Shown here one piece after another: positions 1 to 64,000 of a stretch of 64,000 nucleotides of DNA. Origin of the DNA: a virus. The translations under genes and the position numbers were made by a program. The notes under the pieces are model-generated. The model did no database searches and was not told the DNA's origin. It saw only the letters and a list, made by a program, of their open reading frames with translations. Each line of letters opens with the position of its first letter. Position 1 is the first letter of the stretch. The stretch lies in the IMG/VR virus record IMGVR_UViG_3300025705_000581. One strand, given 5' to 3'.

Positions 1-222
1 GCCGCAACATACGGTTCTGCGTCAGAGAACATTGCTTTTGAAGCAGATGCTACTGTAATGGGCCTGACTGCATATCTTGCAGGTGACCAGGATGATCTTG
101 CACAAAATATCGGTGGTTCATATACATATGACCTAAGTGGTATTGATCTAAAAGGTGCTGTCGACTATGACATTGATGCAGAAACATATGCACCATCTGT
201 AACAGCGACATTCGCATTTTAA
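1..222 (+). CDS. C-terminal fragment of a porin-like outer-membrane beta-barrel protein (5' end outside window)
   Basis: Frame 1 is open from base 1 to TAA at 220-222 (...GGSYTYDLSGIDLKGAVDYDIDAETYAPSVTATFAF*); alternating beta-strand pattern and terminal Phe (BAM signal). Not in the ORF track. Confidence 0.6.
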   Translation, partial: AATYGSASENIAFEADATVMGLTAYLAGDQDDLAQNIGGSYTYDLSGIDLKGAVDYDIDAETYAPSVTATFAF

Positions 223-248
223 AAAGTAATATTGTATAAATTTTAGAC

Positions 249-278
249 GGGGTGGCATTAATTTGTCACCCCTTTTTT
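249..278 (+). terminator. Rho-independent terminator
   Basis: GGGGTGGCA-ttaatt-TGTCACCCC stem followed by T6. Confidence 0.8.
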
Positions 279-281
279 CAT

Positions 282-289
282 TATAAATA
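282..289 (+). promoter_or_regulatory. T4-type late promoter
   Basis: TATAAATA 30 nt upstream of the heme oxygenase start. Confidence 0.65.
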
Positions 290-318
290 ACTGTATCATA
301 CCACGGAGGAAATTTATA

Positions 319-858
319 ATGAGCAACGAGTTGAAGAAATTAACGTGGGATCATCATCAAGCAGCAGAACGGCGGGCATTTGCTCGTAAGCTTTTAAGAG
401 GCGAGTTATCGGACCACGAATATTACATATTCCTGGTTTGCCAATGGCACAACTATACGCCACTTGAAAATGCTGTTATCATTCCACCTAATCTCAATGC
501 TATATACCGAGCGGACCGTATCAAAGCTGATATGCAGGAACTCGAAAAACTACACGGATTTGGTCACCCATCGGCATTACCAGCATCCGTAATAGAATAC
601 CAAAACCATATTGGACAACTTGCCGAATCTGAAAACAATCATGGTCTACTTGCCCATATGTATACTCGGCATTTTGGAGAATTACACGGCGGTCAAATTA
701 TTAAAAAGAAAGCACCAGGATCTGGAACAATGTATGACTTTGACGGTGATAAAGAATTGCTTATCTCAGAGTTTAGAAAACTTCTTGACGATAGCATGGC
801 ACCCGAGGCAAAAAAGTGTTTTGAATTTGCCTCAAAATTATTTGATGAATTGTCATAA
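319..858 (+). CDS. hemO: Heme oxygenase
   Basis: LKKLTWDHHQAAE proximal-His helix; LAHMYTRHFGELHGGQ matches the HO signature (AHxYxRYLGDLSGGQ); SD GGAGG. Confidence 0.9.
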   Translation: MSNELKKLTWDHHQAAERRAFARKLLRGELSDHEYYIFLVCQWHNYTPLENAVIIPPNLNAIYRADRIKADMQELEKLHGFGHPSALPASVIEYQNHIGQLAESENNHGLLAHMYTRHFGELHGGQIIKKKAPGSGTMYDFDGDKELLISEFRKLLDDSMAPEAKKCFEFASKLFDELS

Positions 859-863
859 TATAA

Positions 864-892
864 TTGACAATCCAAGTTTTATGATATAAAAT
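864..892 (+). promoter_or_regulatory. sigma70-type promoter
   Basis: TTGACA-N17-TAAAAT. Confidence 0.7.
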
Positions 893-929
893 AATACTAT
901 AATACAACATATTCTAAGGAGGAAATCAA

Positions 930-1097
930 ATGCAAGATGAAGCATTAGAAGACATTAACCTTAAACCTAAGAAACGTGCAGATCGACTCGCAAGAAGTAT
1001 CAGCGCAAGGCGAAGGCGGAAGACGTTGAAACAAGTAAGAGAAACACGTTTACTAAATGTATATGCCAAACTGAAAAGGGCACGTAGAAATAAATGA
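930..1097 (+). CDS. 55-aa Arg/Lys-rich microprotein
   Basis: MQDEALEDINLKPKKRADRLARSISARRRRKTLKQVRETRLLNVYAKLKRARRNK*; strong SD AAGGAGG; stop overlaps next start (ATGA); below the ORF-track cutoff. Confidence 0.75.
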   Translation: MQDEALEDINLKPKKRADRLARSISARRRRKTLKQVRETRLLNVYAKLKRARRNK

Positions 1098-1777
1098 CAC
1101 CACTATGGGACCGGCTTAACAGCTATGCTGAATATATATCAAACTCATTTGATAATAAGTTCGAGCGTTATGACAACCAAAAATATACTGATGATATGCA
1201 CTTTCCTGGATGGACTGATACCTTTTGGAATTCAGATCAAATCTACAAAGCGCATTTGAAAACCATTGTACCAGAAAACGGTAAAGGTTTATGGTTGATG
1301 CACGTTAACGTATTTCCAAAAGCAAATATTGAATTACCTATTCTTGGGTTTGATATTGTTGCTGGTCCCAAAAAGATTACAGGTTCGTTTATGGACTTTT
1401 CACCATTACATGGTTTTCCACATCCTTACCATAATTACATGGAACGTCGGGTTGAGAAACTTGAATGGAATAAACCACGTGAATTACCACCGTGGGCAAA
1501 AGAAATCTTTTCAAGTGATATGCTTGCGGTTGGTAATATTAATACTGATGATGAGCTTAATCAATTTATTCAAGTAACAACCGATTTGGTAGATTATTAT
1601 CTAGATAATTTAGATGATAATGCCTTTGTATCACACCGCGATACACTGATCTTATTAAATAAGTATTGTCAAAATCAAAAATTAAATCCACATTTGCACA
1701 GATCCATTTTAGCAATGGGCATATCCGAAGAAGATAAAGATGATTATGTCAACAATGTTTTATTTGAGGAAATTTAA
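1094..1777 (+). CDS. pcyX: Ferredoxin-dependent bilin reductase, PcyA/PcyX family
   Basis: KAH...WLMHVNVFP...LPILGFDIVAG...MDFSP resembles the PcyA core (His88/Asp105 equivalents), with ELPPWAKEIFS and KYCQNQKLNPHL near the C-terminus; close to heme oxygenase. Family is confident, subfamily is inferred. Confidence 0.85.
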   Translation: MTPLWDRLNSYAEYISNSFDNKFERYDNQKYTDDMHFPGWTDTFWNSDQIYKAHLKTIVPENGKGLWLMHVNVFPKANIELPILGFDIVAGPKKITGSFMDFSPLHGFPHPYHNYMERRVEKLEWNKPRELPPWAKEIFSSDMLAVGNINTDDELNQFIQVTTDLVDYYLDNLDDNAFVSHRDTLILLNKYCQNQKLNPHLHRSILAMGISEEDKDDYVNNVLFEEI

Positions 1778-2434
1778 ATGGCATTTTTAGTACATCCTTT
1801 ACCGCCAGTTGCGGTATATGTTAAGATGGAATATCTTTATGATTTAGAACCAGGTCATCCAAGATGGGGTAATTTGACACCAGGAATTTGGATCAGTGTT
1901 AAATCAACACAATCAAAAGCATTATATTTTGAAACACTACTTACTGATTATGGAGCACTATATGACAAACTACCTATTTCCGCGTTTGTTTGGAAGGAAG
2001 ACATTAATGTTGACGAACAACTCCCGCTTGACGTTCTTCAGCTATGGGATTGTTTTGATTATGATATTACTGTTATTGAAAAGCCAATCTTGTGTAGGTG
2101 TGAGTTCTTTGGAAAAGATAAAAAGATGCACAGTGGCGAGTACGAATTCACTATTGACAATGCCCACCGCGACAAGTCTATCCTTGACACCAATTTCAGT
2201 GAGCAAGATCCCGAGCACAAATCGTTCAACGTCATCCGACTTGACAATGGACAATTTGCCGCACAACCAAACAACAGGGTCATATGGCGAGACAGCTCAT
2301 TAACACCTGCTGATTTGAAACGACCTGATTTTAAAGTGTGTACTCAAAACTACGCAGTTGAAGATCAACCTAAATGGTCGGTTGGTCACACTGATGAATG
2401 GCAATATAAAACAAAAGAGGAAGAAAACGGTTGA
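1778..2434 (+). CDS. Hypothetical protein
   Basis: 218-aa ORF abutting the pcyX stop; no motif recognised. Confidence 0.8.
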   Translation: MAFLVHPLPPVAVYVKMEYLYDLEPGHPRWGNLTPGIWISVKSTQSKALYFETLLTDYGALYDKLPISAFVWKEDINVDEQLPLDVLQLWDCFDYDITVIEKPILCRCEFFGKDKKMHSGEYEFTIDNAHRDKSILDTNFSEQDPEHKSFNVIRLDNGQFAAQPNNRVIWRDSSLTPADLKRPDFKVCTQNYAVEDQPKWSVGHTDEWQYKTKEEENG

Positions 2435-2459
2435 CAATCAACGGATGCTGTGATAATGT
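2431..2459 (+). promoter_or_regulatory. sigma70-type promoter
   Basis: TTGACA-N17-TAATGT. Confidence 0.5.
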
Positions 2460-2590
2460 TGATATTGTAAGGAATCAAATAACAACTGAGTTTGATACAC
2501 ATAAGTATTTAATTACTTTACATTACTGTAAATCTTGCGGGTCTAAAAAGGCCAGCTCAAACATAACTCATATTAAAAAGGAGAAAACAG

Positions 2591-2794
2591 ATGTATGTTA
2601 AACACGTACTAGGCGAACGCAATAAACTGATGTATCGTGCTGAAATTCATAAAGATAATGAAGGAACATATTCTATTCGTTATTTCTCAGAAGCACAAGA
2701 AATTAAACGTGAAACTTTTGAAGGGAAATCTATCCACTATGTCGAAGATGCGGCTGATAATTGGATCAGCGGGATTAAGACATTAAATGGATAG
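2591..2794 (+). CDS. Hypothetical protein
   Basis: 67 aa, SD AAGGAG. Confidence 0.75.
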   Translation: MYVKHVLGERNKLMYRAEIHKDNEGTYSIRYFSEAQEIKRETFEGKSIHYVEDAADNWISGIKTLNG

Positions 2795-2978
2795 TAACAT
2801 ACCTGAAATCCGTGGTAATACTTATGGTGTTGAAATTCAAATAAAAGATAAACCTTTTGTGAAGATTAATGGCAACTTAGTTTATGAGGACAAGAAAGAT
2901 GTAATGCTTTTTTGGACAGCCTATAGAATGGGAAGGGACCATAAGAAAAATGAAATTAGACACGCGTTGGGACTTTAG
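2787..2978 (+). CDS. Hypothetical protein
   Basis: 63 aa, overlaps the previous stop. Confidence 0.7.
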   Translation: MDSNIPEIRGNTYGVEIQIKDKPFVKINGNLVYEDKKDVMLFWTAYRMGRDHKKNEIRHALGL

Positions 2979-2982
2979 ACAA

Positions 2983-3222
2983 ATGATTACGCCGCCAAGG
3001 TCACCTGAAAAAATCCACCATGAAATTGCGGATATGCTGGCCAATGGTGTAAATTATATTGATGCGTTAGTTGAATATGCGCGCAAGAATGGTCTAGAAA
3101 TTGAGTCAGTTGCTGATATTGTAAAGAAATCATCAATACTTAAAGAGAAACTTAGATCAGAAGCTGTGCAATTGAGATTGGTTGAAAAAGATGATAAAGA
3201 CATCACAGAGCTTTGCAAATGA
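2983..3222 (+). CDS. 33: Late-transcription coactivator gp33
   Basis: YIDALVEYARKNGLEIESVADIVKKSSILKEKLRSEA; T4 gene order 33-59-32; start set at the internal ATG 2983. Confidence 0.8.
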   Translation: MITPPRSPEKIHHEIADMLANGVNYIDALVEYARKNGLEIESVADIVKKSSILKEKLRSEAVQLRLVEKDDKDITELCK

Positions 3223-3793
3223 GGAAACTTTTCAGCTCTATATAAAATATCTTGCAATGAAAAAACACTTTACCACGGATGGTTATGACTATCAAAAATA
3301 CCGTGGTAAAGTAAGAGCCAAATTTGAAACATATCGTACACGCAACGATGTTTTCTTCTTTCACAAATTATCAACTAAGACTGAGCCAATAAATCAATTG
3401 TTGGCCAATATGGTTGTTAATCCTAATTCATGGATACGTGATATTGTTGAAGACATTGGTGATGAGCGATATGTTGATTGGCGCAAAAAGATGGATGCGT
3501 TAAGTTATACTTTTAAATCTGATTTGAGTAAACTTGATGATAACTACCAAGCAAATTTTGTAACACCAGACGGACAGCATCCGCATATCTTACGTCTGTA
3601 TTTACAAAAGCAAATATCACTTGAGACGTTTACAATAATTACCAATTTATCAAACATTTTTCCTTATTGGGATGATAATTTGGTTGACAAAATCGTTGCT
3701 CGTGATATAATTAGATTATCCAAGAAATACAGACCGTTCTTGGAAATAAATGAAAAAAAGTTCAAGGATATCATCCGTGATCGGTTTTTCTAA
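3182..3793 (+). CDS. 59: Helicase loader gp59
   Basis: YLAMKKHFTTDGYDYQKYRGK...RNDVFFFHKLS; synteny before gp32. Confidence 0.9.
   Translation: MKKMIKTSQSFANEETFQLYIKYLAMKKHFTTDGYDYQKYRGKVRAKFETYRTRNDVFFFHKLSTKTEPINQLLANMVVNPNSWIRDIVEDIGDERYVDWRKKMDALSYTFKSDLSKLDDNYQANFVTPDGQHPHILRLYLQKQISLETFTIITNLSNIFPYWDDNLVDKIVARDIIRLSKKYRPFLEINEKKFKDIIRDRFF
3684..3711 (+). promoter_or_regulatory. sigma70-type promoter inside gene 59, pointing at gene 32
   Basis: TTGACA-N16-TATAAT with extended -10 TG. Confidence 0.6.
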
Positions 3794-3801
3794 TATAAAT
3801 A
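3794..3801 (+). promoter_or_regulatory. T4-type late promoter
   Basis: TATAAATA upstream of gp32. Confidence 0.6.
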
Positions 3802-3873
3802 GTTGGTTAACTGATGTTAACTACATTTCGCAACACAAAACGCTATATAAAGCAATATTAAGGAGATACGTAT

Positions 3874-4815
3874 ATGACTATGTCATTTGATGCACTCAAA
3901 AAGAATCGTTCAAGTTCTTTAAACAAATTGAACCAACAGCTCGACAAGATTTCTCAAAAGAGCTATTCCGATCCCAATGAAGGTAAAATGTGGAAACCAA
4001 CTCGCGATAAAGCGGGTAACGGTTTTGCTATTATTCGTTTCTTGCCTGCCCCTCAAGGTGAAGAAATGCCTTTTGTACGCATTTGGGATCACGGGTTTCA
4101 AGGCCCGACAGGTCTGTGGTACATTGAAAACTCATTAACAACAATCGGTGCGGATGACCCGGTTTCAGAATTTAATTCAAAATTGTGGAACTCAGGTATT
4201 GAGTCCGATAAAGAACAGGCACGCAAACAGAAGCGTCGTCTGAAGTATGTTGCCAATGTCCTTATTGTAAAAGACAGCGCAAACCCTGATAATGACGGCA
4301 AGGTCTTTATGTACCAATTTGGTAAAAAGATCTTCGACAAACTGAATGATATGATGAACCCTCAGTTCGAGGATGAAACACCAGTAAACCCATTTGATTT
4401 TTGGGAAGGTGCAAATTTCCGTTTGAAAATCCGTAAGTTTGAGGGATATCCAAACTATGACAAATCAGAATTTGATTCACCGTCACCTATTGATGGCGAT
4501 GACTCAGTGATTGAAGGTATTTGGAACCAACAGCACAAGTTGCAAGAATTGGTTGATCCAAAGAACTTCAAAGATTATAATGAATTGAAAGCAAAGCTTT
4601 ACCGTGTACTTGCTTTGAATGAAGAACCATCCGATCCAACAACTGCTGTTGGTGACGCCGATGATGATCTTGATTTGAGTAGCCTGGGTAATGCAGCAAT
4701 GTCGGCACCTCAACCGACAATGCCTGCTGCAATGCCTGAAACATCATCCACAACCATGTCAATGGACGACGATGATGAAGATCTTTCAATCTTTAAGGAA
4801 CTAGCAAATGGTTAG
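3874..4815 (+). CDS. 32: Single-stranded DNA-binding protein gp32
   Basis: DKAGNGFAIIRFLP, WYIENSLTT, FGKKIFDKL, NYDKSEF, acidic C-terminal tail. Confidence 0.95.
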   Translation: MTMSFDALKKNRSSSLNKLNQQLDKISQKSYSDPNEGKMWKPTRDKAGNGFAIIRFLPAPQGEEMPFVRIWDHGFQGPTGLWYIENSLTTIGADDPVSEFNSKLWNSGIESDKEQARKQKRRLKYVANVLIVKDSANPDNDGKVFMYQFGKKIFDKLNDMMNPQFEDETPVNPFDFWEGANFRLKIRKFEGYPNYDKSEFDSPSPIDGDDSVIEGIWNQQHKLQELVDPKNFKDYNELKAKLYRVLALNEEPSDPTTAVGDADDDLDLSSLGNAAMSAPQPTMPAAMPETSSTTMSMDDDDEDLSIFKELANG

Positions 4816-5134
4816 TAAAACCTACGAAGAGGTTTTAGATTTTGACTTCGGCTTCAGCTTCATTGATGAAGAGCTTCAGGAAAAAGAAGCTGCTGCCGAG
4901 GAAAAAATTCAAGAAGTTAGTAGTGAAAAGCAATCACTCGAGGATCAACTCAATGATGCTAAAGTAGCTGCTGACGACTTTGAATATCGTCTAGAACTTT
5001 TATACAAATCTGTAACACCTTTTCTGGATAATCTATGTAAGAACCCAGATAAGTCAACAATCTTTTGGCCCGATAGAGTCGGGAAAATTGAAGCCTATAA
5101 AGGTAAACTATTGACGATTGTAGAGGGAAAATAA
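4808..5134 (+). CDS. Hypothetical coiled-coil protein
   Basis: 108 aa, coupled to gp32. Confidence 0.75.
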   Translation: MVSKTYEEVLDFDFGFSFIDEELQEKEAAAEEKIQEVSSEKQSLEDQLNDAKVAADDFEYRLELLYKSVTPFLDNLCKNPDKSTIFWPDRVGKIEAYKGKLLTIVEGK

Positions 5135-5135
5135 T

Positions 5136-6224
5136 ATGAGTCTTTTAGACAAACTTGTAAAGAATTCTACCATTAAATTGACGGCACAGTTATCTGAGTC
5201 AAAAGTTTTTGGCAAGAAAGAAATGGCACCAACACCTGTACCTATGGTAAATGTTGCGCTGTCAGGCCGTGTTGATGGTGGCCTATCACCAGGTCTCCTT
5301 GTTTTGGCAGGCCCATCAAAACACTTTAAATCCGCATTTGCTCTGTTAACTGCAGCAGCATATTTGAATAAACACGAAGATGCTATCTTGTTGTTTTATG
5401 ATTCAGAATTTGGTACACCTCAATCATATTTTGAATCATTTGGTATTGACATGGATCGAGTCGTCCATACACCAATTACCAATGTTGAAGAACTCAAATT
5501 TGATGTTACGAAACAATTGGACGGTATTGAGAAAAAGGATAATGTTTGTATTATCATTGACTCAGTTGGTAACCTTGCATCTAAGAAAGAAGTCGAAGAT
5601 GCGATGAATGAAAAATCAGTTGCTGATATGTCTCGAGCAAAGGCACTGAAATCATTGTTCCGAATTGTTACACCACATCTTAATTTGAAAGATATCCCAC
5701 TGATTGCGGTAAACCATACGTATCAGGAAATTGGTTTGTTTCCTAAAGCTATTGTTTCAGGTGGGACTGGTATTTACTACTCTGCTGATGCAATTTGGAT
5801 TATTGGTCGCCAACAGGATAAGGTTGGCACTGAAATTCAAGGTTATCACTTTGTTATTAATATTGAAAAATCACGCCATGTTAAAGAAAAATCTAAAATT
5901 CCAATCAGCGTAAGTTGGGAAGGCGGTATCGTTAAATGGTCTGGTTTGATGGATGTAGCTGAAAAAGGTGGTTACCTCCGTAAACCAAAAGTTGGTTGGT
6001 ATGAAGCAGTTAACCCAGAAACCGGTGAGGTTATTTCTGAAAAGCTGATGCGTGCCAAAGAGGTTAACGATAACAAAGAGTTTTGGTTAATGATGTTTGA
6101 GAAAACTAATCTCACAACATATATTAAAGATGCCTTTACAATTGGAGCCTCAGGTAGTATTATGCGTGAAGAAACGGATGAACCTGAAGTAATTGAAGAT
6201 CTTGTTGTGGATACCGAAGAATAA
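5136..6224 (+). CDS. uvsX: RecA-like recombinase UvsX
   Basis: LAGPSKHFKS Walker A variant, FYDSEFG, IDSVGNLAS, SGGTGIYYSAD. Confidence 0.95.
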   Translation: MSLLDKLVKNSTIKLTAQLSESKVFGKKEMAPTPVPMVNVALSGRVDGGLSPGLLVLAGPSKHFKSAFALLTAAAYLNKHEDAILLFYDSEFGTPQSYFESFGIDMDRVVHTPITNVEELKFDVTKQLDGIEKKDNVCIIIDSVGNLASKKEVEDAMNEKSVADMSRAKALKSLFRIVTPHLNLKDIPLIAVNHTYQEIGLFPKAIVSGGTGIYYSADAIWIIGRQQDKVGTEIQGYHFVINIEKSRHVKEKSKIPISVSWEGGIVKWSGLMDVAEKGGYLRKPKVGWYEAVNPETGEVISEKLMRAKEVNDNKEFWLMMFEKTNLTTYIKDAFTIGASGSIMREETDEPEVIEDLVVDTEE

Positions 6225-6227
6225 CAG

Positions 6228-6256
6228 TTGACAAGTTCTTACATCTGTAATACAAT
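6228..6256 (+). promoter_or_regulatory. sigma70-type promoter for gp41
   Basis: TTGACA-N17-TACAAT. Confidence 0.7.
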
Positions 6257-6315
6257 TAATATTGTGGCGGGTAACTTATTGCTCGCCACAAATCATCTCA
6301 ACTTATGGATATCCA

Positions 6316-7734
6316 ATGATTGAAAAAACAGTATTAACAAACCTTATATTTAACCGTGAGTATTTTCAAAAGGTATTTCCGTATATTAAATCGGATTACT
6401 TTGAGGATGCTAATATCAAAAAGATCTTTGATACATATTCGTCATATGTTGAAGATTACAAAGAACCACCTTCCGTCGAAGCACTCAAGCTGTCCGTTGA
6501 TAAACGTAAAGATTTGAATGAAGATACCTATAAAGGTGTTATGACTGAAATTGATACAATGGCAATTGATGAGAATACTAACTTTGATTGGTTGGTAGGT
6601 GAAACAGAAAAATTCTGTCAAGACCGTGATTTATATAATGCAATCCGTAAAGCAATTTTGGTTGTTGATGGTACTGATAAAGAATTTGATAAAGGTGCCT
6701 TACCTCAACTTTTGAGTGACTCGCTTGCTGTTAATTTTGATACATCAATCGGCCATGATTACCTTGAAGATTATGACTCTCGATATGACTTCTATCACAA
6801 GAAAGAAGAACGCATTCCGTTTGATATTGATCTTCTCAACAAGATTACTAAAGGTGGTTTGCCACGCAAATCTATGACTGTATTGTTGGCAACAACAGGT
6901 GGCGGTAAATCATTAGTTAAATGTCACCATGCTGCATCGGCACTGATGCACGGTAACAATGTCTTATACATTACAATGGAAATGGCAGAAGAACGTATCT
7001 CTGAACGTATTGATGCCAATATGATGGATGTAACAATTGATGAAGTTTCTGAAACCCCACGTGATGTATTTGCCAAACGTATTAATCGCTTCAAAGGTAA
7101 AACAACAGGCAAACTTGTTGTTAAAGAATATCCAACAGGTTCGGCTCACGTCGGTCATTTCCGACATTTGCTAAACGAATTAAAAATGAAACGCAACTTC
7201 ACTCCTGATATTATCTTTATTGATTATCTAAACATCTGTGCGTCGGCACGTGTCAAAGGTGCAGCTGCAGCTAACTCGTATACGTTAGTTAAATCAATTG
7301 CCGAGGAGGTGCGTGGTCTTGCTATGGAATACAATTGTGCCGTTGTTACTAGTTCTCAGTTTAACCGTGATGGGTATGGCAATTCTGATGTGGATCTTAC
7401 GAATACTTCTGAATCCATGGGCATTACTCATACTGCTGATTGTATTATTGGCTTGATCTCATCTGAAGAGCTCGACAACCTTGGTCAATTAATGTTTAAA
7501 CAATTGAAAAATCGTTGGGGTGATTTGAATTATTTCCGCCGATTTGTTGTTGGTATTGACCGTGCTAAAATGAAACTATATGACCTTGAGGATTATGCTC
7601 AGTCAAGTGTTAGCCAGGACACCGCTAATACAACACCACAACAACCAAGATCTTTTGATGATGCGCCTGTATTTGATAAAGGTAATTTTGGTAAAAGTAA
7701 AAAGAAATTATTTGACTCAGGAGATTTAATGTAA
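6316..7734 (+). CDS. 41: Replicative DNA helicase gp41
   Basis: ATTGGGKS Walker A, YITMEMAEE, IFIDYLNI, SESMGITHTAD, KQLKNRWGD; start set at MIEK (6316). Confidence 0.95.
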   Translation: MIEKTVLTNLIFNREYFQKVFPYIKSDYFEDANIKKIFDTYSSYVEDYKEPPSVEALKLSVDKRKDLNEDTYKGVMTEIDTMAIDENTNFDWLVGETEKFCQDRDLYNAIRKAILVVDGTDKEFDKGALPQLLSDSLAVNFDTSIGHDYLEDYDSRYDFYHKKEERIPFDIDLLNKITKGGLPRKSMTVLLATTGGGKSLVKCHHAASALMHGNNVLYITMEMAEERISERIDANMMDVTIDEVSETPRDVFAKRINRFKGKTTGKLVVKEYPTGSAHVGHFRHLLNELKMKRNFTPDIIFIDYLNICASARVKGAAAANSYTLVKSIAEEVRGLAMEYNCAVVTSSQFNRDGYGNSDVDLTNTSESMGITHTADCIIGLISSEELDNLGQLMFKQLKNRWGDLNYFRRFVVGIDRAKMKLYDLEDYAQSSVSQDTANTTPQQPRSFDDAPVFDKGNFGKSKKKLFDSGDLM

Positions 7735-7925
7735 TGGCTTATGTTGTGACTCAAAAAGATAAACGCTGGCAGTTATACAATACGGAAAGTGACGAATGGA
7801 TTGAAATAAATGTTAGTAAACGTGAAGCTAATAAGATGGCTCGTCGCCTAAACCTTGGGTCAGGTTTCTATCAATCACCTGTACCTTCCTTTTTTCAGAA
7901 ATATAACAATTCAGCAGAATTATAA
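7734..7925 (+). CDS. Hypothetical protein
   Basis: 63 aa, TAATG coupling. Confidence 0.7.
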   Translation: MAYVVTQKDKRWQLYNTESDEWIEINVSKREANKMARRLNLGSGFYQSPVPSFFQKYNNSAEL

Positions 7926-7928
7926 ATA
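7921..7928 (+). promoter_or_regulatory. T4-type late promoter
   Basis: TATAAATA. Confidence 0.65.
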
Positions 7929-7956
7929 GTTTTAAATAAACACAGCGGAGCTTACT

Positions 7957-8667
7957 ATGTTACGGTTTAAGACATTTATAAATGAGAAAAAAGATCCTGA
8001 AGCAAAGGAAAAGATGCACCTTGCGCACTTTAATGACGAAGTAAATCGTGTTAAAAAAGAAACAGGCAAGGACCATGTGGTATTACATCATAATGGCAAA
8101 AAGCATCAAATTACCCATGCCGAAAAGGTTAATGGTACACCGAAAGCCGATTTTAAACTACACGATAAAAAAGGCAATCACGTTTACGTTTCTCATAAGG
8201 ATTATAAAGGTTCAGGTGATGCTGCTAAATCGTATAATCAATTAGGTGGTGTTTCAAAGTTTAAAGATCATCCCGCGGTTAAAAAATTCCAAAAAGCTGT
8301 TGAAAAAGATCATGGTGGTACTGCCGAAGGAAAAGGCACCATCTCTATGCATCTCGACAATAAAAACAAACAACACCATGACCTAGTTAAAAAGGCATTG
8401 TTTGGTAAAGATCACGGCGGTAAGCACGGCCATGATGCGTGCCATAGTTTGATTCAAGGGCATATGAATTTGAAAAAGCATAAAGATGGGCATCATATTG
8501 ACGCTCACCATATTATGCACCACGACGAGCCAATTAAACACGACTATCATATCTTTGCAAGAACAGCGAAAAGTGGTAGTTCAAAAAGAAACGATTTGGG
8601 ACTAAAGCATACTCGTGTTGGTATCGGTATGAAAGCTGGGCGTAAAATATCTCACGAAGTTAAGTAA
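7957..8667 (+). CDS. His/Lys-rich putative internal virion protein with PD-(D/E)xK-like nuclease motifs
   Basis: N-terminus MLRFKTFINE resembles the capsid-targeting sequence; GTPKADF...VYVSHK resembles a PD...(D/E/S)xK catalytic core. Confidence 0.55.
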   Translation: MLRFKTFINEKKDPEAKEKMHLAHFNDEVNRVKKETGKDHVVLHHNGKKHQITHAEKVNGTPKADFKLHDKKGNHVYVSHKDYKGSGDAAKSYNQLGGVSKFKDHPAVKKFQKAVEKDHGGTAEGKGTISMHLDNKNKQHHDLVKKALFGKDHGGKHGHDACHSLIQGHMNLKKHKDGHHIDAHHIMHHDEPIKHDYHIFARTAKSGSSKRNDLGLKHTRVGIGMKAGRKISHEVK

Positions 8668-9896
8668 TGAAAAAGTTTAGTACATTATTAAACGAGGCTA
8701 AAAACCTGCATATGACCCATGCGGAAGATGCGGTTATTGACGGCGGTGTTATGGGAACACGTAACGTCATTAATCATCTACGAGATATACGGGATATGCT
8801 TGGCGGCACATCAAAATCATCGGTTAACATTAGTGTTAAGTGGGATGGCGCACCTGCTGTATTTGCAGGTACTGACCCGAGTGATGGTAAATTCTTTGTT
8901 GCCAAAAAAGGTATATTCAATAAGAACCCAAAAGTATATAAAACGCATGCTGACATTGATGCGGATACAAGTGGTGAACTTGCAATAAAATTAAAACTTG
9001 CTCTTGATGAGTTTTCAAAACTCGGTATCAAAGGTGTAGTACAAGGTGATTTTTTATATGAAAGAAGTGATATTAAAGAAGATACGATTGATGGAGAACC
9101 GCATATTACTTTCCATCCTAATACGATTGTTTACGCGGTACCAAAGTCGTCAGCCCTTGCTAAAGAAATACTCGGATCCAAGGTCGGTGTGGTCTGGCAT
9201 ACAGTCTATCGAGGAGACTCATTTGAAACAATGTCAGCAAGTTTTGGAGAGGAGATTGCATCTGGACTCAAAAAGGTAAAATCCTGTTGGAGTGTTGATG
9301 CGGTATTCCGAGATCAATCAGGTACAGCTAATATGACAAAAGCTGAAACCGATGCAGTAACACTTGCACTATCGAACGCAGGTAAGTTATTCCGTATGGT
9401 ACCTAAAAAGACATTAGATGATGTTGCTAATAATGAAGCAATCAATCAAAGATTAAACGTATATATTAATTCAAAGGTTCGTGAAGGACAGCGGGTTGGT
9501 AAACCTAAAGCTTTCGTTAAAGGATTTGAGAAATATATGAATACTTATTTTGATAAAGAAATCGCTGAAAAGAAATCACCTAAGGGTAAGGCGACATGGC
9601 AAGGTAAAAAAGATGTTGCTATGAAGTTCTTTAAAACAAACAAATCAAAAGATCTTGAAAATATGTTTACGATGTATAATCACATCGTAGATGCAAAGCA
9701 CCTTATTGTTAAAAAGCTTAACATGGTAGGTGGATTAAGAACTTTACTCAAAACGAGTAAAGGATATGAAGTAACAGGCCAAGAAGGGTTTGTCGCTATT
9801 GATAGATATGGCAAAAACGCATTAAAACTTGTTGACAGATTAGAATTTAGTAAAGCTAATTTCTCAGACAAGTATATCAAAGGGTGGACAAAATAA
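8667..9896 (+). CDS. Conserved T4-like protein (DUF6267-like) with ligase/covalent nucleotidyltransferase motifs
   Basis: MKKFSTLLNE tag; SVKWDGAP (motif I KxDG), VQGDFL (III), QEGFVA (IV), LKLVD (V). Confidence 0.65.
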   Translation: MKKFSTLLNEAKNLHMTHAEDAVIDGGVMGTRNVINHLRDIRDMLGGTSKSSVNISVKWDGAPAVFAGTDPSDGKFFVAKKGIFNKNPKVYKTHADIDADTSGELAIKLKLALDEFSKLGIKGVVQGDFLYERSDIKEDTIDGEPHITFHPNTIVYAVPKSSALAKEILGSKVGVVWHTVYRGDSFETMSASFGEEIASGLKKVKSCWSVDAVFRDQSGTANMTKAETDAVTLALSNAGKLFRMVPKKTLDDVANNEAINQRLNVYINSKVREGQRVGKPKAFVKGFEKYMNTYFDKEIAEKKSPKGKATWQGKKDVAMKFFKTNKSKDLENMFTMYNHIVDAKHLIVKKLNMVGGLRTLLKTSKGYEVTGQEGFVAIDRYGKNALKLVDRLEFSKANFSDKYIKGWTK

Positions 9897-10231
9897 TGGC
9901 ATGGGTAGATGTTCCGGGATCACCAACAATTTTAGTTAGTGGAACACCAACTAAAATTTGGCAATATGATAACGCTCCTACATTGGGAACATTGGTAAAT
10001 GCTAATGCAAAAGTTCAAGACGATCCTGACGCAGGTCAAGTAGATGAATATTATAGAGCAAATGGCGCCGTAACAAATGGTATCAGATCTTTCACACCTC
10101 CAGGTGGTAATACACAAGAAACATATGTAAAATGTAAAAAGGTTCAACCAACTGGAAAAATTTATCCAGACTCTAATACAAATGGACCTTGGAGTGAATT
10201 AAGCAAAAACTATTATGACGGGAAAATCTAA
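9896..10231 (+). CDS. Hypothetical protein, probably virion-associated
   Basis: TAATG-coupled start at 9896; late gene block. Confidence 0.7.
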   Translation: MAWVDVPGSPTILVSGTPTKIWQYDNAPTLGTLVNANAKVQDDPDAGQVDEYYRANGAVTNGIRSFTPPGGNTQETYVKCKKVQPTGKIYPDSNTNGPWSELSKNYYDGKI

Positions 10232-11019
10232 TGGCTATTTGGAACAAATTAACACAAGCATTTTTACCAGGCAATAAAACATTATTCGAAGCATTTATGC
10301 TCGCAGATAAAGATGGTAATATTATTAATTCATTTGGCGCTTCTAGTAACATTCCTATTTCTGCTGGTCTTGTAGATGGATATGGTCACATTAATAAGTT
10401 TGGTGCAACCGACGGTGACGTAACCGCGGGTACTATTTGGGATGGGAATAGCGGTACAGCCGTATATCCATATCCTGCTGACAGTGTTGTTGCTATTTCT
10501 TCAACACAAAACTCAGGCGCCGCGGTTTTAGTTGAAGGTCTTGACGCTAACTTTGAAAGCATTTCAGAAACAATTAATATTGGCTCAACGGGATCTACTG
10601 TATTCTCTCGTATCTTTAGAGCAAGAATGGTTGATACCAATAATGATAAAGATGTATCACTAACTATGGGTGGTACTGTTGCCGCTAAAATTCTTGAAGA
10701 TCAAGCTCAAACTCTTATGTGTGTTTATACTGTTCCTGCAGGTAAAACTGGCTATCTTATGAATATGCAAATGGGTTCAGATAAATCATCAACAAACGCT
10801 TCCACTCAGTATAGCCTAAGAGCAAGAGATACAGATGATGGAAACATATTCCAGATCAAAGGCATTAACTATGCTGCCGGTGGGCAAAACGTTGTTCACG
10901 AATATCCAGTTCCTTTAAGGTTTGAAGAGAAGACAGATATCAGAATTGATGTTGTAGCTGCTGGATCAGGTCAAACATTTGCTGCAACCCTTGATATTAT
11001 GTTAGTTGACAACGAATAA
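10231..11019 (+). CDS. Hypothetical beta-rich protein, probably structural
   Basis: 262 aa, Gly/Thr/Ser-rich, YTVPAGKTGY motif typical of virion proteins. Confidence 0.7.
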   Translation: MAIWNKLTQAFLPGNKTLFEAFMLADKDGNIINSFGASSNIPISAGLVDGYGHINKFGATDGDVTAGTIWDGNSGTAVYPYPADSVVAISSTQNSGAAVLVEGLDANFESISETINIGSTGSTVFSRIFRARMVDTNNDKDVSLTMGGTVAAKILEDQAQTLMCVYTVPAGKTGYLMNMQMGSDKSSTNASTQYSLRARDTDDGNIFQIKGINYAAGGQNVVHEYPVPLRFEEKTDIRIDVVAAGSGQTFAATLDIMLVDNE

Positions 11020-11185
11020 CTCGACAAGTTGTCACAGTTGACACTAGTGAATACCGGCTATACCAAATTGGTAACCGTTATTTACCTATTTCCCTAATAA
11101 ATATATTTGTAAAAAGGATTAAACCTAGGCATACGGTCTAGGATCGGATCATACAACATACACATATATTAGAGGAAACGGAAAA

Positions 11186-11440
11186 ATGTCACAAGCTATC
11201 CTTACAGCTCACAGTTTTTTAACACAAGGTGTTGAAGGTTTCATGGATTTTATGAAATCAGTAAACGAAAAAAGAATTCAGCATAAAGCAATCCGCGAAA
11301 CGGAAAAAGAATTGGGAAAATTGTCAAACGCAGAGTTGGATGATATTGGAATCACCCGCGGAGATATCTACACAATCGCACGTTCTAAAGATACCATTGA
11401 AAATGTAAGAGCAAATAACAATTTGCGGGGTTGGGTATAA
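11186..11440 (+). CDS. DUF1127 (YjiS-like) small protein
   Basis: RETEKELGKLSNAELDDIGITRGDI fits the DUF1127 motif (LxxLsDxxLxDIGLxRxdi). Confidence 0.85.
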   Translation: MSQAILTAHSFLTQGVEGFMDFMKSVNEKRIQHKAIRETEKELGKLSNAELDDIGITRGDIYTIARSKDTIENVRANNNLRGWV

Positions 11441-11631
11441 TGGAAGTAGTAGGAAACACACCAGTAGAAACACCACGCTTCATCCGTAAGTTTGGAAAAA
11501 TCATTGTTGCAATCGGAATGGGTATATGGGCATTTGGTGAAAGTGCAGGACGAGCAAGAGCAGCTGCTGAATTGTCACGTCAAGGATATCACCAAGAAGC
11601 ACGTAATTTGATGTTGGGAGATACAAAGTAA
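11440..11631 (+). CDS. Small hypothetical protein
   Basis: 63 aa, TAATG coupling; hydrophobic stretch then RARAAAELSRQGYHQEA. Confidence 0.75.
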   Translation: MEVVGNTPVETPRFIRKFGKIIVAIGMGIWAFGESAGRARAAAELSRQGYHQEARNLMLGDTK

Positions 11632-11765
11632 TGTTGAAACGTTTTATGAAAGCAATGGAATATCGTTCATACTGTATGGCTATTCGTCAACTGCGCCAAT
11701 GCGGCCATCACCGTGAAGCTAATGAGATTTCTGAGTACAAACATAATATGTATAAAACATGCTAG
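11631..11765 (+). CDS. 44-aa microprotein
   Basis: MLKRFMKAMEYRSYCMAIRQLRQCGHHREANEISEYKHNMYKTC*; TAATG coupling; resembles the previous ORF's C-terminus. Confidence 0.65.
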   Translation: MLKRFMKAMEYRSYCMAIRQLRQCGHHREANEISEYKHNMYKTC

Positions 11766-11821
11766 ACCCAGATCATACATACACAAAACCAAAAGGTGAA
11801 AAGAAAAAAGGCGGCAAGTAA
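11759..11821 (+). CDS. Possible 20-aa peptide
   Basis: MLDPDHTYTKPKGEKKKGGK*; overlaps the upstream stop and is coupled (TAATG) to the next ORF. Confidence 0.35.
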   Translation: MLDPDHTYTKPKGEKKKGGK

Positions 11822-11928
11822 TGCACGGTGATAGAGGTAACGTCAAAATAGTATGGTTGATGTTATTCCTATGCGTATTTTTACACCTTGGCTTAATACC
11901 AGTATGGATGTGGTATTTAGGTTTATAA
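11821..11928 (+). CDS. 35-aa membrane microprotein
   Basis: MHGDRGNVKIVWLMLFLCVFLHLGLIPVWMWYLGL*. Confidence 0.55.
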   Translation: MHGDRGNVKIVWLMLFLCVFLHLGLIPVWMWYLGL

Positions 11929-11940
11929 TATTAAAAACTT

Positions 11941-11948
11941 TATAAATA
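11941..11948 (+). promoter_or_regulatory. T4-type late promoter
   Basis: TATAAATA. Confidence 0.65.
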
Positions 11949-11949
11949 A

Positions 11950-11976
11950 AAAGGTGTTCACTAGTTGGGCACCTTT
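11950..11976 (+). terminator. Terminator-like hairpin
   Basis: AAAGGTGTTCA-ctagt-TGGGCACCTTT, 11-bp stem with two G.U pairs. Confidence 0.55.
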
Positions 11977-11997
11977 CATCATTTTAAAGGTTATATT

Positions 11998-12639
11998 ATG
12001 CCAGTCTTTACAGTTGAAATCAACAATAAAGTAGTTGAGTTTACGCATATACCAAAATGCGGCGGTACATCCGCAAAATGTATGATGCTCGAGGCATCAG
12101 GATTTGATTGGAGAAACTCCCCGGCAAATGATTGGGGATTGCCAATAGGTCAAAGAAAACATCAAAAACAAAATAACAAATTCATGGATCAGCATGGAAA
12201 AGGTAAATTTGGTAACGTAGATTATCGGTTCACTATTATCCGTGATCCTATTAAAAGACTTGTGTCTTGTTATACAAACCGAGTGTTGTTTTATAATAAG
12301 ATGAGAAATCGTGGTTGGGATAATTTTGTTGATAAGTTAGGTAACTATGCAGCAGGTGATATTTCTCACCATTCTTTTCCAATGACGTATTGGCTAGGTA
12401 AAGATCCTAACCGATATGATAAGATCTTTACAGTATCACAGGTTGGCACAGATATGCGTGAATGGTTATCAGAAATTGCAAACACTGATGTACCTGCGCT
12501 GCAGCGACAAGATGGTGGTAGAGAAAAACAAAGTAAAATTGTTATTACTGAAGATCAGATAACAAGAATTAAAAAATACTATAAAAATGATTATGAGAAT
12601 TGGTGGAATGATAAGGTTGTTCCACAGGAGTTTGTATAA
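11998..12639 (+). CDS. Sulfotransferase (family 2)
   Basis: 5'-PSB motif FTHIPKCGGTS; 3'-PB motif IIRDPIKRLVSCY. Confidence 0.85.
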   Translation: MPVFTVEINNKVVEFTHIPKCGGTSAKCMMLEASGFDWRNSPANDWGLPIGQRKHQKQNNKFMDQHGKGKFGNVDYRFTIIRDPIKRLVSCYTNRVLFYNKMRNRGWDNFVDKLGNYAAGDISHHSFPMTYWLGKDPNRYDKIFTVSQVGTDMREWLSEIANTDVPALQRQDGGREKQSKIVITEDQITRIKKYYKNDYENWWNDKVVPQEFV

Positions 12640-13319
12640 TGTATATCCCAGAAATCAATACTTATTTTGTCCATGTTCCTAAAGCAGGTGGAACAAGTGT
12701 TGAATTATTCTTTCTTCGTAATGTATGTGGTTATCCTGACTTTCAAGAAAGAAATATGTTTCGGCAATTTATAACAAAATACGGTGGGCGAATAAATGCT
12801 TCACGGTATCATTTTGGACAACCAACACCTGAAAGATTACCTACTGGTGAAACACAGCATTTATCGGCATGGCAATTGAAAGCTTGGAATGATAAAGCCT
12901 TCACAGGATCTAAATACACATTTGCGTTTGTCCGAAACCCCTATGATAAATTTGTATCTGAGGTTATTTGGAAACGTGAAAGGCTACCTGGTAAAGCAAA
13001 TATAACATTTGAACAGCAGATTAGAGCTATGAAAGCGGAGACAGCGCGGGATAATATGAAAATACGTACTCCACATAATGCACCACAATGGAAGTTTGTA
13101 TATGATGAAAAAGATAATCTTATTGTTGATGACGTATTTAGGCTCGAGGAAATGGGTAAAGCACAAAAGGTTATATCGGAAAAACTCGGCATACCTATAA
13201 ACTTTGGGCATGAAAATAGAACAACACGAAAACATTATAAAGAATATTTGAATGCTGATTTAGTAAAACAACTTAAACCGTTAATTCAAAAAGATATGGA
13301 AGTATTCGGTTATGATTAA
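12639..13319 (+). CDS. Sulfotransferase (family 2)
   Basis: FVHVPKAGGTSV; FVRNPYDKFVS. Confidence 0.85.
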   Translation: MYIPEINTYFVHVPKAGGTSVELFFLRNVCGYPDFQERNMFRQFITKYGGRINASRYHFGQPTPERLPTGETQHLSAWQLKAWNDKAFTGSKYTFAFVRNPYDKFVSEVIWKRERLPGKANITFEQQIRAMKAETARDNMKIRTPHNAPQWKFVYDEKDNLIVDDVFRLEEMGKAQKVISEKLGIPINFGHENRTTRKHYKEYLNADLVKQLKPLIQKDMEVFGYD

Positions 13320-14019
13320 AACGCTATGGATATATTGGAATACAGGAATTAAAGCAGCACCACCAATTGTTCATAAATGCGTTGACAGTTGGAAACACCA
13401 TAATCCTACATGGAAAATAGTATTACTTGATAATACAAATCTTAGGGATTATTATAAAGGCACACAAGATGGGCGTAGTATTCAGGCGTGGTCTGATGTT
13501 GTTCGTATTAACCTACTTAAAGAATACGGCGGAGTGTGGGTAGATGCAACCGTTGCTTGTAATAAACCACTTGATAGTTGGTTACCTGCTCATGCTAAAA
13601 ACGGTTTCTTTGCGTTCCGAAAACCAAAACCTGATACCGAAGTTGCAAGCTGGTTTCTATATGCTGATAAAGATAATTGCATTGTAGATCGGTGGAAATT
13701 ATTGGTTGATGAGTATTGGAAGAACCGCCCAAATATAGATTATCTGTGGTTTCATGGTTTATTTAATAATGTATTAGAAGACCCTGCTTGTCAGGCAATG
13801 TGGAACAAAACTAAACCATGGCTGGCTAATCATAAACCACTTCCTGAAACACCTGACAACCCACACTGGTTTACACCATATAATGCCAGCAGATGGACAA
13901 AAATAAGAAAACAAGGATTGCCATTAACAGGACCTTGTTATAAATTAGCACACGGAACATCTAGGAGAATGATCCAAGAACCTACTATTATGAGGATATT
14001 TAATTATGAAAGTAAATAA
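13312..14019 (+). CDS. Capsular polysaccharide synthesis / GT32-like glycosyltransferase
   Basis: WIYWNTG, CVDSWKHHNP, SDVVRINLLKEYGGVWVDA. Confidence 0.85.
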   Translation: MIKTLWIYWNTGIKAAPPIVHKCVDSWKHHNPTWKIVLLDNTNLRDYYKGTQDGRSIQAWSDVVRINLLKEYGGVWVDATVACNKPLDSWLPAHAKNGFFAFRKPKPDTEVASWFLYADKDNCIVDRWKLLVDEYWKNRPNIDYLWFHGLFNNVLEDPACQAMWNKTKPWLANHKPLPETPDNPHWFTPYNASRWTKIRKQGLPLTGPCYKLAHGTSRRMIQEPTIMRIFNYESK

Positions 14020-14767
14020 GTATTATATAATTTATACTAATGATAACCTATCAAAACAATACGCAAATGATGCTGCCGAGCAATGTAAAAAGCTTGGATT
14101 AAATTATGAGTTATATGAAGGATGGAAACCAGAAGGTGGACCTGGTAAAATGTGGAGAAAGTTTACCGCTGAAACAGGAATTCCAATTAAATCATTTAAA
14201 AGAATGATGATTGGTGCTCATGGTTGTATGGCTTCTCATTTACAATTATGGCAAAGGATTGTTCAGAATAAAGAATGCGCTGTTATATTAGAACACGATG
14301 GGATGATGCTTCATAAAGTAAAGTTGGATATTCCCGATGATAAAATCGTTGCGTTAGGATACAAATATAGAGAATGGGAAGATTATGACTATAAGACTGC
14401 AGGTCAACCCGAAAGAATTAAAGATGTGAAATTTCATCCAGGTTCTCATGCGTATGCTATTACACACGTTACCGCACAGAAAATGATTGATGAAGTAACA
14501 AAGAAAGGTGTTACCGAGGCAATTGATAATCGTTGGTTTATGAGCACTCGGAAAAATTTCACCAAAGTACCAATGGCTATCTGTGATCCTATAGCAGCAA
14601 TTGGGTGGTTAAGATTATCAACTATTCAGGGATATAGTGCTCCTCATAATAATCATAGTGAAATGTTAGAATCTTTTAAGAACAACTTTAAAGGTCAGCT
14701 AAGAGAATCGGTTGTATTACCCAAAGGGTCTGTAAATATTATAAATAGAAACAAAATCAGAGAATAG
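14006..14767 (+). CDS. Glycosyltransferase, GT25-like
   Basis: GAHGCMASHLQLWQRI...VILEHDG; GSHAYAIT. Confidence 0.75.
   Translation: MKVNKYYIIYTNDNLSKQYANDAAEQCKKLGLNYELYEGWKPEGGPGKMWRKFTAETGIPIKSFKRMMIGAHGCMASHLQLWQRIVQNKECAVILEHDGMMLHKVKLDIPDDKIVALGYKYREWEDYDYKTAGQPERIKDVKFHPGSHAYAITHVTAQKMIDEVTKKGVTEAIDNRWFMSTRKNFTKVPMAICDPIAAIGWLRLSTIQGYSAPHNNHSEMLESFKNNFKGQLRESVVLPKGSVNIINRNKIRE
14740..14747 (+). promoter_or_regulatory. T4-type late promoter
   Basis: TATAAATA. Confidence 0.65.
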
Positions 14768-14776
14768 AGGTATCCT

Positions 14777-17017
14777 ATGGCAGACGAAAGCGATAAGGAC
14801 AAAAAGAAAAAGGTTAAAGGGTTCAAAGAATTTGATCCTGGAAACTATATTGATATTGAACCTACTATCAATGAAGCAAAAGTAGGCGAGGTTGTTGTTT
14901 CCTGGGGACGTATGAACCCTATTACAACTGGGCACGAAAAACTTATCAATAGAGTTTTAAATGTAGCAAAATCAAAGAATGCTACTCCTGCTGTATTTTT
15001 AACACATTCTCAAGATAAAACAAAAAACCCATTGTCATATAATGATAAGATCAAATATGCCGAGGTAGCATTTGGTAAAATCATTAAAAGATCAACTGCC
15101 AAGACAATTATTCAATTGATGCAGCAGTTACAAAAGAAATTTAAAAAGGTAACTCTCGTTGTTGGTTCTGACCGATATAAAGAGATGGATACATTGCTTA
15201 ACAAATATAATGGTAAAGAATATAAATTTGATGAAATAGAAGTTGTATCCGCAGGTGCTAGAGATCCTGATGCCGATGGCGTTAAAGGAATGTCAGCATC
15301 AAAAATGCGTGAGTATGCTGTTTCAGATAATATCAAAAAATTTACTACAGGATTACCTAGTAAACTAAAAACAAGCGCGGCCGACATTATGGCCAGCATT
15401 AAAAAGGGTATGGGAATGTCGGAAGAATATGAAGAAGACTTTATCGAAGAAGATGAACTAGACGAAGCTTTGACTCGACAGCAGCGTATTAAACGTGGCC
15501 GTCAAATGCGAAGAATGCGTGTTAAAATGAAAAGAGGTCGGGAAAAGGCAAGCCGCCGCCGGGCCAATATTGATGTTTTGAAAAGAAGATCAAGAAAAGC
15601 AGCACGTAATGTAATTAAAACACGTCTTGCTGGTAATAAACGATATGCTGATATGGAGCCTGCGGAAAAGGAACGTATTGATAAACGTATTGAAAAGATT
15701 TCAAAACAACGTATTGATAACCTGGCAATTAAATTGTTACCTTCTGTTAAAAAGAAAGAACGTGAGAGATTACAAGCACGCCATAAGAAAAATGAGTCTG
15801 TTGATCTGAATGAGATGTGGGGTGCATATGTAACTAAGCGACCACATATGCTTATGGATAAAAACAACAAACCAAAGTTTGATAAACGGTTTAAGATGTT
15901 TAAACCTAAACAAGTTACAGAGATGAATGAGTTTGATATTGAAGATATCGTTGAACTTATGGAATCAGTTGAAAAATTTACCGAAACAGCAGGTAAATAT
16001 TACACAGGTGTTGCTAAAAATAAGAAAGAAGAAGTAGAAATGGACGAAGCACACGATCCTAAACACGTAAAGATGGCGGTAGGTATTGCATCAGATAAAA
16101 GATATGCTGGTGGTAATATGACAGGTGCAGTTAAGCAAATTGATAAAATCAAAAAAGGTTTATCAAATCATCCACAGGTACGTGCAGTTTTAAGAAAACA
16201 AAATGAAGAACTAATTAATAAGCTAGAGGAAGCCATGATGAGCAATCAACTCGACGAATTAACAGCAGCTGAGAAAAAGCTTGTAAATCAAATGTATGAT
16301 AAAAAAGGCAACCTCACACCACTTGGTAAAAAAGTAATGAACCACGGTAAGAAAAAAGGTGATAAAGGTTTTGTTGAATCGTTAGATGATAGGTTTGAAG
16401 CATTCATGGCGGAATCAATTGACGAGGTTCTTGATACTCCAAAAGCAATGGATAGTTATAGAAATAAAGCTAAGTATAGTAAAGATAGAGCTGGCAACTC
16501 GGCGATGGCTACTGTTTTTAGAGGTGATGGCGACGGTAAAAAAGATTTAAAAACAATGTCCAAACGGACAAAGGGTTTAAAAATGGCAGATCGTAATGCA
16601 ACCAAGAAAACAGTTAAAGCTCTCCGTGCTGGTTATAATGAAGATCTTGATGAAGATGCTAAAATGAAAAAGCAATCTGATGATAACCTAAAAAGTTTGC
16701 ATAAGCAATTCAAAGGTCAAGATCAACAAATGCCATCAACTCAACATATGATGAAGCGTATCACTAAAGAAATGAAACGCCGTAATATGAGTGAGTCTGA
16801 AGAAGCAGCAAAGTTAGCATCTGTTGCTAACGGTGGTGTTCAGGATAAAGAAGATAAATTTAAAATTGCATTAAAACGTGTTCGTAATAAAAAATCTGAA
16901 TTGAAAGATGAAAGCTCTTGTGGATCATCAAAGAAAAGAAATGAAGAAGCAGGCGCAGGCGAAGAAGGTACAGCTAAATTAGTTAAAAGACTAAAGAAGG
17001 ATACACCTAATGCGTAG
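14777..17017 (+). CDS. Cytidyltransferase-like (HIGH-fold) nucleotidyltransferase fused to a long modular acidic/basic tail
   Basis: WGRMNPITTGHEKL, KNPLSY, VVGSDR, GMSASKMR in the N-terminal ~215 aa, then modules separated by acidic (L/I/M)xE linkers. Confidence 0.8.
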   Translation: MADESDKDKKKKVKGFKEFDPGNYIDIEPTINEAKVGEVVVSWGRMNPITTGHEKLINRVLNVAKSKNATPAVFLTHSQDKTKNPLSYNDKIKYAEVAFGKIIKRSTAKTIIQLMQQLQKKFKKVTLVVGSDRYKEMDTLLNKYNGKEYKFDEIEVVSAGARDPDADGVKGMSASKMREYAVSDNIKKFTTGLPSKLKTSAADIMASIKKGMGMSEEYEEDFIEEDELDEALTRQQRIKRGRQMRRMRVKMKRGREKASRRRANIDVLKRRSRKAARNVIKTRLAGNKRYADMEPAEKERIDKRIEKISKQRIDNLAIKLLPSVKKKERERLQARHKKNESVDLNEMWGAYVTKRPHMLMDKNNKPKFDKRFKMFKPKQVTEMNEFDIEDIVELMESVEKFTETAGKYYTGVAKNKKEEVEMDEAHDPKHVKMAVGIASDKRYAGGNMTGAVKQIDKIKKGLSNHPQVRAVLRKQNEELINKLEEAMMSNQLDELTAAEKKLVNQMYDKKGNLTPLGKKVMNHGKKKGDKGFVESLDDRFEAFMAESIDEVLDTPKAMDSYRNKAKYSKDRAGNSAMATVFRGDGDGKKDLKTMSKRTKGLKMADRNATKKTVKALRAGYNEDLDEDAKMKKQSDDNLKSLHKQFKGQDQQMPSTQHMMKRITKEMKRRNMSESEEAAKLASVANGGVQDKEDKFKIALKRVRNKKSELKDESSCGSSKKRNEEAGAGEEGTAKLVKRLKKDTPNA

Positions 17018-17282
17018 CTTCAAGCAACATTTAGAAGCATGCTGGTCTGATTACAAACAGGTTGGCATGAAGAAAAAAGGTGACAAGATGGTACCTAATT
17101 GTGTACCAAAGAATGAAAGTATTCCACCTGAAGTTGTGGGTGCGGCAATTGCTGCTCCTATGGTTGCACAAGGTATTAAGCATACCGCAAAAGGTGTTGC
17201 CAAAGCAATTAAAGGTGCTATTAAGGCACGTAGAGCTATTAAGAATACAGGTCAACGAATTGCTGATAAGGTAGTAAAATGA
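17010..17282 (+). CDS. Small putative internal virion protein
   Basis: MRSFKQHLEA tag; CWSDY...VPNCV; amphipathic C-terminus. Confidence 0.7.
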   Translation: MRSFKQHLEACWSDYKQVGMKKKGDKMVPNCVPKNESIPPEVVGAAIAAPMVAQGIKHTAKGVAKAIKGAIKARRAIKNTGQRIADKVVK

Positions 17283-17566
17283 AAACATTTAAACAATTTA
17301 TCTTTGCTGAGCATACACAATGTGGAACACCTGATTGCTGTGGTGAATGTGATACCGCCGTTACCGAAGGTTCAGAAACCTGGGAAGCTGGATATAAACG
17401 CCGTGTTGTAAAAACAACTGATCCTGACCATAAAGAGGCAGGACATAATTGGCGTATTAAAGGTAAAGATAAATCTCATCTTACTATTAAATTATATAAA
17501 GAAAAGCCTTCACAACAAGAATTCAATAAACAAATGAAAAGAGTTGCGGGACACGAGTTCGGATGA
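17279..17566 (+). CDS. Small putative internal virion protein
   Basis: MKTFKQFIFAE tag; CGTPDCCGEC. Confidence 0.7.
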   Translation: MKTFKQFIFAEHTQCGTPDCCGECDTAVTEGSETWEAGYKRRVVKTTDPDHKEAGHNWRIKGKDKSHLTIKLYKEKPSQQEFNKQMKRVAGHEFG

Positions 17567-18462
17567 AAAGCTTTAAACAATACATATCAGAAGAAAAAGA
17601 TAAGTCCACTGCAGTTGGATCTGGGTTTCATAAAGATGAAGACGGAAATGTTTTTATCTCGCACAGTACAATACACGATAGAGATGCGAAAAAAGATAAG
17701 AAAAAAGATACTAATGAATCTTTACTGAACAAAATTAAATCAGCTGTTGGTATGAAAGCAGACCATGAAAAATCTTTAGATGAGCATGCTGCTGGTCATA
17801 ACAAAGAGGATCATAGTGAACATTTGTCTAAGCATTCTGCTGACGCTCATAAAGATCCTCATGAAAGAAAAGCTTTTAATCATTTTAAAACAAACTCTAC
17901 AGAAATGAATGAGCATTTAATAAAATCTCATAAACGTAAAATACCACATTCATTTGATAAGCATAAGGCTGCTGAGCATAAAATGGGTAAAAAAGATCAC
18001 GCGCATATGGACGACTTTAAAACATTCCCTGATAAAGCCGGCTTGAAAAAGATTAACCATAGCGAAGCTCACGTGCATCATACAATCAATAAGCATTCTA
18101 AACCGCTAGGTAAGAAAATCACTTTATATCACGGTTCCCATCACGATTTTGGTGCGGCTGCTAAAAATAGTAAAGATGGTATCGTTCACAATCCGGCACA
18201 TATGTCTACATCACACGATCATAAATCATCAAAACGATTTGGAAGCGGACATATGGTAGTAATTCATGCCGATCGCAATACTAAGGCTGTTCATATAGAT
18301 GGGAAAGGTTCTGCATCAGCTGGCTCAGGTGAAAAAGAAACAGTATTACCAGCAGGTACTAAATTAAAACATATTAAATCGCATAAAACATCAGATGGAT
18401 ATAATGTGCATCACTTCAAAGTTCACAGCCAAGAAGACCATGGCAGTCACTATGATAGCTAA
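17563..18462 (+). CDS. His-rich putative internal protein with C-terminal ADP-ribosyltransferase domain (Alt/Mod-like)
   Basis: MKSFKQYISEE tag; LYHG...MSTS...GEKETVLPAGTKLK corresponds to the R-STS-ExE ART triad. Confidence 0.7.
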   Translation: MKSFKQYISEEKDKSTAVGSGFHKDEDGNVFISHSTIHDRDAKKDKKKDTNESLLNKIKSAVGMKADHEKSLDEHAAGHNKEDHSEHLSKHSADAHKDPHERKAFNHFKTNSTEMNEHLIKSHKRKIPHSFDKHKAAEHKMGKKDHAHMDDFKTFPDKAGLKKINHSEAHVHHTINKHSKPLGKKITLYHGSHHDFGAAAKNSKDGIVHNPAHMSTSHDHKSSKRFGSGHMVVIHADRNTKAVHIDGKGSASAGSGEKETVLPAGTKLKHIKSHKTSDGYNVHHFKVHSQEDHGSHYDS

Positions 18463-18478
18463 TAACTAAGGAAAACAA

Positions 18479-19045
18479 ATGAAAAGCTTTAAGCAATACA
18501 TATCAGAAGAAACAGAAACACTTAATGAAAGTGCACTTAAAGCTTTACGGGTTGCTACTAAAGCCCATTCAGGACAGACACGTAAAAGCGGTGGTAAATA
18601 CATTGAGCATCCAAAAGAAGTTGCTCGGTTCGTACAAAAGTTTAAAAAATCAAACAATCTTTCGGCGTTAGTACAGGCAGCCTATCTACACGATACTATT
18701 GAAGATACTGATACAACATATGCTGATTTGGTTAAACAGTTTGGTGCTCTTGTGGCTGATATGGTTCAGGAATTAACAACTGATAAAGCTGCGTCTGATG
18801 CTATTGGTAAAGGCGAATATATCGCTGGTAAGATGGCTAAAATGTCAAGTTGGTCGTTAGTTATTAAACTTGCGGATAGATTAGCAAACGTACAGGACAT
18901 TGATACACGGCCTGCTGATTTTCAAAAGAAATATGCTGCACAGACTGCACTCGCTATTAAACGTCTCCGTAGTGATAGATATTTAAGTAAAACACATAAT
19001 AAGATCATTACTGCCATTGAGAAAAAAATTAAAGAATATGTATAG
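18479..19045 (+). CDS. HD-domain RelA/SpoT-family small alarmone hydrolase (Mesh1-like) with capsid-targeting tag
   Basis: AHSGQTRKSGGKYIEHP, AAYLHDTIEDT, FGALVADMVQELT, KLADRLAN. Confidence 0.9.
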   Translation: MKSFKQYISEETETLNESALKALRVATKAHSGQTRKSGGKYIEHPKEVARFVQKFKKSNNLSALVQAAYLHDTIEDTDTTYADLVKQFGALVADMVQELTTDKAASDAIGKGEYIAGKMAKMSSWSLVIKLADRLANVQDIDTRPADFQKKYAAQTALAIKRLRSDRYLSKTHNKIITAIEKKIKEYV

Positions 19046-19331
19046 TTTCAAACAATATATTTCTGAAGGTATCATGGTTAAACTGATTCGTGGTAAAGGC
19101 CAGGATACTTTAAAAATGAAAGACACTAAAGAAAAGAGTTGGGTTGAATTACGCGGCAAACCTAATTTTGAAACCAAATATGATAAAAGGGATCCGTTAC
19201 ATAAAGCAATTACGGCGCTAGGTAAATCGGCAAGTATATCTGATTTTATGAATGGTGATGAAGTAAGTATAAATCCAAACCATCCTGACGGTAAGAAAGC
19301 GTTGGCAACTATAAAGAAGTTAATGAAATGA
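19038..19331 (+). CDS. Small putative internal virion protein
   Basis: Start set at MYSFKQYISEG (19038). Confidence 0.7.
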   Translation: MYSFKQYISEGIMVKLIRGKGQDTLKMKDTKEKSWVELRGKPNFETKYDKRDPLHKAITALGKSASISDFMNGDEVSINPNHPDGKKALATIKKLMK

Positions 19332-19594
19332 AAACATTTAAACAGCATATAGAAGCAACATACCAAGGTAAAGAGGTTAAGTTAAACAAACCTATGGCGG
19401 GTGATGTTGCTAAATCAAAAGTATTCGTTGATCCTGATGGTGACGGTGTTGCTAAGAAAGTTAATTTCGGTGACAAGAATATGACAATTAAAAAGCATAT
19501 TCCAGCACGAAAGAAATCTTTTAGAGCAAGACATAATTGCGATAATCCTGGGCCAAAAGACAAGGCACGATATTGGTCTTGTAAAGCCTGGTAA
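19328..19594 (+). CDS. Small basic putative internal virion protein
   Basis: MKTFKQHIEA tag; SFRARHNC...KARYWSCKAW. Confidence 0.75.
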   Translation: MKTFKQHIEATYQGKEVKLNKPMAGDVAKSKVFVDPDGDGVAKKVNFGDKNMTIKKHIPARKKSFRARHNCDNPGPKDKARYWSCKAW

Positions 19595-19598
19595 ATAT

Positions 19599-19606
19599 TA
19601 TAAATA
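19599..19606 (+). promoter_or_regulatory. T4-type late promoter
   Basis: TATAAATA. Confidence 0.65.
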
Positions 19607-19632
19607 AAACAAACAGCAAATAGAGAAGTAAT

Positions 19633-19977
19633 ATGTATAGTTTTTCAGAACATAGTCTTATTGAACACGTTGAGGCACATCTCATTGAAAATGATCTTGT
19701 ACTTGATAATATAGATGACGAACAACTTGACGAAATCATCGGTATGGCCGCAAAGGCTGTAGGAGCAGTTGCTAAGGTAGGTGCAAAAGGTGTTCGACGA
19801 GCATTAACAAATAAACAAGGTCAATTCCGTTTATCAACTGCGGGACGTAATACGGCACGTGATAATAAAGCAAAACGTATTAATGATAGAGCAAATGCTA
19901 TACGTGACAGGAAAAAAACGAAGACAGCTGTTGACAAGGCCAGAGAAAACTTACGCAACGCAAGACGGGGGAAATAA
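19633..19977 (+). CDS. Putative internal virion protein: acidic N-terminus, very basic C-terminus
   Basis: MYSFSEHSLIE...QLDE then IIGMAAKAVGAVAK... Confidence 0.7.
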   Translation: MYSFSEHSLIEHVEAHLIENDLVLDNIDDEQLDEIIGMAAKAVGAVAKVGAKGVRRALTNKQGQFRLSTAGRNTARDNKAKRINDRANAIRDRKKTKTAVDKARENLRNARRGK

Positions 19978-19978
19978 A

Positions 19979-20386
19979 ATGGACACGAATAAAGTTAGAG
20001 AAGCAATTATTGATGCACTCGGTCGAGTAAGTGAACTCGACGAAAAGAAAATGGATCCAGTGGGGCAGGCTGACGCAGATATTGATAACGACGGAGACGT
20101 TGATGACTCAGACAAGTATCTACACAATCGCCGTAAAGCTATTAAAGATAAGATGAAAGAGCAGACAGAAGCTCGCTTATCAGAAGATAATATGACTGTT
20201 AATATCGACCATGAGGGTGGCCACGATCCAGTAGCTAAAAAACATGGCATCACTTTAAAGAAAACAAGTGATTCTGATTATGCTCACGACGCTACAGGAA
20301 AAAAGAAAAATCTTCAAAAATATCTAGCTCATCATTATGATAGCCATGAAGATGCAAAAGAAATTCATCCTGACGTTTATAAATAA
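19979..20386 (+). CDS. Hypothetical putative internal virion protein
   Basis: Start set at MDTNK; LDEKK and DADIDNDGDVDDSDKYLHNRRKAI. Confidence 0.7.
   Translation: MDTNKVREAIIDALGRVSELDEKKMDPVGQADADIDNDGDVDDSDKYLHNRRKAIKDKMKEQTEARLSEDNMTVNIDHEGGHDPVAKKHGITLKKTSDSDYAHDATGKKKNLQKYLAHHYDSHEDAKEIHPDVYK
20378..20385 (+). promoter_or_regulatory. T4-type late promoter
   Basis: TATAAATA. Confidence 0.65.
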
Positions 20387-20423
20387 GAATAACTAAGAAA
20401 CCCAAATAAGGAGATAAAAACAA

Positions 20424-20723
20424 ATGGCACTTTGGGGAAAAACCGATGCATTAGCTTCCGTACCAAAATGGTTGGAAGATAATGCTAATAACACAAACAA
20501 ATCAAATGACCGTGATAATGCGGTATTTGTTGACCTTGAGGAATCGGCTGTAGCAGCTAACAGAGCAAAAGGTTTGACAGGCCCAGGTTGGTGGTTGTAC
20601 CACACATCAAACGGTCGTCACTTTGCTGAATGCTTGGTACCAATGAAGGTCTCAGCATCTGATGCAGGCGACTTGGGTGTGACAGGTCTAGGCGATGACG
20701 CAATCGTTGCTGATCCTTCATAA
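20424..20723 (+). CDS. Hypothetical protein, probably virion
   Basis: 99 aa; SD AGGAG; late promoter upstream. Confidence 0.75.
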   Translation: MALWGKTDALASVPKWLEDNANNTNKSNDRDNAVFVDLEESAVAANRAKGLTGPGWWLYHTSNGRHFAECLVPMKVSASDAGDLGVTGLGDDAIVADPS

Positions 20724-20739
20724 GTAAAGAAAATATAAT

Positions 20740-21114
20740 ATGAAATTAACAGAATCAACCTTTCTGTTATTTGCCGCAAAACATTATGATAATCCACAAT
20801 GCTCCGACGTATCAGAGTTTGAAGAGGATTTAAAACGTTTTCATTATTTACGAAAACTATTTGGCAGATATAGGCAAGATAAAGATTTAAAAGAAAGGTT
20901 GATTCTGAATCACCTGATAATCATATATAACGTATTCGGTGAAGAAGCAACGAGTATTTTGTTTATGAGACTTTATGAATACCATGATTATTTAAAACCG
21001 TTTGTTGAATATTTAAACTTCATGCCTACGGTTATTGAATATGATGGGATTATTATACACAAGGATAGTATTGTGTCTGATAAATGCATTAAAGAAAAAC
21101 TCGAAGGAATTTGA
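20740..21114 (+). CDS. Conserved T4-like hypothetical protein
   Basis: AKHYDNPQC...ERLILNHLIIIYNVFG. Confidence 0.75.
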   Translation: MKLTESTFLLFAAKHYDNPQCSDVSEFEEDLKRFHYLRKLFGRYRQDKDLKERLILNHLIIIYNVFGEEATSILFMRLYEYHDYLKPFVEYLNFMPTVIEYDGIIIHKDSIVSDKCIKEKLEGI

Positions 21115-21117
21115 CCC

Positions 21118-21906
21118 ATGGTCGTTGATCTATTTTTAGTTTACCAATTCATCCGCCGTTTGGCTACACCATTTGATAAGTGGGAAGCATATAAGCAAGG
21201 TATTATTGATAAAGATGGTAAAGTATTAATCAAATCAAAAGATTTTACAAAAGGTTCTCAACGTAAAGCATGGGGAGTTTTTGATAGAATGATTGCTAAC
21301 CTTAAAAAGTTGTTAGCAAAGATACCTGGTGGTAGTTCTCGGTTTGCATCATATGCCGCGGCATTGTTTCTAATTAAAGAATACAAACATTTTACCGATG
21401 AATCATTACTAAATGAAGAATGGACTGATGAACAATTAGATGAATCAATGCATTTATTTCATATTAGATATAATCATTATACCATACTCTCCGAAAATGT
21501 CAATGGTTATTTTGATGAACTTGATGAAAAACTTAAAGCATCAGATGATATGGGTGTGTGGGTAAAAGATTTTCAGAAATCAGATGCACCACAATTCAAA
21601 GGTAAATCTCAAAAGAAAAGACAACAAATGGCCGTTGCTGCAAAGCTTGATGCAATGGATGAAGCCCCAACTAATATGCGTAATATAAAACTTATCAACA
21701 AAATCAAGAAGTCTGGTGTTGTCAAGTCTGGTTCTATGTCACAGAATGATCCCAAAAAATCTGTTAATACAAAACCTGAAATCACAGAAGAAATGCCAGC
21801 CAATGCAGTAAGCACCGGTGCAATTGCTAATATGGATGCGTCGGGAATTGATAACAAAAAGAAAAAGAAAAAGATTAAGGATATGATGAGGAGAACCCCA
21901 CAATGA
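21118..21906 (+). CDS. Conserved T4-like hypothetical protein with acidic cleavage-like linkers
   Basis: FIRRLATPFDKWEAYKQGIIDKDG; LNEE, LDES, MDEA, ITEE. Confidence 0.75.
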   Translation: MVVDLFLVYQFIRRLATPFDKWEAYKQGIIDKDGKVLIKSKDFTKGSQRKAWGVFDRMIANLKKLLAKIPGGSSRFASYAAALFLIKEYKHFTDESLLNEEWTDEQLDESMHLFHIRYNHYTILSENVNGYFDELDEKLKASDDMGVWVKDFQKSDAPQFKGKSQKKRQQMAVAAKLDAMDEAPTNMRNIKLINKIKKSGVVKSGSMSQNDPKKSVNTKPEITEEMPANAVSTGAIANMDASGIDNKKKKKKIKDMMRRTPQ

Positions 21907-22760
21907 TTACTATAGAGCAATTTAGCGCTATGATCCCAACTAACAAAGATCCACAACCGTGGTTTGATGCGGCAGTGGAAAAGTTTGATGAATATAACAT
22001 TAATACTCCAAATAGAATTGCAGGCTTTATGGCACAGTGTGCTCATGAGTCAGCAGACTTTACACGTTTAACTGAAAACCTTAACTATTCGGAAAAAGCA
22101 TTGAACTCGGTGTTTGGTCGCTATTTCGGAAAAGGAAAACGAAATGCTAAAGAATACGCTCGAAACCAGGAAAAGATCGCAAACTATGTCTATCAAGACG
22201 AGTTTAGATCCAAGCGAGGAGCTTTGGGAAACACTGAACCCGGGGATGGCTGGCTATTTAGGGGTAGAGGTATCAAACAGCTTACGGGCAGAAATAATTA
22301 CGCGGCTTTTGGAAAGTCCGTGGGTATGTCCGCAGAAGAAGCTGCAGAATATGTAGCAACACCAAAAGGTGCTATTGAGTCAGCATGCTGGTTCTGGGCA
22401 ACTAATAAACTCGACAAATATGCCGATGATGGCGACAATGTTGGGTTGACAAAAAAGATTAATGGTGGTACAATTGGATTAGATGACCGTAACCGTCGTT
22501 GGGAATCAGCCTTGTCCATTCTTGGTGGTGAAATGCCTGCACCAAAGAAAGCAGCACCTAAGAAAGCTGCAGGTGTGCGTACACTACGCAAAGGTATGCA
22601 AGGTGATGATGTAGCTAAAATGCAAAAGGCAATTGGTGTAGGAGCTGATGGCGATTTTGGATTTGGAACTCTTACTGCTGTTAAAAAATGGCAAAAGATG
22701 AACGGATTGGTTGCAGATGGTATTGTAGGTCCTGCTACACAAGCAAAGATGTTTAAATAA
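21903..22760 (+). CDS. Endolysin: GH19 catalytic domain plus C-terminal peptidoglycan-binding domain
   Basis: FMAQCAHES, FRGRGIKQLTGRNNY, INGGTIGLDDR; LRKGMQGDDV...ADGIVGPAT. Confidence 0.9.
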   Translation: MITIEQFSAMIPTNKDPQPWFDAAVEKFDEYNINTPNRIAGFMAQCAHESADFTRLTENLNYSEKALNSVFGRYFGKGKRNAKEYARNQEKIANYVYQDEFRSKRGALGNTEPGDGWLFRGRGIKQLTGRNNYAAFGKSVGMSAEEAAEYVATPKGAIESACWFWATNKLDKYADDGDNVGLTKKINGGTIGLDDRNRRWESALSILGGEMPAPKKAAPKKAAGVRTLRKGMQGDDVAKMQKAIGVGADGDFGFGTLTAVKKWQKMNGLVADGIVGPATQAKMFK

Positions 22761-22797
22761 ATAAATAAATGACGGAATTAAACAAAGGAGACACAAA

Positions 22798-23013
22798 ATG
22801 TCACTAGAGAAAATTGTAGAAGCGGCAATGTCTGAAAAGCCATTGGATCTGAAAGAAGCATTTGAAGCTGAAGTTGAAGAGCGTATTATGGCTGCATTGG
22901 CAGAGAAATACAAAAAAGCAATGGAAGCAAAAGATGAAGACGACGATGAAGATGATGACGATGCCGACGAAGATGAAGATGATGAAGACGACGAGGACGA
23001 AGACGACAAGTAA
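22798..23013 (+). CDS. 67: Prohead core protein, gp67-like
   Basis: Helical N-terminus (IVEAA...LKEAFEAEVEERIMAAL) plus poly-D/E tail, as in T4 gp67. Confidence 0.6.
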   Translation: MSLEKIVEAAMSEKPLDLKEAFEAEVEERIMAALAEKYKKAMEAKDEDDDEDDDDADEDEDDEDDEDEDDK

Positions 23014-23026
23014 GTCTTCTTAACAT

Positions 23027-23476
23027 ATGGCAAAACTATATCTGTTACTTATTGTCTGTGGTTTAATTGGTGGTGTAGGATATGGTGCTAAATCATATTA
23101 TGAATGGTCGGAAGCAACCATTTCAACACTTCGTACTAATAACGTTCAATTAGCATCTGCGGCGGAAACTCTACAAAATACTGTAGACACAATGGCCGCA
23201 GATGCAGAACGTAACGAAAAACTCAATCAAAACCTGACAGCGCAACTAAATGAATCACGAGAGTATTTGAATACTTTACGTGCTAAATTTGCGCGAATTG
23301 ATTTAACTATGGAAGCGCTAACTGACGCGCAAAATTTGGAAGAAAGGGTAAACAATGCTGTTGAAAGACTCATCAGTGATATTGCCGATGAAACTACTCC
23401 TCCTAGTGCTGTTGATGATACTTCTGACAGCGTGCTCGGGGAGGACAGTGGAGCCGACAGTAGTAACGTCGACTGA
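23027..23476 (+). CDS. Inner-membrane spanin (Rz-like)
   Basis: N-terminal TM segment, coiled coil, overlapped by a lipoprotein gene. Confidence 0.75.
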   Translation: MAKLYLLLIVCGLIGGVGYGAKSYYEWSEATISTLRTNNVQLASAAETLQNTVDTMAADAERNEKLNQNLTAQLNESREYLNTLRAKFARIDLTMEALTDAQNLEERVNNAVERLISDIADETTPPSAVDDTSDSVLGEDSGADSSNVD

Positions 23477-23735
23477 ATACATCCAGCAAAACATTCCTAT
23501 TCAAGGCAGACCGGGTAAAGTAGATTTTCCGCCTGTAGATTGGTATGTTATCACCGAAGAAAATTTGGAAGAAAAGATTGCTGAAATTGAAGCTCAACAA
23601 GGATCTGTTGTTGTTTTTGCTGTAACATCAAAAGGATACGAAAATCTTGCATTAGGTATTGCAGAATTGCGTCGCTATATTAATGAACAAAAAGCGATAA
23701 TTGTGTACTATGAGGATGCCTTGAAGAATAAATAA
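23388..23735 (+). CDS. Outer-membrane lipoprotein spanin (Rz1-like)
   Basis: MKLLLLVLLMILLTAC lipobox; overlaps the i-spanin in another frame. Confidence 0.8.
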   Translation: MKLLLLVLLMILLTACSGRTVEPTVVTSTEYIQQNIPIQGRPGKVDFPPVDWYVITEENLEEKIAEIEAQQGSVVVFAVTSKGYENLALGIAELRRYINEQKAIIVYYEDALKNK

Positions 23736-23821
23736 TACCGTAATACTATTTCTGAGTGATTAAACATACCACGGAGTTAGTCACAAGCCTCCGTTAAAAA
23801 AGGCAAAAAGGGAATAAAAAG

Positions 23822-24313
23822 TTGAGTAAAGATACCAACTGGGAAACAGATATCGCCCTAATTAAATCTGATATCAGACAGATTCAGAAATTCTTTACCA
23901 GAGTTGAAGACTCAATGGATATGATGGTTGACCTATCCAAAAATGTTGCTGTTCAGTCTGAGGTATTAGAGTATACAAAAGAGAAACTTACCGAAGTTGA
24001 AAAATTATGTGAAGACACAAGGCGTACTGATGAATTACGTTTAACTGTTTTGAGTGACCGCCTTGAAGAATACCGAAGATCAAGCAAAGAGGATCACCAA
24101 AAATTGGCAGACCATAACGCAAATAAACGGCACAATGCCAATAAAGAAATATTGGATAGACTTGATTCTATGGAGCGGTCGATACATCAACGTATTAACG
24201 AGCAACAGAAAAAGATTAACAACCTTGAGAACTGGCGTTATTATATGATGGGTGTTGGTGCCGTCGTAGTAGTTCTATTAGCAAGAGTAAATTGGCCAGA
24301 ATTATTTGGTTGA
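23822..24313 (+). CDS. Coiled-coil protein with C-terminal TM segment, holin candidate
   Basis: TTG start; WRYYMMGVGAVVVVLLA TM; last gene of the lysis cassette. Confidence 0.5.
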   Translation: MSKDTNWETDIALIKSDIRQIQKFFTRVEDSMDMMVDLSKNVAVQSEVLEYTKEKLTEVEKLCEDTRRTDELRLTVLSDRLEEYRRSSKEDHQKLADHNANKRHNANKEILDRLDSMERSIHQRINEQQKKINNLENWRYYMMGVGAVVVVLLARVNWPELFG

Positions 24314-24338
24314 CAAACCTTTAGATCTGTAATATTAT
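24310..24338 (+). promoter_or_regulatory. sigma70-type promoter for primase
   Basis: TTGACA-N17-TATTAT. Confidence 0.7.
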
Positions 24339-24370
24339 AGATTTATACATTAACAATTGAGCTTTATATT

Positions 24371-25387
24371 ATGGTTGACTTTACCGAGCTGAAGTATGCC
24401 CAGATGTTGTCTGGCCGACTCGAAAACTTCAGAATACGCAACACCAATCCCTACAAAATCAACTTTCGTTGTCCCATATGCGGAGACAGTCAAAAGTCAC
24501 GTTCAAAATCACGTGGGTGGTTACTCGAGTCAAAAAATACCTTTCACTTCTATTGCCATAACTGTGCTTCAAGCCAAAGCTTTTCATTCTTTTTGAAAGG
24601 TCAGGATCAAGTATTGTATAATGACTATGTAGCTGAAAAGTTTGTTGCGAATACTCATTCAAAATCTACTAAGGATGATGATAATACCGAACAGTTTAAA
24701 ACTAAGGCACCAACCTTTAATAAGACTAACCCATTATCAAAGATTAAAAAGGTTAGTCAACTAAAGTTCGACCACCCAGTCAAAAAATATATACAGCAAC
24801 GGCAAATACCACCTCACCAACATTATCGTTTGTATTATGCTCCTAAGTTTAAAACATGGATTAATAGTGTAATACCAAACAAGTTTGAAAATGTTGGTAA
24901 AGATGAGCCGCGCCTAATCATACCTTTTCTTGATGAGAACGGTAAATGTTTTGGTGTATCAGCTCGTGGGTTTAGTGATTACGGAATGCGTTATATAACT
25001 ATTATGTTTGAGGACCGACCTAAGATATTTGGCCTTGACAAAGTAGACTTCAATGATGTATATTATATTACAGAAGGTGCAATTGATTCTTTCTTTTTAC
25101 AGAATGCTGTAGCAATGGCAGGCGCCGAAGGTAATACAAAAGGTGTTGAGAACACTGATAATGCCGTGTTTGTTTTTGATGCTGAACCACGTAATAAAGA
25201 AATACATAAACGTATGGAAAAGGTAATTGAGGCAGGTCTTGGCATTTGTATTTGGCCAAGTAATTTGCCAGGTAAAGACATTAATGAAATGGTGCTTGAA
25301 GGTATAAATGCCGAAAAGGTAATCGAAGAAAACACATATAGAGGCTTAACTGCAAAATTAAAATTTGCTGATTGGCGTAAAACATAG
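24371..25387 (+). CDS. 61: DNA primase gp61
   Basis: NFRCPICGDS...HCHNC Zn finger; YITEGAIDS TOPRIM; FDAEPRN. Confidence 0.95.
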   Translation: MVDFTELKYAQMLSGRLENFRIRNTNPYKINFRCPICGDSQKSRSKSRGWLLESKNTFHFYCHNCASSQSFSFFLKGQDQVLYNDYVAEKFVANTHSKSTKDDDNTEQFKTKAPTFNKTNPLSKIKKVSQLKFDHPVKKYIQQRQIPPHQHYRLYYAPKFKTWINSVIPNKFENVGKDEPRLIIPFLDENGKCFGVSARGFSDYGMRYITIMFEDRPKIFGLDKVDFNDVYYITEGAIDSFFLQNAVAMAGAEGNTKGVENTDNAVFVFDAEPRNKEIHKRMEKVIEAGLGICIWPSNLPGKDINEMVLEGINAEKVIEENTYRGLTAKLKFADWRKT

Positions 25388-25397
25388 AGGAACTAAA

Positions 25398-26066
25398 ATG
25401 AAAACCAGACTTATTGGATATACTCAACCTGTAGACGGTGAAATCATTGGACTTGATAATGTTCAGGATTTGATTGCATACTGTGCTCGAGTATCAAACC
25501 CGAGTAATCAATTGAACCAAGAAACGGCACCTAAGTTGCTATCCTATCTTGCAAAGCATGCTCATTGGTCACCATTTGAAATGGCAAATGCGACATTGGA
25601 AATTGAAACAACACGGGATATTGCACGTCAGATGTTACGTCACCGTTCGTTTGCCTTTCAAGAATTCAGCCAACGATATGCCGATCCAAGAGATATGGAA
25701 AACACTTTTGTAATGCGTGAAGCACGTCTACAGGATCTCAAAAACCGTCAGAACAGCATTGACTCAGATGATGAACGGTTGCAAATGATGTGGGAATCAA
25801 AACAAGGTGAAGTTATCCGTGCTGCAAAGGATGCATACAATTGGGCCATTGAAAATGGTATTGCAAAAGAACAAGCACGTGCCGTATTGCCTGAAGGTAA
25901 TACAATTTCTCGGCTGTATATGCAAGGTTCTATTCGGTCTTGGATCCATTATATTGAACTTCGTTCAGCTAATGGCACACAAAAAGAACACATGGAAATT
26001 GCTCGTGAAGTTGCCTCCGCTATATCCAAAATATTTCCTGTGATTGATACTTATGTCCAAAAATAA
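25398..26066 (+). CDS. thyX: FAD-dependent thymidylate synthase
   Basis: HWSPFE, LRHRSFAFQEFSQRY, QKEH. Confidence 0.95.
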   Translation: MKTRLIGYTQPVDGEIIGLDNVQDLIAYCARVSNPSNQLNQETAPKLLSYLAKHAHWSPFEMANATLEIETTRDIARQMLRHRSFAFQEFSQRYADPRDMENTFVMREARLQDLKNRQNSIDSDDERLQMMWESKQGEVIRAAKDAYNWAIENGIAKEQARAVLPEGNTISRLYMQGSIRSWIHYIELRSANGTQKEHMEIAREVASAISKIFPVIDTYVQK

Positions 26067-26216
26067 ATATTTTTATATGCCAGAAACGGTTTCTAGAATA
26101 ATAAATATGAGTACCATGGCAATCTATGGTAAGAATAATCCCTATTAGCACAAAATATGCCACATCCTCAAGGTGCGGTTTTTCTGTCCTTAACACATAC
26201 GAAAGAGGTTTACCGA

Positions 26217-27491
26217 ATGTTTGACTCCCCAGCACTACCTATAGATAAAGTAAATTACGTTATTAAACGTGACGGATCAACAAAGAATTTTGATTCAAGT
26301 AAGATTGCATATGCGGTAAATAATGCTATGAAAGCAATTGGTATTCGAGCAAAATCCTTACCTGGTGAGATTGCATTTGAAGTTACAAAAAGTATTAACG
26401 AAGATGCTGAGGATGTTATTGTTGATGTTGATACAGTACACAAAACAGTTGAGAACGTGATGATGGATATGGGATTACACGACTTGGCTCGTGAGTATAT
26501 CCTTTTTCGTTTTAACAACCAACCCGACATTTTCCGTAAACGTACAAACCTTAAACCATATGAGTATCCGCAACTCGTTGAGTATACTGATGCTATTCGA
26601 CATTCATATTGGGTACACACCGAGTTTAATTACTCGTCTGATATCCAGGATATGAAAGTGCGTATGACTGAGTCTGAGGTTGATATTGTTAAAAAAGCAA
26701 TGCTTGCTATTTCACAAATTGAGGTACAGGTAAAAACATTTTGGGCAAAGATTGGTGATAAATTTCCTAAGCCTGAAGTACAAGGTGTTGGTGTAACATT
26801 CGGTGAATCGGAAGTACGCCATGCCGATGCCTATTCTAATCTCATTGAAATTATGGGTCTCAATAATGAGTTTGAAAAGGTTGTAGAAATTCCTGCAATG
26901 AAAAAACGCATTGCCTATCTTGAGCAATCAATTGCAGCACCTGTTGATAATAAGGATTATTTCCACAAGATTATTCTATTTTCAATGTTTGTTGAAAACG
27001 TATCACTGTTTTCACAATTTCTAATTATGATGGCGTTTAATAAACATAAAAATTTACTTAAAGGTATTTCTAATGCTGTTGAGGCAACATCAAAAGAAGA
27101 AGATATCCATGCTCGTTTCGGATTTGAGCTTGTAAACATTATCCGTGAAGAAAATCCTGATTGGTTTGACAAAGATAGTATTGCTGAAGTCAACCGCCTA
27201 TGCCGTGACGCATTTAAAGCAGAGTCTGCAATTGTTGATTGGATCTACGGTGATGCCGATCTCGATTTTCTACCTAAAGCGACTGTCAAAGAATTCCTAA
27301 AGCATCGTTTCAATCAATCATTAAAGGCAATTGATATGAAGCCTTTGTATGATGTTGACGAGGAAGCCGTAAAGAGTACTGATTGGTTTGTTGAAGAAAT
27401 TTTGAGTACAAAGAATATTGACTTCTTTGTTAAACGCTCAACTGCATATTCAAAGAAAACCAAGGCATTCACCGAAGATGATTTATTTTAA
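26217..27491 (+). CDS. nrdB: Ribonucleotide reductase beta subunit (class Id/NrdBi-like) with N-terminal ATP-cone
   Basis: VIKRDG...FDSSKI...VENVMM...AREYILFR ATP-cone; QIEVQVKTFW, ESEVRHADAY, VENVSLF, EEDIH metal ligands. Confidence 0.92.
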   Translation: MFDSPALPIDKVNYVIKRDGSTKNFDSSKIAYAVNNAMKAIGIRAKSLPGEIAFEVTKSINEDAEDVIVDVDTVHKTVENVMMDMGLHDLAREYILFRFNNQPDIFRKRTNLKPYEYPQLVEYTDAIRHSYWVHTEFNYSSDIQDMKVRMTESEVDIVKKAMLAISQIEVQVKTFWAKIGDKFPKPEVQGVGVTFGESEVRHADAYSNLIEIMGLNNEFEKVVEIPAMKKRIAYLEQSIAAPVDNKDYFHKIILFSMFVENVSLFSQFLIMMAFNKHKNLLKGISNAVEATSKEEDIHARFGFELVNIIREENPDWFDKDSIAEVNRLCRDAFKAESAIVDWIYGDADLDFLPKATVKEFLKHRFNQSLKAIDMKPLYDVDEEAVKSTDWFVEEILSTKNIDFFVKRSTAYSKKTKAFTEDDLF

Positions 27492-27503
27492 AAGGAAAAC
27501 ACT

Positions 27504-29159
27504 ATGAGAGATTTTTATTGGCTAAACGAAGACTCAAAGACATTTTTGTCGAGAGGTTATTTGAGTAAAGGTGAAACAGCTAAGCAACGAATTAGAGATA
27601 TTGCTGATAAAGCTGAAGAGTATTTAGATATCAAAGGATTTGGTGACAAGTTTTATGGATATATGAGTAAAGGTTATTATTCATTGGCGTCACCTGTATG
27701 GGCAAACTATGGCAAAGAACGTGGTTTGCCTGTATCTTGTTTTGGATCATATATTGATGATAGTATGCAGTCAATTCTATTTGGGCATGCTGAAAACGGA
27801 ATGCTAATGAAAAACGGTGGTGGCACATCAGGTTACTTTGGTGCTGTCCGTGGACGAGGTGCTGAAATCACAGATCAAGGTGAGTCGTCAGGTTCGGTAC
27901 ATTTTATGCAGATGTATGATACGTTAGCATCAGTTGTATCACAAGGTTCTGTCCGTCGTGGTTTCTTTGCAGCGTATCAAGATATTGAACACCCAGATGC
28001 CGATGAGTTCCTTGACATTGCAACAGAAGGTAATCCTATTCAAGGATTAACAACAGGCATTACTGTTTCCGATAAGTTCATTAAAGAAATGAAAGATGGT
28101 GATCCACAGAAACGTGCATTGTGGGCAAAAGTTTTACAGCGCCGTTCTGAAGTTGGTTTTCCATATATTCTGTATTCTGATAATGTAAACAATGGCCGTC
28201 CTGATGTTTATAAAGATAAGGATATGAGAGTACACGCATCTAATATGTGTGCTGAAATTGCATTGCCGTCAAGCGCCGAAGAAACATTTACTTGTGTTCT
28301 ATCATCACTAAATCTATTGCATTGGGATGAGATTAAAGAAACCGACGCAATTGAAACTTTGGTTATGTTCCTTGATACTGTATGTCAAGAATTCATTAAT
28401 AAGACTGAAGGTCAAATTTATATGAAACGTGCTCGTGACTTCGCTATGAACCATCGGGCATTAGGTGCAGGTGTACTAGGTTGGCATTCCTATTTGCAAT
28501 CAAAGATGATTGGTTTTGAATCAAAAGAAGCAGCACAGCTCAATGTTGAAATTGCTAAAACATTCCATGATAGATCATATGCGGCATCTGCTGAACTTGC
28601 GGATAAACTTGGTGAACCGCCTTTGCTAAAAGGTTATGGCCGTCGCAATACAACAACAATGGCAGTTGCTCCGACTAAATCATCAAGCTTTATTTTAGGT
28701 CAAGTGTCACAATCAATTGAACCTGAGTTCAGTAACTGTTATGTTAAAGACTTGGCAAAAATGAAAGTGACAATCAAGAACCCATATCTCTGGAAACTGT
28801 TAAAGAAAAAAGATCAGGATAAACCAGAGGTTTGGGAATCAATTCGCAATGCTGATGGATCAGTACAACATTTGATCTTTTTGTCTGAGGAAGAAAAAGA
28901 AGTATTCAAAACATTCTCAGAAATCAATCCATACACAATTATTGACCAGGCTGCTATTCGTCAACAGTATATTGACCAATCACAAAGTTTAAACTTGATG
29001 CTTGATCCTGACCTGTCAGTTAAAGAAATCAATGCGTTGTACCTATATGCTCATGAGATGGGTGTTAAAAGTTTGTATTATAGTTATTCTATGTCAGCAG
29101 CACAATCATTAACACGAAAACGAGTTTCATCAATGGAGTGCGCAGCCTGCGAAGCATAA
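27504..29159 (+). CDS. nrdA: Ribonucleotide reductase alpha subunit, no ATP-cone
   Basis: GLPVSCF, SNMCAEI, APTKSSS, DQSQSLN, C-terminal CAAC. Confidence 0.95.
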   Translation: MRDFYWLNEDSKTFLSRGYLSKGETAKQRIRDIADKAEEYLDIKGFGDKFYGYMSKGYYSLASPVWANYGKERGLPVSCFGSYIDDSMQSILFGHAENGMLMKNGGGTSGYFGAVRGRGAEITDQGESSGSVHFMQMYDTLASVVSQGSVRRGFFAAYQDIEHPDADEFLDIATEGNPIQGLTTGITVSDKFIKEMKDGDPQKRALWAKVLQRRSEVGFPYILYSDNVNNGRPDVYKDKDMRVHASNMCAEIALPSSAEETFTCVLSSLNLLHWDEIKETDAIETLVMFLDTVCQEFINKTEGQIYMKRARDFAMNHRALGAGVLGWHSYLQSKMIGFESKEAAQLNVEIAKTFHDRSYAASAELADKLGEPPLLKGYGRRNTTTMAVAPTKSSSFILGQVSQSIEPEFSNCYVKDLAKMKVTIKNPYLWKLLKKKDQDKPEVWESIRNADGSVQHLIFLSEEEKEVFKTFSEINPYTIIDQAAIRQQYIDQSQSLNLMLDPDLSVKEINALYLYAHEMGVKSLYYSYSMSAAQSLTRKRVSSMECAACEA

Positions 29160-29162
29160 ATT

Positions 29163-30368
29163 ATGGAATATATGAAATTTTTTAAAGACACGGTTGCATC
29201 ATTTAGAAGTGACGGGAGATATCGAGTATTTAATGATATTATCCGCGAAAAAGGTCAGTTTCCTAAGGCTATATGGTATGGGAAATATGCACCAAAGAAT
29301 ATTGTTAATTGGTGCTCAAATGATTATTTGGGTATGGGCCAAAACCAATATGTCATAGATGCTATGCACACTGCATTAGATCAAACAGGTTCAGGTTCCG
29401 GCGGTACGAGAAATATCGGCGGAACATCAGTTTTCCATGTAACACTTGAACGTGAAATTGCAACACTACACCAACGTGAAAACGCATTACTGTTTAGTAG
29501 TGCATACGTTGCCAATGAGTGGTCAATTATTGCGCTTGCACGTATCATCCCAAACATTTGTTTTATATCTGATAATAAAAACCACGCATCAATCATTATG
29601 GGAGTGAAGCACAGCCGTGCACCTAAACTGATTTTTCAACATAATGATATGGCAGATCTTGAGAAATGTTTAAAGGCAGCAAAAAAGAATAAACAAATTC
29701 CTTGCGTATTGTTTGAGTCCGTATATTCAATGGACGGTGATGTTGCACCTATTAAAGAAATCGTTGAGTTATCGCATAAATATAACGCAATGACTTATAT
29801 AGATGAAGTCCATGCGGTTGGTTTGTATGGTCCTACAGGTGCAGGTTATTGTGAACATTTAAATTTATATTCCGATGATATTGATATTATCAACGGCACG
29901 TTAGGAAAAGCATATGGGGTTCAAGGCGGTTATATTTCAGGTAAGCAAGAAGTTATTGATGCGATTAGATCAGTCGCCTCAGGATTTATCTTCACCACCT
30001 CTATGTCACCTGTTATATGCGCTGGGGCACTCGCCAGTATAAAATATCTCAAAGACCATTCTATTCTAAGAGATCAACAACAAGAACGAGTAAAAAAACT
30101 CAGACAAATGTTAGAAGAAGCAGGATTGAATATACATCCTAACGCTTGTACTCACATTATCCCAGTAATGATTAATGATGCCTTTAAATGTAAAGAAGCA
30201 TCGGATAGATTACTAAACGAATTCGGTATATATATTCAACCGATTAATTCACCAACAGTAGAGGCAGGTACCGAAAGGTTACGTATTGCTCCTACACCAT
30301 ACCATACCGATTTAATGATGGTGGAATTAGTCGAAGCATTAAAGACGGTGTTAAATGAATCAACTTGA
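29163..30368 (+). CDS. hemA: 5-aminolevulinate synthase (Shemin pathway)
   Basis: [44 protein letters not shown] (PLP Lys). Confidence 0.93.
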
Positions 30369-30405
30369 GAACGCATTCTTTAATCGCAAGAAAGAGAGTA
30401 ATAAT

Positions 30406-30825
30406 ATGAGTAAAATTAAAAAGGCCTTTTGGTTTGTATTAGGTATCCTCTTGGTAGGTGTTGCCTATCTTGGTGTACTACTGCCCGGTCTACCTTGGTC
30501 AACACCAATTCTAGGTGCAACATTCTGTTTTGCCAAATCAAGTGACAGACTGCATAATTGGATTATGAATCATCCACGGTTCGGTCCATTTGTTAAAAAC
30601 TGGTCAAGACTAAGAGTATATCCACAGAAAGCAAAATATCTAATGGTTGCAGTTATGTCAACATCATTAGGATTTATGTTCTTTGGAACAGGAAACGTAA
30701 AGGCTACAATTTACATGGCTATCACGTTTGCATTAATTGTTATTTGGGCATGGCGTTATCCAGGTACCAAAGCAGAAGCAGAACGCCGCATTGAAGCAGG
30801 CGAAAAGATTGGGTGGTTAAAATGA
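30406..30825 (+). CDS. YbaN/DUF454-family membrane protein
   Basis: LGVLLPGLPWSTP...FCFAKSSDRLHNWIMNHPRFGP. Confidence 0.85.
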   Translation: MSKIKKAFWFVLGILLVGVAYLGVLLPGLPWSTPILGATFCFAKSSDRLHNWIMNHPRFGPFVKNWSRLRVYPQKAKYLMVAVMSTSLGFMFFGTGNVKATIYMAITFALIVIWAWRYPGTKAEAERRIEAGEKIGWLK

Positions 30826-31766
30826 ACAAAATACTGAGTACGGTTATCGCAACCTTTGTAGCATCAAGTGCTATTGCGGGTGGACACGAACAGGCCGAAG
30901 TAAAAGACGGTCCGTTCCTTAACGGTACATTTGAAATCTATATTGATGATACAAATACAGAAGGTACAGTCGATACAAGATTAGAAGCAATGGGTGGATA
31001 CGAAACAGATCTTGACCATCCTATTGCAAATTGGGCTGGTTTCAGTGCAAGGTTTGATACAAACTATTCTTTGAATAGAGCTCTTGATAATACAATTACT
31101 GAAAAGCAAATGGGTGTTGGTATTGGCAACAATATCAGATTATATTTCGGTGAAACAGATGCACAGCGTTTAGGTTTTGCCAAGACATCAAAAATTGGTG
31201 CACCTGTTATTATTACCAAACCAAGCTCACGTATTGACCATAATGAAAAACTTGTTCTTACATTTGGTGGTTGGGAAAACAATGATGAGTTTGAATTTAA
31301 TACATATCGTTTAAAGCGTGATATGCCATATGGCGGTGTTGTTGGATGGAACCCTGAAGATGACTCATTATATTATGGTGCAACTGCTCGAGTAAGTATT
31401 CTTGATGTTTCATATATGGGTATTCAAAAAGATGATGAAACACAACATGGTGTTTCTGCAGGCACGTCATTCCATCGCATGGGTGTTCCTGTAGGCCTTG
31501 GAATTGAAAGATGGGAAGATGCCGAAAATACTCGTATGGACTACGGTGTGATGTATAATTACAGTAAAGAATTGATGTTTACTGCTCACCATGTTGCTGA
31601 TGATGATTTAGGATTTACTTATAATTATTTAGCAGCCATTCATACAAAAGGTCCCGTTGAATTAGGACTATACCTACATCAAGGAAAAGAACAAGTTAGT
31701 CCTTGGACTGGTGTAAAATCAGAAATTGCTGATAGTGTAAAGGCAACAATTAAATATAAATTCTGA
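30822..31766 (+). CDS. Porin-like outer-membrane protein
   Basis: Signal peptide (IATFVASSAIA), amphipathic beta strands, C-terminal IKYKF. Confidence 0.7.
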   Translation: MNKILSTVIATFVASSAIAGGHEQAEVKDGPFLNGTFEIYIDDTNTEGTVDTRLEAMGGYETDLDHPIANWAGFSARFDTNYSLNRALDNTITEKQMGVGIGNNIRLYFGETDAQRLGFAKTSKIGAPVIITKPSSRIDHNEKLVLTFGGWENNDEFEFNTYRLKRDMPYGGVVGWNPEDDSLYYGATARVSILDVSYMGIQKDDETQHGVSAGTSFHRMGVPVGLGIERWEDAENTRMDYGVMYNYSKELMFTAHHVADDDLGFTYNYLAAIHTKGPVELGLYLHQGKEQVSPWTGVKSEIADSVKATIKYKF

Positions 31767-31767
31767 T

Positions 31768-31775
31768 TATAAATA
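31768..31775 (+). promoter_or_regulatory. T4-type late promoter
   Basis: TATAAATA. Confidence 0.6.
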
Positions 31776-31786
31776 TAATTAATATG

Positions 31787-31816
31787 ACAACCACCTCTGA
31801 TCCACGTGGTTGTTTT
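31787..31816 (+). terminator. Terminator-like hairpin
   Basis: ACAACCAC-N11-GTGGTTGT-TTT. Confidence 0.5.
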
Positions 31817-31843
31817 ACACTATGAATTGATGAAAGGTATATC

Positions 31844-32869
31844 ATGGCAAAACGTATTCTGATTACTGGTGGCGGTGGCTTCATTGCCCACCATTTAATT
31901 AACCAAGTTCTTATCCGTACAGATTGGGAAATTGTAACACTTGATCGTTTAGATTATAGTGGAAATCTCAATCGCTTACACGATTTGCTGCAGGTTCGTA
32001 CTCCTGCTGAACGTAAAAGAGTACGCACAATATTCCATGATTTAAAAGCAGAAATCAATCCAATGCTTGAAGCAGATATTGGTCCTGTTGATATTATCGC
32101 ACATTTGGCAGCAGGCTCACACGTTGACCGTTCAATTGAGCGTCCTATGGAATTTGTAATGGACAATGTTGTCGGTACAGCTAATCTTTTAGATTACGGT
32201 AGACGCCAAGATAACCTTGAAAGGTTCTTATACTTTTCAACTGATGAAGTATTTGGTCCTGCACCTGAAGGTGTTAATTATGATGAATACGACCGCTATA
32301 ATTGTACCAATCCCTACTCAGCATCTAAAGCAGGCGCTGAGGAGTTAGCTGTTGCATATCAAAACACTTATAAAATGCCGATCTATATTACGCATACAAT
32401 GAATGTATTTGGTCAACGGCAACATCCTGAAAAGTTTATTCCTATGACTATTAGGAATGTCCGTGACGGTGGAACTGTTACAATCCATTCTGATTCAACA
32501 AAAACAATACCAGGATCACGCCATTATATCCATGCTGAAGATGTGGCTGATGCAACAATGTTCTTATTGGAACATAACCGCACATTGGATATGACAAACA
32601 ACACAGGAATTAAATGCCCTAAGTTTAATATCTGTGGTGCAACTGAATTGAATAATTTGGAACTTGCACAACTTATTGCTGATGCACAAGGTAAAGAATT
32701 GAAATATGAGTTTATGGATTTTCATAGTTCCCGACCTGGCCATGATCTTCGATATGCACTAAGTGGTAAACGTATGGCAAATATGGGATGGACACCACAA
32801 CCTGTTGAGAAAAGACTTAAAGAAGTAGTAAATTGGACATTAGAAAATAAAAGGTGGCTTGACATATGA
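31844..32869 (+). CDS. rmlB: dTDP-glucose 4,6-dehydratase
   Basis: ITGGGGFIA, HLAAGSHVDRSI, STDEVFG, YSASK, RPGHDLRY. Confidence 0.9.
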   Translation: MAKRILITGGGGFIAHHLINQVLIRTDWEIVTLDRLDYSGNLNRLHDLLQVRTPAERKRVRTIFHDLKAEINPMLEADIGPVDIIAHLAAGSHVDRSIERPMEFVMDNVVGTANLLDYGRRQDNLERFLYFSTDEVFGPAPEGVNYDEYDRYNCTNPYSASKAGAEELAVAYQNTYKMPIYITHTMNVFGQRQHPEKFIPMTIRNVRDGGTVTIHSDSTKTIPGSRHYIHAEDVADATMFLLEHNRTLDMTNNTGIKCPKFNICGATELNNLELAQLIADAQGKELKYEFMDFHSSRPGHDLRYALSGKRMANMGWTPQPVEKRLKEVVNWTLENKRWLDI

Positions 32870-33429
32870 ATTGGGAAACATTTATAGAACAGAACTATGA
32901 GCATGCTTGCAATACAAAAACTGATATTGATGAGCATCTGCCAATCCTAAGAGCATTAGGTGAACAATGCGACCATATTACAGAAATGGGTGTTAGGTTT
33001 GGTGCAAGTTCAAAAGCATTCTTATGCTGTGACGTGACACTTATTTCATATGATATTGAATATAACGAACAAGTAAATAGGTTATTTGAAATTGCAAAAG
33101 ATGCTGGTAAATCGGTTGAGTATATTATTCAAGATGTTCTCAAAACAGAAATTGTACCAACTGACTTGTTGTTTATTGATACATGGCACTCAAACGAGCA
33201 ATTGAGACAAGAACTTGCATTGCACGGAAATCAAGCACAACAATTTCTAGTGTTCCATGATACACAAACTTATGGTCTTCAAGATGAAAGTTGGAATAAG
33301 ATTAAACCGAGTGAACCAGGATGTGGTTTGTTACCTGCCATTATTGATTTTATAATTGAAAATCCACATTGGCAATTCCATACCCACCGAACAAATTGTA
33401 ATGGACTGACTGTATTAGAGAGAAGATAA
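32866..33429 (+). CDS. Class I SAM-dependent methyltransferase-like protein
   Basis: EMGVRFGASS, LFIDTWH, VFHDT. Confidence 0.7.
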   Translation: MNWETFIEQNYEHACNTKTDIDEHLPILRALGEQCDHITEMGVRFGASSKAFLCCDVTLISYDIEYNEQVNRLFEIAKDAGKSVEYIIQDVLKTEIVPTDLLFIDTWHSNEQLRQELALHGNQAQQFLVFHDTQTYGLQDESWNKIKPSEPGCGLLPAIIDFIIENPHWQFHTHRTNCNGLTVLERR

Positions 33430-34976
33430 TGATTGTAGATTGCTTTCCGTTTTTTGCACCGACAAATGAAGAAATACTATATTTAAGAGTTAACCTGCTC
33501 AAAGATGTTGTTGATAAATTTATTATTGTTGAAAGTAATAAAACTCATAGTGGTGAACCTGTCGAGCGTCGGTTCCTTGAGATTGCTCGTAATCAAGGTT
33601 TGCCGATGGAAAAGATCATTTATATTGAGCATGATATTCCTGAAACTGAAGATCTAAAAACATTAGCAATTGATAGAGTAAACGCAGGTACTAATAAAAA
33701 TAATATTGATTCATTATATGCAAGAGTACGTGAGCGTTTACAAAAAGATGCTTGTATTAATGCTTTTAATCAATTTAATGACGATGACGTTTTTATCTAT
33801 GGTGATGCCGATGAGATTATCAATCCTGAGCATGTGGAATGGTTAGCAAACCTGTGCCGTGCCAATACATCCGTGATTTTAAAAATACCTCTTGTTTATT
33901 TACAAGGTCGTGCAGATCTGCGTGTCCATCACCGTAATGGTCAACCGCTCATTTGGATGCGTGCTATGTTCTTTGCAACAAAAGGACAGATATGGAAAAA
34001 TGGTGGTTTTAATAATATTCGTTGTGGTAATATGCAGGATGATGTTAGATTTCCTATTCAAGATGGTAAAGTCATACAGGATCTTGGGTGGCATTTGGCA
34101 TGGATGGGAACAAATGACCAACGTAATAAAAAGGCACGTTCATTTGCTCATGCCTTTGATAAATTCCAATGGATGAAGAAACAAGATGATTTTGTGAACG
34201 GCGGATACGAAAAACATTTCAATAGCAATGATCCAGTTGAAGGTGGTATTGCACCTGATGGAAATCCTGGGCATATATTGAAAAGATATCCTCTCGATAA
34301 ATTGCCAAAAATGCTACTTGATACTCCACACCTTAGTAAATTCTTTTTACCTGAAGTTGATATAATGAAAGAGTTTACGTTTAATCACTGTGTTTGTTAT
34401 TGGTGCCAAAAATTGGATTGGCCTTTGATGTATGATCTTGACGGTGATGGTAAAAAGACATGGTTTGAAATACCGCGGAGTTGTTCTGTCACAGTAAAAG
34501 AAAGTCATCCTAGCCGCAAGCAAGTTAGCCGTGATGATCCTGAGTACAAAAATGCAAAAAAACCACTCATTATATTTACAGAACCTGTTGAAAGGTTTTT
34601 GTCTTGTATGAATGTATATCTTGTACCAGGTCAACGGTATTACGATTATGGTAAAGATATTTTTAAATCATTTGATGTTAATCTTGAAGATTGTACCAAA
34701 CAGGAAAAGATTGATTATTTCTTTACACATTTAAATAAGGTGTGTTCTTATCATCAAGTACACCATTTCCATCCGCAAGTTAGATTTATTGATTTTGAAA
34801 CATTTGATGAGTTTACGGTTATCAACAAACACGAAACAAGTAATTATCTTGGAACTGACCGTGTAATGAATAAAACAACAAAAGAAATAAATGAAAGCGA
34901 TTTAACCAAAGATCAACTTGACTTCATACGTTGGGTTTATCGAGAAGATTACGAGTTCTTTAAAAATTATGGCTAA
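33429..34976 (+). CDS. GT17-like glycosyltransferase fused to a sulfotransferase-like domain
   Basis: DCFPFF...IVESNKTHSG...GDADEI...GWHLAW; C-terminal WFEIPRSCS...EPVERFLS. Confidence 0.75.
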   Translation: MIVDCFPFFAPTNEEILYLRVNLLKDVVDKFIIVESNKTHSGEPVERRFLEIARNQGLPMEKIIYIEHDIPETEDLKTLAIDRVNAGTNKNNIDSLYARVRERLQKDACINAFNQFNDDDVFIYGDADEIINPEHVEWLANLCRANTSVILKIPLVYLQGRADLRVHHRNGQPLIWMRAMFFATKGQIWKNGGFNNIRCGNMQDDVRFPIQDGKVIQDLGWHLAWMGTNDQRNKKARSFAHAFDKFQWMKKQDDFVNGGYEKHFNSNDPVEGGIAPDGNPGHILKRYPLDKLPKMLLDTPHLSKFFLPEVDIMKEFTFNHCVCYWCQKLDWPLMYDLDGDGKKTWFEIPRSCSVTVKESHPSRKQVSRDDPEYKNAKKPLIIFTEPVERFLSCMNVYLVPGQRYYDYGKDIFKSFDVNLEDCTKQEKIDYFFTHLNKVCSYHQVHHFHPQVRFIDFETFDEFTVINKHETSNYLGTDRVMNKTTKEINESDLTKDQLDFIRWVYREDYEFFKNYG

Positions 34977-35202
34977 AAGAGATAACAGCGCAAAAGTAAT
35001 TCAAAAATTACAATATGATATTGACCAGGAAAAAAAGCAAAAGGCAATATATCGTAAAGAGATTGATGAGCTTCGGCAACAAAAGATGATGTTATCGGAA
35101 ACAATGGTTGCACTTGTGGATGATGATACATATTGGTCAGATGATGCTAAACAGTCTGGTATTATAAACCGTCTGAAAAAAGTGCTACAACAAACCAAAT
35201 AA
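34969..35202 (+). CDS. Hypothetical coiled-coil protein
   Basis: Start set at MAKRD. Confidence 0.65.
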   Translation: MAKRDNSAKVIQKLQYDIDQEKKQKAIYRKEIDELRQQKMMLSETMVALVDDDTYWSDDAKQSGIINRLKKVLQQTK

Positions 35203-35205
35203 CTA

Positions 35206-35241
35206 TTGACATTACTAATAGAATCAGTTTATATTAGAATC
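35206..35241 (+). promoter_or_regulatory. Early promoter, repeated GAATC-type family
   Basis: TTGACA-N18-TATATT with GAATC in the spacer and just after the -10. Confidence 0.8.
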
Positions 35242-35267
35242 ATAACAAATATAAACTTGAGGTAGTA

Positions 35268-35804
35268 ATGTTAAATTTTGTCAAAAATACACCGATTGCA
35301 GTAACACAGTCTGTTATCAGAATAATCCTTGTTCTAGGACTTGTAGTTGCTGCTAGCACAAGCCAAGCAGAAGCACAACGGATTGTTGGATTTGATCCAT
35401 TAGAATTCCCTGAAGAGCACTGTCTTGCCTTAAATATTTACTACGAAGCACGAAGTAGTAACCTTGCCGATAAAGCAGCTGTTGCTGATGTTGTCCTTAA
35501 CCGTATGAATGATACACGTTATCCAAACACAGTTTGTGGTGTAGTACAAGACGGTTATGTTAAAGGTCGCCGTGATTGCCAGTTTAGCTGGTACTGTGAT
35601 GGAAAATCTGATGTTCCTGCAGATTTTGACCGTTGGTCCGAGGCACAGAATATTGCGTTTGCAATAACAAAGTGGAGTGAGTTCCGTGGCATCAGTGAAG
35701 GTGCAACTCATTACCATGCTGATTATGTCCAACCTTATTGGGCTTCAAGTCTACAACTTGTTGGTACAATCGGCCGTCACGTATTTTACCGGTGGAATAA
35801 ATAA
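35268..35804 (+). CDS. SleB-like cell wall hydrolase (Hydrolase_2)
   Basis: CLALNIYYEAR, VVLNR, CQFSWYCDG, ATHYHADYV. Confidence 0.9.
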   Translation: MLNFVKNTPIAVTQSVIRIILVLGLVVAASTSQAEAQRIVGFDPLEFPEEHCLALNIYYEARSSNLADKAAVADVVLNRMNDTRYPNTVCGVVQDGYVKGRRDCQFSWYCDGKSDVPADFDRWSEAQNIAFAITKWSEFRGISEGATHYHADYVQPYWASSLQLVGTIGRHVFYRWNK

Positions 35805-35936
35805 ATGATTGAAATAGTCGGAATATTCCGCGAAGAAGTAATTAAGAAAACATTCAAATGCCCGTTAGATGCAGGTGAGTTCAGAGATTTTCTTGATGCT
35901 CAATATCCAATTAAAGTAATATGGAGGAGAACATAA
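35805..35936 (+). CDS. 43-aa microprotein
   Basis: MIEIVGIFREEVIKKTFKCPLDAGEFRDFLDAQYPIKVIWRRT*; fills the gap and is coupled on both sides. Confidence 0.55.
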   Translation: MIEIVGIFREEVIKKTFKCPLDAGEFRDFLDAQYPIKVIWRRT

Positions 35937-36247
35937 TGTCAGAAGAAAAATACGTTGTTGTTACATCAATTTCTCAATTTAGAGTACGGCATGCTATTCC
36001 AATGAGTAGATTACAAGAAATGAATCCTAATATGCCTGTTGATCCTGAATGGGCTAACGATGCTGTTACAATGAATGAAGCAAAAGAATTTTCACAAACT
36101 CATTTGGGTGATACTATTCTTGATACGTTTGTTCTTGATGAAGAAAGAGTACTTCAACTGTTTGACCGCGATAACGATTATCTATCAGAATGGGATAAAG
36201 AAAAGAAATTAAACTATATTGACGATTGGAAGGAAAAACCACTGTGA
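35936..36247 (+). CDS. Hypothetical protein
   Basis: Start at MSEEK, SD GGAGG. Confidence 0.75.
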   Translation: MSEEKYVVVTSISQFRVRHAIPMSRLQEMNPNMPVDPEWANDAVTMNEAKEFSQTHLGDTILDTFVLDEERVLQLFDRDNDYLSEWDKEKKLNYIDDWKEKPL

Positions 36248-36441
36248 CCCATTCCGTCGAAGAATTATATCAAAAGATAAGTGTACTACACGAAAAGGCA
36301 ATAGAACTACACCGCGAAAGATACCGTGTATCAGGTAGTTATGATGAAACACAATGTCAGTATATGGTTGACGATATAAAAGCATTTGCTCGTGAGATTG
36401 AACGTGGTCCTATTGATTTAGATAGAGATTTTAGTAAGTAA
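36244..36441 (+). CDS. Hypothetical protein
   Basis: GTG start overlapping the previous stop. Confidence 0.6.
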   Translation: MTHSVEELYQKISVLHEKAIELHRERYRVSGSYDETQCQYMVDDIKAFAREIERGPIDLDRDFSK

Positions 36442-36442
36442 A

Positions 36443-36760
36443 ATGGAACATAAAGAATTAACACCTGACTGTTGGGTGGTAATACGAATAAACAATACAG
36501 AGCCTGCACATTATAGATTATTAATAGGTTTTGAAGAAAAAGATGAATATAAAGTTAGCACAAAGATTGAATCCTGTGAAGCTGTAAAGAAAGATTATGT
36601 GTTTACAACCGACGCTGTAAAATATTTTTGTAATGACAAGAACCGTGGTTTAAGACCAGTTATTGACCACGTATATCTTTCAATGGTTGACTCAAGTCAG
36701 CATGACATAACATTAGTCAGAAACGATGAGGATTTCTCACTACTACATTATATGGAATAA
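36443..36760 (+). CDS. Hypothetical protein
   Basis: 105 aa. Confidence 0.7.
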   Translation: MEHKELTPDCWVVIRINNTEPAHYRLLIGFEEKDEYKVSTKIESCEAVKKDYVFTTDAVKYFCNDKNRGLRPVIDHVYLSMVDSSQHDITLVRNDEDFSLLHYME

Positions 36761-36763
36761 AAT

Positions 36764-37522
36764 ATGAAAATTTTGATATGCGGTCATGGTTTCGTTGGTA
36801 AGGCCCACGGGTTATTTCTATCATCGCACCATGATATTAAAGTGTATGATCCACAATTGGGTTATAAAGATACTACAGTATTTGATGATGCCGATGCAGT
36901 TATTATTGCCGTTTCCACTCCCGAAGGTGAAGATGGCCAATGCGATATGTCAAATGTGTATGACACAATCGAGCGCATTATGCCAGGAACACCTGTTCTT
37001 ATAAAATCAACGGTCAGTCTTGAAGGTTGGCGGTTGATTAACCGTGCCTACCCAGATGAATTTATTACCTTTTCTCCTGAATACCTCCGAGCTGATTATG
37101 CTATGGAAGATTTTAAAAATCAAAAAAGTATAGCTGTAGGTGGCGGTGACGTTCACTTATGGGTTGGTGTATTATCAGACTCATTAGAAATACGTGTTGA
37201 TATTATGAACCCTGAGGTACTTATTTTAAACAAGTATTTTAGAAATGCGTTCTTGGCAATGAAAGTTGCCTTCTTTGAACAGATGTATGATATGGCGATT
37301 ACGTCAGGTGTTGATCCGCACGAATTATTGGCAACTGTTTCAGATGATGCACGTATTGGTAAAAGTCATACATATATTGATACAGATGACCGAGGTTTCG
37401 GTGGTCATTGTTTCCCAAAAGATACATCAGCTTTATTGGCAACAGGCCATCAAATGGGTTACGACTTGTCCATCTTGTCCGAGGCAATGCAATATAATGA
37501 AAGGTTAAGAGATGAAAGTTAA
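36764..37522 (+). CDS. UDP-glucose/GDP-mannose dehydrogenase family, short form
   Basis: GHGFVG Rossmann motif, FSPEYLR, GFGGHCFPKD catalytic Cys; no C-terminal UDP-binding domain. Confidence 0.85.
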   Translation: MKILICGHGFVGKAHGLFLSSHHDIKVYDPQLGYKDTTVFDDADAVIIAVSTPEGEDGQCDMSNVYDTIERIMPGTPVLIKSTVSLEGWRLINRAYPDEFITFSPEYLRADYAMEDFKNQKSIAVGGGDVHLWVGVLSDSLEIRVDIMNPEVLILNKYFRNAFLAMKVAFFEQMYDMAITSGVDPHELLATVSDDARIGKSHTYIDTDDRGFGGHCFPKDTSALLATGHQMGYDLSILSEAMQYNERLRDES

Positions 37523-37946
37523 GATTGGAAAGTACCCTAGTCATAGATTTTATCACAACTGGTTATACAACTGGTTTGGGTATTCCCCAAAGCAAACAAT
37601 AAGTATAAAGATTCACGACTATGATACGTGGAGTATGGATCATACACTTGCTCATATTATCTTGCCTATGCTAGTACAACTAAAAGAAAATAATCACGGC
37701 CATCCTGCTAACTTAGAAGAACAGGAGTGGGATGACATCATGGATGAAATGATCTGGGCGTTTGAACAAAAGTGCCGAGATAATTGGGAAGATGATTATT
37801 ACGGCGACTATGATGAAGATCAAAAGAATGGGCCGATGGTTGGTAGTTTTGAATGGATTGACCATGAAGGACTGAAAACACATCAAGAAAGAATGACAAA
37901 TGGCTTTAGACTGTTTGGGAAGTATTTTGAAAATTTGTGGGATTGA
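37512..37946 (+). CDS. Hypothetical protein
   Basis: 144 aa, coupled. Confidence 0.75.
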   Translation: MKVKIGKYPSHRFYHNWLYNWFGYSPKQTISIKIHDYDTWSMDHTLAHIILPMLVQLKENNHGHPANLEEQEWDDIMDEMIWAFEQKCRDNWEDDYYGDYDEDQKNGPMVGSFEWIDHEGLKTHQERMTNGFRLFGKYFENLWD

Positions 37947-37953
37947 CAATGAA

Positions 37954-38163
37954 ATGAGAAAAATAGTATATGATAATGTTTGTGAAGTCGTAAGTACACG
38001 GACCGATGTTATAGTTGAGGCTGAAGCTGACAATATGAGACCAGGTGTTTCGTTTGAAGCTTATATTGCAAATAATAAAATTAAAATGAAATGGAATGGT
38101 AAAGTTTATGTCGGCAATGTGTCTGGCATGGAATTTACATCAAAAGGACCAAAAGAACTATGA
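37954..38163 (+). CDS. Hypothetical protein
   Basis: Start at MRKIV. Confidence 0.65.
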   Translation: MRKIVYDNVCEVVSTRTDVIVEAEADNMRPGVSFEAYIANNKIKMKWNGKVYVGNVSGMEFTSKGPKEL

Positions 38164-38567
38164 GAGTAGGGTTTACTGCTTCGGCATTTGATTTACTCCA
38201 CGCAGGACACGTTCAAATGTTAAGAGATGCAAAAGAACAGTGTGACTTTTTGATATGCGGATTGCAAATTGATCCGACATTAGACCGAACCGATAAGAAT
38301 GCTCCTGTGCAAAATATAGTTGAAAGATATACACAATTAAAAGCAATTAGTTACGTTGATGAGATCATTCCGTATTTGACAGAATCAGATCTTTGTGATA
38401 TACTATCAATGTACCATATAGATGTTCGTATTCTAGGTGTTGAGTACAAAGAAAAAGATTTCACAGGCAAAGACATATGCCGTAAACGTGGGATTGATTT
38501 ATATTTTAATAAACGGGATCACCGTTTTAGTACAAGTGATTTAAGAAGGAGAGTTTGTAATGACTGA
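38160..38567 (+). CDS. Glycerol-3-phosphate cytidylyltransferase-like (TagD family)
   Basis: GFTASAFDLLHAGH, RDHRFSTS. Confidence 0.85.
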   Translation: MRVGFTASAFDLLHAGHVQMLRDAKEQCDFLICGLQIDPTLDRTDKNAPVQNIVERYTQLKAISYVDEIIPYLTESDLCDILSMYHIDVRILGVEYKEKDFTGKDICRKRGIDLYFNKRDHRFSTSDLRRRVCND

Positions 38568-38739
38568 AGGACCATTTAAGAATGCGTTTGATGCAGACGT
38601 TGACGGTGTTATCCGTAGAGAAATTGTGTCTTATAGAATGAAAGATGGCAATATGGTTAAAGAAACCGCATGCCGTGATTATTACGAATCTGGTGATTAC
38701 CACGATAGCATATCAACACAACCGTTGGTGCAACGATGA
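38560..38739 (+). CDS. 59-aa hypothetical protein
   Basis: MTEGPFKNAF...PLVQR*, coupled at both ends; not in the ORF track. Confidence 0.65.
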   Translation: MTEGPFKNAFDADVDGVIRREIVSYRMKDGNMVKETACRDYYESGDYHDSISTQPLVQR

Positions 38740-38918
38740 GTGACGAGCAATGGCAAATAGATTCTGATATGCTAATTCAACTTCATAATACCGCAAGGAT
38801 TATGGAACGTTCCGATAATACGGCAGGTAATGAACTCCGACAAATTGCCGACCGTTTTAGTACACTAATTAAAAATGCACATAGTCGAAGACATTGGTGC
38901 AATGGGAATGAGAAATAA
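38736..38918 (+). CDS. Hypothetical protein
   Basis: 60 aa. Confidence 0.65.
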   Translation: MSDEQWQIDSDMLIQLHNTARIMERSDNTAGNELRQIADRFSTLIKNAHSRRHWCNGNEK

Positions 38919-39091
38919 TGTTTAAATTGTTTAAATCTAATACAGACGCAGAAATTGATTTTGAGCAAGATGTGTCAATGGTACCAAAGATTGAAATAGT
39001 ACCTGAGCCATCATTGTCAGATATGCTCAACTTGGTTGAAGAACGTCTTGACCGTATTGAAAGTAAAATTGACAAACTGCTCAATGAGTAA
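38918..39091 (+). CDS. 57-aa hypothetical protein
   Basis: MFKLFKSNTD...IDKLLNE*, TAATG coupling. Confidence 0.6.
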   Translation: MFKLFKSNTDAEIDFEQDVSMVPKIEIVPEPSLSDMLNLVEERLDRIESKIDKLLNE

Positions 39092-40454
39092 GGTTTGGTT
39101 AGGTATAAGTGAAGGCTTCCATGATGCCGGCGTAAGTATGATTTGGAACGGACAAATATTGTCGGCAACTCATGCTGAACGGTTTAGTCGTAAAAAGAAT
39201 GACCGTTGGGTTCATCCTATGCAGTATCCGCAAGGTATTAATAACGGATATGATAAGATTGCTTTTTATGAAAAACCTTGGTTGAAAACAACACGTCAGC
39301 TATGGGCAGGTCAAGGATTAAAACCAAAACGTACTAAATACAACAAGTCATTCCATCACCACGAGTCTCATGCTGCGGCAGGGTTTTATACTTCAAAGTT
39401 TGATTCCTGTAATATTTTAGTTGTTGATGCAATCGGTGAATGGGATACTGTTTCCGTGTGGAAAGCATGGACAAAGAACGGTGTACCAAAAATGATTAAA
39501 TTAAAATCATATAAGTATCCGTTTTCAGTGGGTTTGTTTTATTCAGCAATTACTAAATCAATTAAATTGAAGCCACAGGAAGATGAATATATTACCATGG
39601 GTATGGCAGCATACGGTGAGCCAATTTATACCGATGAGCTCAAAGAAATAATGCTACACAAAAATTGCCATAAAGGAATACCAAAATGGCAATATGCAAA
39701 AGATGAAGATATTGCGGCATCAGCACAAAAGGTTGTTGAAGATTTCATTATTGAAATGGTAAAAGATTATTGCCCACACGAAAACTTGATTATGATGGGT
39801 GGTGTGGCATTGAATTGTGTTGCGAATACAAAGGTTGCTGAACTTGGCAAAAACATTTGGATTATGCCAAATCCTGGTGATTGCGGATCATCATTAGGTG
39901 CTGCGGCATTAGGTTATGGAAAGAAATTGATATGGGAAGATCCGTATCTTGGAACGGAGATTAAAAATGAAGTACAAGTTAAAAGCGTTGTTAAGCATCT
40001 TATTGATAATTCCTATTGTGGTATTGCGAATGGTCGTGCTGAGTTTGGCCCTCGTGCCCTTGGCAATCGTAGCCTTATTGCTGACCCTCGACGAGATGTT
40101 AAAGATACCGTTAACGAAATTAAACGTAGACAAAAGTTTCGACCCTTTGCACCTGCAATCCTGGAAGAATTTGCTAGTGACTATTTCCAAGGACCAATGA
40201 ATGAGTATATGCAATTTGTGGCGCAAGCCAAACACGATTATAAATCTGTAACCCACGTTGATGGTTCAGCACGTGTTCAAATTGTAAAACCAAACTGTAA
40301 ATCTATATTACGCCCAATACTTGAGGAATGGTATGAGCAAACAGGTTGCCCAATGTTATTGAATACGAGTTTGAATATTAAAGGTCAACCAATGGTTGAT
40401 ACTTGGCAGCACGCATTAGAATTTGAGAAAAAATACAATGTCAAAGTCTTCTAA
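39084..40454 (+). CDS. Carbamoyltransferase (NodU/CmcH/TobZ family)
   Basis: GFHDAG, HHESHAA, VDAIGEW, GGVALNC, PGDCGSSLG, EFGPRALGNRS, RPFAP, THVDGSAR, LNTSLN. Confidence 0.92.
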   Translation: MSKVWLGISEGFHDAGVSMIWNGQILSATHAERFSRKKNDRWVHPMQYPQGINNGYDKIAFYEKPWLKTTRQLWAGQGLKPKRTKYNKSFHHHESHAAAGFYTSKFDSCNILVVDAIGEWDTVSVWKAWTKNGVPKMIKLKSYKYPFSVGLFYSAITKSIKLKPQEDEYITMGMAAYGEPIYTDELKEIMLHKNCHKGIPKWQYAKDEDIAASAQKVVEDFIIEMVKDYCPHENLIMMGGVALNCVANTKVAELGKNIWIMPNPGDCGSSLGAAALGYGKKLIWEDPYLGTEIKNEVQVKSVVKHLIDNSYCGIANGRAEFGPRALGNRSLIADPRRDVKDTVNEIKRRQKFRPFAPAILEEFASDYFQGPMNEYMQFVAQAKHDYKSVTHVDGSARVQIVKPNCKSILRPILEEWYEQTGCPMLLNTSLNIKGQPMVDTWQHALEFEKKYNVKVF

Positions 40455-41289
40455 ATATATTCTTGCATCAGGCTGTAGTTATACGGATTTAGAATATCGT
40501 TCTCCTCATTATGATATAGACCCATGGCCAATGTGGCCTGAACTTGTTGGTGACATAATTGATTTACCTGTTAAAAATATTGCAAAGTGTGGTGCAGGAA
40601 ATGATTTTATATTAGATCAACTTATTCCTATAATTGCAAAAGATCATATGAATATTGATTGCGTTATGATACAATGGTCGGCAATAGACCGATGGTCAGT
40701 TTACAGTAATGATATGTTTTTAAATAATCTAAAATCTGATATTGTAAATGAGAATACACAAGATCCTCATATGTTGGTTAGTAAAGAACGGGCAGGATAT
40801 TATGAGCGTTTAGAATATTCAAAATATTTAATGAAAAGAATTAATGCTAAAGGAACTATAACACTTGTACAGTTATTCTTTCAGCAATGTTTGACTATTG
40901 AAAGATTATGCCGTGCGCTTGGAATTAAATGCGTACACCTACAAGCATGTGGTCATATAGGTTTAAGTTATGTAAACACTGCATTAAAAATAATGGGTGA
41001 AAAATTTACTTCACACGAGCAACATATGGAATGGATGAAACAAGTAAGTTCATTACCTGAGTACAAAGAATTGTATGATGAAAAAACTACAATGATTAAC
41101 TTTCCTAAAACAAGTTTTATTCCTTTAGTAAAAGTATCGGATGATCCAATATATTGGTCGGTACAGAAATTGTTTAATCTTAACAAGGATAAATATCGCA
41201 TCGGCCCGTTAGACAGTCATCCGTCTGCAAAAGGTCAAGAGTTGATGGCTGAACTGTTCTGTTTAAAATATAATGAGGTTTACAAATAA
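40438..41289 (+). CDS. SGNH-hydrolase-like protein, paralogue 1
   Basis: ASGCSYTD, GAGND, QWS, DSHPS. Confidence 0.65.
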   Translation: MSKSSKYILASGCSYTDLEYRSPHYDIDPWPMWPELVGDIIDLPVKNIAKCGAGNDFILDQLIPIIAKDHMNIDCVMIQWSAIDRWSVYSNDMFLNNLKSDIVNENTQDPHMLVSKERAGYYERLEYSKYLMKRINAKGTITLVQLFFQQCLTIERLCRALGIKCVHLQACGHIGLSYVNTALKIMGEKFTSHEQHMEWMKQVSSLPEYKELYDEKTTMINFPKTSFIPLVKVSDDPIYWSVQKLFNLNKDKYRIGPLDSHPSAKGQELMAELFCLKYNEVYK

Positions 41290-42110
41290 TGTTACTTGCT
41301 GCCGGTTGTAGTTATACTGACGAAAATTTTACCTCGGTACTTCATCCTGAATATGATACTTCATATAAAAAATGGCCTGAGATCGTTGCTGATAAACTTG
41401 GTGTAATGCATAAGAACCTAGGTGCCTGTGGCGCAGGTAATGATTATATCACAAAGCAACTAACAATGGAAATACTTAAAAATCATAAAAACATTACTGC
41501 CGTTATGGTTGGATGGACTGAAATACATCGCTTTACTATCTTTGACTTTTATCGCTGTAATCCGTTCGCAACTGTTGCAAATCATAAAATACCTTCTATG
41601 AAAACATATAAAAAAATTGAAGCTTCTCATGAAGAACGGGCGTTGATACCATTCTATGATCTATTGTATAGTTATAATTTATTTGACAAACCAAGCAACG
41701 GCGGTACTACTCAAAACCTTTTTGTTTATATGATAAGGCAACTTTTAGATGGTATGTTTCAAATACAGGAATTATGCTCTACCTTTAATATACCTTGCAT
41801 CAATGGACAGTTGTGCGGATATACTGACCGTGAAAAGTGGCACGTGTTGTCAAAAATATATGGTGACATTCCGTTTTCAGAATCAGCATGGACAAGTATG
41901 TTTGGTGAATTGGAAGAACTGTGGAGACTTAATCCAAAAAACCATATTGGATATCCGTTTATGAAAACACTAGGTGGTTATAGTATTAATTCTTTATTAA
42001 AATACGACCAAGGTCATAAGGTTTCAAAGTTAGACTCTCATCCAAATGAAAAAGGTCACCAATTTATAGCGGATTTATACTATGACAAATATAGAAAAAC
42101 TTATTCTTAA
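41289..42110 (+). CDS. SGNH-hydrolase-like protein, paralogue 2
   Basis: AAGCSYTD, GAGND, GWT, DSHPN. Confidence 0.65.
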   Translation: MLLAAGCSYTDENFTSVLHPEYDTSYKKWPEIVADKLGVMHKNLGACGAGNDYITKQLTMEILKNHKNITAVMVGWTEIHRFTIFDFYRCNPFATVANHKIPSMKTYKKIEASHEERALIPFYDLLYSYNLFDKPSNGGTTQNLFVYMIRQLLDGMFQIQELCSTFNIPCINGQLCGYTDREKWHVLSKIYGDIPFSESAWTSMFGELEELWRLNPKNHIGYPFMKTLGGYSINSLLKYDQGHKVSKLDSHPNEKGHQFIADLYYDKYRKTYS

Positions 42111-42207
42111 ATTAAAATTTAAATGGTTGTATTTTAAACTACGATTTAAAAAAGATGCAATCAAAGATGAAGATGTAGACATTTACATATACGAGGCTGA
42201 TGATGAT
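42082..42207 (+). CDS. Possible 41-aa microprotein
   Basis: MTNIEKLILKLKFKWLYFKLRFKKDAIKDEDVDIYIYEADD*; fills the gap. Confidence 0.45.
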
Positions 42208-42910
42208 TAGATATATTTTTGACGTTGATGGTACACTAACACCGAGTCGACAAAAGATGGACCGTAAGTTTAAAAAGTTCTTTTTGAAATTTATGGAAAC
42301 TCATAAAGTGTGGATTGTAACAGGATCGGACTATGCTAAAACAAAGGAACAATTAGGCGCTGATATTACCGAAAATGTTGTTACTTGTTATAATTGTTCT
42401 GGCAATGAAACAAGGCACAAAGGAAAAATTGTAAACGCATCAAGTTGGGAATTACCAGATGAAGCACGTGCATTTCTTAAACTTCAGTTAACTATTTCAG
42501 AATTTGTTTTGAGAACAGGTAATCACATTGAAGAACGGCGAGGTTGTGTTAACTTTAGTATCGTTGGCAGAAATGCCACAGTCGGTGAACGTAAACTCTA
42601 TGTTGAATACGATAAAAAAACAAATGAAAGACGCAATCTTGCCAATTACTTTAATTATGTTTTCGGATCAGAATCAATGGGTCTTCATGCCGCGGTTGGC
42701 GGTGATACGGGATTAGACATATATCCTATCGGTAAAGATAAATCACAAATCATGGATGATTTTAATTCTGATGATGATATACAGTTCTTTGGTGATAAAA
42801 TGGATATCGGAGGTAATGATTATCCTTTGGCACGTGTTAATAAAGCAGGAACAAATCATCACGTTAAAGATTGGCGTGAAACTTGGGAGATACTAAAATG
42901 TTTACCATAG
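42200..42910 (+). CDS. HAD-IIB phosphomannomutase-like enzyme
   Basis: FDVDGTLT, VTGSD, EERRGCVNFSIVGR, FFGDK...GGND. Confidence 0.85.
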   Translation: MMIRYIFDVDGTLTPSRQKMDRKFKKFFLKFMETHKVWIVTGSDYAKTKEQLGADITENVVTCYNCSGNETRHKGKIVNASSWELPDEARAFLKLQLTISEFVLRTGNHIEERRGCVNFSIVGRNATVGERKLYVEYDKKTNERRNLANYFNYVFGSESMGLHAAVGGDTGLDIYPIGKDKSQIMDDFNSDDDIQFFGDKMDIGGNDYPLARVNKAGTNHHVKDWRETWEILKCLP

Positions 42911-43134
42911 AAATGGATTGGGATGAAACCGCAGTTCAAGTATTAGATCAAACTGGCGAATATGAAGATGTTGAGTATATTTTATATGACGATATTGTTT
43001 ATATTAGGCAATGGGATGAAGATCTTCAAAAGTATAGTGTAATCGCTATGACTGCTGATATGTTTAGAGATTTTAGTTTTGCCCTCGACTTACCTGAAGG
43101 TGCATATATAACAGAAAGGAAAACCGATGATTGA
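42898..43134 (+). CDS. Hypothetical protein
   Basis: Start at MFTIE, SD GGGAG. Confidence 0.7.
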   Translation: MFTIEMDWDETAVQVLDQTGEYEDVEYILYDDIVYIRQWDEDLQKYSVIAMTADMFRDFSFALDLPEGAYITERKTDD

Positions 43135-43375
43135 AATTTACGGAACACCAACTTGTGGATTTTGCTTAAGAGCAAAAAGACTTGCGCAGTCTCACGATAT
43201 TGCGACAGAATATAAAGATATAACCTTTACAAATTTTAGAGATGAATTGCTTGAACGCAAATCTGATTATACAACGGTTCCTCAAATTTGGTGGCACGGA
43301 AAATATATTGGCGGTTATAATGAATTAGCTAATGAAATCGAGAACACGAGAAATTTTGGAGATGGTCCTTTTTAA
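43127..43375 (+). CDS. Glutaredoxin
   Basis: CGFC, TVPQI, IGGY. Confidence 0.9.
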   Translation: MIEIYGTPTCGFCLRAKRLAQSHDIATEYKDITFTNFRDELLERKSDYTTVPQIWWHGKYIGGYNELANEIENTRNFGDGPF

Positions 43376-43378
43376 CTA

Positions 43379-43407
43379 TTGACAAATGCTTTAGAATCAG
43401 TTATATT
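43379..43407 (+). promoter_or_regulatory. Early promoter, repeated GAATC-type family
   Basis: TTAAC-TA-TTGACA-N17-TATATT; GAATC at 43394. Confidence 0.8.
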
Positions 43408-43434
43408 AGAATTATCAAATAGAGGAAAAAGCAA

Positions 43435-43677
43435 ATGACATATCAAGTTGAACTCGACATTTCATCAGAACCCACACACGGTGAGGTACTACAATTTGCA
43501 ACCGAACACGGTTGTACCGCAACTCTATTGCAGGCAAACGGTCCTGCTGGCGGCAATCCACTTTACTTATTCCAATCTGAATCATTTGATATGCTTCAAG
43601 AATTGTTTGAACAAGTTAAAGGCCATGGTCATGGCTTTGATGAAGAAGAAATTAAAACTATGTTTGTGGAGGTGTAA
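43435..43677 (+). CDS. Hypothetical protein
   Basis: 80 aa, SD GAGG. Confidence 0.75.
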   Translation: MTYQVELDISSEPTHGEVLQFATEHGCTATLLQANGPAGGNPLYLFQSESFDMLQELFEQVKGHGHGFDEEEIKTMFVEV

Positions 43678-43678
43678 T

Positions 43679-43846
43679 ATGATTGAATGTATTATAATTG
43701 CTGAGCGCTTACGTGCCTTATCTCGCCGTGCTGATAATTTTGGTAAATCTCGTGAAGAGTTGATTGAAGAAATTGTTATGATTGCTGAAGATTATGAGGC
43801 ACGTGCTGAGCGCCTTGAAAAGCAAATGGAAACGGAGGCAGCTTAA
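43679..43846 (+). CDS. 55-aa hypothetical protein
   Basis: MIECIIIAERL...; SD GGAGG; 3' part of track ORF 43448. Confidence 0.7.
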   Translation: MIECIIIAERLRALSRRADNFGKSREELIEEIVMIAEDYEARAERLEKQMETEAA

Positions 43847-44175
43847 TGTCTATGCATATGGTTCGTGGTGTACAAGTCCACGGTAATTCAAAAAAGAAAC
43901 TAACACCACGTGATAAAAAAGCGGCGGTCGAGCATGAGAAATGGTTGGCAAAGATGGGTGTTGGTAAAACAAAGGCACGTAATACTAATACTATTCCTGA
44001 TTATGACACAGGACCACGCATGACCTCTGATAAGGTTGCTGGTAACGGTGCTAAAAAGGAAGCAACACAATATACTGGTGATTATATCATCGGTATTGGT
44101 CAAATGCATAAATCTAACGGTGTTCCTATCACTCGTAAAGAAGATGCGGTTGCAATTGCAAGTATGAGGCGCTAA
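43846..44175 (+). CDS. Hypothetical protein
   Basis: 109 aa; IGQMHKSNGVPI. Confidence 0.75.
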   Translation: MSMHMVRGVQVHGNSKKKLTPRDKKAAVEHEKWLAKMGVGKTKARNTNTIPDYDTGPRMTSDKVAGNGAKKEATQYTGDYIIGIGQMHKSNGVPITRKEDAVAIASMRR

Positions 44176-44378
44176 TGAAACTTACAACTGATATGATTAT
44201 TGATGATGAGTACATTATGTTTGGCGACAAAGTTACTCGTTTTGAGGTTGTGGATAATAACGGCCGCGCCTATGCGAAACACCGTGTACAAGAGCTAAAG
44301 TTTCAACTACAAGATGATGGTAGAACACTTAAAGCATTTGTGCGTTTTGAAGAAGAGGAGGAAATATCAATTGACTAA
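44175..44378 (+). CDS. Hypothetical protein
   Basis: 67 aa, coupled. Confidence 0.7.
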   Translation: MKLTTDMIIDDEYIMFGDKVTRFEVVDNNGRAYAKHRVQELKFQLQDDGRTLKAFVRFEEEEEISID

Positions 44379-44502
44379 ATTTATTTATGGAATAGCAATT
44401 GCATTTGCTCTTGTGCTGATGAGTTGGTATCTGATCCACATTTGGTCGGATTGCCTTAATGAAAATTCAGTATTTACCTGTATGAGGATGTTAAGACCAT
44501 GA
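44371..44502 (+). CDS. Small membrane protein
   Basis: TTG start with SD GAGGAGG; hydrophobic N-terminus. Confidence 0.55.
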   Translation: MTKFIYGIAIAFALVLMSWYLIHIWSDCLNENSVFTCMRMLRP

Positions 44503-45620
44503 AAGTAATTGTGAATACCGAATCAATCTATAAACGTGATTCAAAAGAAGCAATCCGTGTATGGTTTGGTGAAGTAGGCGTAGATGGTGATACCTATGGT
44601 TGGCGCAGTACAGCAGGTTTGTTGGACGGCAAAAAAGTCACGTCAGGTTGGAAAATAGTTGAGCAAAAAAATGTCGGTAAGGCAAATGAAACCTCGCTTG
44701 AGGAACAGGCTTTATCTGAAATGAACTCAGACTATGATAAAAAACTTGAACGTGGCTATTTCAAAACCATTGCTGATATTGATAAATTCACTAAGATCAA
44801 ACCGATGTTGGCTGCAAAGTATGAAGATGTTACAATTAACTTTGAAACTCAAAGATATTATACTCAACCAAAATTAGATGGTATTCGGTGTATTGCTCGA
44901 GCGGATGGATTGTGGTCTCGTGGGTTTAAAGAAATCATCAGTGTACCTCATATCCATGAAAGTTTAAAATGGTATTTTGATAAACACCCTGATGCTATTC
45001 TTGATGGTGAGTTATACAACCATGACCTCCGTGAAAACTTTAATAAGATCACATCATTGGTTCGCAAAACAAAACCAGAACCTTGGGATATTAAAGACTC
45101 AAGAAGATTGGTAGAATATCACGTTTATGATCTAATCAGTTCAAATGAAATATTCTCAAAACGAATTGATGAAATATGCCTATTGGAATTTGATCCTTGT
45201 ATTCAAGTTGTTAAAACAGAAGAAGTACGTAGCTTTGAAGAAATTGACACTAAATATGGTGGATACCTTGAAGCAGGTTACGAAGGACAAATGGTCCGTG
45301 CTGATGAAGTTTACCAACAAAACAAACGGTCAAAGTTTTTACTTAAACGTAAAGAGTTCCTAACTGATGAGTTTACAGTTATCGGTGTTGAAGAAGGCAA
45401 AGGTAATTGGGCAGGACATATCAAACGGTTTATCCTTGAGTTAAAAGATGGTACTCAATTTGGTGCAGGTGTACGTGGTAATCAAGCATTACTTAAAGAA
45501 ATGTATGACAACGGTGATAAACCTAATTGGTGTACTTTACGTTACTTTGCGCCAACACCTGACGGCATTCCGAGGTTTCCTGTAGTAATTGATTGGGGAA
45601 ACGGCGTTCGTGAGGACTGA
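44499..45620 (+). CDS. 30: ATP-dependent DNA ligase
   Basis: QPKLDGIR, LDGELY, YEGQMVR, LLKRK, C-terminal OB fold. Confidence 0.93.
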   Translation: MKVIVNTESIYKRDSKEAIRVWFGEVGVDGDTYGWRSTAGLLDGKKVTSGWKIVEQKNVGKANETSLEEQALSEMNSDYDKKLERGYFKTIADIDKFTKIKPMLAAKYEDVTINFETQRYYTQPKLDGIRCIARADGLWSRGFKEIISVPHIHESLKWYFDKHPDAILDGELYNHDLRENFNKITSLVRKTKPEPWDIKDSRRLVEYHVYDLISSNEIFSKRIDEICLLEFDPCIQVVKTEEVRSFEEIDTKYGGYLEAGYEGQMVRADEVYQQNKRSKFLLKRKEFLTDEFTVIGVEEGKGNWAGHIKRFILELKDGTQFGAGVRGNQALLKEMYDNGDKPNWCTLRYFAPTPDGIPRFPVVIDWGNGVRED

Positions 45621-45650
45621 CATAAATAACTCTATCAAAGGAGTTATATT

Positions 45651-46073
45651 ATGTGGTTTCATAACGGTGAAGAATTTACCTCAGAAATGATTGAAGACTA
45701 TGTTGGATTTGTCTACTGTATTACGGACAAGTCCAATGATAAGAAATACATTGGCAAAAAATTGCTAATGTCAAAAAGGCGCCTACCACCTCTTAAAGGT
45801 AAAACCCGTCGACGTATTAAAATCGTTGAGACTGATTGGCAAAAATATTATGGTTCATCTGAAGAAGTCAAACTGATGGTTGAAGAAAAAGGCGCCGACA
45901 ATTTCCATAGAGAAATACTACACCTATGCCATAAGAAAGGTGAGCTCGGATATTTAGAACTCCGGGAACAAATCTTACGTGATGTTTTATTGCGTGACGA
46001 TTATTATAATGGAATTGTCCAAGCAAAAATTCACCGAAACCACATAAAGTCATTGACATATCTTATAGAATAG
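45651..46073 (+). CDS. GIY-YIG (Seg-like) endonuclease
   Basis: GFVYCIT...KKYIGKK...YYGSS...FHREIL...ELREQ. Confidence 0.7.
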   Translation: MWFHNGEEFTSEMIEDYVGFVYCITDKSNDKKYIGKKLLMSKRRLPPLKGKTRRRIKIVETDWQKYYGSSEEVKLMVEEKGADNFHREILHLCHKKGELGYLELREQILRDVLLRDDYYNGIVQAKIHRNHIKSLTYLIE

Positions 46074-46092
46074 ATTATTATAGTCTAGAATC
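46053..46092 (+). promoter_or_regulatory. sigma70-type promoter with downstream GAATC
   Basis: TTGACA-N17-TATTAT; GAATC at 46088. Confidence 0.65.
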
Positions 46093-46106
46093 ACAAGGAG
46101 ATACCA

Positions 46107-46337
46107 ATGATTATCAAACGCAAATCAGCATACACCGGTCTGACTCGGTCAAAGGATATTCCTGTTGACCCACAAGGTTGGGCAATGTATCAGTCAGGTT
46201 ACGGCAGTGTTGATGAATGTCTTCCGTATCTTACTGATGAAGACCGTGACTTTATTTTGTCAGGTATGATGCCTGGTGAATGGAACACTGCTATCAGTGC
46301 CGAACTAAAACTAATTGTGGAAGATACTTTTATATGA
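46107..46337 (+). CDS. Hypothetical protein
   Basis: 76 aa, SD AAGGAG. Confidence 0.75.
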   Translation: MIIKRKSAYTGLTRSKDIPVDPQGWAMYQSGYGSVDECLPYLTDEDRDFILSGMMPGEWNTAISAELKLIVEDTFI

Positions 46338-47017
46338 TATTCCTATTTAACGGACCACCTAGATCAGGCAAAGATGCTGCCGCTGATTATTTTAAAGAAA
46401 AAGGTTATAAGCACCTTTCTTTTAAATATCAGTTATATAGAGAAACAGCAAGATACTTTGATGTTGATTACGATTGGTTTATGAAACGATATGACGACCG
46501 CTCAGTAAAAGAAGTTCCACATATGGATCTTGGTCATATGTCATGCCGTGAAGCTATGATATACGTATCAGAAATAATAGTAAAACCTAAACGTGGTTTG
46601 GATTACTTTGGTTTGCAGGTAGCAAATGAAATTGATTTGTCAAAGGATTACGCTATCTCAGATGGTGGTTTTGTTGACGAATTAAAACCTGTTATAAATA
46701 CTATTGGTTCCGATAATTTTATCTTGGTCCAATTGACTCGTGATGGATGTGACTATTCAACAGATTCAAGACGGTATTTTAATGGTAAAGTTGTAGAAGA
46801 AATTGTTAACTCTTATGCAACACCAATTCAGCCCAAATATGTTTTAGATTATAAGTTTGATGTTAAAACGTACAGGATACATAATAATGGCACGCTCGGA
46901 GCTTTTCATAGTGCATTAGAAAATATTTATGAAAAGGAAGTAACATATAAAAATGTCAAAGAGCAAAAGTTCAAATGCGACCAAGAAGGAAAAATACTCG
47001 AGTCGGATATTCTATGA
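46334..47017 (+). CDS. Deoxynucleoside monophosphate kinase-like (gp1-type) P-loop protein
   Basis: FNGPPRSGKD, ISDGGFVDE. Confidence 0.75.
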   Translation: MIFLFNGPPRSGKDAAADYFKEKGYKHLSFKYQLYRETARYFDVDYDWFMKRYDDRSVKEVPHMDLGHMSCREAMIYVSEIIVKPKRGLDYFGLQVANEIDLSKDYAISDGGFVDELKPVINTIGSDNFILVQLTRDGCDYSTDSRRYFNGKVVEEIVNSYATPIQPKYVLDYKFDVKTYRIHNNGTLGAFHSALENIYEKEVTYKNVKEQKFKCDQEGKILESDIL

Positions 47018-47195
47018 AAATCCATATGACATTGAAACATTTTTCGAAGCTCTTGGTATCGCAGCCGACCACGGTAAAGAATTGCAATACGTAGATCAAT
47101 TTATTGCACGTATGAAATCTGAACCGACAAGTGATACGGCAACCACCTGCTTTGAAATCTTAAGAGATTTTGAACTAATTAAATTTGAAGATTAA
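46953..47195 (+). CDS. Hypothetical protein
   Basis: 80 aa. Confidence 0.6.
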   Translation: MSKSKSSNATKKEKYSSRIFYENPYDIETFFEALGIAADHGKELQYVDQFIARMKSEPTSDTATTCFEILRDFELIKFED

Positions 47196-47221
47196 CTAAA
47201 CTAACATAGAAAGATTATATT

Positions 47222-47476
47222 ATGGACAAGAATGAAATTATTAATGCACTTAAAGTCGGTGTATGCGAAATTACTTTCACAAAAAAGAATGGTGATGAGC
47301 GACTAATGTTTGCAACACTCAATGAAGAAATGTTGCCACCTCAACGAGATATTGAGGAACAAATCCAAAAGAAAAAACCTAACAATGATGTTCTCGCGGT
47401 TTATGACGTGAAGGCACCAGGATGGCGTTCTTTTCGTTGGGATTCATTAAAAGAATTTAACAATCAAGGAGTTTAA
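47222..47476 (+). CDS. SH3 beta-barrel (WYL_2-like) protein
   Basis: ITFTKKNGDERLMFATL...VYDV...WRSFR. Confidence 0.8.
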   Translation: MDKNEIINALKVGVCEITFTKKNGDERLMFATLNEEMLPPQRDIEEQIQKKKPNNDVLAVYDVKAPGWRSFRWDSLKEFNNQGV

Positions 47477-47479
47477 TAA

Positions 47480-48439
47480 ATGAGCTGTATCTATAAAGGC
47501 GTGGTTGAGGAGTCTGAACTATCAGTTAAATCCAAGGGTGGTACTGAAATGATGAGGGCACGCCTGATAGACGGAGTAGATCCTGCTCTGTTACAGGAAT
47601 ATGCTATCCACTTGTCACGTCCACGTGATATGAAAGGCGATGTTAAAAATATCCTATGGTGCCATGATCTTGCCGAGGATCCTGAAAACAAAATTCTAAA
47701 AGAAAAAGGTTGGAATAATTTTGACCATATTGTTTTCGTTTCACAATGGCAACGAGATCAGTATATCACTTATTATGGTATACCGCACTCAATGTGCTCG
47801 GTAATTCCTAATGCTATTGAAAAAGATTACAAACCTTCGGAAGAAAAAGATTATGAAACTATTCGTTTTGTATATCATACAACTCCGCACCGTGGTTTGG
47901 AATTACTTATTCCTATCTTTGAACAATTAGCAAAAGAATTTGATAACATCCATCTTGATGTGTTTTCGTCATTTGGTATATATGGTTGGGGTCATAGAGA
48001 TGAACCTTACCAACCATTGTTTGATAAAATTGAAGCACATCCCAAGATGACTTATCACGGATCGGTAAATAACCGTCTTGTATTGGATACATTGGATAAA
48101 TCTCATATTTTCCTATATCCAAATACATGGAAAGAAACATCTTGCATCTCGTTGATTGAGGCAATCAAATCAGGTTTGGTTTGTATTCACCCCAACCTTG
48201 GTGCACTTACTGAAACCGCAAGCGGTGCAACAATTTCTTATGATTGGCATGAGAATCCTACACAGCATGCGAACGTAGCATATTCTGTCGCAAAAGGTGT
48301 ACTTAATATGCAACAATCAGATCCTGACTTTATTCGACGTTTTACAACAAGTGATAGGTTCAATTTAGCCAGGAATAATATAAATACTTTTACAACAACA
48401 TGGACACAGCTCCTACGAGCATTGGCATCAGATGACTGA
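47480..48439 (+). CDS. GT-B (GT4-like) glycosyltransferase
   Basis: GGTEMM, FVSQWQ, TPHRGL, KETSCISLIEA. Confidence 0.85.
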   Translation: MSCIYKGVVEESELSVKSKGGTEMMRARLIDGVDPALLQEYAIHLSRPRDMKGDVKNILWCHDLAEDPENKILKEKGWNNFDHIVFVSQWQRDQYITYYGIPHSMCSVIPNAIEKDYKPSEEKDYETIRFVYHTTPHRGLELLIPIFEQLAKEFDNIHLDVFSSFGIYGWGHRDEPYQPLFDKIEAHPKMTYHGSVNNRLVLDTLDKSHIFLYPNTWKETSCISLIEAIKSGLVCIHPNLGALTETASGATISYDWHENPTQHANVAYSVAKGVLNMQQSDPDFIRRFTTSDRFNLARNNINTFTTTWTQLLRALASDD

Positions 48440-48791
48440 TAACATTATAGAATTCCCTAAGGTTAATAATAACGTCGAGTCTTTGACGAAAGAACAACTG
48501 CGAGCGCAAATTGACGAGTACAAAGAAGAAGTAGCTAATGAAATGTCGGAATTTTTGTTTCGACACGTCATTGGTGAATTAACAAGGGTAGGGCATAAAT
48601 TTGATAAAAATATAGAACACTTTATGCCTTCTATGATGATGGTCCTAGAATCAATAAGGTCGTTAGCTTTACAGGCACACGGAATTGAGCACGACTTTCA
48701 ATCAATCGCAAAAGATATACTGGAAATTGAAATAAAAGATATTAACAGTTTTAAAGAAAAAATGGTTGACATTGAGGAAGAGTTAGATTAA
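48432..48791 (+). CDS. Hypothetical protein
   Basis: 119 aa. Confidence 0.7.
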   Translation: MTDNIIEFPKVNNNVESLTKEQLRAQIDEYKEEVANEMSEFLFRHVIGELTRVGHKFDKNIEHFMPSMMMVLESIRSLALQAHGIEHDFQSIAKDILEIEIKDINSFKEKMVDIEEELD

Positions 48792-48794
48792 TAT
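48766..48794 (+). promoter_or_regulatory. sigma70-type promoter for rnh
   Basis: TTGACA-N17-TAATAT. Confidence 0.6.
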
Positions 48795-48829
48795 AGTTTA
48801 TATAAATCAAATTGAAATGAGAAAACACA

Positions 48830-49690
48830 ATGGCAATATTAGTAGATTATAACCAAGTTATCCTTGCCTCGCTATTTGCGAGCATCGGTAATCACACGAA
48901 CATTGATGTAGATGAAAATCTTATTCGACATATGTTCTTAAATTCAATTCGTTCTAACCGTAAAAAGTTTACAAAAGAATACGGTGAGATCGTTATATGT
49001 GCTGACGGCAAAAATTCATGGCGCCGTGAAGCATATCCTTATTATAAGGCAAACCGTCGCAAATCACGAGATGAGTCTGAACTCGATTGGAATGTATTAT
49101 TTGGTATTATGAATACCATCCGAGATGAGTTGAAAGAATTCTTTCCATATAAAGTAATTCATATGGATCACTGTGAAGCTGATGATATTATTGGCACCAT
49201 CTGCCATGATGAAGGTACTGATTTAAATATCGGTAATGAAAAATACCTTGTTCTATCAGGTGATAAAGATTATATCCAATTACAATCCTATGTGAATGTA
49301 GATCAGTATGATCCTGTTCGCAAACGTTGGATCCGTAATGATAATCCTACGAATTATCTCAATGAGCATATCCTTCGTGGTGATAAAGGTGACGGTGTAC
49401 CAAATGTTCTGAGTCCTGACAATTGCCTTGCAGTAGGCACACGTCAAAAGGCAATGACAAAACCACGCCTTGAAAAATTACTCAAAGGTACATCTGAAAT
49501 GGATGAAGAAACATTGCGTTGCTTCCACCGTAATAAAATGATGATTGACCTAAGTCAAATCCCTGCTAATTACGTAGAACAAATTCGTTCGGAATGGCAG
49601 GCACCGAAAGACATCGGACGGCAATATCTATTTGATTATTTTGTCAAGCGTAAATTGAAAAACTTAATTACAGATATACAGGATTTTTAA
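48830..49690 (+). CDS. rnh: RNase H / 5'-3' exonuclease (T4 type)
   Basis: ILVDYNQ, YKANR, EADDIIG, SGDKDYIQL, GDKGDGVPN. Confidence 0.95.
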   Translation: MAILVDYNQVILASLFASIGNHTNIDVDENLIRHMFLNSIRSNRKKFTKEYGEIVICADGKNSWRREAYPYYKANRRKSRDESELDWNVLFGIMNTIRDELKEFFPYKVIHMDHCEADDIIGTICHDEGTDLNIGNEKYLVLSGDKDYIQLQSYVNVDQYDPVRKRWIRNDNPTNYLNEHILRGDKGDGVPNVLSPDNCLAVGTRQKAMTKPRLEKLLKGTSEMDEETLRCFHRNKMMIDLSQIPANYVEQIRSEWQAPKDIGRQYLFDYFVKRKLKNLITDIQDF

Positions 49691-49694
49691 TAAG

Positions 49695-50123
49695 ATGGTA
49701 AAAAAATTAGCAATTTCAGAAATCATTGCTGAGCTCGGTAATATGGGTAAACCTGAAGAAAAGATTGAGTGGTTGTTGAAAAATGATTCGCAACCACTCC
49801 GTGAAATCCTACGGCTTACTTATGACAAATCAGTTAAGTGGTTACTACCTGAATCGCCTCCACCTTGGAAAGAAAATGAATATGAAGATGAAGCACGCTT
49901 AATGCTTTACCGTGAAATGCGGCGTATGAAAATCTTTCTTGAAGGTGGTGGATATGACAATTTGAATCAAGTCAAAAGAGAAGGTTTATTCATAAGTTTG
50001 CTTGAAGATATATATAATGAAGATGCCAAACTTTTGGCCAACTATGTTATAGCACAAAAATCATTTAAAGGATTGCGCAAATCAACCGTAGTCAAAGCAT
50101 TTCCTGATCTAATAAAAGAGTAA
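49695..50123 (+). CDS. Conserved T4-like hypothetical protein
   Basis: KREGLFISLLE; follows rnh. Confidence 0.75.
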   Translation: MVKKLAISEIIAELGNMGKPEEKIEWLLKNDSQPLREILRLTYDKSVKWLLPESPPPWKENEYEDEARLMLYREMRRMKIFLEGGGYDNLNQVKREGLFISLLEDIYNEDAKLLANYVIAQKSFKGLRKSTVVKAFPDLIKE

Positions 50124-50128
50124 GAATA

Positions 50129-50305
50129 ATGGCAAAAACGTTTAAGAAATTCCGCGAAGATTATATGGATGACGAATGGGGTGATGAAGACGAATCAGTT
50201 ACCAACAAGGAACGTCGTATGAAGAACCGCCGTGATAGGAAAAAAACTAAACACAATGAACGTAACGAAACATTTGCTGAAAAAAATGATTTAAAAAGAA
50301 ATTAA
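50129..50305 (+). CDS. 58-aa charged microprotein
   Basis: MAKTFKKFREDYMDDEWGDEDES...KRN*; not in the ORF track. Confidence 0.65.
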   Translation: MAKTFKKFREDYMDDEWGDEDESVTNKERRMKNRRDRKKTKHNERNETFAEKNDLKRN

Positions 50306-50342
50306 CTATTGACATTTGAGTACAAATAGTGTAGATTGATTC
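50291..50342 (+). promoter_or_regulatory. Early promoter with TTAA-N7-TTAAC box
   Basis: TTAA-aaagaaa-TTAAC-TA-TTGACA-N17-TAGATT-GATTC. Confidence 0.7.
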
Positions 50343-50371
50343 TATAAGGTAAAACAAAAGGAATCAATCTT

Positions 50372-50761
50372 ATGGGTACTTCATCAATGATCGCAAACTA
50401 CAACGAAGACGGTACAGTTACAGCAACATATTGCCATTACGATGGTTATCTTGCTTATAACGGCCGTCTTCTTTTTGAATCATATAACACTCCTGAAAAA
50501 GCAAAAGCTGTTGCTAATGCAGGTTATATCTCAGGTTTAAAAGAAGACTTGCAAACATCTTTAGATGAGTCAGTACATTCAAACCAATCTCCTGTAACAT
50601 ACAATTCAGTTGAAGATTTTCTGGCAAATGGCCGTGAATATGCTTGTGCTGATTACCTTTACCTGTTTGATGGTGAAGCATGGTTCTTTGCTTCAACTAT
50701 GAATAACGGTCCATGGTTGATGGAAGAAGTTGAAATGAATTTAGCGGTGGAGGCGGCATAA
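50372..50761 (+). CDS. Hypothetical protein
   Basis: YCHYDGY motif; SD AAGG. Confidence 0.75.
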   Translation: MGTSSMIANYNEDGTVTATYCHYDGYLAYNGRLLFESYNTPEKAKAVANAGYISGLKEDLQTSLDESVHSNQSPVTYNSVEDFLANGREYACADYLYLFDGEAWFFASTMNNGPWLMEEVEMNLAVEAA

Positions 50762-50826
50762 ATTTGAAATTAAATCAAATTAACCATTGACATTCTCCGT
50801 AGAATCAGTTATATTAGAATCATCAA
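50761..50826 (+). repeat. Early promoter cassette, copy A
   Basis: Matches 59875-59940: 34 nt identical, 6 nt variable, 26 nt identical; TTGACA 50787, TATATT 50810. Confidence 0.9.
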
Positions 50827-50842
50827 CAAAAGGAAAAACCAA

Positions 50843-51208
50843 ATGACTACACAATTTAAAAACTTTGATCGCAAAAACCTGAAATCACTTCGTCAAGAAA
50901 TGAGTGCACTACTTGCATCTTATGGTGTATCAAGCAACCTTGATATTGAAGTTGGCAATATGTCTTTCAGTGATGCTGAAGTAAATATCAAAGTTTCAGC
51001 AAAAGTTAAAGGTGCGGTTACTATGACTGATCGCATTCTTCAAATGGAAGTTGACCGTTTGGGTCTTTCTATGAAAAACCGTGATGGTGATGAACTCATT
51101 GAGTACAAAACCCGCTCACCAAAATATGCCTTTGTTTTCCGTTGTGGTAAAACTGGCAAAATGTTTAAAACCGATGAGCGTGCTGCAATCCGGCGGTTCG
51201 CATCCTAA
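50843..51208 (+). CDS. Hypothetical protein
   Basis: 121 aa. Confidence 0.75.
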   Translation: MTTQFKNFDRKNLKSLRQEMSALLASYGVSSNLDIEVGNMSFSDAEVNIKVSAKVKGAVTMTDRILQMEVDRLGLSMKNRDGDELIEYKTRSPKYAFVFRCGKTGKMFKTDERAAIRRFAS

Positions 51209-51223
51209 GAAAGGAAATATATT

Positions 51224-51805
51224 ATGAATAAACGTGAAAAATTAATTTTAGTCGACTGTGATGGTGTATTGCTTGATTGGCAATACTCCTTCTATCAATG
51301 GATGGAAGCTCGTGGTCATTACGCAAAAGACATTGCTGAATATGATATGGGTCAAGTTTTTGATATGTCATATGACAAAGCAAAAGAAATGTGTGAGTAC
51401 TTTAACTGCTCTGCTGCAATCGGTTGGTTATCACCATTCCGTGATGCAAAGAAATATGTTAAAAAACTCAATGAAGATCACGGGTACATCTTCCATTGTA
51501 TCACTTCACTGTCGACTGACAAATATGCTGGTAAGCTTCGAATGAAAAACCTTGAAGCAGTATTCGGTAAGAAAGTGTTTGAAGAACTTATCTGCCTACC
51601 ATGTGGTGGTGATAAAGATAGTGCTCTTGAAGCATACCGTGACTCAGGTTGTTTTTGGGTTGAAGATAAACCTGAGAACGCCGTAACCGGTTCTAAATTT
51701 GGTCTTGAATCACTATTGATTGAACATCCACACAATAAAGATTTTTCTCACACTGATGTGGTAAATGTTAAAAATTGGCGTGAAATCTATGATCTTATTG
51801 TATAA
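51224..51805 (+). CDS. HAD-family 5'(3')-deoxyribonucleotidase
   Basis: VDCDGVLLD, WVEDKPEN. Confidence 0.85.
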   Translation: MNKREKLILVDCDGVLLDWQYSFYQWMEARGHYAKDIAEYDMGQVFDMSYDKAKEMCEYFNCSAAIGWLSPFRDAKKYVKKLNEDHGYIFHCITSLSTDKYAGKLRMKNLEAVFGKKVFEELICLPCGGDKDSALEAYRDSGCFWVEDKPENAVTGSKFGLESLLIEHPHNKDFSHTDVVNVKNWREIYDLIV

Positions 51806-51808
51806 ATA
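51801..51808 (+). promoter_or_regulatory. T4-type late promoter
   Basis: TATAAATA. Confidence 0.6.
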
Positions 51809-51837
51809 ATGCTAACAGATGTTAGTTAGATTATGTG

Positions 51838-51864
51838 AAGGCAATCTGTTAAGGTTGCCTTTTT
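51838..51864 (+). terminator. Rho-independent terminator-like hairpin
   Basis: AAGGCAAT-ctgttaag-GTTGCCTT-TTT. Confidence 0.6.
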
Positions 51865-51883
51865 CCATTTTAAAGGAGTATGA

Positions 51884-52144
51884 ATGCCTGTATATAGTTT
51901 TGAGAATAAAGAAACAAATGAACAATTTGAATTGACAATGAGTATGGCTGAACGAGAGCCGTACCTAGAAGCAAACCCCAATATAAAACAGATATTTACG
52001 AAGTTTCCGGGAATCGGTGACCCGGCACGTCTCGGCATTAAAAAAGTTGACGACGGTTTTAAAGATGTGCTTAAAAATGTAAAGAAGCATCATCCAGGTT
52101 CAATTAAAAAGGATGGTGTAAAAAATAAAATTAACACATGGTAA
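51884..52144 (+). CDS. FmdB-like small protein
   Basis: MPVYSFENKETNEQFELTMS. Confidence 0.65.
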   Translation: MPVYSFENKETNEQFELTMSMAEREPYLEANPNIKQIFTKFPGIGDPARLGIKKVDDGFKDVLKNVKKHHPGSIKKDGVKNKINTW

Positions 52145-52163
52145 TACACCATTAGGAGGTTTC

Positions 52164-52913
52164 ATGGCTAAACAGCGAAGATTATCCCGTAAAGAAAAAA
52201 GAAGAGTAGAACGTGAACAGGATTATATGATGGGTATTTTAAACACTAAGTTTTCAATGCGAAAGATTAAACCACTCACACCATCACAATCTGATCTATT
52301 TCAATCTTATAACAAAGGATACAATATCGCAGCTATCGGAACAGCAGGTACAGGAAAAACAATGTGTGCTACATACTTGGCACTCAATGATGTACTACAG
52401 AAAGGAGAGTATGAAAAGATCATCATTATTAGATCTGCAGTTCAGACACGCGAGCAGGGCTTTATGCCCGGATCACAAGCACAAAAAGAAGCGGTATTTG
52501 AAGCACCATATACCGATATTGTGAATGACTTATTTGGAAGAAAGGATGCTTATCAAGTTCTAAAAACAAAAGGAATGATTGAGTTTAAAACTTCATCATT
52601 TGTCCGAGGATTAACTTTTGACAACGCAGTTATTATCGTGGATGAATGTCAATCAATGACATACCATGAACTTGACAGTATTATTACTCGCGTCGGAGAA
52701 TCATCAAAGATTGTATTTTGTGGCGACACAAAACAAGATGATCTACAACAATCTAAAAACCGTGCTGATATTTCAGGATTAGTAAGCTTTATTAAAGTAT
52801 TGAATGCTATACCGTCCTGCGATGTTGTAAAATTTGGAGTGGAAGATATTGTCCGCTCGGGATTGGTAAAAGAATATATAATTGCAAAAGAGAAACTATT
52901 AGAGGCCGCATAA
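52164..52913 (+). CDS. phoH: PhoH-family ATPase
   Basis: GTAGTGKT, FVRGLTF, VDECQ, CGDTKQDD, DIVRSGLVK. Confidence 0.93.
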   Translation: MAKQRRLSRKEKRRVEREQDYMMGILNTKFSMRKIKPLTPSQSDLFQSYNKGYNIAAIGTAGTGKTMCATYLALNDVLQKGEYEKIIIIRSAVQTREQGFMPGSQAQKEAVFEAPYTDIVNDLFGRKDAYQVLKTKGMIEFKTSSFVRGLTFDNAVIIVDECQSMTYHELDSIITRVGESSKIVFCGDTKQDDLQQSKNRADISGLVSFIKVLNAIPSCDVVKFGVEDIVRSGLVKEYIIAKEKLLEAA

Positions 52914-53212
52914 TGCCAGCAGTTATAAGAAAAGGGATAGATAGTCATATTGGACATTTCAGTACAACTCCCAACCCTTTTCACAAAACTAAATATGTTG
53001 TTGCAGGACAAGGTAAGGTTACCGCTCAAGGTGGCCTTGCCGTAACAACAGGTGGATCAACAGCCTGCGGTGATGATGCCGTGGGCGGTTCATCAAAAGT
53101 ATCGGCGGGTGGATATGCCGTTCATAGAACTGGTGATGCCACAAGTGGTCATGGTAGTTATCTTGCAAATGCCGCAGCGGCAGGTTCAGACAAGGTTACC
53201 GCCGGCGGATAA
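52913..53212 (+). CDS. PAAR-like spike tip protein (gp5.4)
   Basis: PAVIRKG.DSHIGH, TACGD, AVHRTGDATSGH. Confidence 0.8.
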   Translation: MPAVIRKGIDSHIGHFSTTPNPFHKTKYVVAGQGKVTAQGGLAVTTGGSTACGDDAVGGSSKVSAGGYAVHRTGDATSGHGSYLANAAAAGSDKVTAGG

Positions 53213-53219
53213 ATAACGC

Positions 53220-53450
53220 ATGGCAAATCCAAATTACGCATCCTTATTAGCACAAATTGCAGCGGAGACCGATCCCGTTGCTAAAGCAGCTTTGGAAGCA
53301 CAACTTGTTATTAATACAGAACTTACAGAAGAAGAAATAGAATTATTTGAGTATACCACATTTGACTATATTGAATTTAACCCGGGTTATAATAACGAGT
53401 TCAAATCATATGTTGGCGAATACTTTAATGACGACGGAGATTCAACCTAA
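53220..53450 (+). CDS. Hypothetical protein, probably virion
   Basis: 76 aa between PAAR and the tail fibre. Confidence 0.65.
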   Translation: MANPNYASLLAQIAAETDPVAKAALEAQLVINTELTEEEIELFEYTTFDYIEFNPGYNNEFKSYVGEYFNDDGDST

Positions 53451-56400
53451 TGGCTATTACCAAAAGAAGCACTAAAGGCACCTCATTAACATATAATGAG
53501 ATGGACGATAACTTTGAAGCAATCGCACCGAGAACATCCGCGGAAGGTTCACTGCAATTACCATCAGGTTCAACAACCCAACGAGATACAACACCGGTTA
53601 ATGGTTATATACGATATAACAGTACACTGAACCAATTTGAAGGTTATGTGAGTGGGCAATGGGAACGGGTTGAGTCAACAACACAAGTTGGTACAGCAAA
53701 CCAAAATGCGTTTTCTGAATTTATTATTGCAGGACAAACAAGTATCCTGGCGGATGCTGTCACGGATAGTATTACTTTTGCAAACAATGCTGGTATTTCT
53801 ATTACGACCGATCCGTTAACCTCAACAATAACTTTTGAAAACACATCTATCCAAGATTTTGCTTTCTCAAGTTTAACAGGTGTACCAACAACAATTAGCG
53901 GTTATGGTATTACCGATGCATTTGATGGTGACTATACGAACTTAACAAATAAACCTACCATACCGACTAATAACAATGAGCTATTAAACGGTGCAGGATA
54001 TATCAGTTCGTTTACAGAAACCGATCCTGTATTCTCGGCATCCGCTGCTGCAAATATCATTTCGTCACAAGTTAGTAATTGGGATACTGCATATGGTTGG
54101 GGTGACCATTCTGTTCAAGGATATATCACTACCGAATCAAATGACTTAACTGTTGGTGTTACGTGGGTAACAGTTCCTGATCTTTATATTGCCAACACCG
54201 CGGTTGTTCAGCATCAGGCTGACCTATCAATTACTGAAAGTCAAATATCTGATCTTGGATCATATATAACTGAGGTACCTTCTGAATATTTAACCGAGAC
54301 TGAAGGTGATGCTCGATATGTTGCTACCGAGACTGATCCTGTATTTAGTGCGCATACAACTTCAAATATTGTTGATGGCACAGGCTATCTTTATAATAAC
54401 GGTAGCGGAACATGGATTTACGGTATACCAGGTGGTGGCGGTGGATCTGAGGTAAACGATTTAACAAGTGTAGTTACGTGGACAACAGTTCCTAATGCAT
54501 ATATTTCAGAATCAAGTGTTACACAACACCAAGCCGCATTATCAATTACTGAAAGCCAAATATCTGATTTTGGTAGTTACCTTGCCGATGATTATACTTA
54601 TACTGAAACTGATCCTATATTCTTGGCATCACCAGTTGGATCGGTAACAACAACACAAGTTAATAATTGGGATACTGCTTATGGTTGGGGTGACCACTCA
54701 ACACAAGGATATCTGACAGGTTCAGGTATTACCGAAACCGATCCTGTCTTTACCGCAGCGACAGTTAGTAGTATTACTGATGGTACAGGTTATCTTACAA
54801 ACGACGGGTCAGGTAATTGGTCTTATGTTTCACCAAGTACTTTTATTACTCAAGGTAATGAAACAGTCACAACTTTAACTGCTGATTCAGTAAATCAAAG
54901 ATTGGTATATACCGACGAAGATGGTACAAGTAATAATATTGATTTATCTTGGACAATTGATGATACCAATCTTGCAAGACTTACATCAGGATCCGTTAAT
55001 TCTAACACAAAGATTGCCACATTTACTCGAGATGATAATACAACCTTTACAATAGATTTTAGTTCAATTGCCGCACCTTTAACAGGTTTGGTTGATGGTG
55101 ACTTCACATCGGAAGGTTTGATGAAAAGAGGTCAAAATGCCGGTGATTATGAAATCATAACCGATAATTCTAGTAATTGGAATACTGCCTATGGTTGGGG
55201 AGATCACAGTACAGCAGGTTATAGCACTACATCTTATTCAAACTCCGATGTTGATGCGCACTTAAATCAAGGTAGTGCATCCTCAGGTCAACTCCTAAGT
55301 TGGAACGGATCAGATTATCAATTTGTTGATCCTTCTTCAAGTGGTATTGCACTTACTGATTTAAGTGTGATTACAAATACACCAGGATCACCTACTTTAT
55401 CTTATAATAATTCAACAGGACAATTTACTTATACTCCACCAGATTTAAGTTCTTACATAACAAGCGAAACGTCACACGTCGACGTTGTTGTTGATGGCGA
55501 CTTTGCAACTACAGGATTGATGAAAAGAGGTGTAAGTGCAGGATCTTATTCAACAATCACAGATAATTCCAGCGATTGGAATACTGCTTATGGTTGGGGT
55601 GACCACGCTCAAGCAGGTTATGCAACAGGTACTCTTTATACCGATACTGATGTTGATAACCATTTAAATAGTTCAACTGCAACTGTTAATCAAATATTAT
55701 CATGGACAGGCGCAGATTACGATTGGATAACATTAGCAACATCAAGTTATGGTGATAGTGATGTGGACACGCACTTAAATCAAGCATCCGCTGGAACAAA
55801 CAATGTTTTAATTTGGGATGGTACTGACTATGCATGGACAACACAAGTATCAGGTGGCATTGCCTCAGTTAATGATGATACTTCTCCATCATTAGGCGGT
55901 AACTTAGATCTTAACGGATATAACATTAGTGGTACAATAATTGACCTTAACGCAACAAGTTATGTCGGTATTCCTGGCACAACTCTCGATGGCGGTAAGC
56001 TTATGCTTAATAAAGGGCAAACAGGTACGCCATCATCAGCTACATCCAATTACTCTTATATTGCAGTCGAACGCGGTAACTCTAATGACGTATCCCTTCG
56101 TTGGAATGAAGGTACGGACAAATGGGAATTTACAAATAACGGCACCTCTTGGGAAGAAATGGGATCAAACACACCTGATTGGTCATCTATTCAAAATACT
56201 CCTACAACCATTTCAGGATACGGAATTACCGACGCATATGATAATTCCGCGGTTGATACACACTTAAACCTCGGTACAGCACAAGTAAACGAAGTACTTA
56301 CTTGGGATGGTTCTGACTATGCATGGTCACAAGCAACAGGTGGTGCAGCTGCAACTGAGAATGTTAATTATGTTACCATATCAGGATCAACAACAATTCT

Positions 56401-58714
56401 TCTTGCTAACGAAGGTCATTTTAACTTAAGTATTACAAGTGCATCAAACGGAGCAACCATTTTCCTTTCAGGTACAGGATTTACTCCATCGGACGAGTTC
56501 CATGAATTTTATGTTCTATATGTTAGATCAACAAGTTCAAGCCCTGTTATTACCTGGGACTCAAATATCTTTTGGGCATATCCAGGCGGTGCACCTGCCT
56601 TACCTGATTTTGGTAAAAGTACTCTTATAAGATTTGTTAGTTATAATGCAAATGCCGTGTCACCATCTGTACCTTATTATACTGCTTTTGTTGAAGTAGA
56701 AAACATATTACCCGACGGCCGTGGTGGACAAAACGCAGGATCATTTAATTATAGTGTCGCATATACAGGCACGCTGCCTGTGAAATTTGGCGGCGCGGTT
56801 TCACCTGAACCCGGTGTACAAGATGGTAATGTTTATGGGGCAGGAAACTTTGGTGATGGCGCGCATTGGTTTAATATTGATGGTGATACTCCTGGATATA
56901 TTTGGGGCCATGCATCAGGCGCTTTATATTGTGTTGCTACACAACAATTTGGCGGTGGTGCTTATCAGCCTGGTACTGAGTCAATGTTTGAAAGTAACCA
57001 ATTTAAAGACTTAAGTTCTACTGCAGCAAATTCACCGTTTATGAGTCCAGACGGACTTAAGTATTACAAAGTTACTAACGATTACAGCCAATCGCCTTCT
57101 GGATATAAACTTCAACAGCATACCGTAGGTACTGCATTTGATTTAAGTACGATAGCTTCAAGTCCAACCAACACTATTCAAATTACCGATACGGCAACAA
57201 ACCAAAACTTCTATGATAGTAGTGGAAATTGGGGACGGCCTACTCATATAAATTTTTCAAGTGATGGTACAAAGTTGTTTATTGGCGGAAGAATTGCAGT
57301 ATTAGCAAGATATGATTTAAGTGTAGCTTGGGATATTTCCACCGTAACTTTTTCATCAGGTACTATTGCTCAAGCAGATCAGGCGGTACGGTTCCAATCC
57401 TCAACATCAACCACAAGCAGTGGGAGCTGGTTTATGACAAAGGATGGATCTCAGGTTTGGTTCCAAAATGGCCAATCAGGTGCCATTATGAGTGTTAATA
57501 TTCCAACACCTTATGATTTATCTTCAGTAACAAATCCAACTACGGATCCTGTATCACAAGGTAACTATTCTGGTGAATCATCAGCATGGCCGTCAAATGG
57601 TTATCCCGGTGGTCTCCTATGGAGTGAGGCAACCGCAACAGAAGCAGCAGGTAAATATTTCTTTATGATAAGAAATGCATCAGGTTCTTGCCCGACGTGC
57701 CATCGTGGAACTTGTAGCACTCCATACGATTTATCTACAATTACCTGGGATGAAATTTTACCCACAGGTAGTAATATAGGAGCGTTAAGGGATCAAAACG
57801 ATAATAATGAAATCTCTCTAACGATTAATATGGAAGATGGCATATATTTTAGAAACGAAAGTCAAGCAAGTAGCACAGATAATTACGTCGTGGTTTTAAG
57901 TTATACGAACTCTGCCTATGGGTTACAGAGATGGGTACATTCAATATCTAACGGTAAGATTAATACAATAAATCCATTGTATTATGCCGACGATAGTAAT
58001 TATGACGGAGGGGAATACAGACCATTTGGCGTAGACTTTACTCAAACTGAACAAATGGTATTTTTGGAAAGAAGAAGACAATCTGGCAGTCCTATTACTT
58101 ATAATTGGTATATAACTTATTGCGCTAAGCAAATTACAAGTGGTTCAGCTACGTTACCTGGACTTTCACGTAAAGATATTACAAGCGTGATAACCGAAGG
58201 CGGCACAGTGTCAAGCCTGAGCCAAATGTATGTAGTCGGTTTACAGTTAAGAAAAGATCAGCTTTGGGCAACCAACGGTAACCCTGAAATGTATATCTTG
58301 AAAATGATTGGGGCACCAAGCCAGGTTTATCTCCAAAGAGTTGTTAATACGGCAGGTAGAACATCGGCAAATAACAGTAATGCCGGTTGGTCCACCTCAG
58401 CCCCTTATACAGTATTAGATTTATATAACTTAACAAACTATCCTCAAAATTCTAGGATTGCTGATTTTGTTATAACTCCTGACGGTACAAGAATTATTTG
58501 TGTATTTGAAGATGCGTCTTTGCATCAGTGGTCAATGTCCTCAGCTTGGGATATTACAAGTACAATTACTCACGACGGATCACAGTATATACCGATTAAA
58601 CGAGCAACTGCTAATATGCCTACACATATCCGTTTTAATTCAGACGGTACATTAGTTTACATTGTGAATAGAGATGGCATGGTTTATCAATATTCAGTTC
58701 TATTAGATATTTAA
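53450..58714 (+). CDS. Long tail fibre / receptor-binding protein with internal repeats
   Basis: LTYNEMDDNF N-terminus, GYIRYN, PTTISGYGITDA x2, WxTAYGWGDH x4, C-terminal propeller-like AWDIST repeats; followed by a chaperone gene. Confidence 0.85.
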   Translation: MAITKRSTKGTSLTYNEMDDNFEAIAPRTSAEGSLQLPSGSTTQRDTTPVNGYIRYNSTLNQFEGYVSGQWERVESTTQVGTANQNAFSEFIIAGQTSILADAVTDSITFANNAGISITTDPLTSTITFENTSIQDFAFSSLTGVPTTISGYGITDAFDGDYTNLTNKPTIPTNNNELLNGAGYISSFTETDPVFSASAAANIISSQVSNWDTAYGWGDHSVQGYITTESNDLTVGVTWVTVPDLYIANTAVVQHQADLSITESQISDLGSYITEVPSEYLTETEGDARYVATETDPVFSAHTTSNIVDGTGYLYNNGSGTWIYGIPGGGGGSEVNDLTSVVTWTTVPNAYISESSVTQHQAALSITESQISDFGSYLADDYTYTETDPIFLASPVGSVTTTQVNNWDTAYGWGDHSTQGYLTGSGITETDPVFTAATVSSITDGTGYLTNDGSGNWSYVSPSTFITQGNETVTTLTADSVNQRLVYTDEDGTSNNIDLSWTIDDTNLARLTSGSVNSNTKIATFTRDDNTTFTIDFSSIAAPLTGLVDGDFTSEGLMKRGQNAGDYEIITDNSSNWNTAYGWGDHSTAGYSTTSYSNSDVDAHLNQGSASSGQLLSWNGSDYQFVDPSSSGIALTDLSVITNTPGSPTLSYNNSTGQFTYTPPDLSSYITSETSHVDVVVDGDFATTGLMKRGVSAGSYSTITDNSSDWNTAYGWGDHAQAGYATGTLYTDTDVDNHLNSSTATVNQILSWTGADYDWITLATSSYGDSDVDTHLNQASAGTNNVLIWDGTDYAWTTQVSGGIASVNDDTSPSLGGNLDLNGYNISGTIIDLNATSYVGIPGTTLDGGKLMLNKGQTGTPSSATSNYSYIAVERGNSNDVSLRWNEGTDKWEFTNNGTSWEEMGSNTPDWSSIQNTPTTISGYGITDAYDNSAVDTHLNLGTAQVNEVLTWDGSDYAWSQATGGAAATENVNYVTISGSTTILLANEGHFNLSITSASNGATIFLSGTGFTPSDEFHEFYVLYVRSTSSSPVITWDSNIFWAYPGGAPALPDFGKSTLIRFVSYNANAVSPSVPYYTAFVEVENILPDGRGGQNAGSFNYSVAYTGTLPVKFGGAVSPEPGVQDGNVYGAGNFGDGAHWFNIDGDTPGYIWGHASGALYCVATQQFGGGAYQPGTESMFESNQFKDLSSTAANSPFMSPDGLKYYKVTNDYSQSPSGYKLQQHTVGTAFDLSTIASSPTNTIQITDTATNQNFYDSSGNWGRPTHINFSSDGTKLFIGGRIAVLARYDLSVAWDISTVTFSSGTIAQADQAVRFQSSTSTTSSGSWFMTKDGSQVWFQNGQSGAIMSVNIPTPYDLSSVTNPTTDPVSQGNYSGESSAWPSNGYPGGLLWSEATATEAAGKYFFMIRNASGSCPTCHRGTCSTPYDLSTITWDEILPTGSNIGALRDQNDNNEISLTINMEDGIYFRNESQASSTDNYVVVLSYTNSAYGLQRWVHSISNGKINTINPLYYADDSNYDGGEYRPFGVDFTQTEQMVFLERRRQSGSPITYNWYITYCAKQITSGSATLPGLSRKDITSVITEGGTVSSLSQMYVVGLQLRKDQLWATNGNPEMYILKMIGAPSQVYLQRVVNTAGRTSANNSNAGWSTSAPYTVLDLYNLTNYPQNSRIADFVITPDGTRIICVFEDASLHQWSMSSAWDITSTITHDGSQYIPIKRATANMPTHIRFNSDGTLVYIVNRDGMVYQYSVLLDI
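54075..55621 (+). repeat. Four intragenic WD/NTAYGWGDHxxxGY repeats
   Basis: Copies near 54075, 54662, 55172 and 55571. Confidence 0.85.
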
Positions 58715-58726
58715 GGAAAGAGAATA

Positions 58727-59158
58727 ATGCTTATACGAGTTAATGAAGATGGTACAATAATATATCCAATAGAAGGTAAGGACATTAAAAAGTACGTTGA
58801 ATTAGAAGGACTTGAGGTTGAAGATTTTACTGATTTGGATCTCTCAACAATTAGGATATATCCAGTTGATATACAAAATCCTGTAGGTACTGAATCGCAA
58901 TCCGCGGTGCAGCATACCGAACCGACATTGGTTGATGGCAATTGGGTTTTAGGATTTGATTTAGTATACCATGCTGATGAGGAATTAATTCAAAGCGCAA
59001 GTATTAAAAGGTGGACACTATTATCTGAAACTGATTGGATGGCATTATCGGATGTGACCATAAGTGATGATTGGAGAACCTATCGACAAGCACTGCGTGA
59101 TATTACTGAACAGGACGGATATCCTCAGATTATTAATTGGCCAACAAAACCTAGTTGA
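58727..59158 (+). CDS. Tail fibre assembly chaperone
   Basis: LLSETDW...WRTYRQALRDITEQDGYP...WPTKP. Confidence 0.85.
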   Translation: MLIRVNEDGTIIYPIEGKDIKKYVELEGLEVEDFTDLDLSTIRIYPVDIQNPVGTESQSAVQHTEPTLVDGNWVLGFDLVYHADEELIQSASIKRWTLLSETDWMALSDVTISDDWRTYRQALRDITEQDGYPQIINWPTKPS

Positions 59159-59183
59159 CAAGTTCCTGCTTCTATGATATTAT
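59155..59183 (+). promoter_or_regulatory. sigma70-type promoter
   Basis: TTGACA-N17-TATTAT. Confidence 0.65.
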
Positions 59184-59210
59184 ACAATGGAATCAGATAA
59201 AGGATATATT

Positions 59211-59876
59211 ATGTTTAACCATGTTGACCACGGTGTTGTGTTACCAAAGATTACACGAGGTGCAGTAAACGGTCACCGCAAGTACTACACACCTGAAGGT
59301 AATGCTTACCCATCAATTACAACAGTTTTATCCATACTTTCAAAAGAAGGAATTATGGAATGGCGTAAACGTGTTGGTGAAGAGGAAGCAAATAAGATTT
59401 CTCGTCAAGCAGCAACTCGTGGTACAGCAGTACACAAACTTGCTGAAGATTACCTTAACAATGATCCAAATTGGCAAGGTAAACAAATGCCTGCTAATTT
59501 AAATTCATTTAATGATTTGAGAAAGATTATCGACGGCCGTTTAGATAACGTGTGGATGCAAGAAGAGTTTCTTTACAGTGATAAACTTAAGACTGCAGGT
59601 CAGGTTGATTGTATTGCCGAATACGATGGTGAACTATCAGTAATTGATTTTAAAACAAGTCGTAAACCAAAGAAGGCAGAATGGATTGAAGGTTACTTTA
59701 TTCAAGCATCATTTTATGCCGCGGCATTCCTTGAAAGAACAGGTATACCAATCAAACAAGCAGTAATCCTTATTACAGTTGATGGCCATGAGGCACAAGT
59801 ATTTAAGATCAGAACATTTGATTATCTTGAACACTTCCTTGCGGTCCGTAAAAAATATGGTGAAGTAAATGAATAA
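59211..59876 (+). CDS. PD-(D/E)xK exonuclease (T4-like marine phage type)
   Basis: YPSITTVL, RGTAVH, AGQVDCIA...VIDFKTS, QASFY. Confidence 0.85.
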   Translation: MFNHVDHGVVLPKITRGAVNGHRKYYTPEGNAYPSITTVLSILSKEGIMEWRKRVGEEEANKISRQAATRGTAVHKLAEDYLNNDPNWQGKQMPANLNSFNDLRKIIDGRLDNVWMQEEFLYSDKLKTAGQVDCIAEYDGELSVIDFKTSRKPKKAEWIEGYFIQASFYAAAFLERTGIPIKQAVILITVDGHEAQVFKIRTFDYLEHFLAVRKKYGEVNE

Positions 59877-59940
59877 TTTGAAATTAAATCAAATTAACCA
59901 TTGACATTTGGTATAGAATCAGTTATATTAGAATCATCAA
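59875..59940 (+). repeat. Early promoter cassette, copy B
   Basis: Matches 50761-50826; TTGACA 59901, TATATT 59924, GAATC 59916 and 59931. Confidence 0.9.
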
Positions 59941-59955
59941 ATAAAGGAAACTACT

Positions 59956-60300
59956 ATGACAAACTTCGACAAAACAAAATTTGAATTCCACGGCGGTTAC
60001 TTGACATACAAAGGTGATTACGAAGGTCGCCCTGTCTATAAAGAAGGCAAAAATGTTCATCCTTCAAACGTAGGTCGCGGAATTGATTTGTTTATCGCTC
60101 GTTTCAAGTACAGTGGTACACCAATCACAAAAGCAAAATTTCTTAAAGAACTGATTAGAAATTTTACTGTTGAAGAATATGTTGCAGCTCGCAACGGTCA
60201 CGAAGTTGCACCGACAAGAGTTCTTGATAACAAAAACCCAGGTTGGTCCGATAAGATTGTAGTAGCTTGGCGTGATAAGCGAGGTATGAAATCACTATGA
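59956..60300 (+). CDS. Hypothetical protein
   Basis: 114 aa, SD AAGG. Confidence 0.75.
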   Translation: MTNFDKTKFEFHGGYLTYKGDYEGRPVYKEGKNVHPSNVGRGIDLFIARFKYSGTPITKAKFLKELIRNFTVEEYVAARNGHEVAPTRVLDNKNPGWSDKIVVAWRDKRGMKSL

Positions 60301-60866
60301 ATATATTTGTCCTTGATGAGAACCCCAAAATTGCGGCACAGATGGTCTGTGATAAGCATTGCTCAAAGATGATTATTGAGTCCGGGCAAATGCTTTCTAC
60401 GGCCCATAGAATGCTTGACGGCTATATAGAACCGCGGCCTTCTAAATCAGGAAAACGTATCGTAAAATATTACGTTCATCCTGACACTGAAATGGAGAAT
60501 ATTCTATACAAAGCGGTGCATCATTATCATCCTTGCACCGTTTGGTCGACGTTATCAAAAGCCAATTATATATGGCATTATGAGCACTTTCTAGGCCTGA
60601 TAGAAGAATTCTCAGTGCGGTACAAAAAGTATCATATGACTGCGAGTAAGCTTAAGGATATCCTTGCCAGTCCTCCGCAGAATATACCGGATATTGGTAT
60701 AACAGAATTTCCACAAGCAATGAATAATTTTCCTTTATGTAAGGTTGAAGGTAATCCTGTTAGTGCATATCGCAAGTATTATAGTATGACTAAACATTTT
60801 GCAAAATGGGAAAAAGGTCGTGAAGCGCCTGCGTGGTGGCAAGGATTTGTAGGATATCCAGCATGA
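60297..60866 (+). CDS. Pyrimidine-dimer DNA glycosylase-like protein
   Basis: MNIFVLD...CDKH..KMIIESGQMLST...HPCTVW. Confidence 0.75.
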   Translation: MNIFVLDENPKIAAQMVCDKHCSKMIIESGQMLSTAHRMLDGYIEPRPSKSGKRIVKYYVHPDTEMENILYKAVHHYHPCTVWSTLSKANYIWHYEHFLGLIEEFSVRYKKYHMTASKLKDILASPPQNIPDIGITEFPQAMNNFPLCKVEGNPVSAYRKYYSMTKHFAKWEKGREAPAWWQGFVGYPA

Positions 60867-61189
60867 GATATATTCTGTTGGATGAAGATGCTGGTATCTT
60901 TTTAGGTACACATAAAGTTCCTTTAGGTAATAACGAATACGAAGGTTTTGTCATATTTTCATTACACAACCCGTTTGGAATCACAAAGGCATATTCGTTT
61001 GATAATATAAAAGATGCTCAACTTTATATGCTGTCTTTTCTTATTGACGAATTTCCTGATATCCGTGTACTTGAAATTGAATGTCAAAACAAATACGTTG
61101 ATGTTGTTGACCTACTAAAGAACGGTCTTGATGAGTGGACCTTTGATATGATTGATAATATTCCAATGATAAATGATACGGTTCATTAA
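60863..61189 (+). CDS. Hypothetical protein
   Basis: Start at MRYIL. Confidence 0.7.
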   Translation: MRYILLDEDAGIFLGTHKVPLGNNEYEGFVIFSLHNPFGITKAYSFDNIKDAQLYMLSFLIDEFPDIRVLEIECQNKYVDVVDLLKNGLDEWTFDMIDNIPMINDTVH

Positions 61190-61196
61190 TTTCTTT

Positions 61197-61248
61197 TTAA
61201 ATCAAATTAACTATTGACATTTGCTGTCGAATCAGTTATATTAGAATC
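61197..61248 (+). promoter_or_regulatory. Early promoter, repeated GAATC-type family
   Basis: TTAAATCAAATTAAC-TA-TTGACA(61214)-N17-TATATT; GAATC 61229 and 61244. Confidence 0.85.
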
Positions 61249-61269
61249 AATAACAAAAGGAATATAACT

Positions 61270-61590
61270 ATGACAAATCAAGCTGTAGCATACTGGATCG
61301 AAACTCCTCTTACAAAAGTAAACGCACTAATCGCTAAATATCACGCATACGCAAAAGATGAAGATCGTTCTTCTGCTATGTATGATGAAGATGCGAATGA
61401 TGTTATGCAAGCATTGTCTTACTTCCGTCAATCTGATACCGAAGCACTTTCACAACACGTTCAATTCATGGATACTTCACCTCGTGAAGATTTGATTGAA
61501 GCATTTTATTTTGATTGTGGCAAAGACTTCGTTGAGCACGTTCTTGGTTATGAAATGAGCCAATCATGGAAAGATGCTAATTTGATTTAA
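61270..61590 (+). CDS. Hypothetical protein
   Basis: 106 aa. Confidence 0.75.
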   Translation: MTNQAVAYWIETPLTKVNALIAKYHAYAKDEDRSSAMYDEDANDVMQALSYFRQSDTEALSQHVQFMDTSPREDLIEAFYFDCGKDFVEHVLGYEMSQSWKDANLI

Positions 61591-61633
61591 TTTCAAATTA
61601 ACTATTGACAATCTCAATAGAATCAGTTATATT
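61587..61633 (+). promoter_or_regulatory. Early promoter with TTAA-N7-TTAAC box
   Basis: TTAA-tttcaaa-TTAAC-TA-TTGACA(61605)-N17-TATATT; GAATC 61620. Confidence 0.85.
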
Positions 61634-61669
61634 AAATATATCGTAACAAACAATCTTAGGAAAAATATC

Positions 61670-62623
61670 ATGGCACACGAACTTGAAATGGTAAACGGCG
61701 AAGCACAAATGGCATATCGCAAAAGTCAAGGATTACCTTGGCACGGTCTAGGTACACCTGTAGATGATAATATGTCACCACAGGAAATGATGCAAGCCGC
61801 AGGACTTGATTGGTCAGTTGAAGAAGTAGAATGTTTTGCCCCTTGGAAAGGTGAGAATATTGCCACAGGAACAAAGGCACTTATCCGTTCAACTGATGGT
61901 AAAGTACTAACACAAGTCGGTAAGAATTGGAACCCAGTTCAGAATTCCGACGCATTTGATTTCTTTACTGAATTTGTATCAAACGGTGATATGCAGATGG
62001 ATACTGCAGGATCACTTAAAGATGGCAAACTCGTATGGGCAATGGCAGACGTAAATGACGGTTTCTCATTGTTTAACGGTGATGAAGTAAACGGTTACTT
62101 GTTGTTTTCAAACCCACATATGTATGGTAAAGCAATTGATATTAAATTCGTAATGGAACGTGTTGTATGTAACAATACATTGGCAGTGGCATTAAATGAA
62201 AAAGGTCAGCCATCCGTTCGTATGAACCACCGTTCAGTTTTTGATCCTGTAAAGGTTAAAGAAATTCTTGGCCTTGGTCATAACAAGGTTCAGCAATTCA
62301 AAGAAGCTGCTGAGTTCTTAGGTACTCGTCGCTACACTGATGAGAAACTTACCGAGTTCTTTGGTGTTGTATTTGGCAAATCAACAAAGGAAAAAGAAAT
62401 CCTTGCACGTACAGCAAAAGAAGCAATGGCATTGGTTGAAGATCAACCCGGTGCGGATTTTGCACCAGGCACATGGTGGAATGCTTATAATGCTGTTACT
62501 TATATGACTGACCATAAACTAGGTCGTTCTGCCGACTCACGTATGGCATCAGCATGGTTTGGTGGAAATGCAAAACGTAAAGTTGACGCACTTGATACAG
62601 CATTGGAAATGGCAAATGCTTGA
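61670..62623 (+). CDS. DUF932-family protein
   Basis: PWHGLG, AGLDW, RVVCNNTL, GTWWNAYNAVT. Confidence 0.85.
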   Translation: MAHELEMVNGEAQMAYRKSQGLPWHGLGTPVDDNMSPQEMMQAAGLDWSVEEVECFAPWKGENIATGTKALIRSTDGKVLTQVGKNWNPVQNSDAFDFFTEFVSNGDMQMDTAGSLKDGKLVWAMADVNDGFSLFNGDEVNGYLLFSNPHMYGKAIDIKFVMERVVCNNTLAVALNEKGQPSVRMNHRSVFDPVKVKEILGLGHNKVQQFKEAAEFLGTRRYTDEKLTEFFGVVFGKSTKEKEILARTAKEAMALVEDQPGADFAPGTWWNAYNAVTYMTDHKLGRSADSRMASAWFGGNAKRKVDALDTALEMANA

Positions 62624-62644
62624 TATTAAATCAGTTATAATTTG

Positions 62645-62671
62645 GGGAGTAGCTTGCGGGCTACTCCTTAT
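62645..62671 (+). terminator. Terminator-like hairpin
   Basis: GGAGTAGC-ttgcgg-GCTACTCC-TTATT after DUF932. Confidence 0.65.
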
Positions 62672-62717
62672 TCTCGCCGATCCATTAATGATTATCCGAC
62701 CACTATAGGGGCACTAA

Positions 62718-63086
62718 ATGTATTATTCATTACTATTTTCACTATTACATCTTGCAAGTATTTCAATGTATTCTTATTTGCAAGATGAACGATATTTAGT
62801 TATCGCGGGCGCAATGCTTGTTTGGTCACTATTTAATTTTATCAAAGTTGGGGCGTTAGTTCTATCACCACAATTTGAAATATCTCTCGATTTGAATGAA
62901 GATATTCCTTTATCTCATAAGTATTTGCTAATCTGTACATCAGCACTATCGGCATACGCAATATGGTCTATAGGTTATAGTTTTTTCGCAGGGTTTTCTG
63001 CCGTCTATATTATAACTGTATTTGTATCTTTAACTATCCAACTATTTGATATTGATATGACAACTACAGATGAGGATGAAGAATGA
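62718..63086 (+). CDS. Hypothetical multi-pass membrane protein
   Basis: About four hydrophobic segments. Confidence 0.7.
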   Translation: MYYSLLFSLLHLASISMYSYLQDERYLVIAGAMLVWSLFNFIKVGALVLSPQFEISLDLNEDIPLSHKYLLICTSALSAYAIWSIGYSFFAGFSAVYIITVFVSLTIQLFDIDMTTTDEDEE

Positions 63087-63508
63087 AGATTTTAATATTT
63101 GGCTTGCCGGGTTCAGGTAAAACCTGGCTTGCCGAACGACTACAAAAGCGTTTGGATTGCGCTTGGTTCAATGCCGATAAAATCCGTGAAATGGCAAACG
63201 ACTGGGAATTTAGTGAAGCTGCTCGTTTACGCCAAGCTTATCGTATGAAAGGTATTGCTGATTACGAAAAAGAAATGAGACGAATGGTTATCTGTGATTT
63301 CGTTTGTCCGCTTGAAGAAACGAGAGAAATCTTTGATGCCGATTATACCGTATGGATGGATACTATCCAAGAAGGTCGATTTGGTGATACTAATAAAATG
63401 TTTCAAAAACCTTCAAAGGTTAATTACCATGTAGAAAAATGGTTTGATAACACAGATGAATCTTTAGCAGATGCTATTGAAAGACATATAAGGATTAATA
63501 ATGTTTGA
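63083..63508 (+). CDS. Adenylylsulfate (APS) kinase-like P-loop protein
   Basis: GLPGSGKT, FNADKIRE, DWEFS...RLRQA, ICDFVCP. Confidence 0.75.
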   Translation: MKILIFGLPGSGKTWLAERLQKRLDCAWFNADKIREMANDWEFSEAARLRQAYRMKGIADYEKEMRRMVICDFVCPLEETREIFDADYTVWMDTIQEGRFGDTNKMFQKPSKVNYHVEKWFDNTDESLADAIERHIRINNV

Positions 63509-63908
63509 TTACAAAAAACCAACAGTACAGATGCTAGGTCGATGGCAACCTTGGCATGATGGTCATACCGAACTATTTAAACGTGCTCAGTCAATCACAG
63601 GTCAAGTTGTTATTATGGTCCGTGACGTATTTAACTTTGACGGTGATGCAGGCGCAGGTCGTACCGCAACACAAGATGATAATCCTTTCGGTATTATTGA
63701 CGTTATTAATAATATTGAAGCAGGTCTTAGACCACACGGATTTCAAAACGGTTATGAGTATTTGATTTTAGAAGTACCTAACATTGTTGATATTAGTTAT
63801 GGCCGTGGTGTTGGATATACATTTACCGAACACGATTTGGGTAAAGATATCCATGACATATCAGCAACAAAAATTCGTAAGCAAATGCGTGAGGATGGAA
63901 AACTATGA
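63501..63908 (+). CDS. HIGH-fold nucleotidyltransferase (cytidyltransferase/NMNAT-like)
   Basis: LGRWQPWHDGH, ISATKIR. Confidence 0.8.
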   Translation: MFDYKKPTVQMLGRWQPWHDGHTELFKRAQSITGQVVIMVRDVFNFDGDAGAGRTATQDDNPFGIIDVINNIEAGLRPHGFQNGYEYLILEVPNIVDISYGRGVGYTFTEHDLGKDIHDISATKIRKQMREDGKL

Positions 63909-64000
63909 TTGGCGCACCAGTATTTGAAAAAGGATATCCAGACTATGACGCGGTTAACCGTGATAGAATGGGTGATATGAAATTTACAACAGCAGGAGAT
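63905..64000 (+). CDS. Partial ORF running off the window end
   Basis: MIGAPVFEKGYPDYDAVNRDRMGDMKFTTAGD..., ATGA overlap. Confidence 0.55.
   Translation, partial: MIGAPVFEKGYPDYDAVNRDRMGDMKFTTAGD

Follow-up and report, generated by a model that had tools for sequence, protein, structure and literature searches.

A small alarmone hydrolase with a tag resembling the T4 capsid-targeting sequence in an uncultured marine T4-like virus

An uncultured marine T4-like myovirus encodes a small alarmone hydrolase (SAH) whose active-site residues are intact and whose N-terminus carries a conserved tag resembling the capsid-targeting sequence (CTS) of T4 internal proteins. The gene is located at 18479-19045 on the plus strand of the window, by which we mean the whole stretch of 64,000 nucleotides analysed here, one strand of IMG/VR record IMGVR_UViG_3300025705_000581. 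It behaves as a cassette within an array of tagged genes, and in relatives the same domain forms part of polyproteins. With moderate confidence we favour the reading that the tagged SAH is packaged and injected. The precursor would be made late in infection and brought into the assembling prohead core by its first 10 residues, acting like the T4 CTS. A T4-type prohead protease would then cut it after Glu at ISE10 and/or LNE17, and cleavage would free a basic 19-kDa Mesh1/SpoT-type hydrolase, retained in the DNA-filled head. Ejected with the genome into the next host, the mature enzyme would act before any phage gene expression and strip the 3'-pyrophosphate from alarmones ((p)ppGpp, (p)ppApp) or from toxSAS-pyrophosphorylated tRNA. 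As an outcome, stringent-type growth arrest would be lifted, or alarmone-based defence would be blunted.

The window has a G+C content of 37% and encodes homologues of gp32, UvsX, gp41 helicase, gp61 primase and NrdAB. No cultured phage has a UvsX more than 66% identical to that of the window, and megablast search with positions 14000-22000 gave no match among cultured phages. The best cultured match to the SAH itself (47% identity) is found in Vibrio phages, and the collection searched contains no close orthologue from cultured cyanophages. Orthologues were retrieved from Tara, JGI and ENA metagenomes. The tag-bearing form is common in ocean metagenomes, with more than 100 tagged protein clusters in the Tara and JGI sources.

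An intact hydrolase domain behind a conserved tag

The SAH gene was defined from the open reading frame list, Pfam HD_4, AlphaFold and Foldseek. Its reading frame starts with ATG, comprises 188 codons plus a stop codon and is preceded by a Shine-Dalgarno-like AAGGA (18468-18472, plus strand, direct sequence reading) 6 nt 5' of the ATG. The first-pass annotation had described the product as an intact Mesh1/SpoT-type hydrolase. All motifs on which it relied are present, namely TLNES (residues 14-18), AHSGQTRK (29-36), YIEHP (41-45), LHDTIEDT (70-77), LTTDK (99-103) and KLADRLAN (130-137), and the description is borne out by family profile, active-site residues and predicted fold.

Pfam HD_4 matches residues 22-156 with 59.7 bits (cut-off 27.2, E 3.6e-16). 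The nearest solved protein by sequence is human MESH1 (3nr1, E 2e-15), whose alignment begins at query residue 20, followed by long Rel/SpoT hydrolase domains and then by bacterial SAHs; MESH1 and Rel hydrolase domains match at E 1e-15 to 1e-11. In an alignment of 95 homologues, H30, R35, Y41, H44, H71, D72, E75, D133, R134 and N137 are invariant, and D76 is kept in at least 90% of them. H44, H71-D72, D133, R35, E75-D76 and N137 align with residues of MESH1 and Rel. From the roles assigned in Mesh1 and RelSeq, H44, H71-D72 and D133 presumably constitute the metal-binding H...HD...D set, and R35, E75-D76 and N137 are presumably catalytic.

The AlphaFold model (pLDDT 92.9, pTM 0.87) contains 11 helices; pLDDT is only 62-70 over the first approximately 17 residues. 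Top Foldseek matches to the model are 9chy, 5vxa, 3nr1 and 6yvc (TM 0.77-0.84), with TM of 0.80-0.84 for MESH1 and 0.77-0.83 for Pseudomonas aeruginosa SAH. MESH1 (HDDC3), P. aeruginosa SAH and Corynebacterium glutamicum RelH thus share the fold (TM 0.71-0.84) and the metal and catalytic residues with the window protein. They differ from it in being cellular, in having no propeptide and in sequence (23-28% identity), and MESH1 acts also on NADPH. No synthetase domain was detected in the SAH (no PF04607 match), which consists of a single all-helical domain of Mesh1 fold. Since profile, residues, fold and domain composition all agree, the protein has every in silico feature of small alarmone hydrolases, and by family its sequence identifies it as a bona fide SpoT/Mesh1-type hydrolase. 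It is predicted to depend on Mn2+ and to attack (p)ppGpp and (p)ppApp at their 3'-pyrophosphate.

As stated by the first-pass annotation, SAHs hydrolyse (p)ppGpp and (p)ppApp and can act as antitoxins: the enzymes of phages SSU5 (PaSpo) and PVP-SE1 (PbcSpo) neutralise all tested toxSAS (PMC7229694). Both are phage-encoded single-domain RSH hydrolases like the SAH described here, and the SSU5 enzyme is only 32.5% identical to it. Like solved structures, SAHs of cultured phages have no tag or can be aligned only from around query residue 20 onwards, and nothing suggests that stand-alone phage SAHs are virion-borne.

Residues 1-17 of the window protein are an extension that untagged SAHs do not have. 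It is composed of the CTS-like tag MKSFKQYISE (residues 1-10; 18479-18508, plus strand), with a predicted first cut after E10, and a linker ETETLNE (residues 11-17; 18509-18529, plus strand) that ends in a second cleavage-like site, LNE/S (the slash marks the cut). Residues 18-188 (18530-19042, plus strand) form the predicted mature hydrolase of 19.0 kDa and pI 9.7.

In phage T4, the CTS is borne by IPI, IPII, IPIII and Alt (Mullaney and Black 1996; reviews PMC3012670, PMC9026906, PMC5694885). Amber-suppression work on IPIII showed that residues 4 and 7 serve targeting, whereas residues 8 and 10 are needed for processing (PMC9026906). All four mapped positions are matched by the SAH tag, which has F4, Y7, I8 and E10 where T4 has Y4, F7, I8 and E10. 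T4 protein starts, read from NC_000866, are MKTYQEFIAE for ipII and ipIII and MKTFKEF for ipI. The proposal of a T4-type tag is therefore sustained by the very positions that were mapped in T4.

The tag is kept on SAH orthologues down to approximately 48% identity. Of the 82 orthologues with a tag, 79 have F or Y at position 4 and 77 have Y, F or H at position 7. Across 21 distinct tag DNAs of orthologues, Phe4 never varies and both Phe codons are used, while position 7 is always aromatic or His and is encoded by five codons. This synonymous codon variation indicates selection on the peptide, not on DNA. The second site proposed by the first-pass annotation is likewise conserved. In an alignment of 99 sequences (the window protein and 98 near-length orthologues of 53-97% identity), 92 have L, I or V at position 15 and 93 have E at position 17, so that (L/I/V)xE is retained in about 93% of them.

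Tagged gene arrays, cassette exchange and polyproteins

The tag is not confined to the SAH. Seven consecutive genes (17010-19977) begin with M[KRY][ST]F[KS][QE], a recurrence far beyond chance, and they encode proteins that otherwise have no relation to each other; the minus strand of the window has no such start. All seven proteins are basic (pI 8.7-10.2), compared with a median pI of 6.1 for other window proteins. Directly upstream of the SAH gene lies a tagged ADP-ribosyltransferase-like (ART) gene (17563-18462, plus strand; weak Pfam ADPrib_exo_Tox match, E 9e-5), whose first 34 nt are identical to those of the SAH gene at 33 of 34 positions. The tag-coding start of the next gene (MYSFKQYISEG) occupies 19038-19071 on the plus strand. 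The array is headed by a gene for a nucleotidyltransferase-headed basic polyprotein of 746 aa (14777-17017, plus strand; Pfam CTP_transf_like, phrog_3041), hereafter 14777. Two sulfotransferase-like genes are located at 11965-13319.

In relatives, the SAH gene sits in arrays of 3-9 tagged genes of varying order and combination. These arrays are always placed between the nucleotidyltransferase-headed polyprotein and a conserved block consisting of small head-protein homologue, DUF7207 and endolysin. PADLOC returned no match for the SAH, the ART-like protein, 14777 or the synthetase-like protein of locus L003 (see below).

Genes 14777-19594 are close-packed or overlapping, and the nearest T4 late-promoter-like TATAAATA upstream of them is found at 14740-14747 (plus strand). 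No late promoter is present directly at the SAH gene, this nearest TATAAATA being 3.7 kb upstream. The window contains 11 matches to TATAAATA against 7.95 expected, a number not above chance, and all 11 are intergenic and on the coding strand; their strand and placement, not their count, are suggestive. Sigma-70-like promoters and terminators in 14000-21000 do not exceed chance either.

The nearest virus record in the collection searched, G001 (221 kb, estimated complete), is 93-97% identical across window positions 12000-24000. It does not have window positions 17593-19038, that is, exactly the ART-like and SAH genes. At the corresponding junction, the G001 gene at 162294 joins the tag of the window ART gene to the body of the window gene 19038, the right-hand junction of the indel thus being the tag-coding start given above. 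As the indel junction lies inside tag DNA and the two tags are identical in 33 of 34 nt, tag DNA appears to be the crossover point at which cargo is gained or lost. The same role of tag DNA has been described for the internal-protein locus of T-even phages.

The module occurs also within larger proteins. In IMG/VR locus L033, the SAH forms residues 728-905 of a 1197-aa polyprotein, with 76.4% identity over 178 residues and no gap. The N-terminal 345 residues and a C-terminal segment of this polyprotein are homologous to 14777. The window linker ETETLNE/S aligns with ESVDLDE/S, and the module, at residues 734-905, begins after LDE. It ends with IKEYV, the same five residues that end the window protein, and VTE and VDE then follow. 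Two other modules of the polyprotein are separate tagged genes in the window (17010 and 19328), and each is preceded by VNE or IDE at the place taken by the tag in the window genes. All four homology-defined junctions fall at or within a few residues of [LIVM]xE, which occurs 24 times in the 1197 residues; by a rough estimate, the probability of such coincidence by chance is approximately 1e-3.

Relatives at about 50% identity contain the SAH domain inside proteins of 400-1000 residues, in which an HxGH nucleotidyltransferase mostly comes first and xDE/G, xEE/G or xAE/G precedes the SAH domain. The window SAH itself is single-domain, and nucleotidyltransferase-headed SAH polyproteins of 400-1200 aa are found only in relatives. 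The tag of a separate gene and the Glu junction inside a polyprotein are evidently interchangeable. Such interchange would be predicted were both cut by a Glu-specific maturation protease.

Phage SAHs of 45% identity to the query or less begin directly at the fold and have no tag. They are mostly acidic (median pI 6.2 for those of uncultured phages), in contrast to two clades of tagged or fused forms with median pI 9.3 and 9.6 (Mann-Whitney p 4e-6, uncorrected for relatedness). In a tree of SAH domains, of which the topology alone was used and on which tag status was assigned by hand, tagged and fused forms make up two supported groups (97/95 and 91/88). SAHs of phages that have no tag are placed between these groups with weak support, and the tag may have been acquired once or twice.

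Cassette behaviour of this kind raises the question of whether the shared N-terminus is a mere recombination linker, or a translation-initiation element of late genes, with no targeting function. The ART-SAH indel with its junction in nearly identical tag DNAs is what such an element would produce. We nevertheless regard this explanation as scarcely probable at all, since conservation acts at peptide level (both codons at F4, five at position 7), the tag fits the experimentally mapped T4 positions, an (L/I/V)xE junction replaces it where the module is internal to a polyprotein, and a tagged homologue of a locus neighbour is present in virions (see below).

In four loci of a distant subclade (L003, L043, L045 and L047), the tagged SAH gene adjoins a gene whose product contains a RelA_SpoT synthetase domain (29.4 bits, cut-off 27). 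The synthetase-like gene is itself tagged in L043, L045 and L047 (MKSFKAFMAE, MLNFKSFINE), whereas its L003 counterpart begins with MSELKRYILEE, which is no more than tag-like. The L003 assignment consists of one Pfam match barely above cut-off, and the protein has no sequence relative in PDB. By analogy, these four phages may carry a synthetase/hydrolase pair, as prophage MuF-Apk2 toxins occur with Aph1 (PMC12226406). No alarmone synthetase-like gene was detected in the 64-kb window by tblastn and family profile. Searches of G001, the complete relative, and of the 6 kb around each clade-A orthologue gave none either. The SAH is thus an orphan as far as the window phage is concerned. The conserved synthetase adjacency of type IV antitoxin SAHs (ATfaRel type) is absent here and is seen only in the four loci named above.

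These neighbourhoods bear on an idea not considered in the first-pass annotation, namely that the SAH is an antidote to a toxic phage-borne nucleotide-modifying effector, as in the pairs Aph1/MuF-Apk2 and ATfaRel/FaRel, by which the producer cell would be protected or effector action timed. Synthetase-like neighbours of the distant subclade fit this idea, as does the joint gain or loss of the SAH with the ART-like gene, an ART homologue being present near the SAH also in loci L001, L002, L017 and L032. We consider it clearly improbable for the window protein. ART adjacency is not general among relatives, we know of no HD hydrolase that reverses ADP-ribosylation, and a synthetase-like partner is missing from all three settings searched.

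A second alternative concerns the substrate. Mesh1-type enzymes also bind NADPH and PAPS, as evident from PDB titles, and the closest structures to the SAH are human MESH1 complexes with these ligands. The protein might thus be a Mesh1-like NADPH or PAP/PAPS phosphatase in vivo rather than an alarmone hydrolase, tied to NAD-related cargo (NMNAT-like domain, ART) or to phage sulfotransferases. Frequent fusion of SAH domains behind NMNAT-like nucleotidyltransferase domains is in line with this possibility, and so are the two sulfotransferase-like genes of the window. However, G001 retains both the sulfotransferases and the nucleotidyltransferase without having an SAH, hence a PAP/PAPS link to the sulfotransferases is not obligatory. 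In addition, all residues common to bona fide (p)ppGpp hydrolases are retained, and the synthetase-like neighbour in the distant subclade points to pyrophosphorylated nucleotides. A phosphatase function is therefore very improbable in our opinion.

Indirect connections with head and virion

Homologues of 14777, described as NMNAT-like or cytidylyltransferase proteins, have been detected by mass spectrometry (MS) in T4-like cyanophage virions (PMC10665884, PMC9146016, PMC9602691). They are S-CREM2 gp154, S-SZBM1_140, S-SCSM1 ORF91 and the corresponding protein of S-CBWM1, the virions having been purified in CsCl. S-CREM2 gp154 is 32% identical to 14777 (E 8e-26) and starts with MKNFSSFLTE, i.e. 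with the same type of tag as the SAH, although the two differ as enzymes. In S-MbCM100 and S-RSM4, too, genes of the locus begin with such tags. The authors of the cyanophage virion studies do not discuss a targeting tag or processing for the cytidylyltransferase-type protein, and the text of Sullivan 2010 does not mention the cytidylyltransferase. The sole experimental anchor of the packaging hypothesis is the MS detection, in virions, of a neighbouring protein's tagged homologue, not of the SAH itself.

A protease suited to the predicted processing is encoded by the nearest relative. G001 has both a prohead protease of T4 type (Peptidase_S77, 125.7 bits) and a homologue of gp23 with LSE/A near residue 61, close to the T4 gp23 cut after Glu65. 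Within the head module of G001, the same tag as on the SAH is borne by the gene placed between portal and protease (MKSFKQKLAE), and the protease itself starts with MKLITEIFNE. Protease and head genes of the window phage are deduced from G001, which itself is devoid of SAH. Peptidase_S77 is also encoded by three near-complete genomes with tagged or fused SAHs (G002, G003 and G006). Phages with untagged SAHs have an S77 protease in two of four cases, and presence of the protease alone thus does not predict tagging. A clean correlation between tagging and the S77 protease was rejected on these grounds.

Likeness to T4 internal proteins extends beyond the tag. In both systems, a propeptide of about 10 residues with aromatic positions 4 and 7, I8 and E10 is common to unrelated basic proteins encoded at a variable locus. 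Judging from G001, the window phage probably also shares with T4 a Glu-specific S77 prohead protease. T4 internal proteins have pI 8.9-9.5, the predicted mature SAH 9.7, and one cargo neighbour of the SAH is ART-like, as is Alt. The two systems differ in several respects. The cargo here would be an alarmone hydrolase, a type of enzyme not known from internal proteins of T4, the SAH propeptide comprises 17 residues with two sites, modules alternate between separate tagged genes and parts of polyproteins, and the window lineage belongs to a distant marine T4-like group.

Another comparison is offered by MuF-Apk2 with Aph1/IapK (PMC12226406) and by polyvalent RelA/SpoT proteins (PMC5512222), in which alarmone enzymes are likewise tied to head or injection and multi-domain cargo is processed. 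There, the synthetase is delivered and the hydrolase is the immunity protein. Delivery depends on a MuF domain or on a polyvalent protein processed by metallopeptidase, not on a T4-type CTS.

For the window protein, independent indirect lines argue for packaging: the indel junction in the tag, polyprotein fusion, virion MS of the neighbour's homologue, basic pI and the T4-type protease of a near relative.

Candidate roles and significance

Cancelling of the stringent response or neutralisation of toxSAS on entry, suggested by the first-pass annotation, is a plausible role of the SAH. Several coliphages are restricted by the stringent response, against which T7 deploys its portal protein (PMC13483052). 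As the authors of the toxSAS work noted, SAHs could allow phages entering a cell to escape defence based on alarmones (PMC7229694). The SAH may thus have an anti-stringent role, an anti-toxSAS role (including reversal of tRNA 3'-pyrophosphorylation) or a late role in the producing cell.

The last of these amounts to an alternative in which the SAH acts chiefly in the producing cell during late infection, and packaging is incidental, minor or absent. It would keep alarmones low during head filling, or neutralise toxSAS of the CapRel type triggered by capsid protein. The gene resides in a late-type operon, which would place the precursor in the cytoplasm as capsid protein accumulates; being made late, the precursor would also be available to the cell that produces it and may act there. 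Major capsid protein activates CapRel (PMC9712102), and T7 portal protein suppresses (p)ppGpp before lysis (PMC13483052). Furthermore, most phage SAHs are untagged and must act inside the cell. We regard this alternative as unlikely, since it leaves unexplained a CTS-like tag and an LxE site under peptide-level selection, a basic domain like that of T4 internal proteins, and the swap with an internal module of a polyprotein that has virion-borne homologues.

The idea that marine T4-like phages shut off the starvation signal of their hosts was first attached to MazG (PMC2984593). Cyanophage MazG, however, does not hydrolyse ppGpp (PMC6850273). The gap left by MazG would be filled by an SAH delivered in the virion, which would act before transcription, and a defined candidate protein makes the old starvation-signal hypothesis testable. 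If packaged, it would also counter defences triggered as the phage enters. Internal proteins targeted by a CTS, phage SAHs and NMNAT-like proteins carried in virions are each already known separately. Our literature search yielded no paper in which cargo of cyanophages or marine T4-like phages is linked to a capsid-targeting tag, nor any account of an alarmone hydrolase that is packaged.

In a wider sense, the tag together with cassette exchange and split or fused modules provides a rule by which virion cargo of uncultured T4-like phages could be predicted. Marine T4-like phages might run a plug-and-play loading of effectors, in which either a tag or an (L/I/V)xE junction loads interchangeable enzymes into the head, a proposal we judge about equally likely to be right or wrong. 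Alarmone hydrolase would be one frequent cargo of this system, and in some lineages its synthetase-like partner would be tagged as well. If the proposal is true, host alarmone signalling could be reset, or toxSAS damage reversed, just as the DNA enters. A single molecule corresponds to tens of nanomolar in a cell with a volume of a few hundredths of a femtolitre. Owing to this tiny volume, a few dozen injected copies would amount to a high enzyme concentration in small ocean bacteria, in the micromolar range, and the effect would be greatest in tiny, slow-growing ocean cells.

Loss or gain of the ART-like and SAH genes

Comparison with a near relative, G001, whose record is 93-97% identical and estimated complete, revealed that window 17593-19038 is missing at G001:C1:162294. 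The missing stretch corresponds precisely to the ADP-ribosyltransferase-like (ART-like) and small alarmone hydrolase (SAH) genes. The breakpoint falls within the shared tag-coding DNA, and the relative carries a chimeric gene at this site, in which an ART-type tag is joined to the body of gene 19038.

The tag of the cargo array is also found in the head module of G001. There, a gene for a 402-aa protein (L013, G001:C1:201000-216000, 9016-10224, minus strand) is located between the portal and prohead-protease genes, and its product begins with MKSFKQKLAE. The N-terminus of the prohead protease itself reads MKLITEIFNE.

Genes upstream of the tagged array and late-promoter-like motifs

The basic polyprotein of 746 aa encoded at window 14777-17017 has at its head a putative HxGH nucleotidyltransferase (NMNAT-like/cytidylyltransferase). 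Its homologues have been found in virions of four T4-like cyanophages (PMC10665884, PMC9146016, PMC9602691).

Two sulfotransferase-like genes (phrog_3347) lie side by side at window 11965-13319. The existence of a MESH1 crystal structure with PAPS prompted consideration of a possible tie between these genes and SAH through PAP(S). Both are retained in G001, which is devoid of SAH. They are preceded at 11941 by the T4 late-promoter-like motif TATAAATA, all 11 copies of which in the whole window are on the plus strand. All of these copies are intergenic and placed shortly upstream of starts (other examples are 3794, 7921, 14740, 19599 and 20378); their total across the whole window shows no excess over chance.

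SAH among variously fused modules and putative nucleotide-directed domains

Stand-alone genes of the window occur in close relatives (L014, L016, L017) as modules fused in other arrangements. The 17010 module forms the C-terminus of a 978-aa polyprotein in L014, and in both L016 and L017 a single 191-aa tagged protein combines the 17010 and 17279 modules. These differing fusions point to cargo modules that often split and fuse. A polyprotein of 1197 aa (L033:3820-7410, plus strand) comprises nucleotidyltransferase, DUF5824, the window 17010 module, SAH, the window 14777 C-terminal module and the window 19328 module, linked by (L/I/V)xE junctions.

At four loci of relatives, tagged SAH is adjoined by a divergent RelA_SpoT synthetase-like gene. 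The tag is present in L043:1324-2196, L045:4727-5611 and L047:4616-5599, while the start of L003:10572-11333 is only tag-like; sequence comparison of the L003 protein with PDB retrieved no relative. The two proteins may constitute a virion-borne synthetase/hydrolase pair at these loci. Further, an NT5C 5'-nucleotidase domain or DUF6934 is present in some SAH-containing polyproteins (P0160, 870 aa; P0122, 732 aa), which suggests that nucleotide-directed cargo domains represent a broader set.
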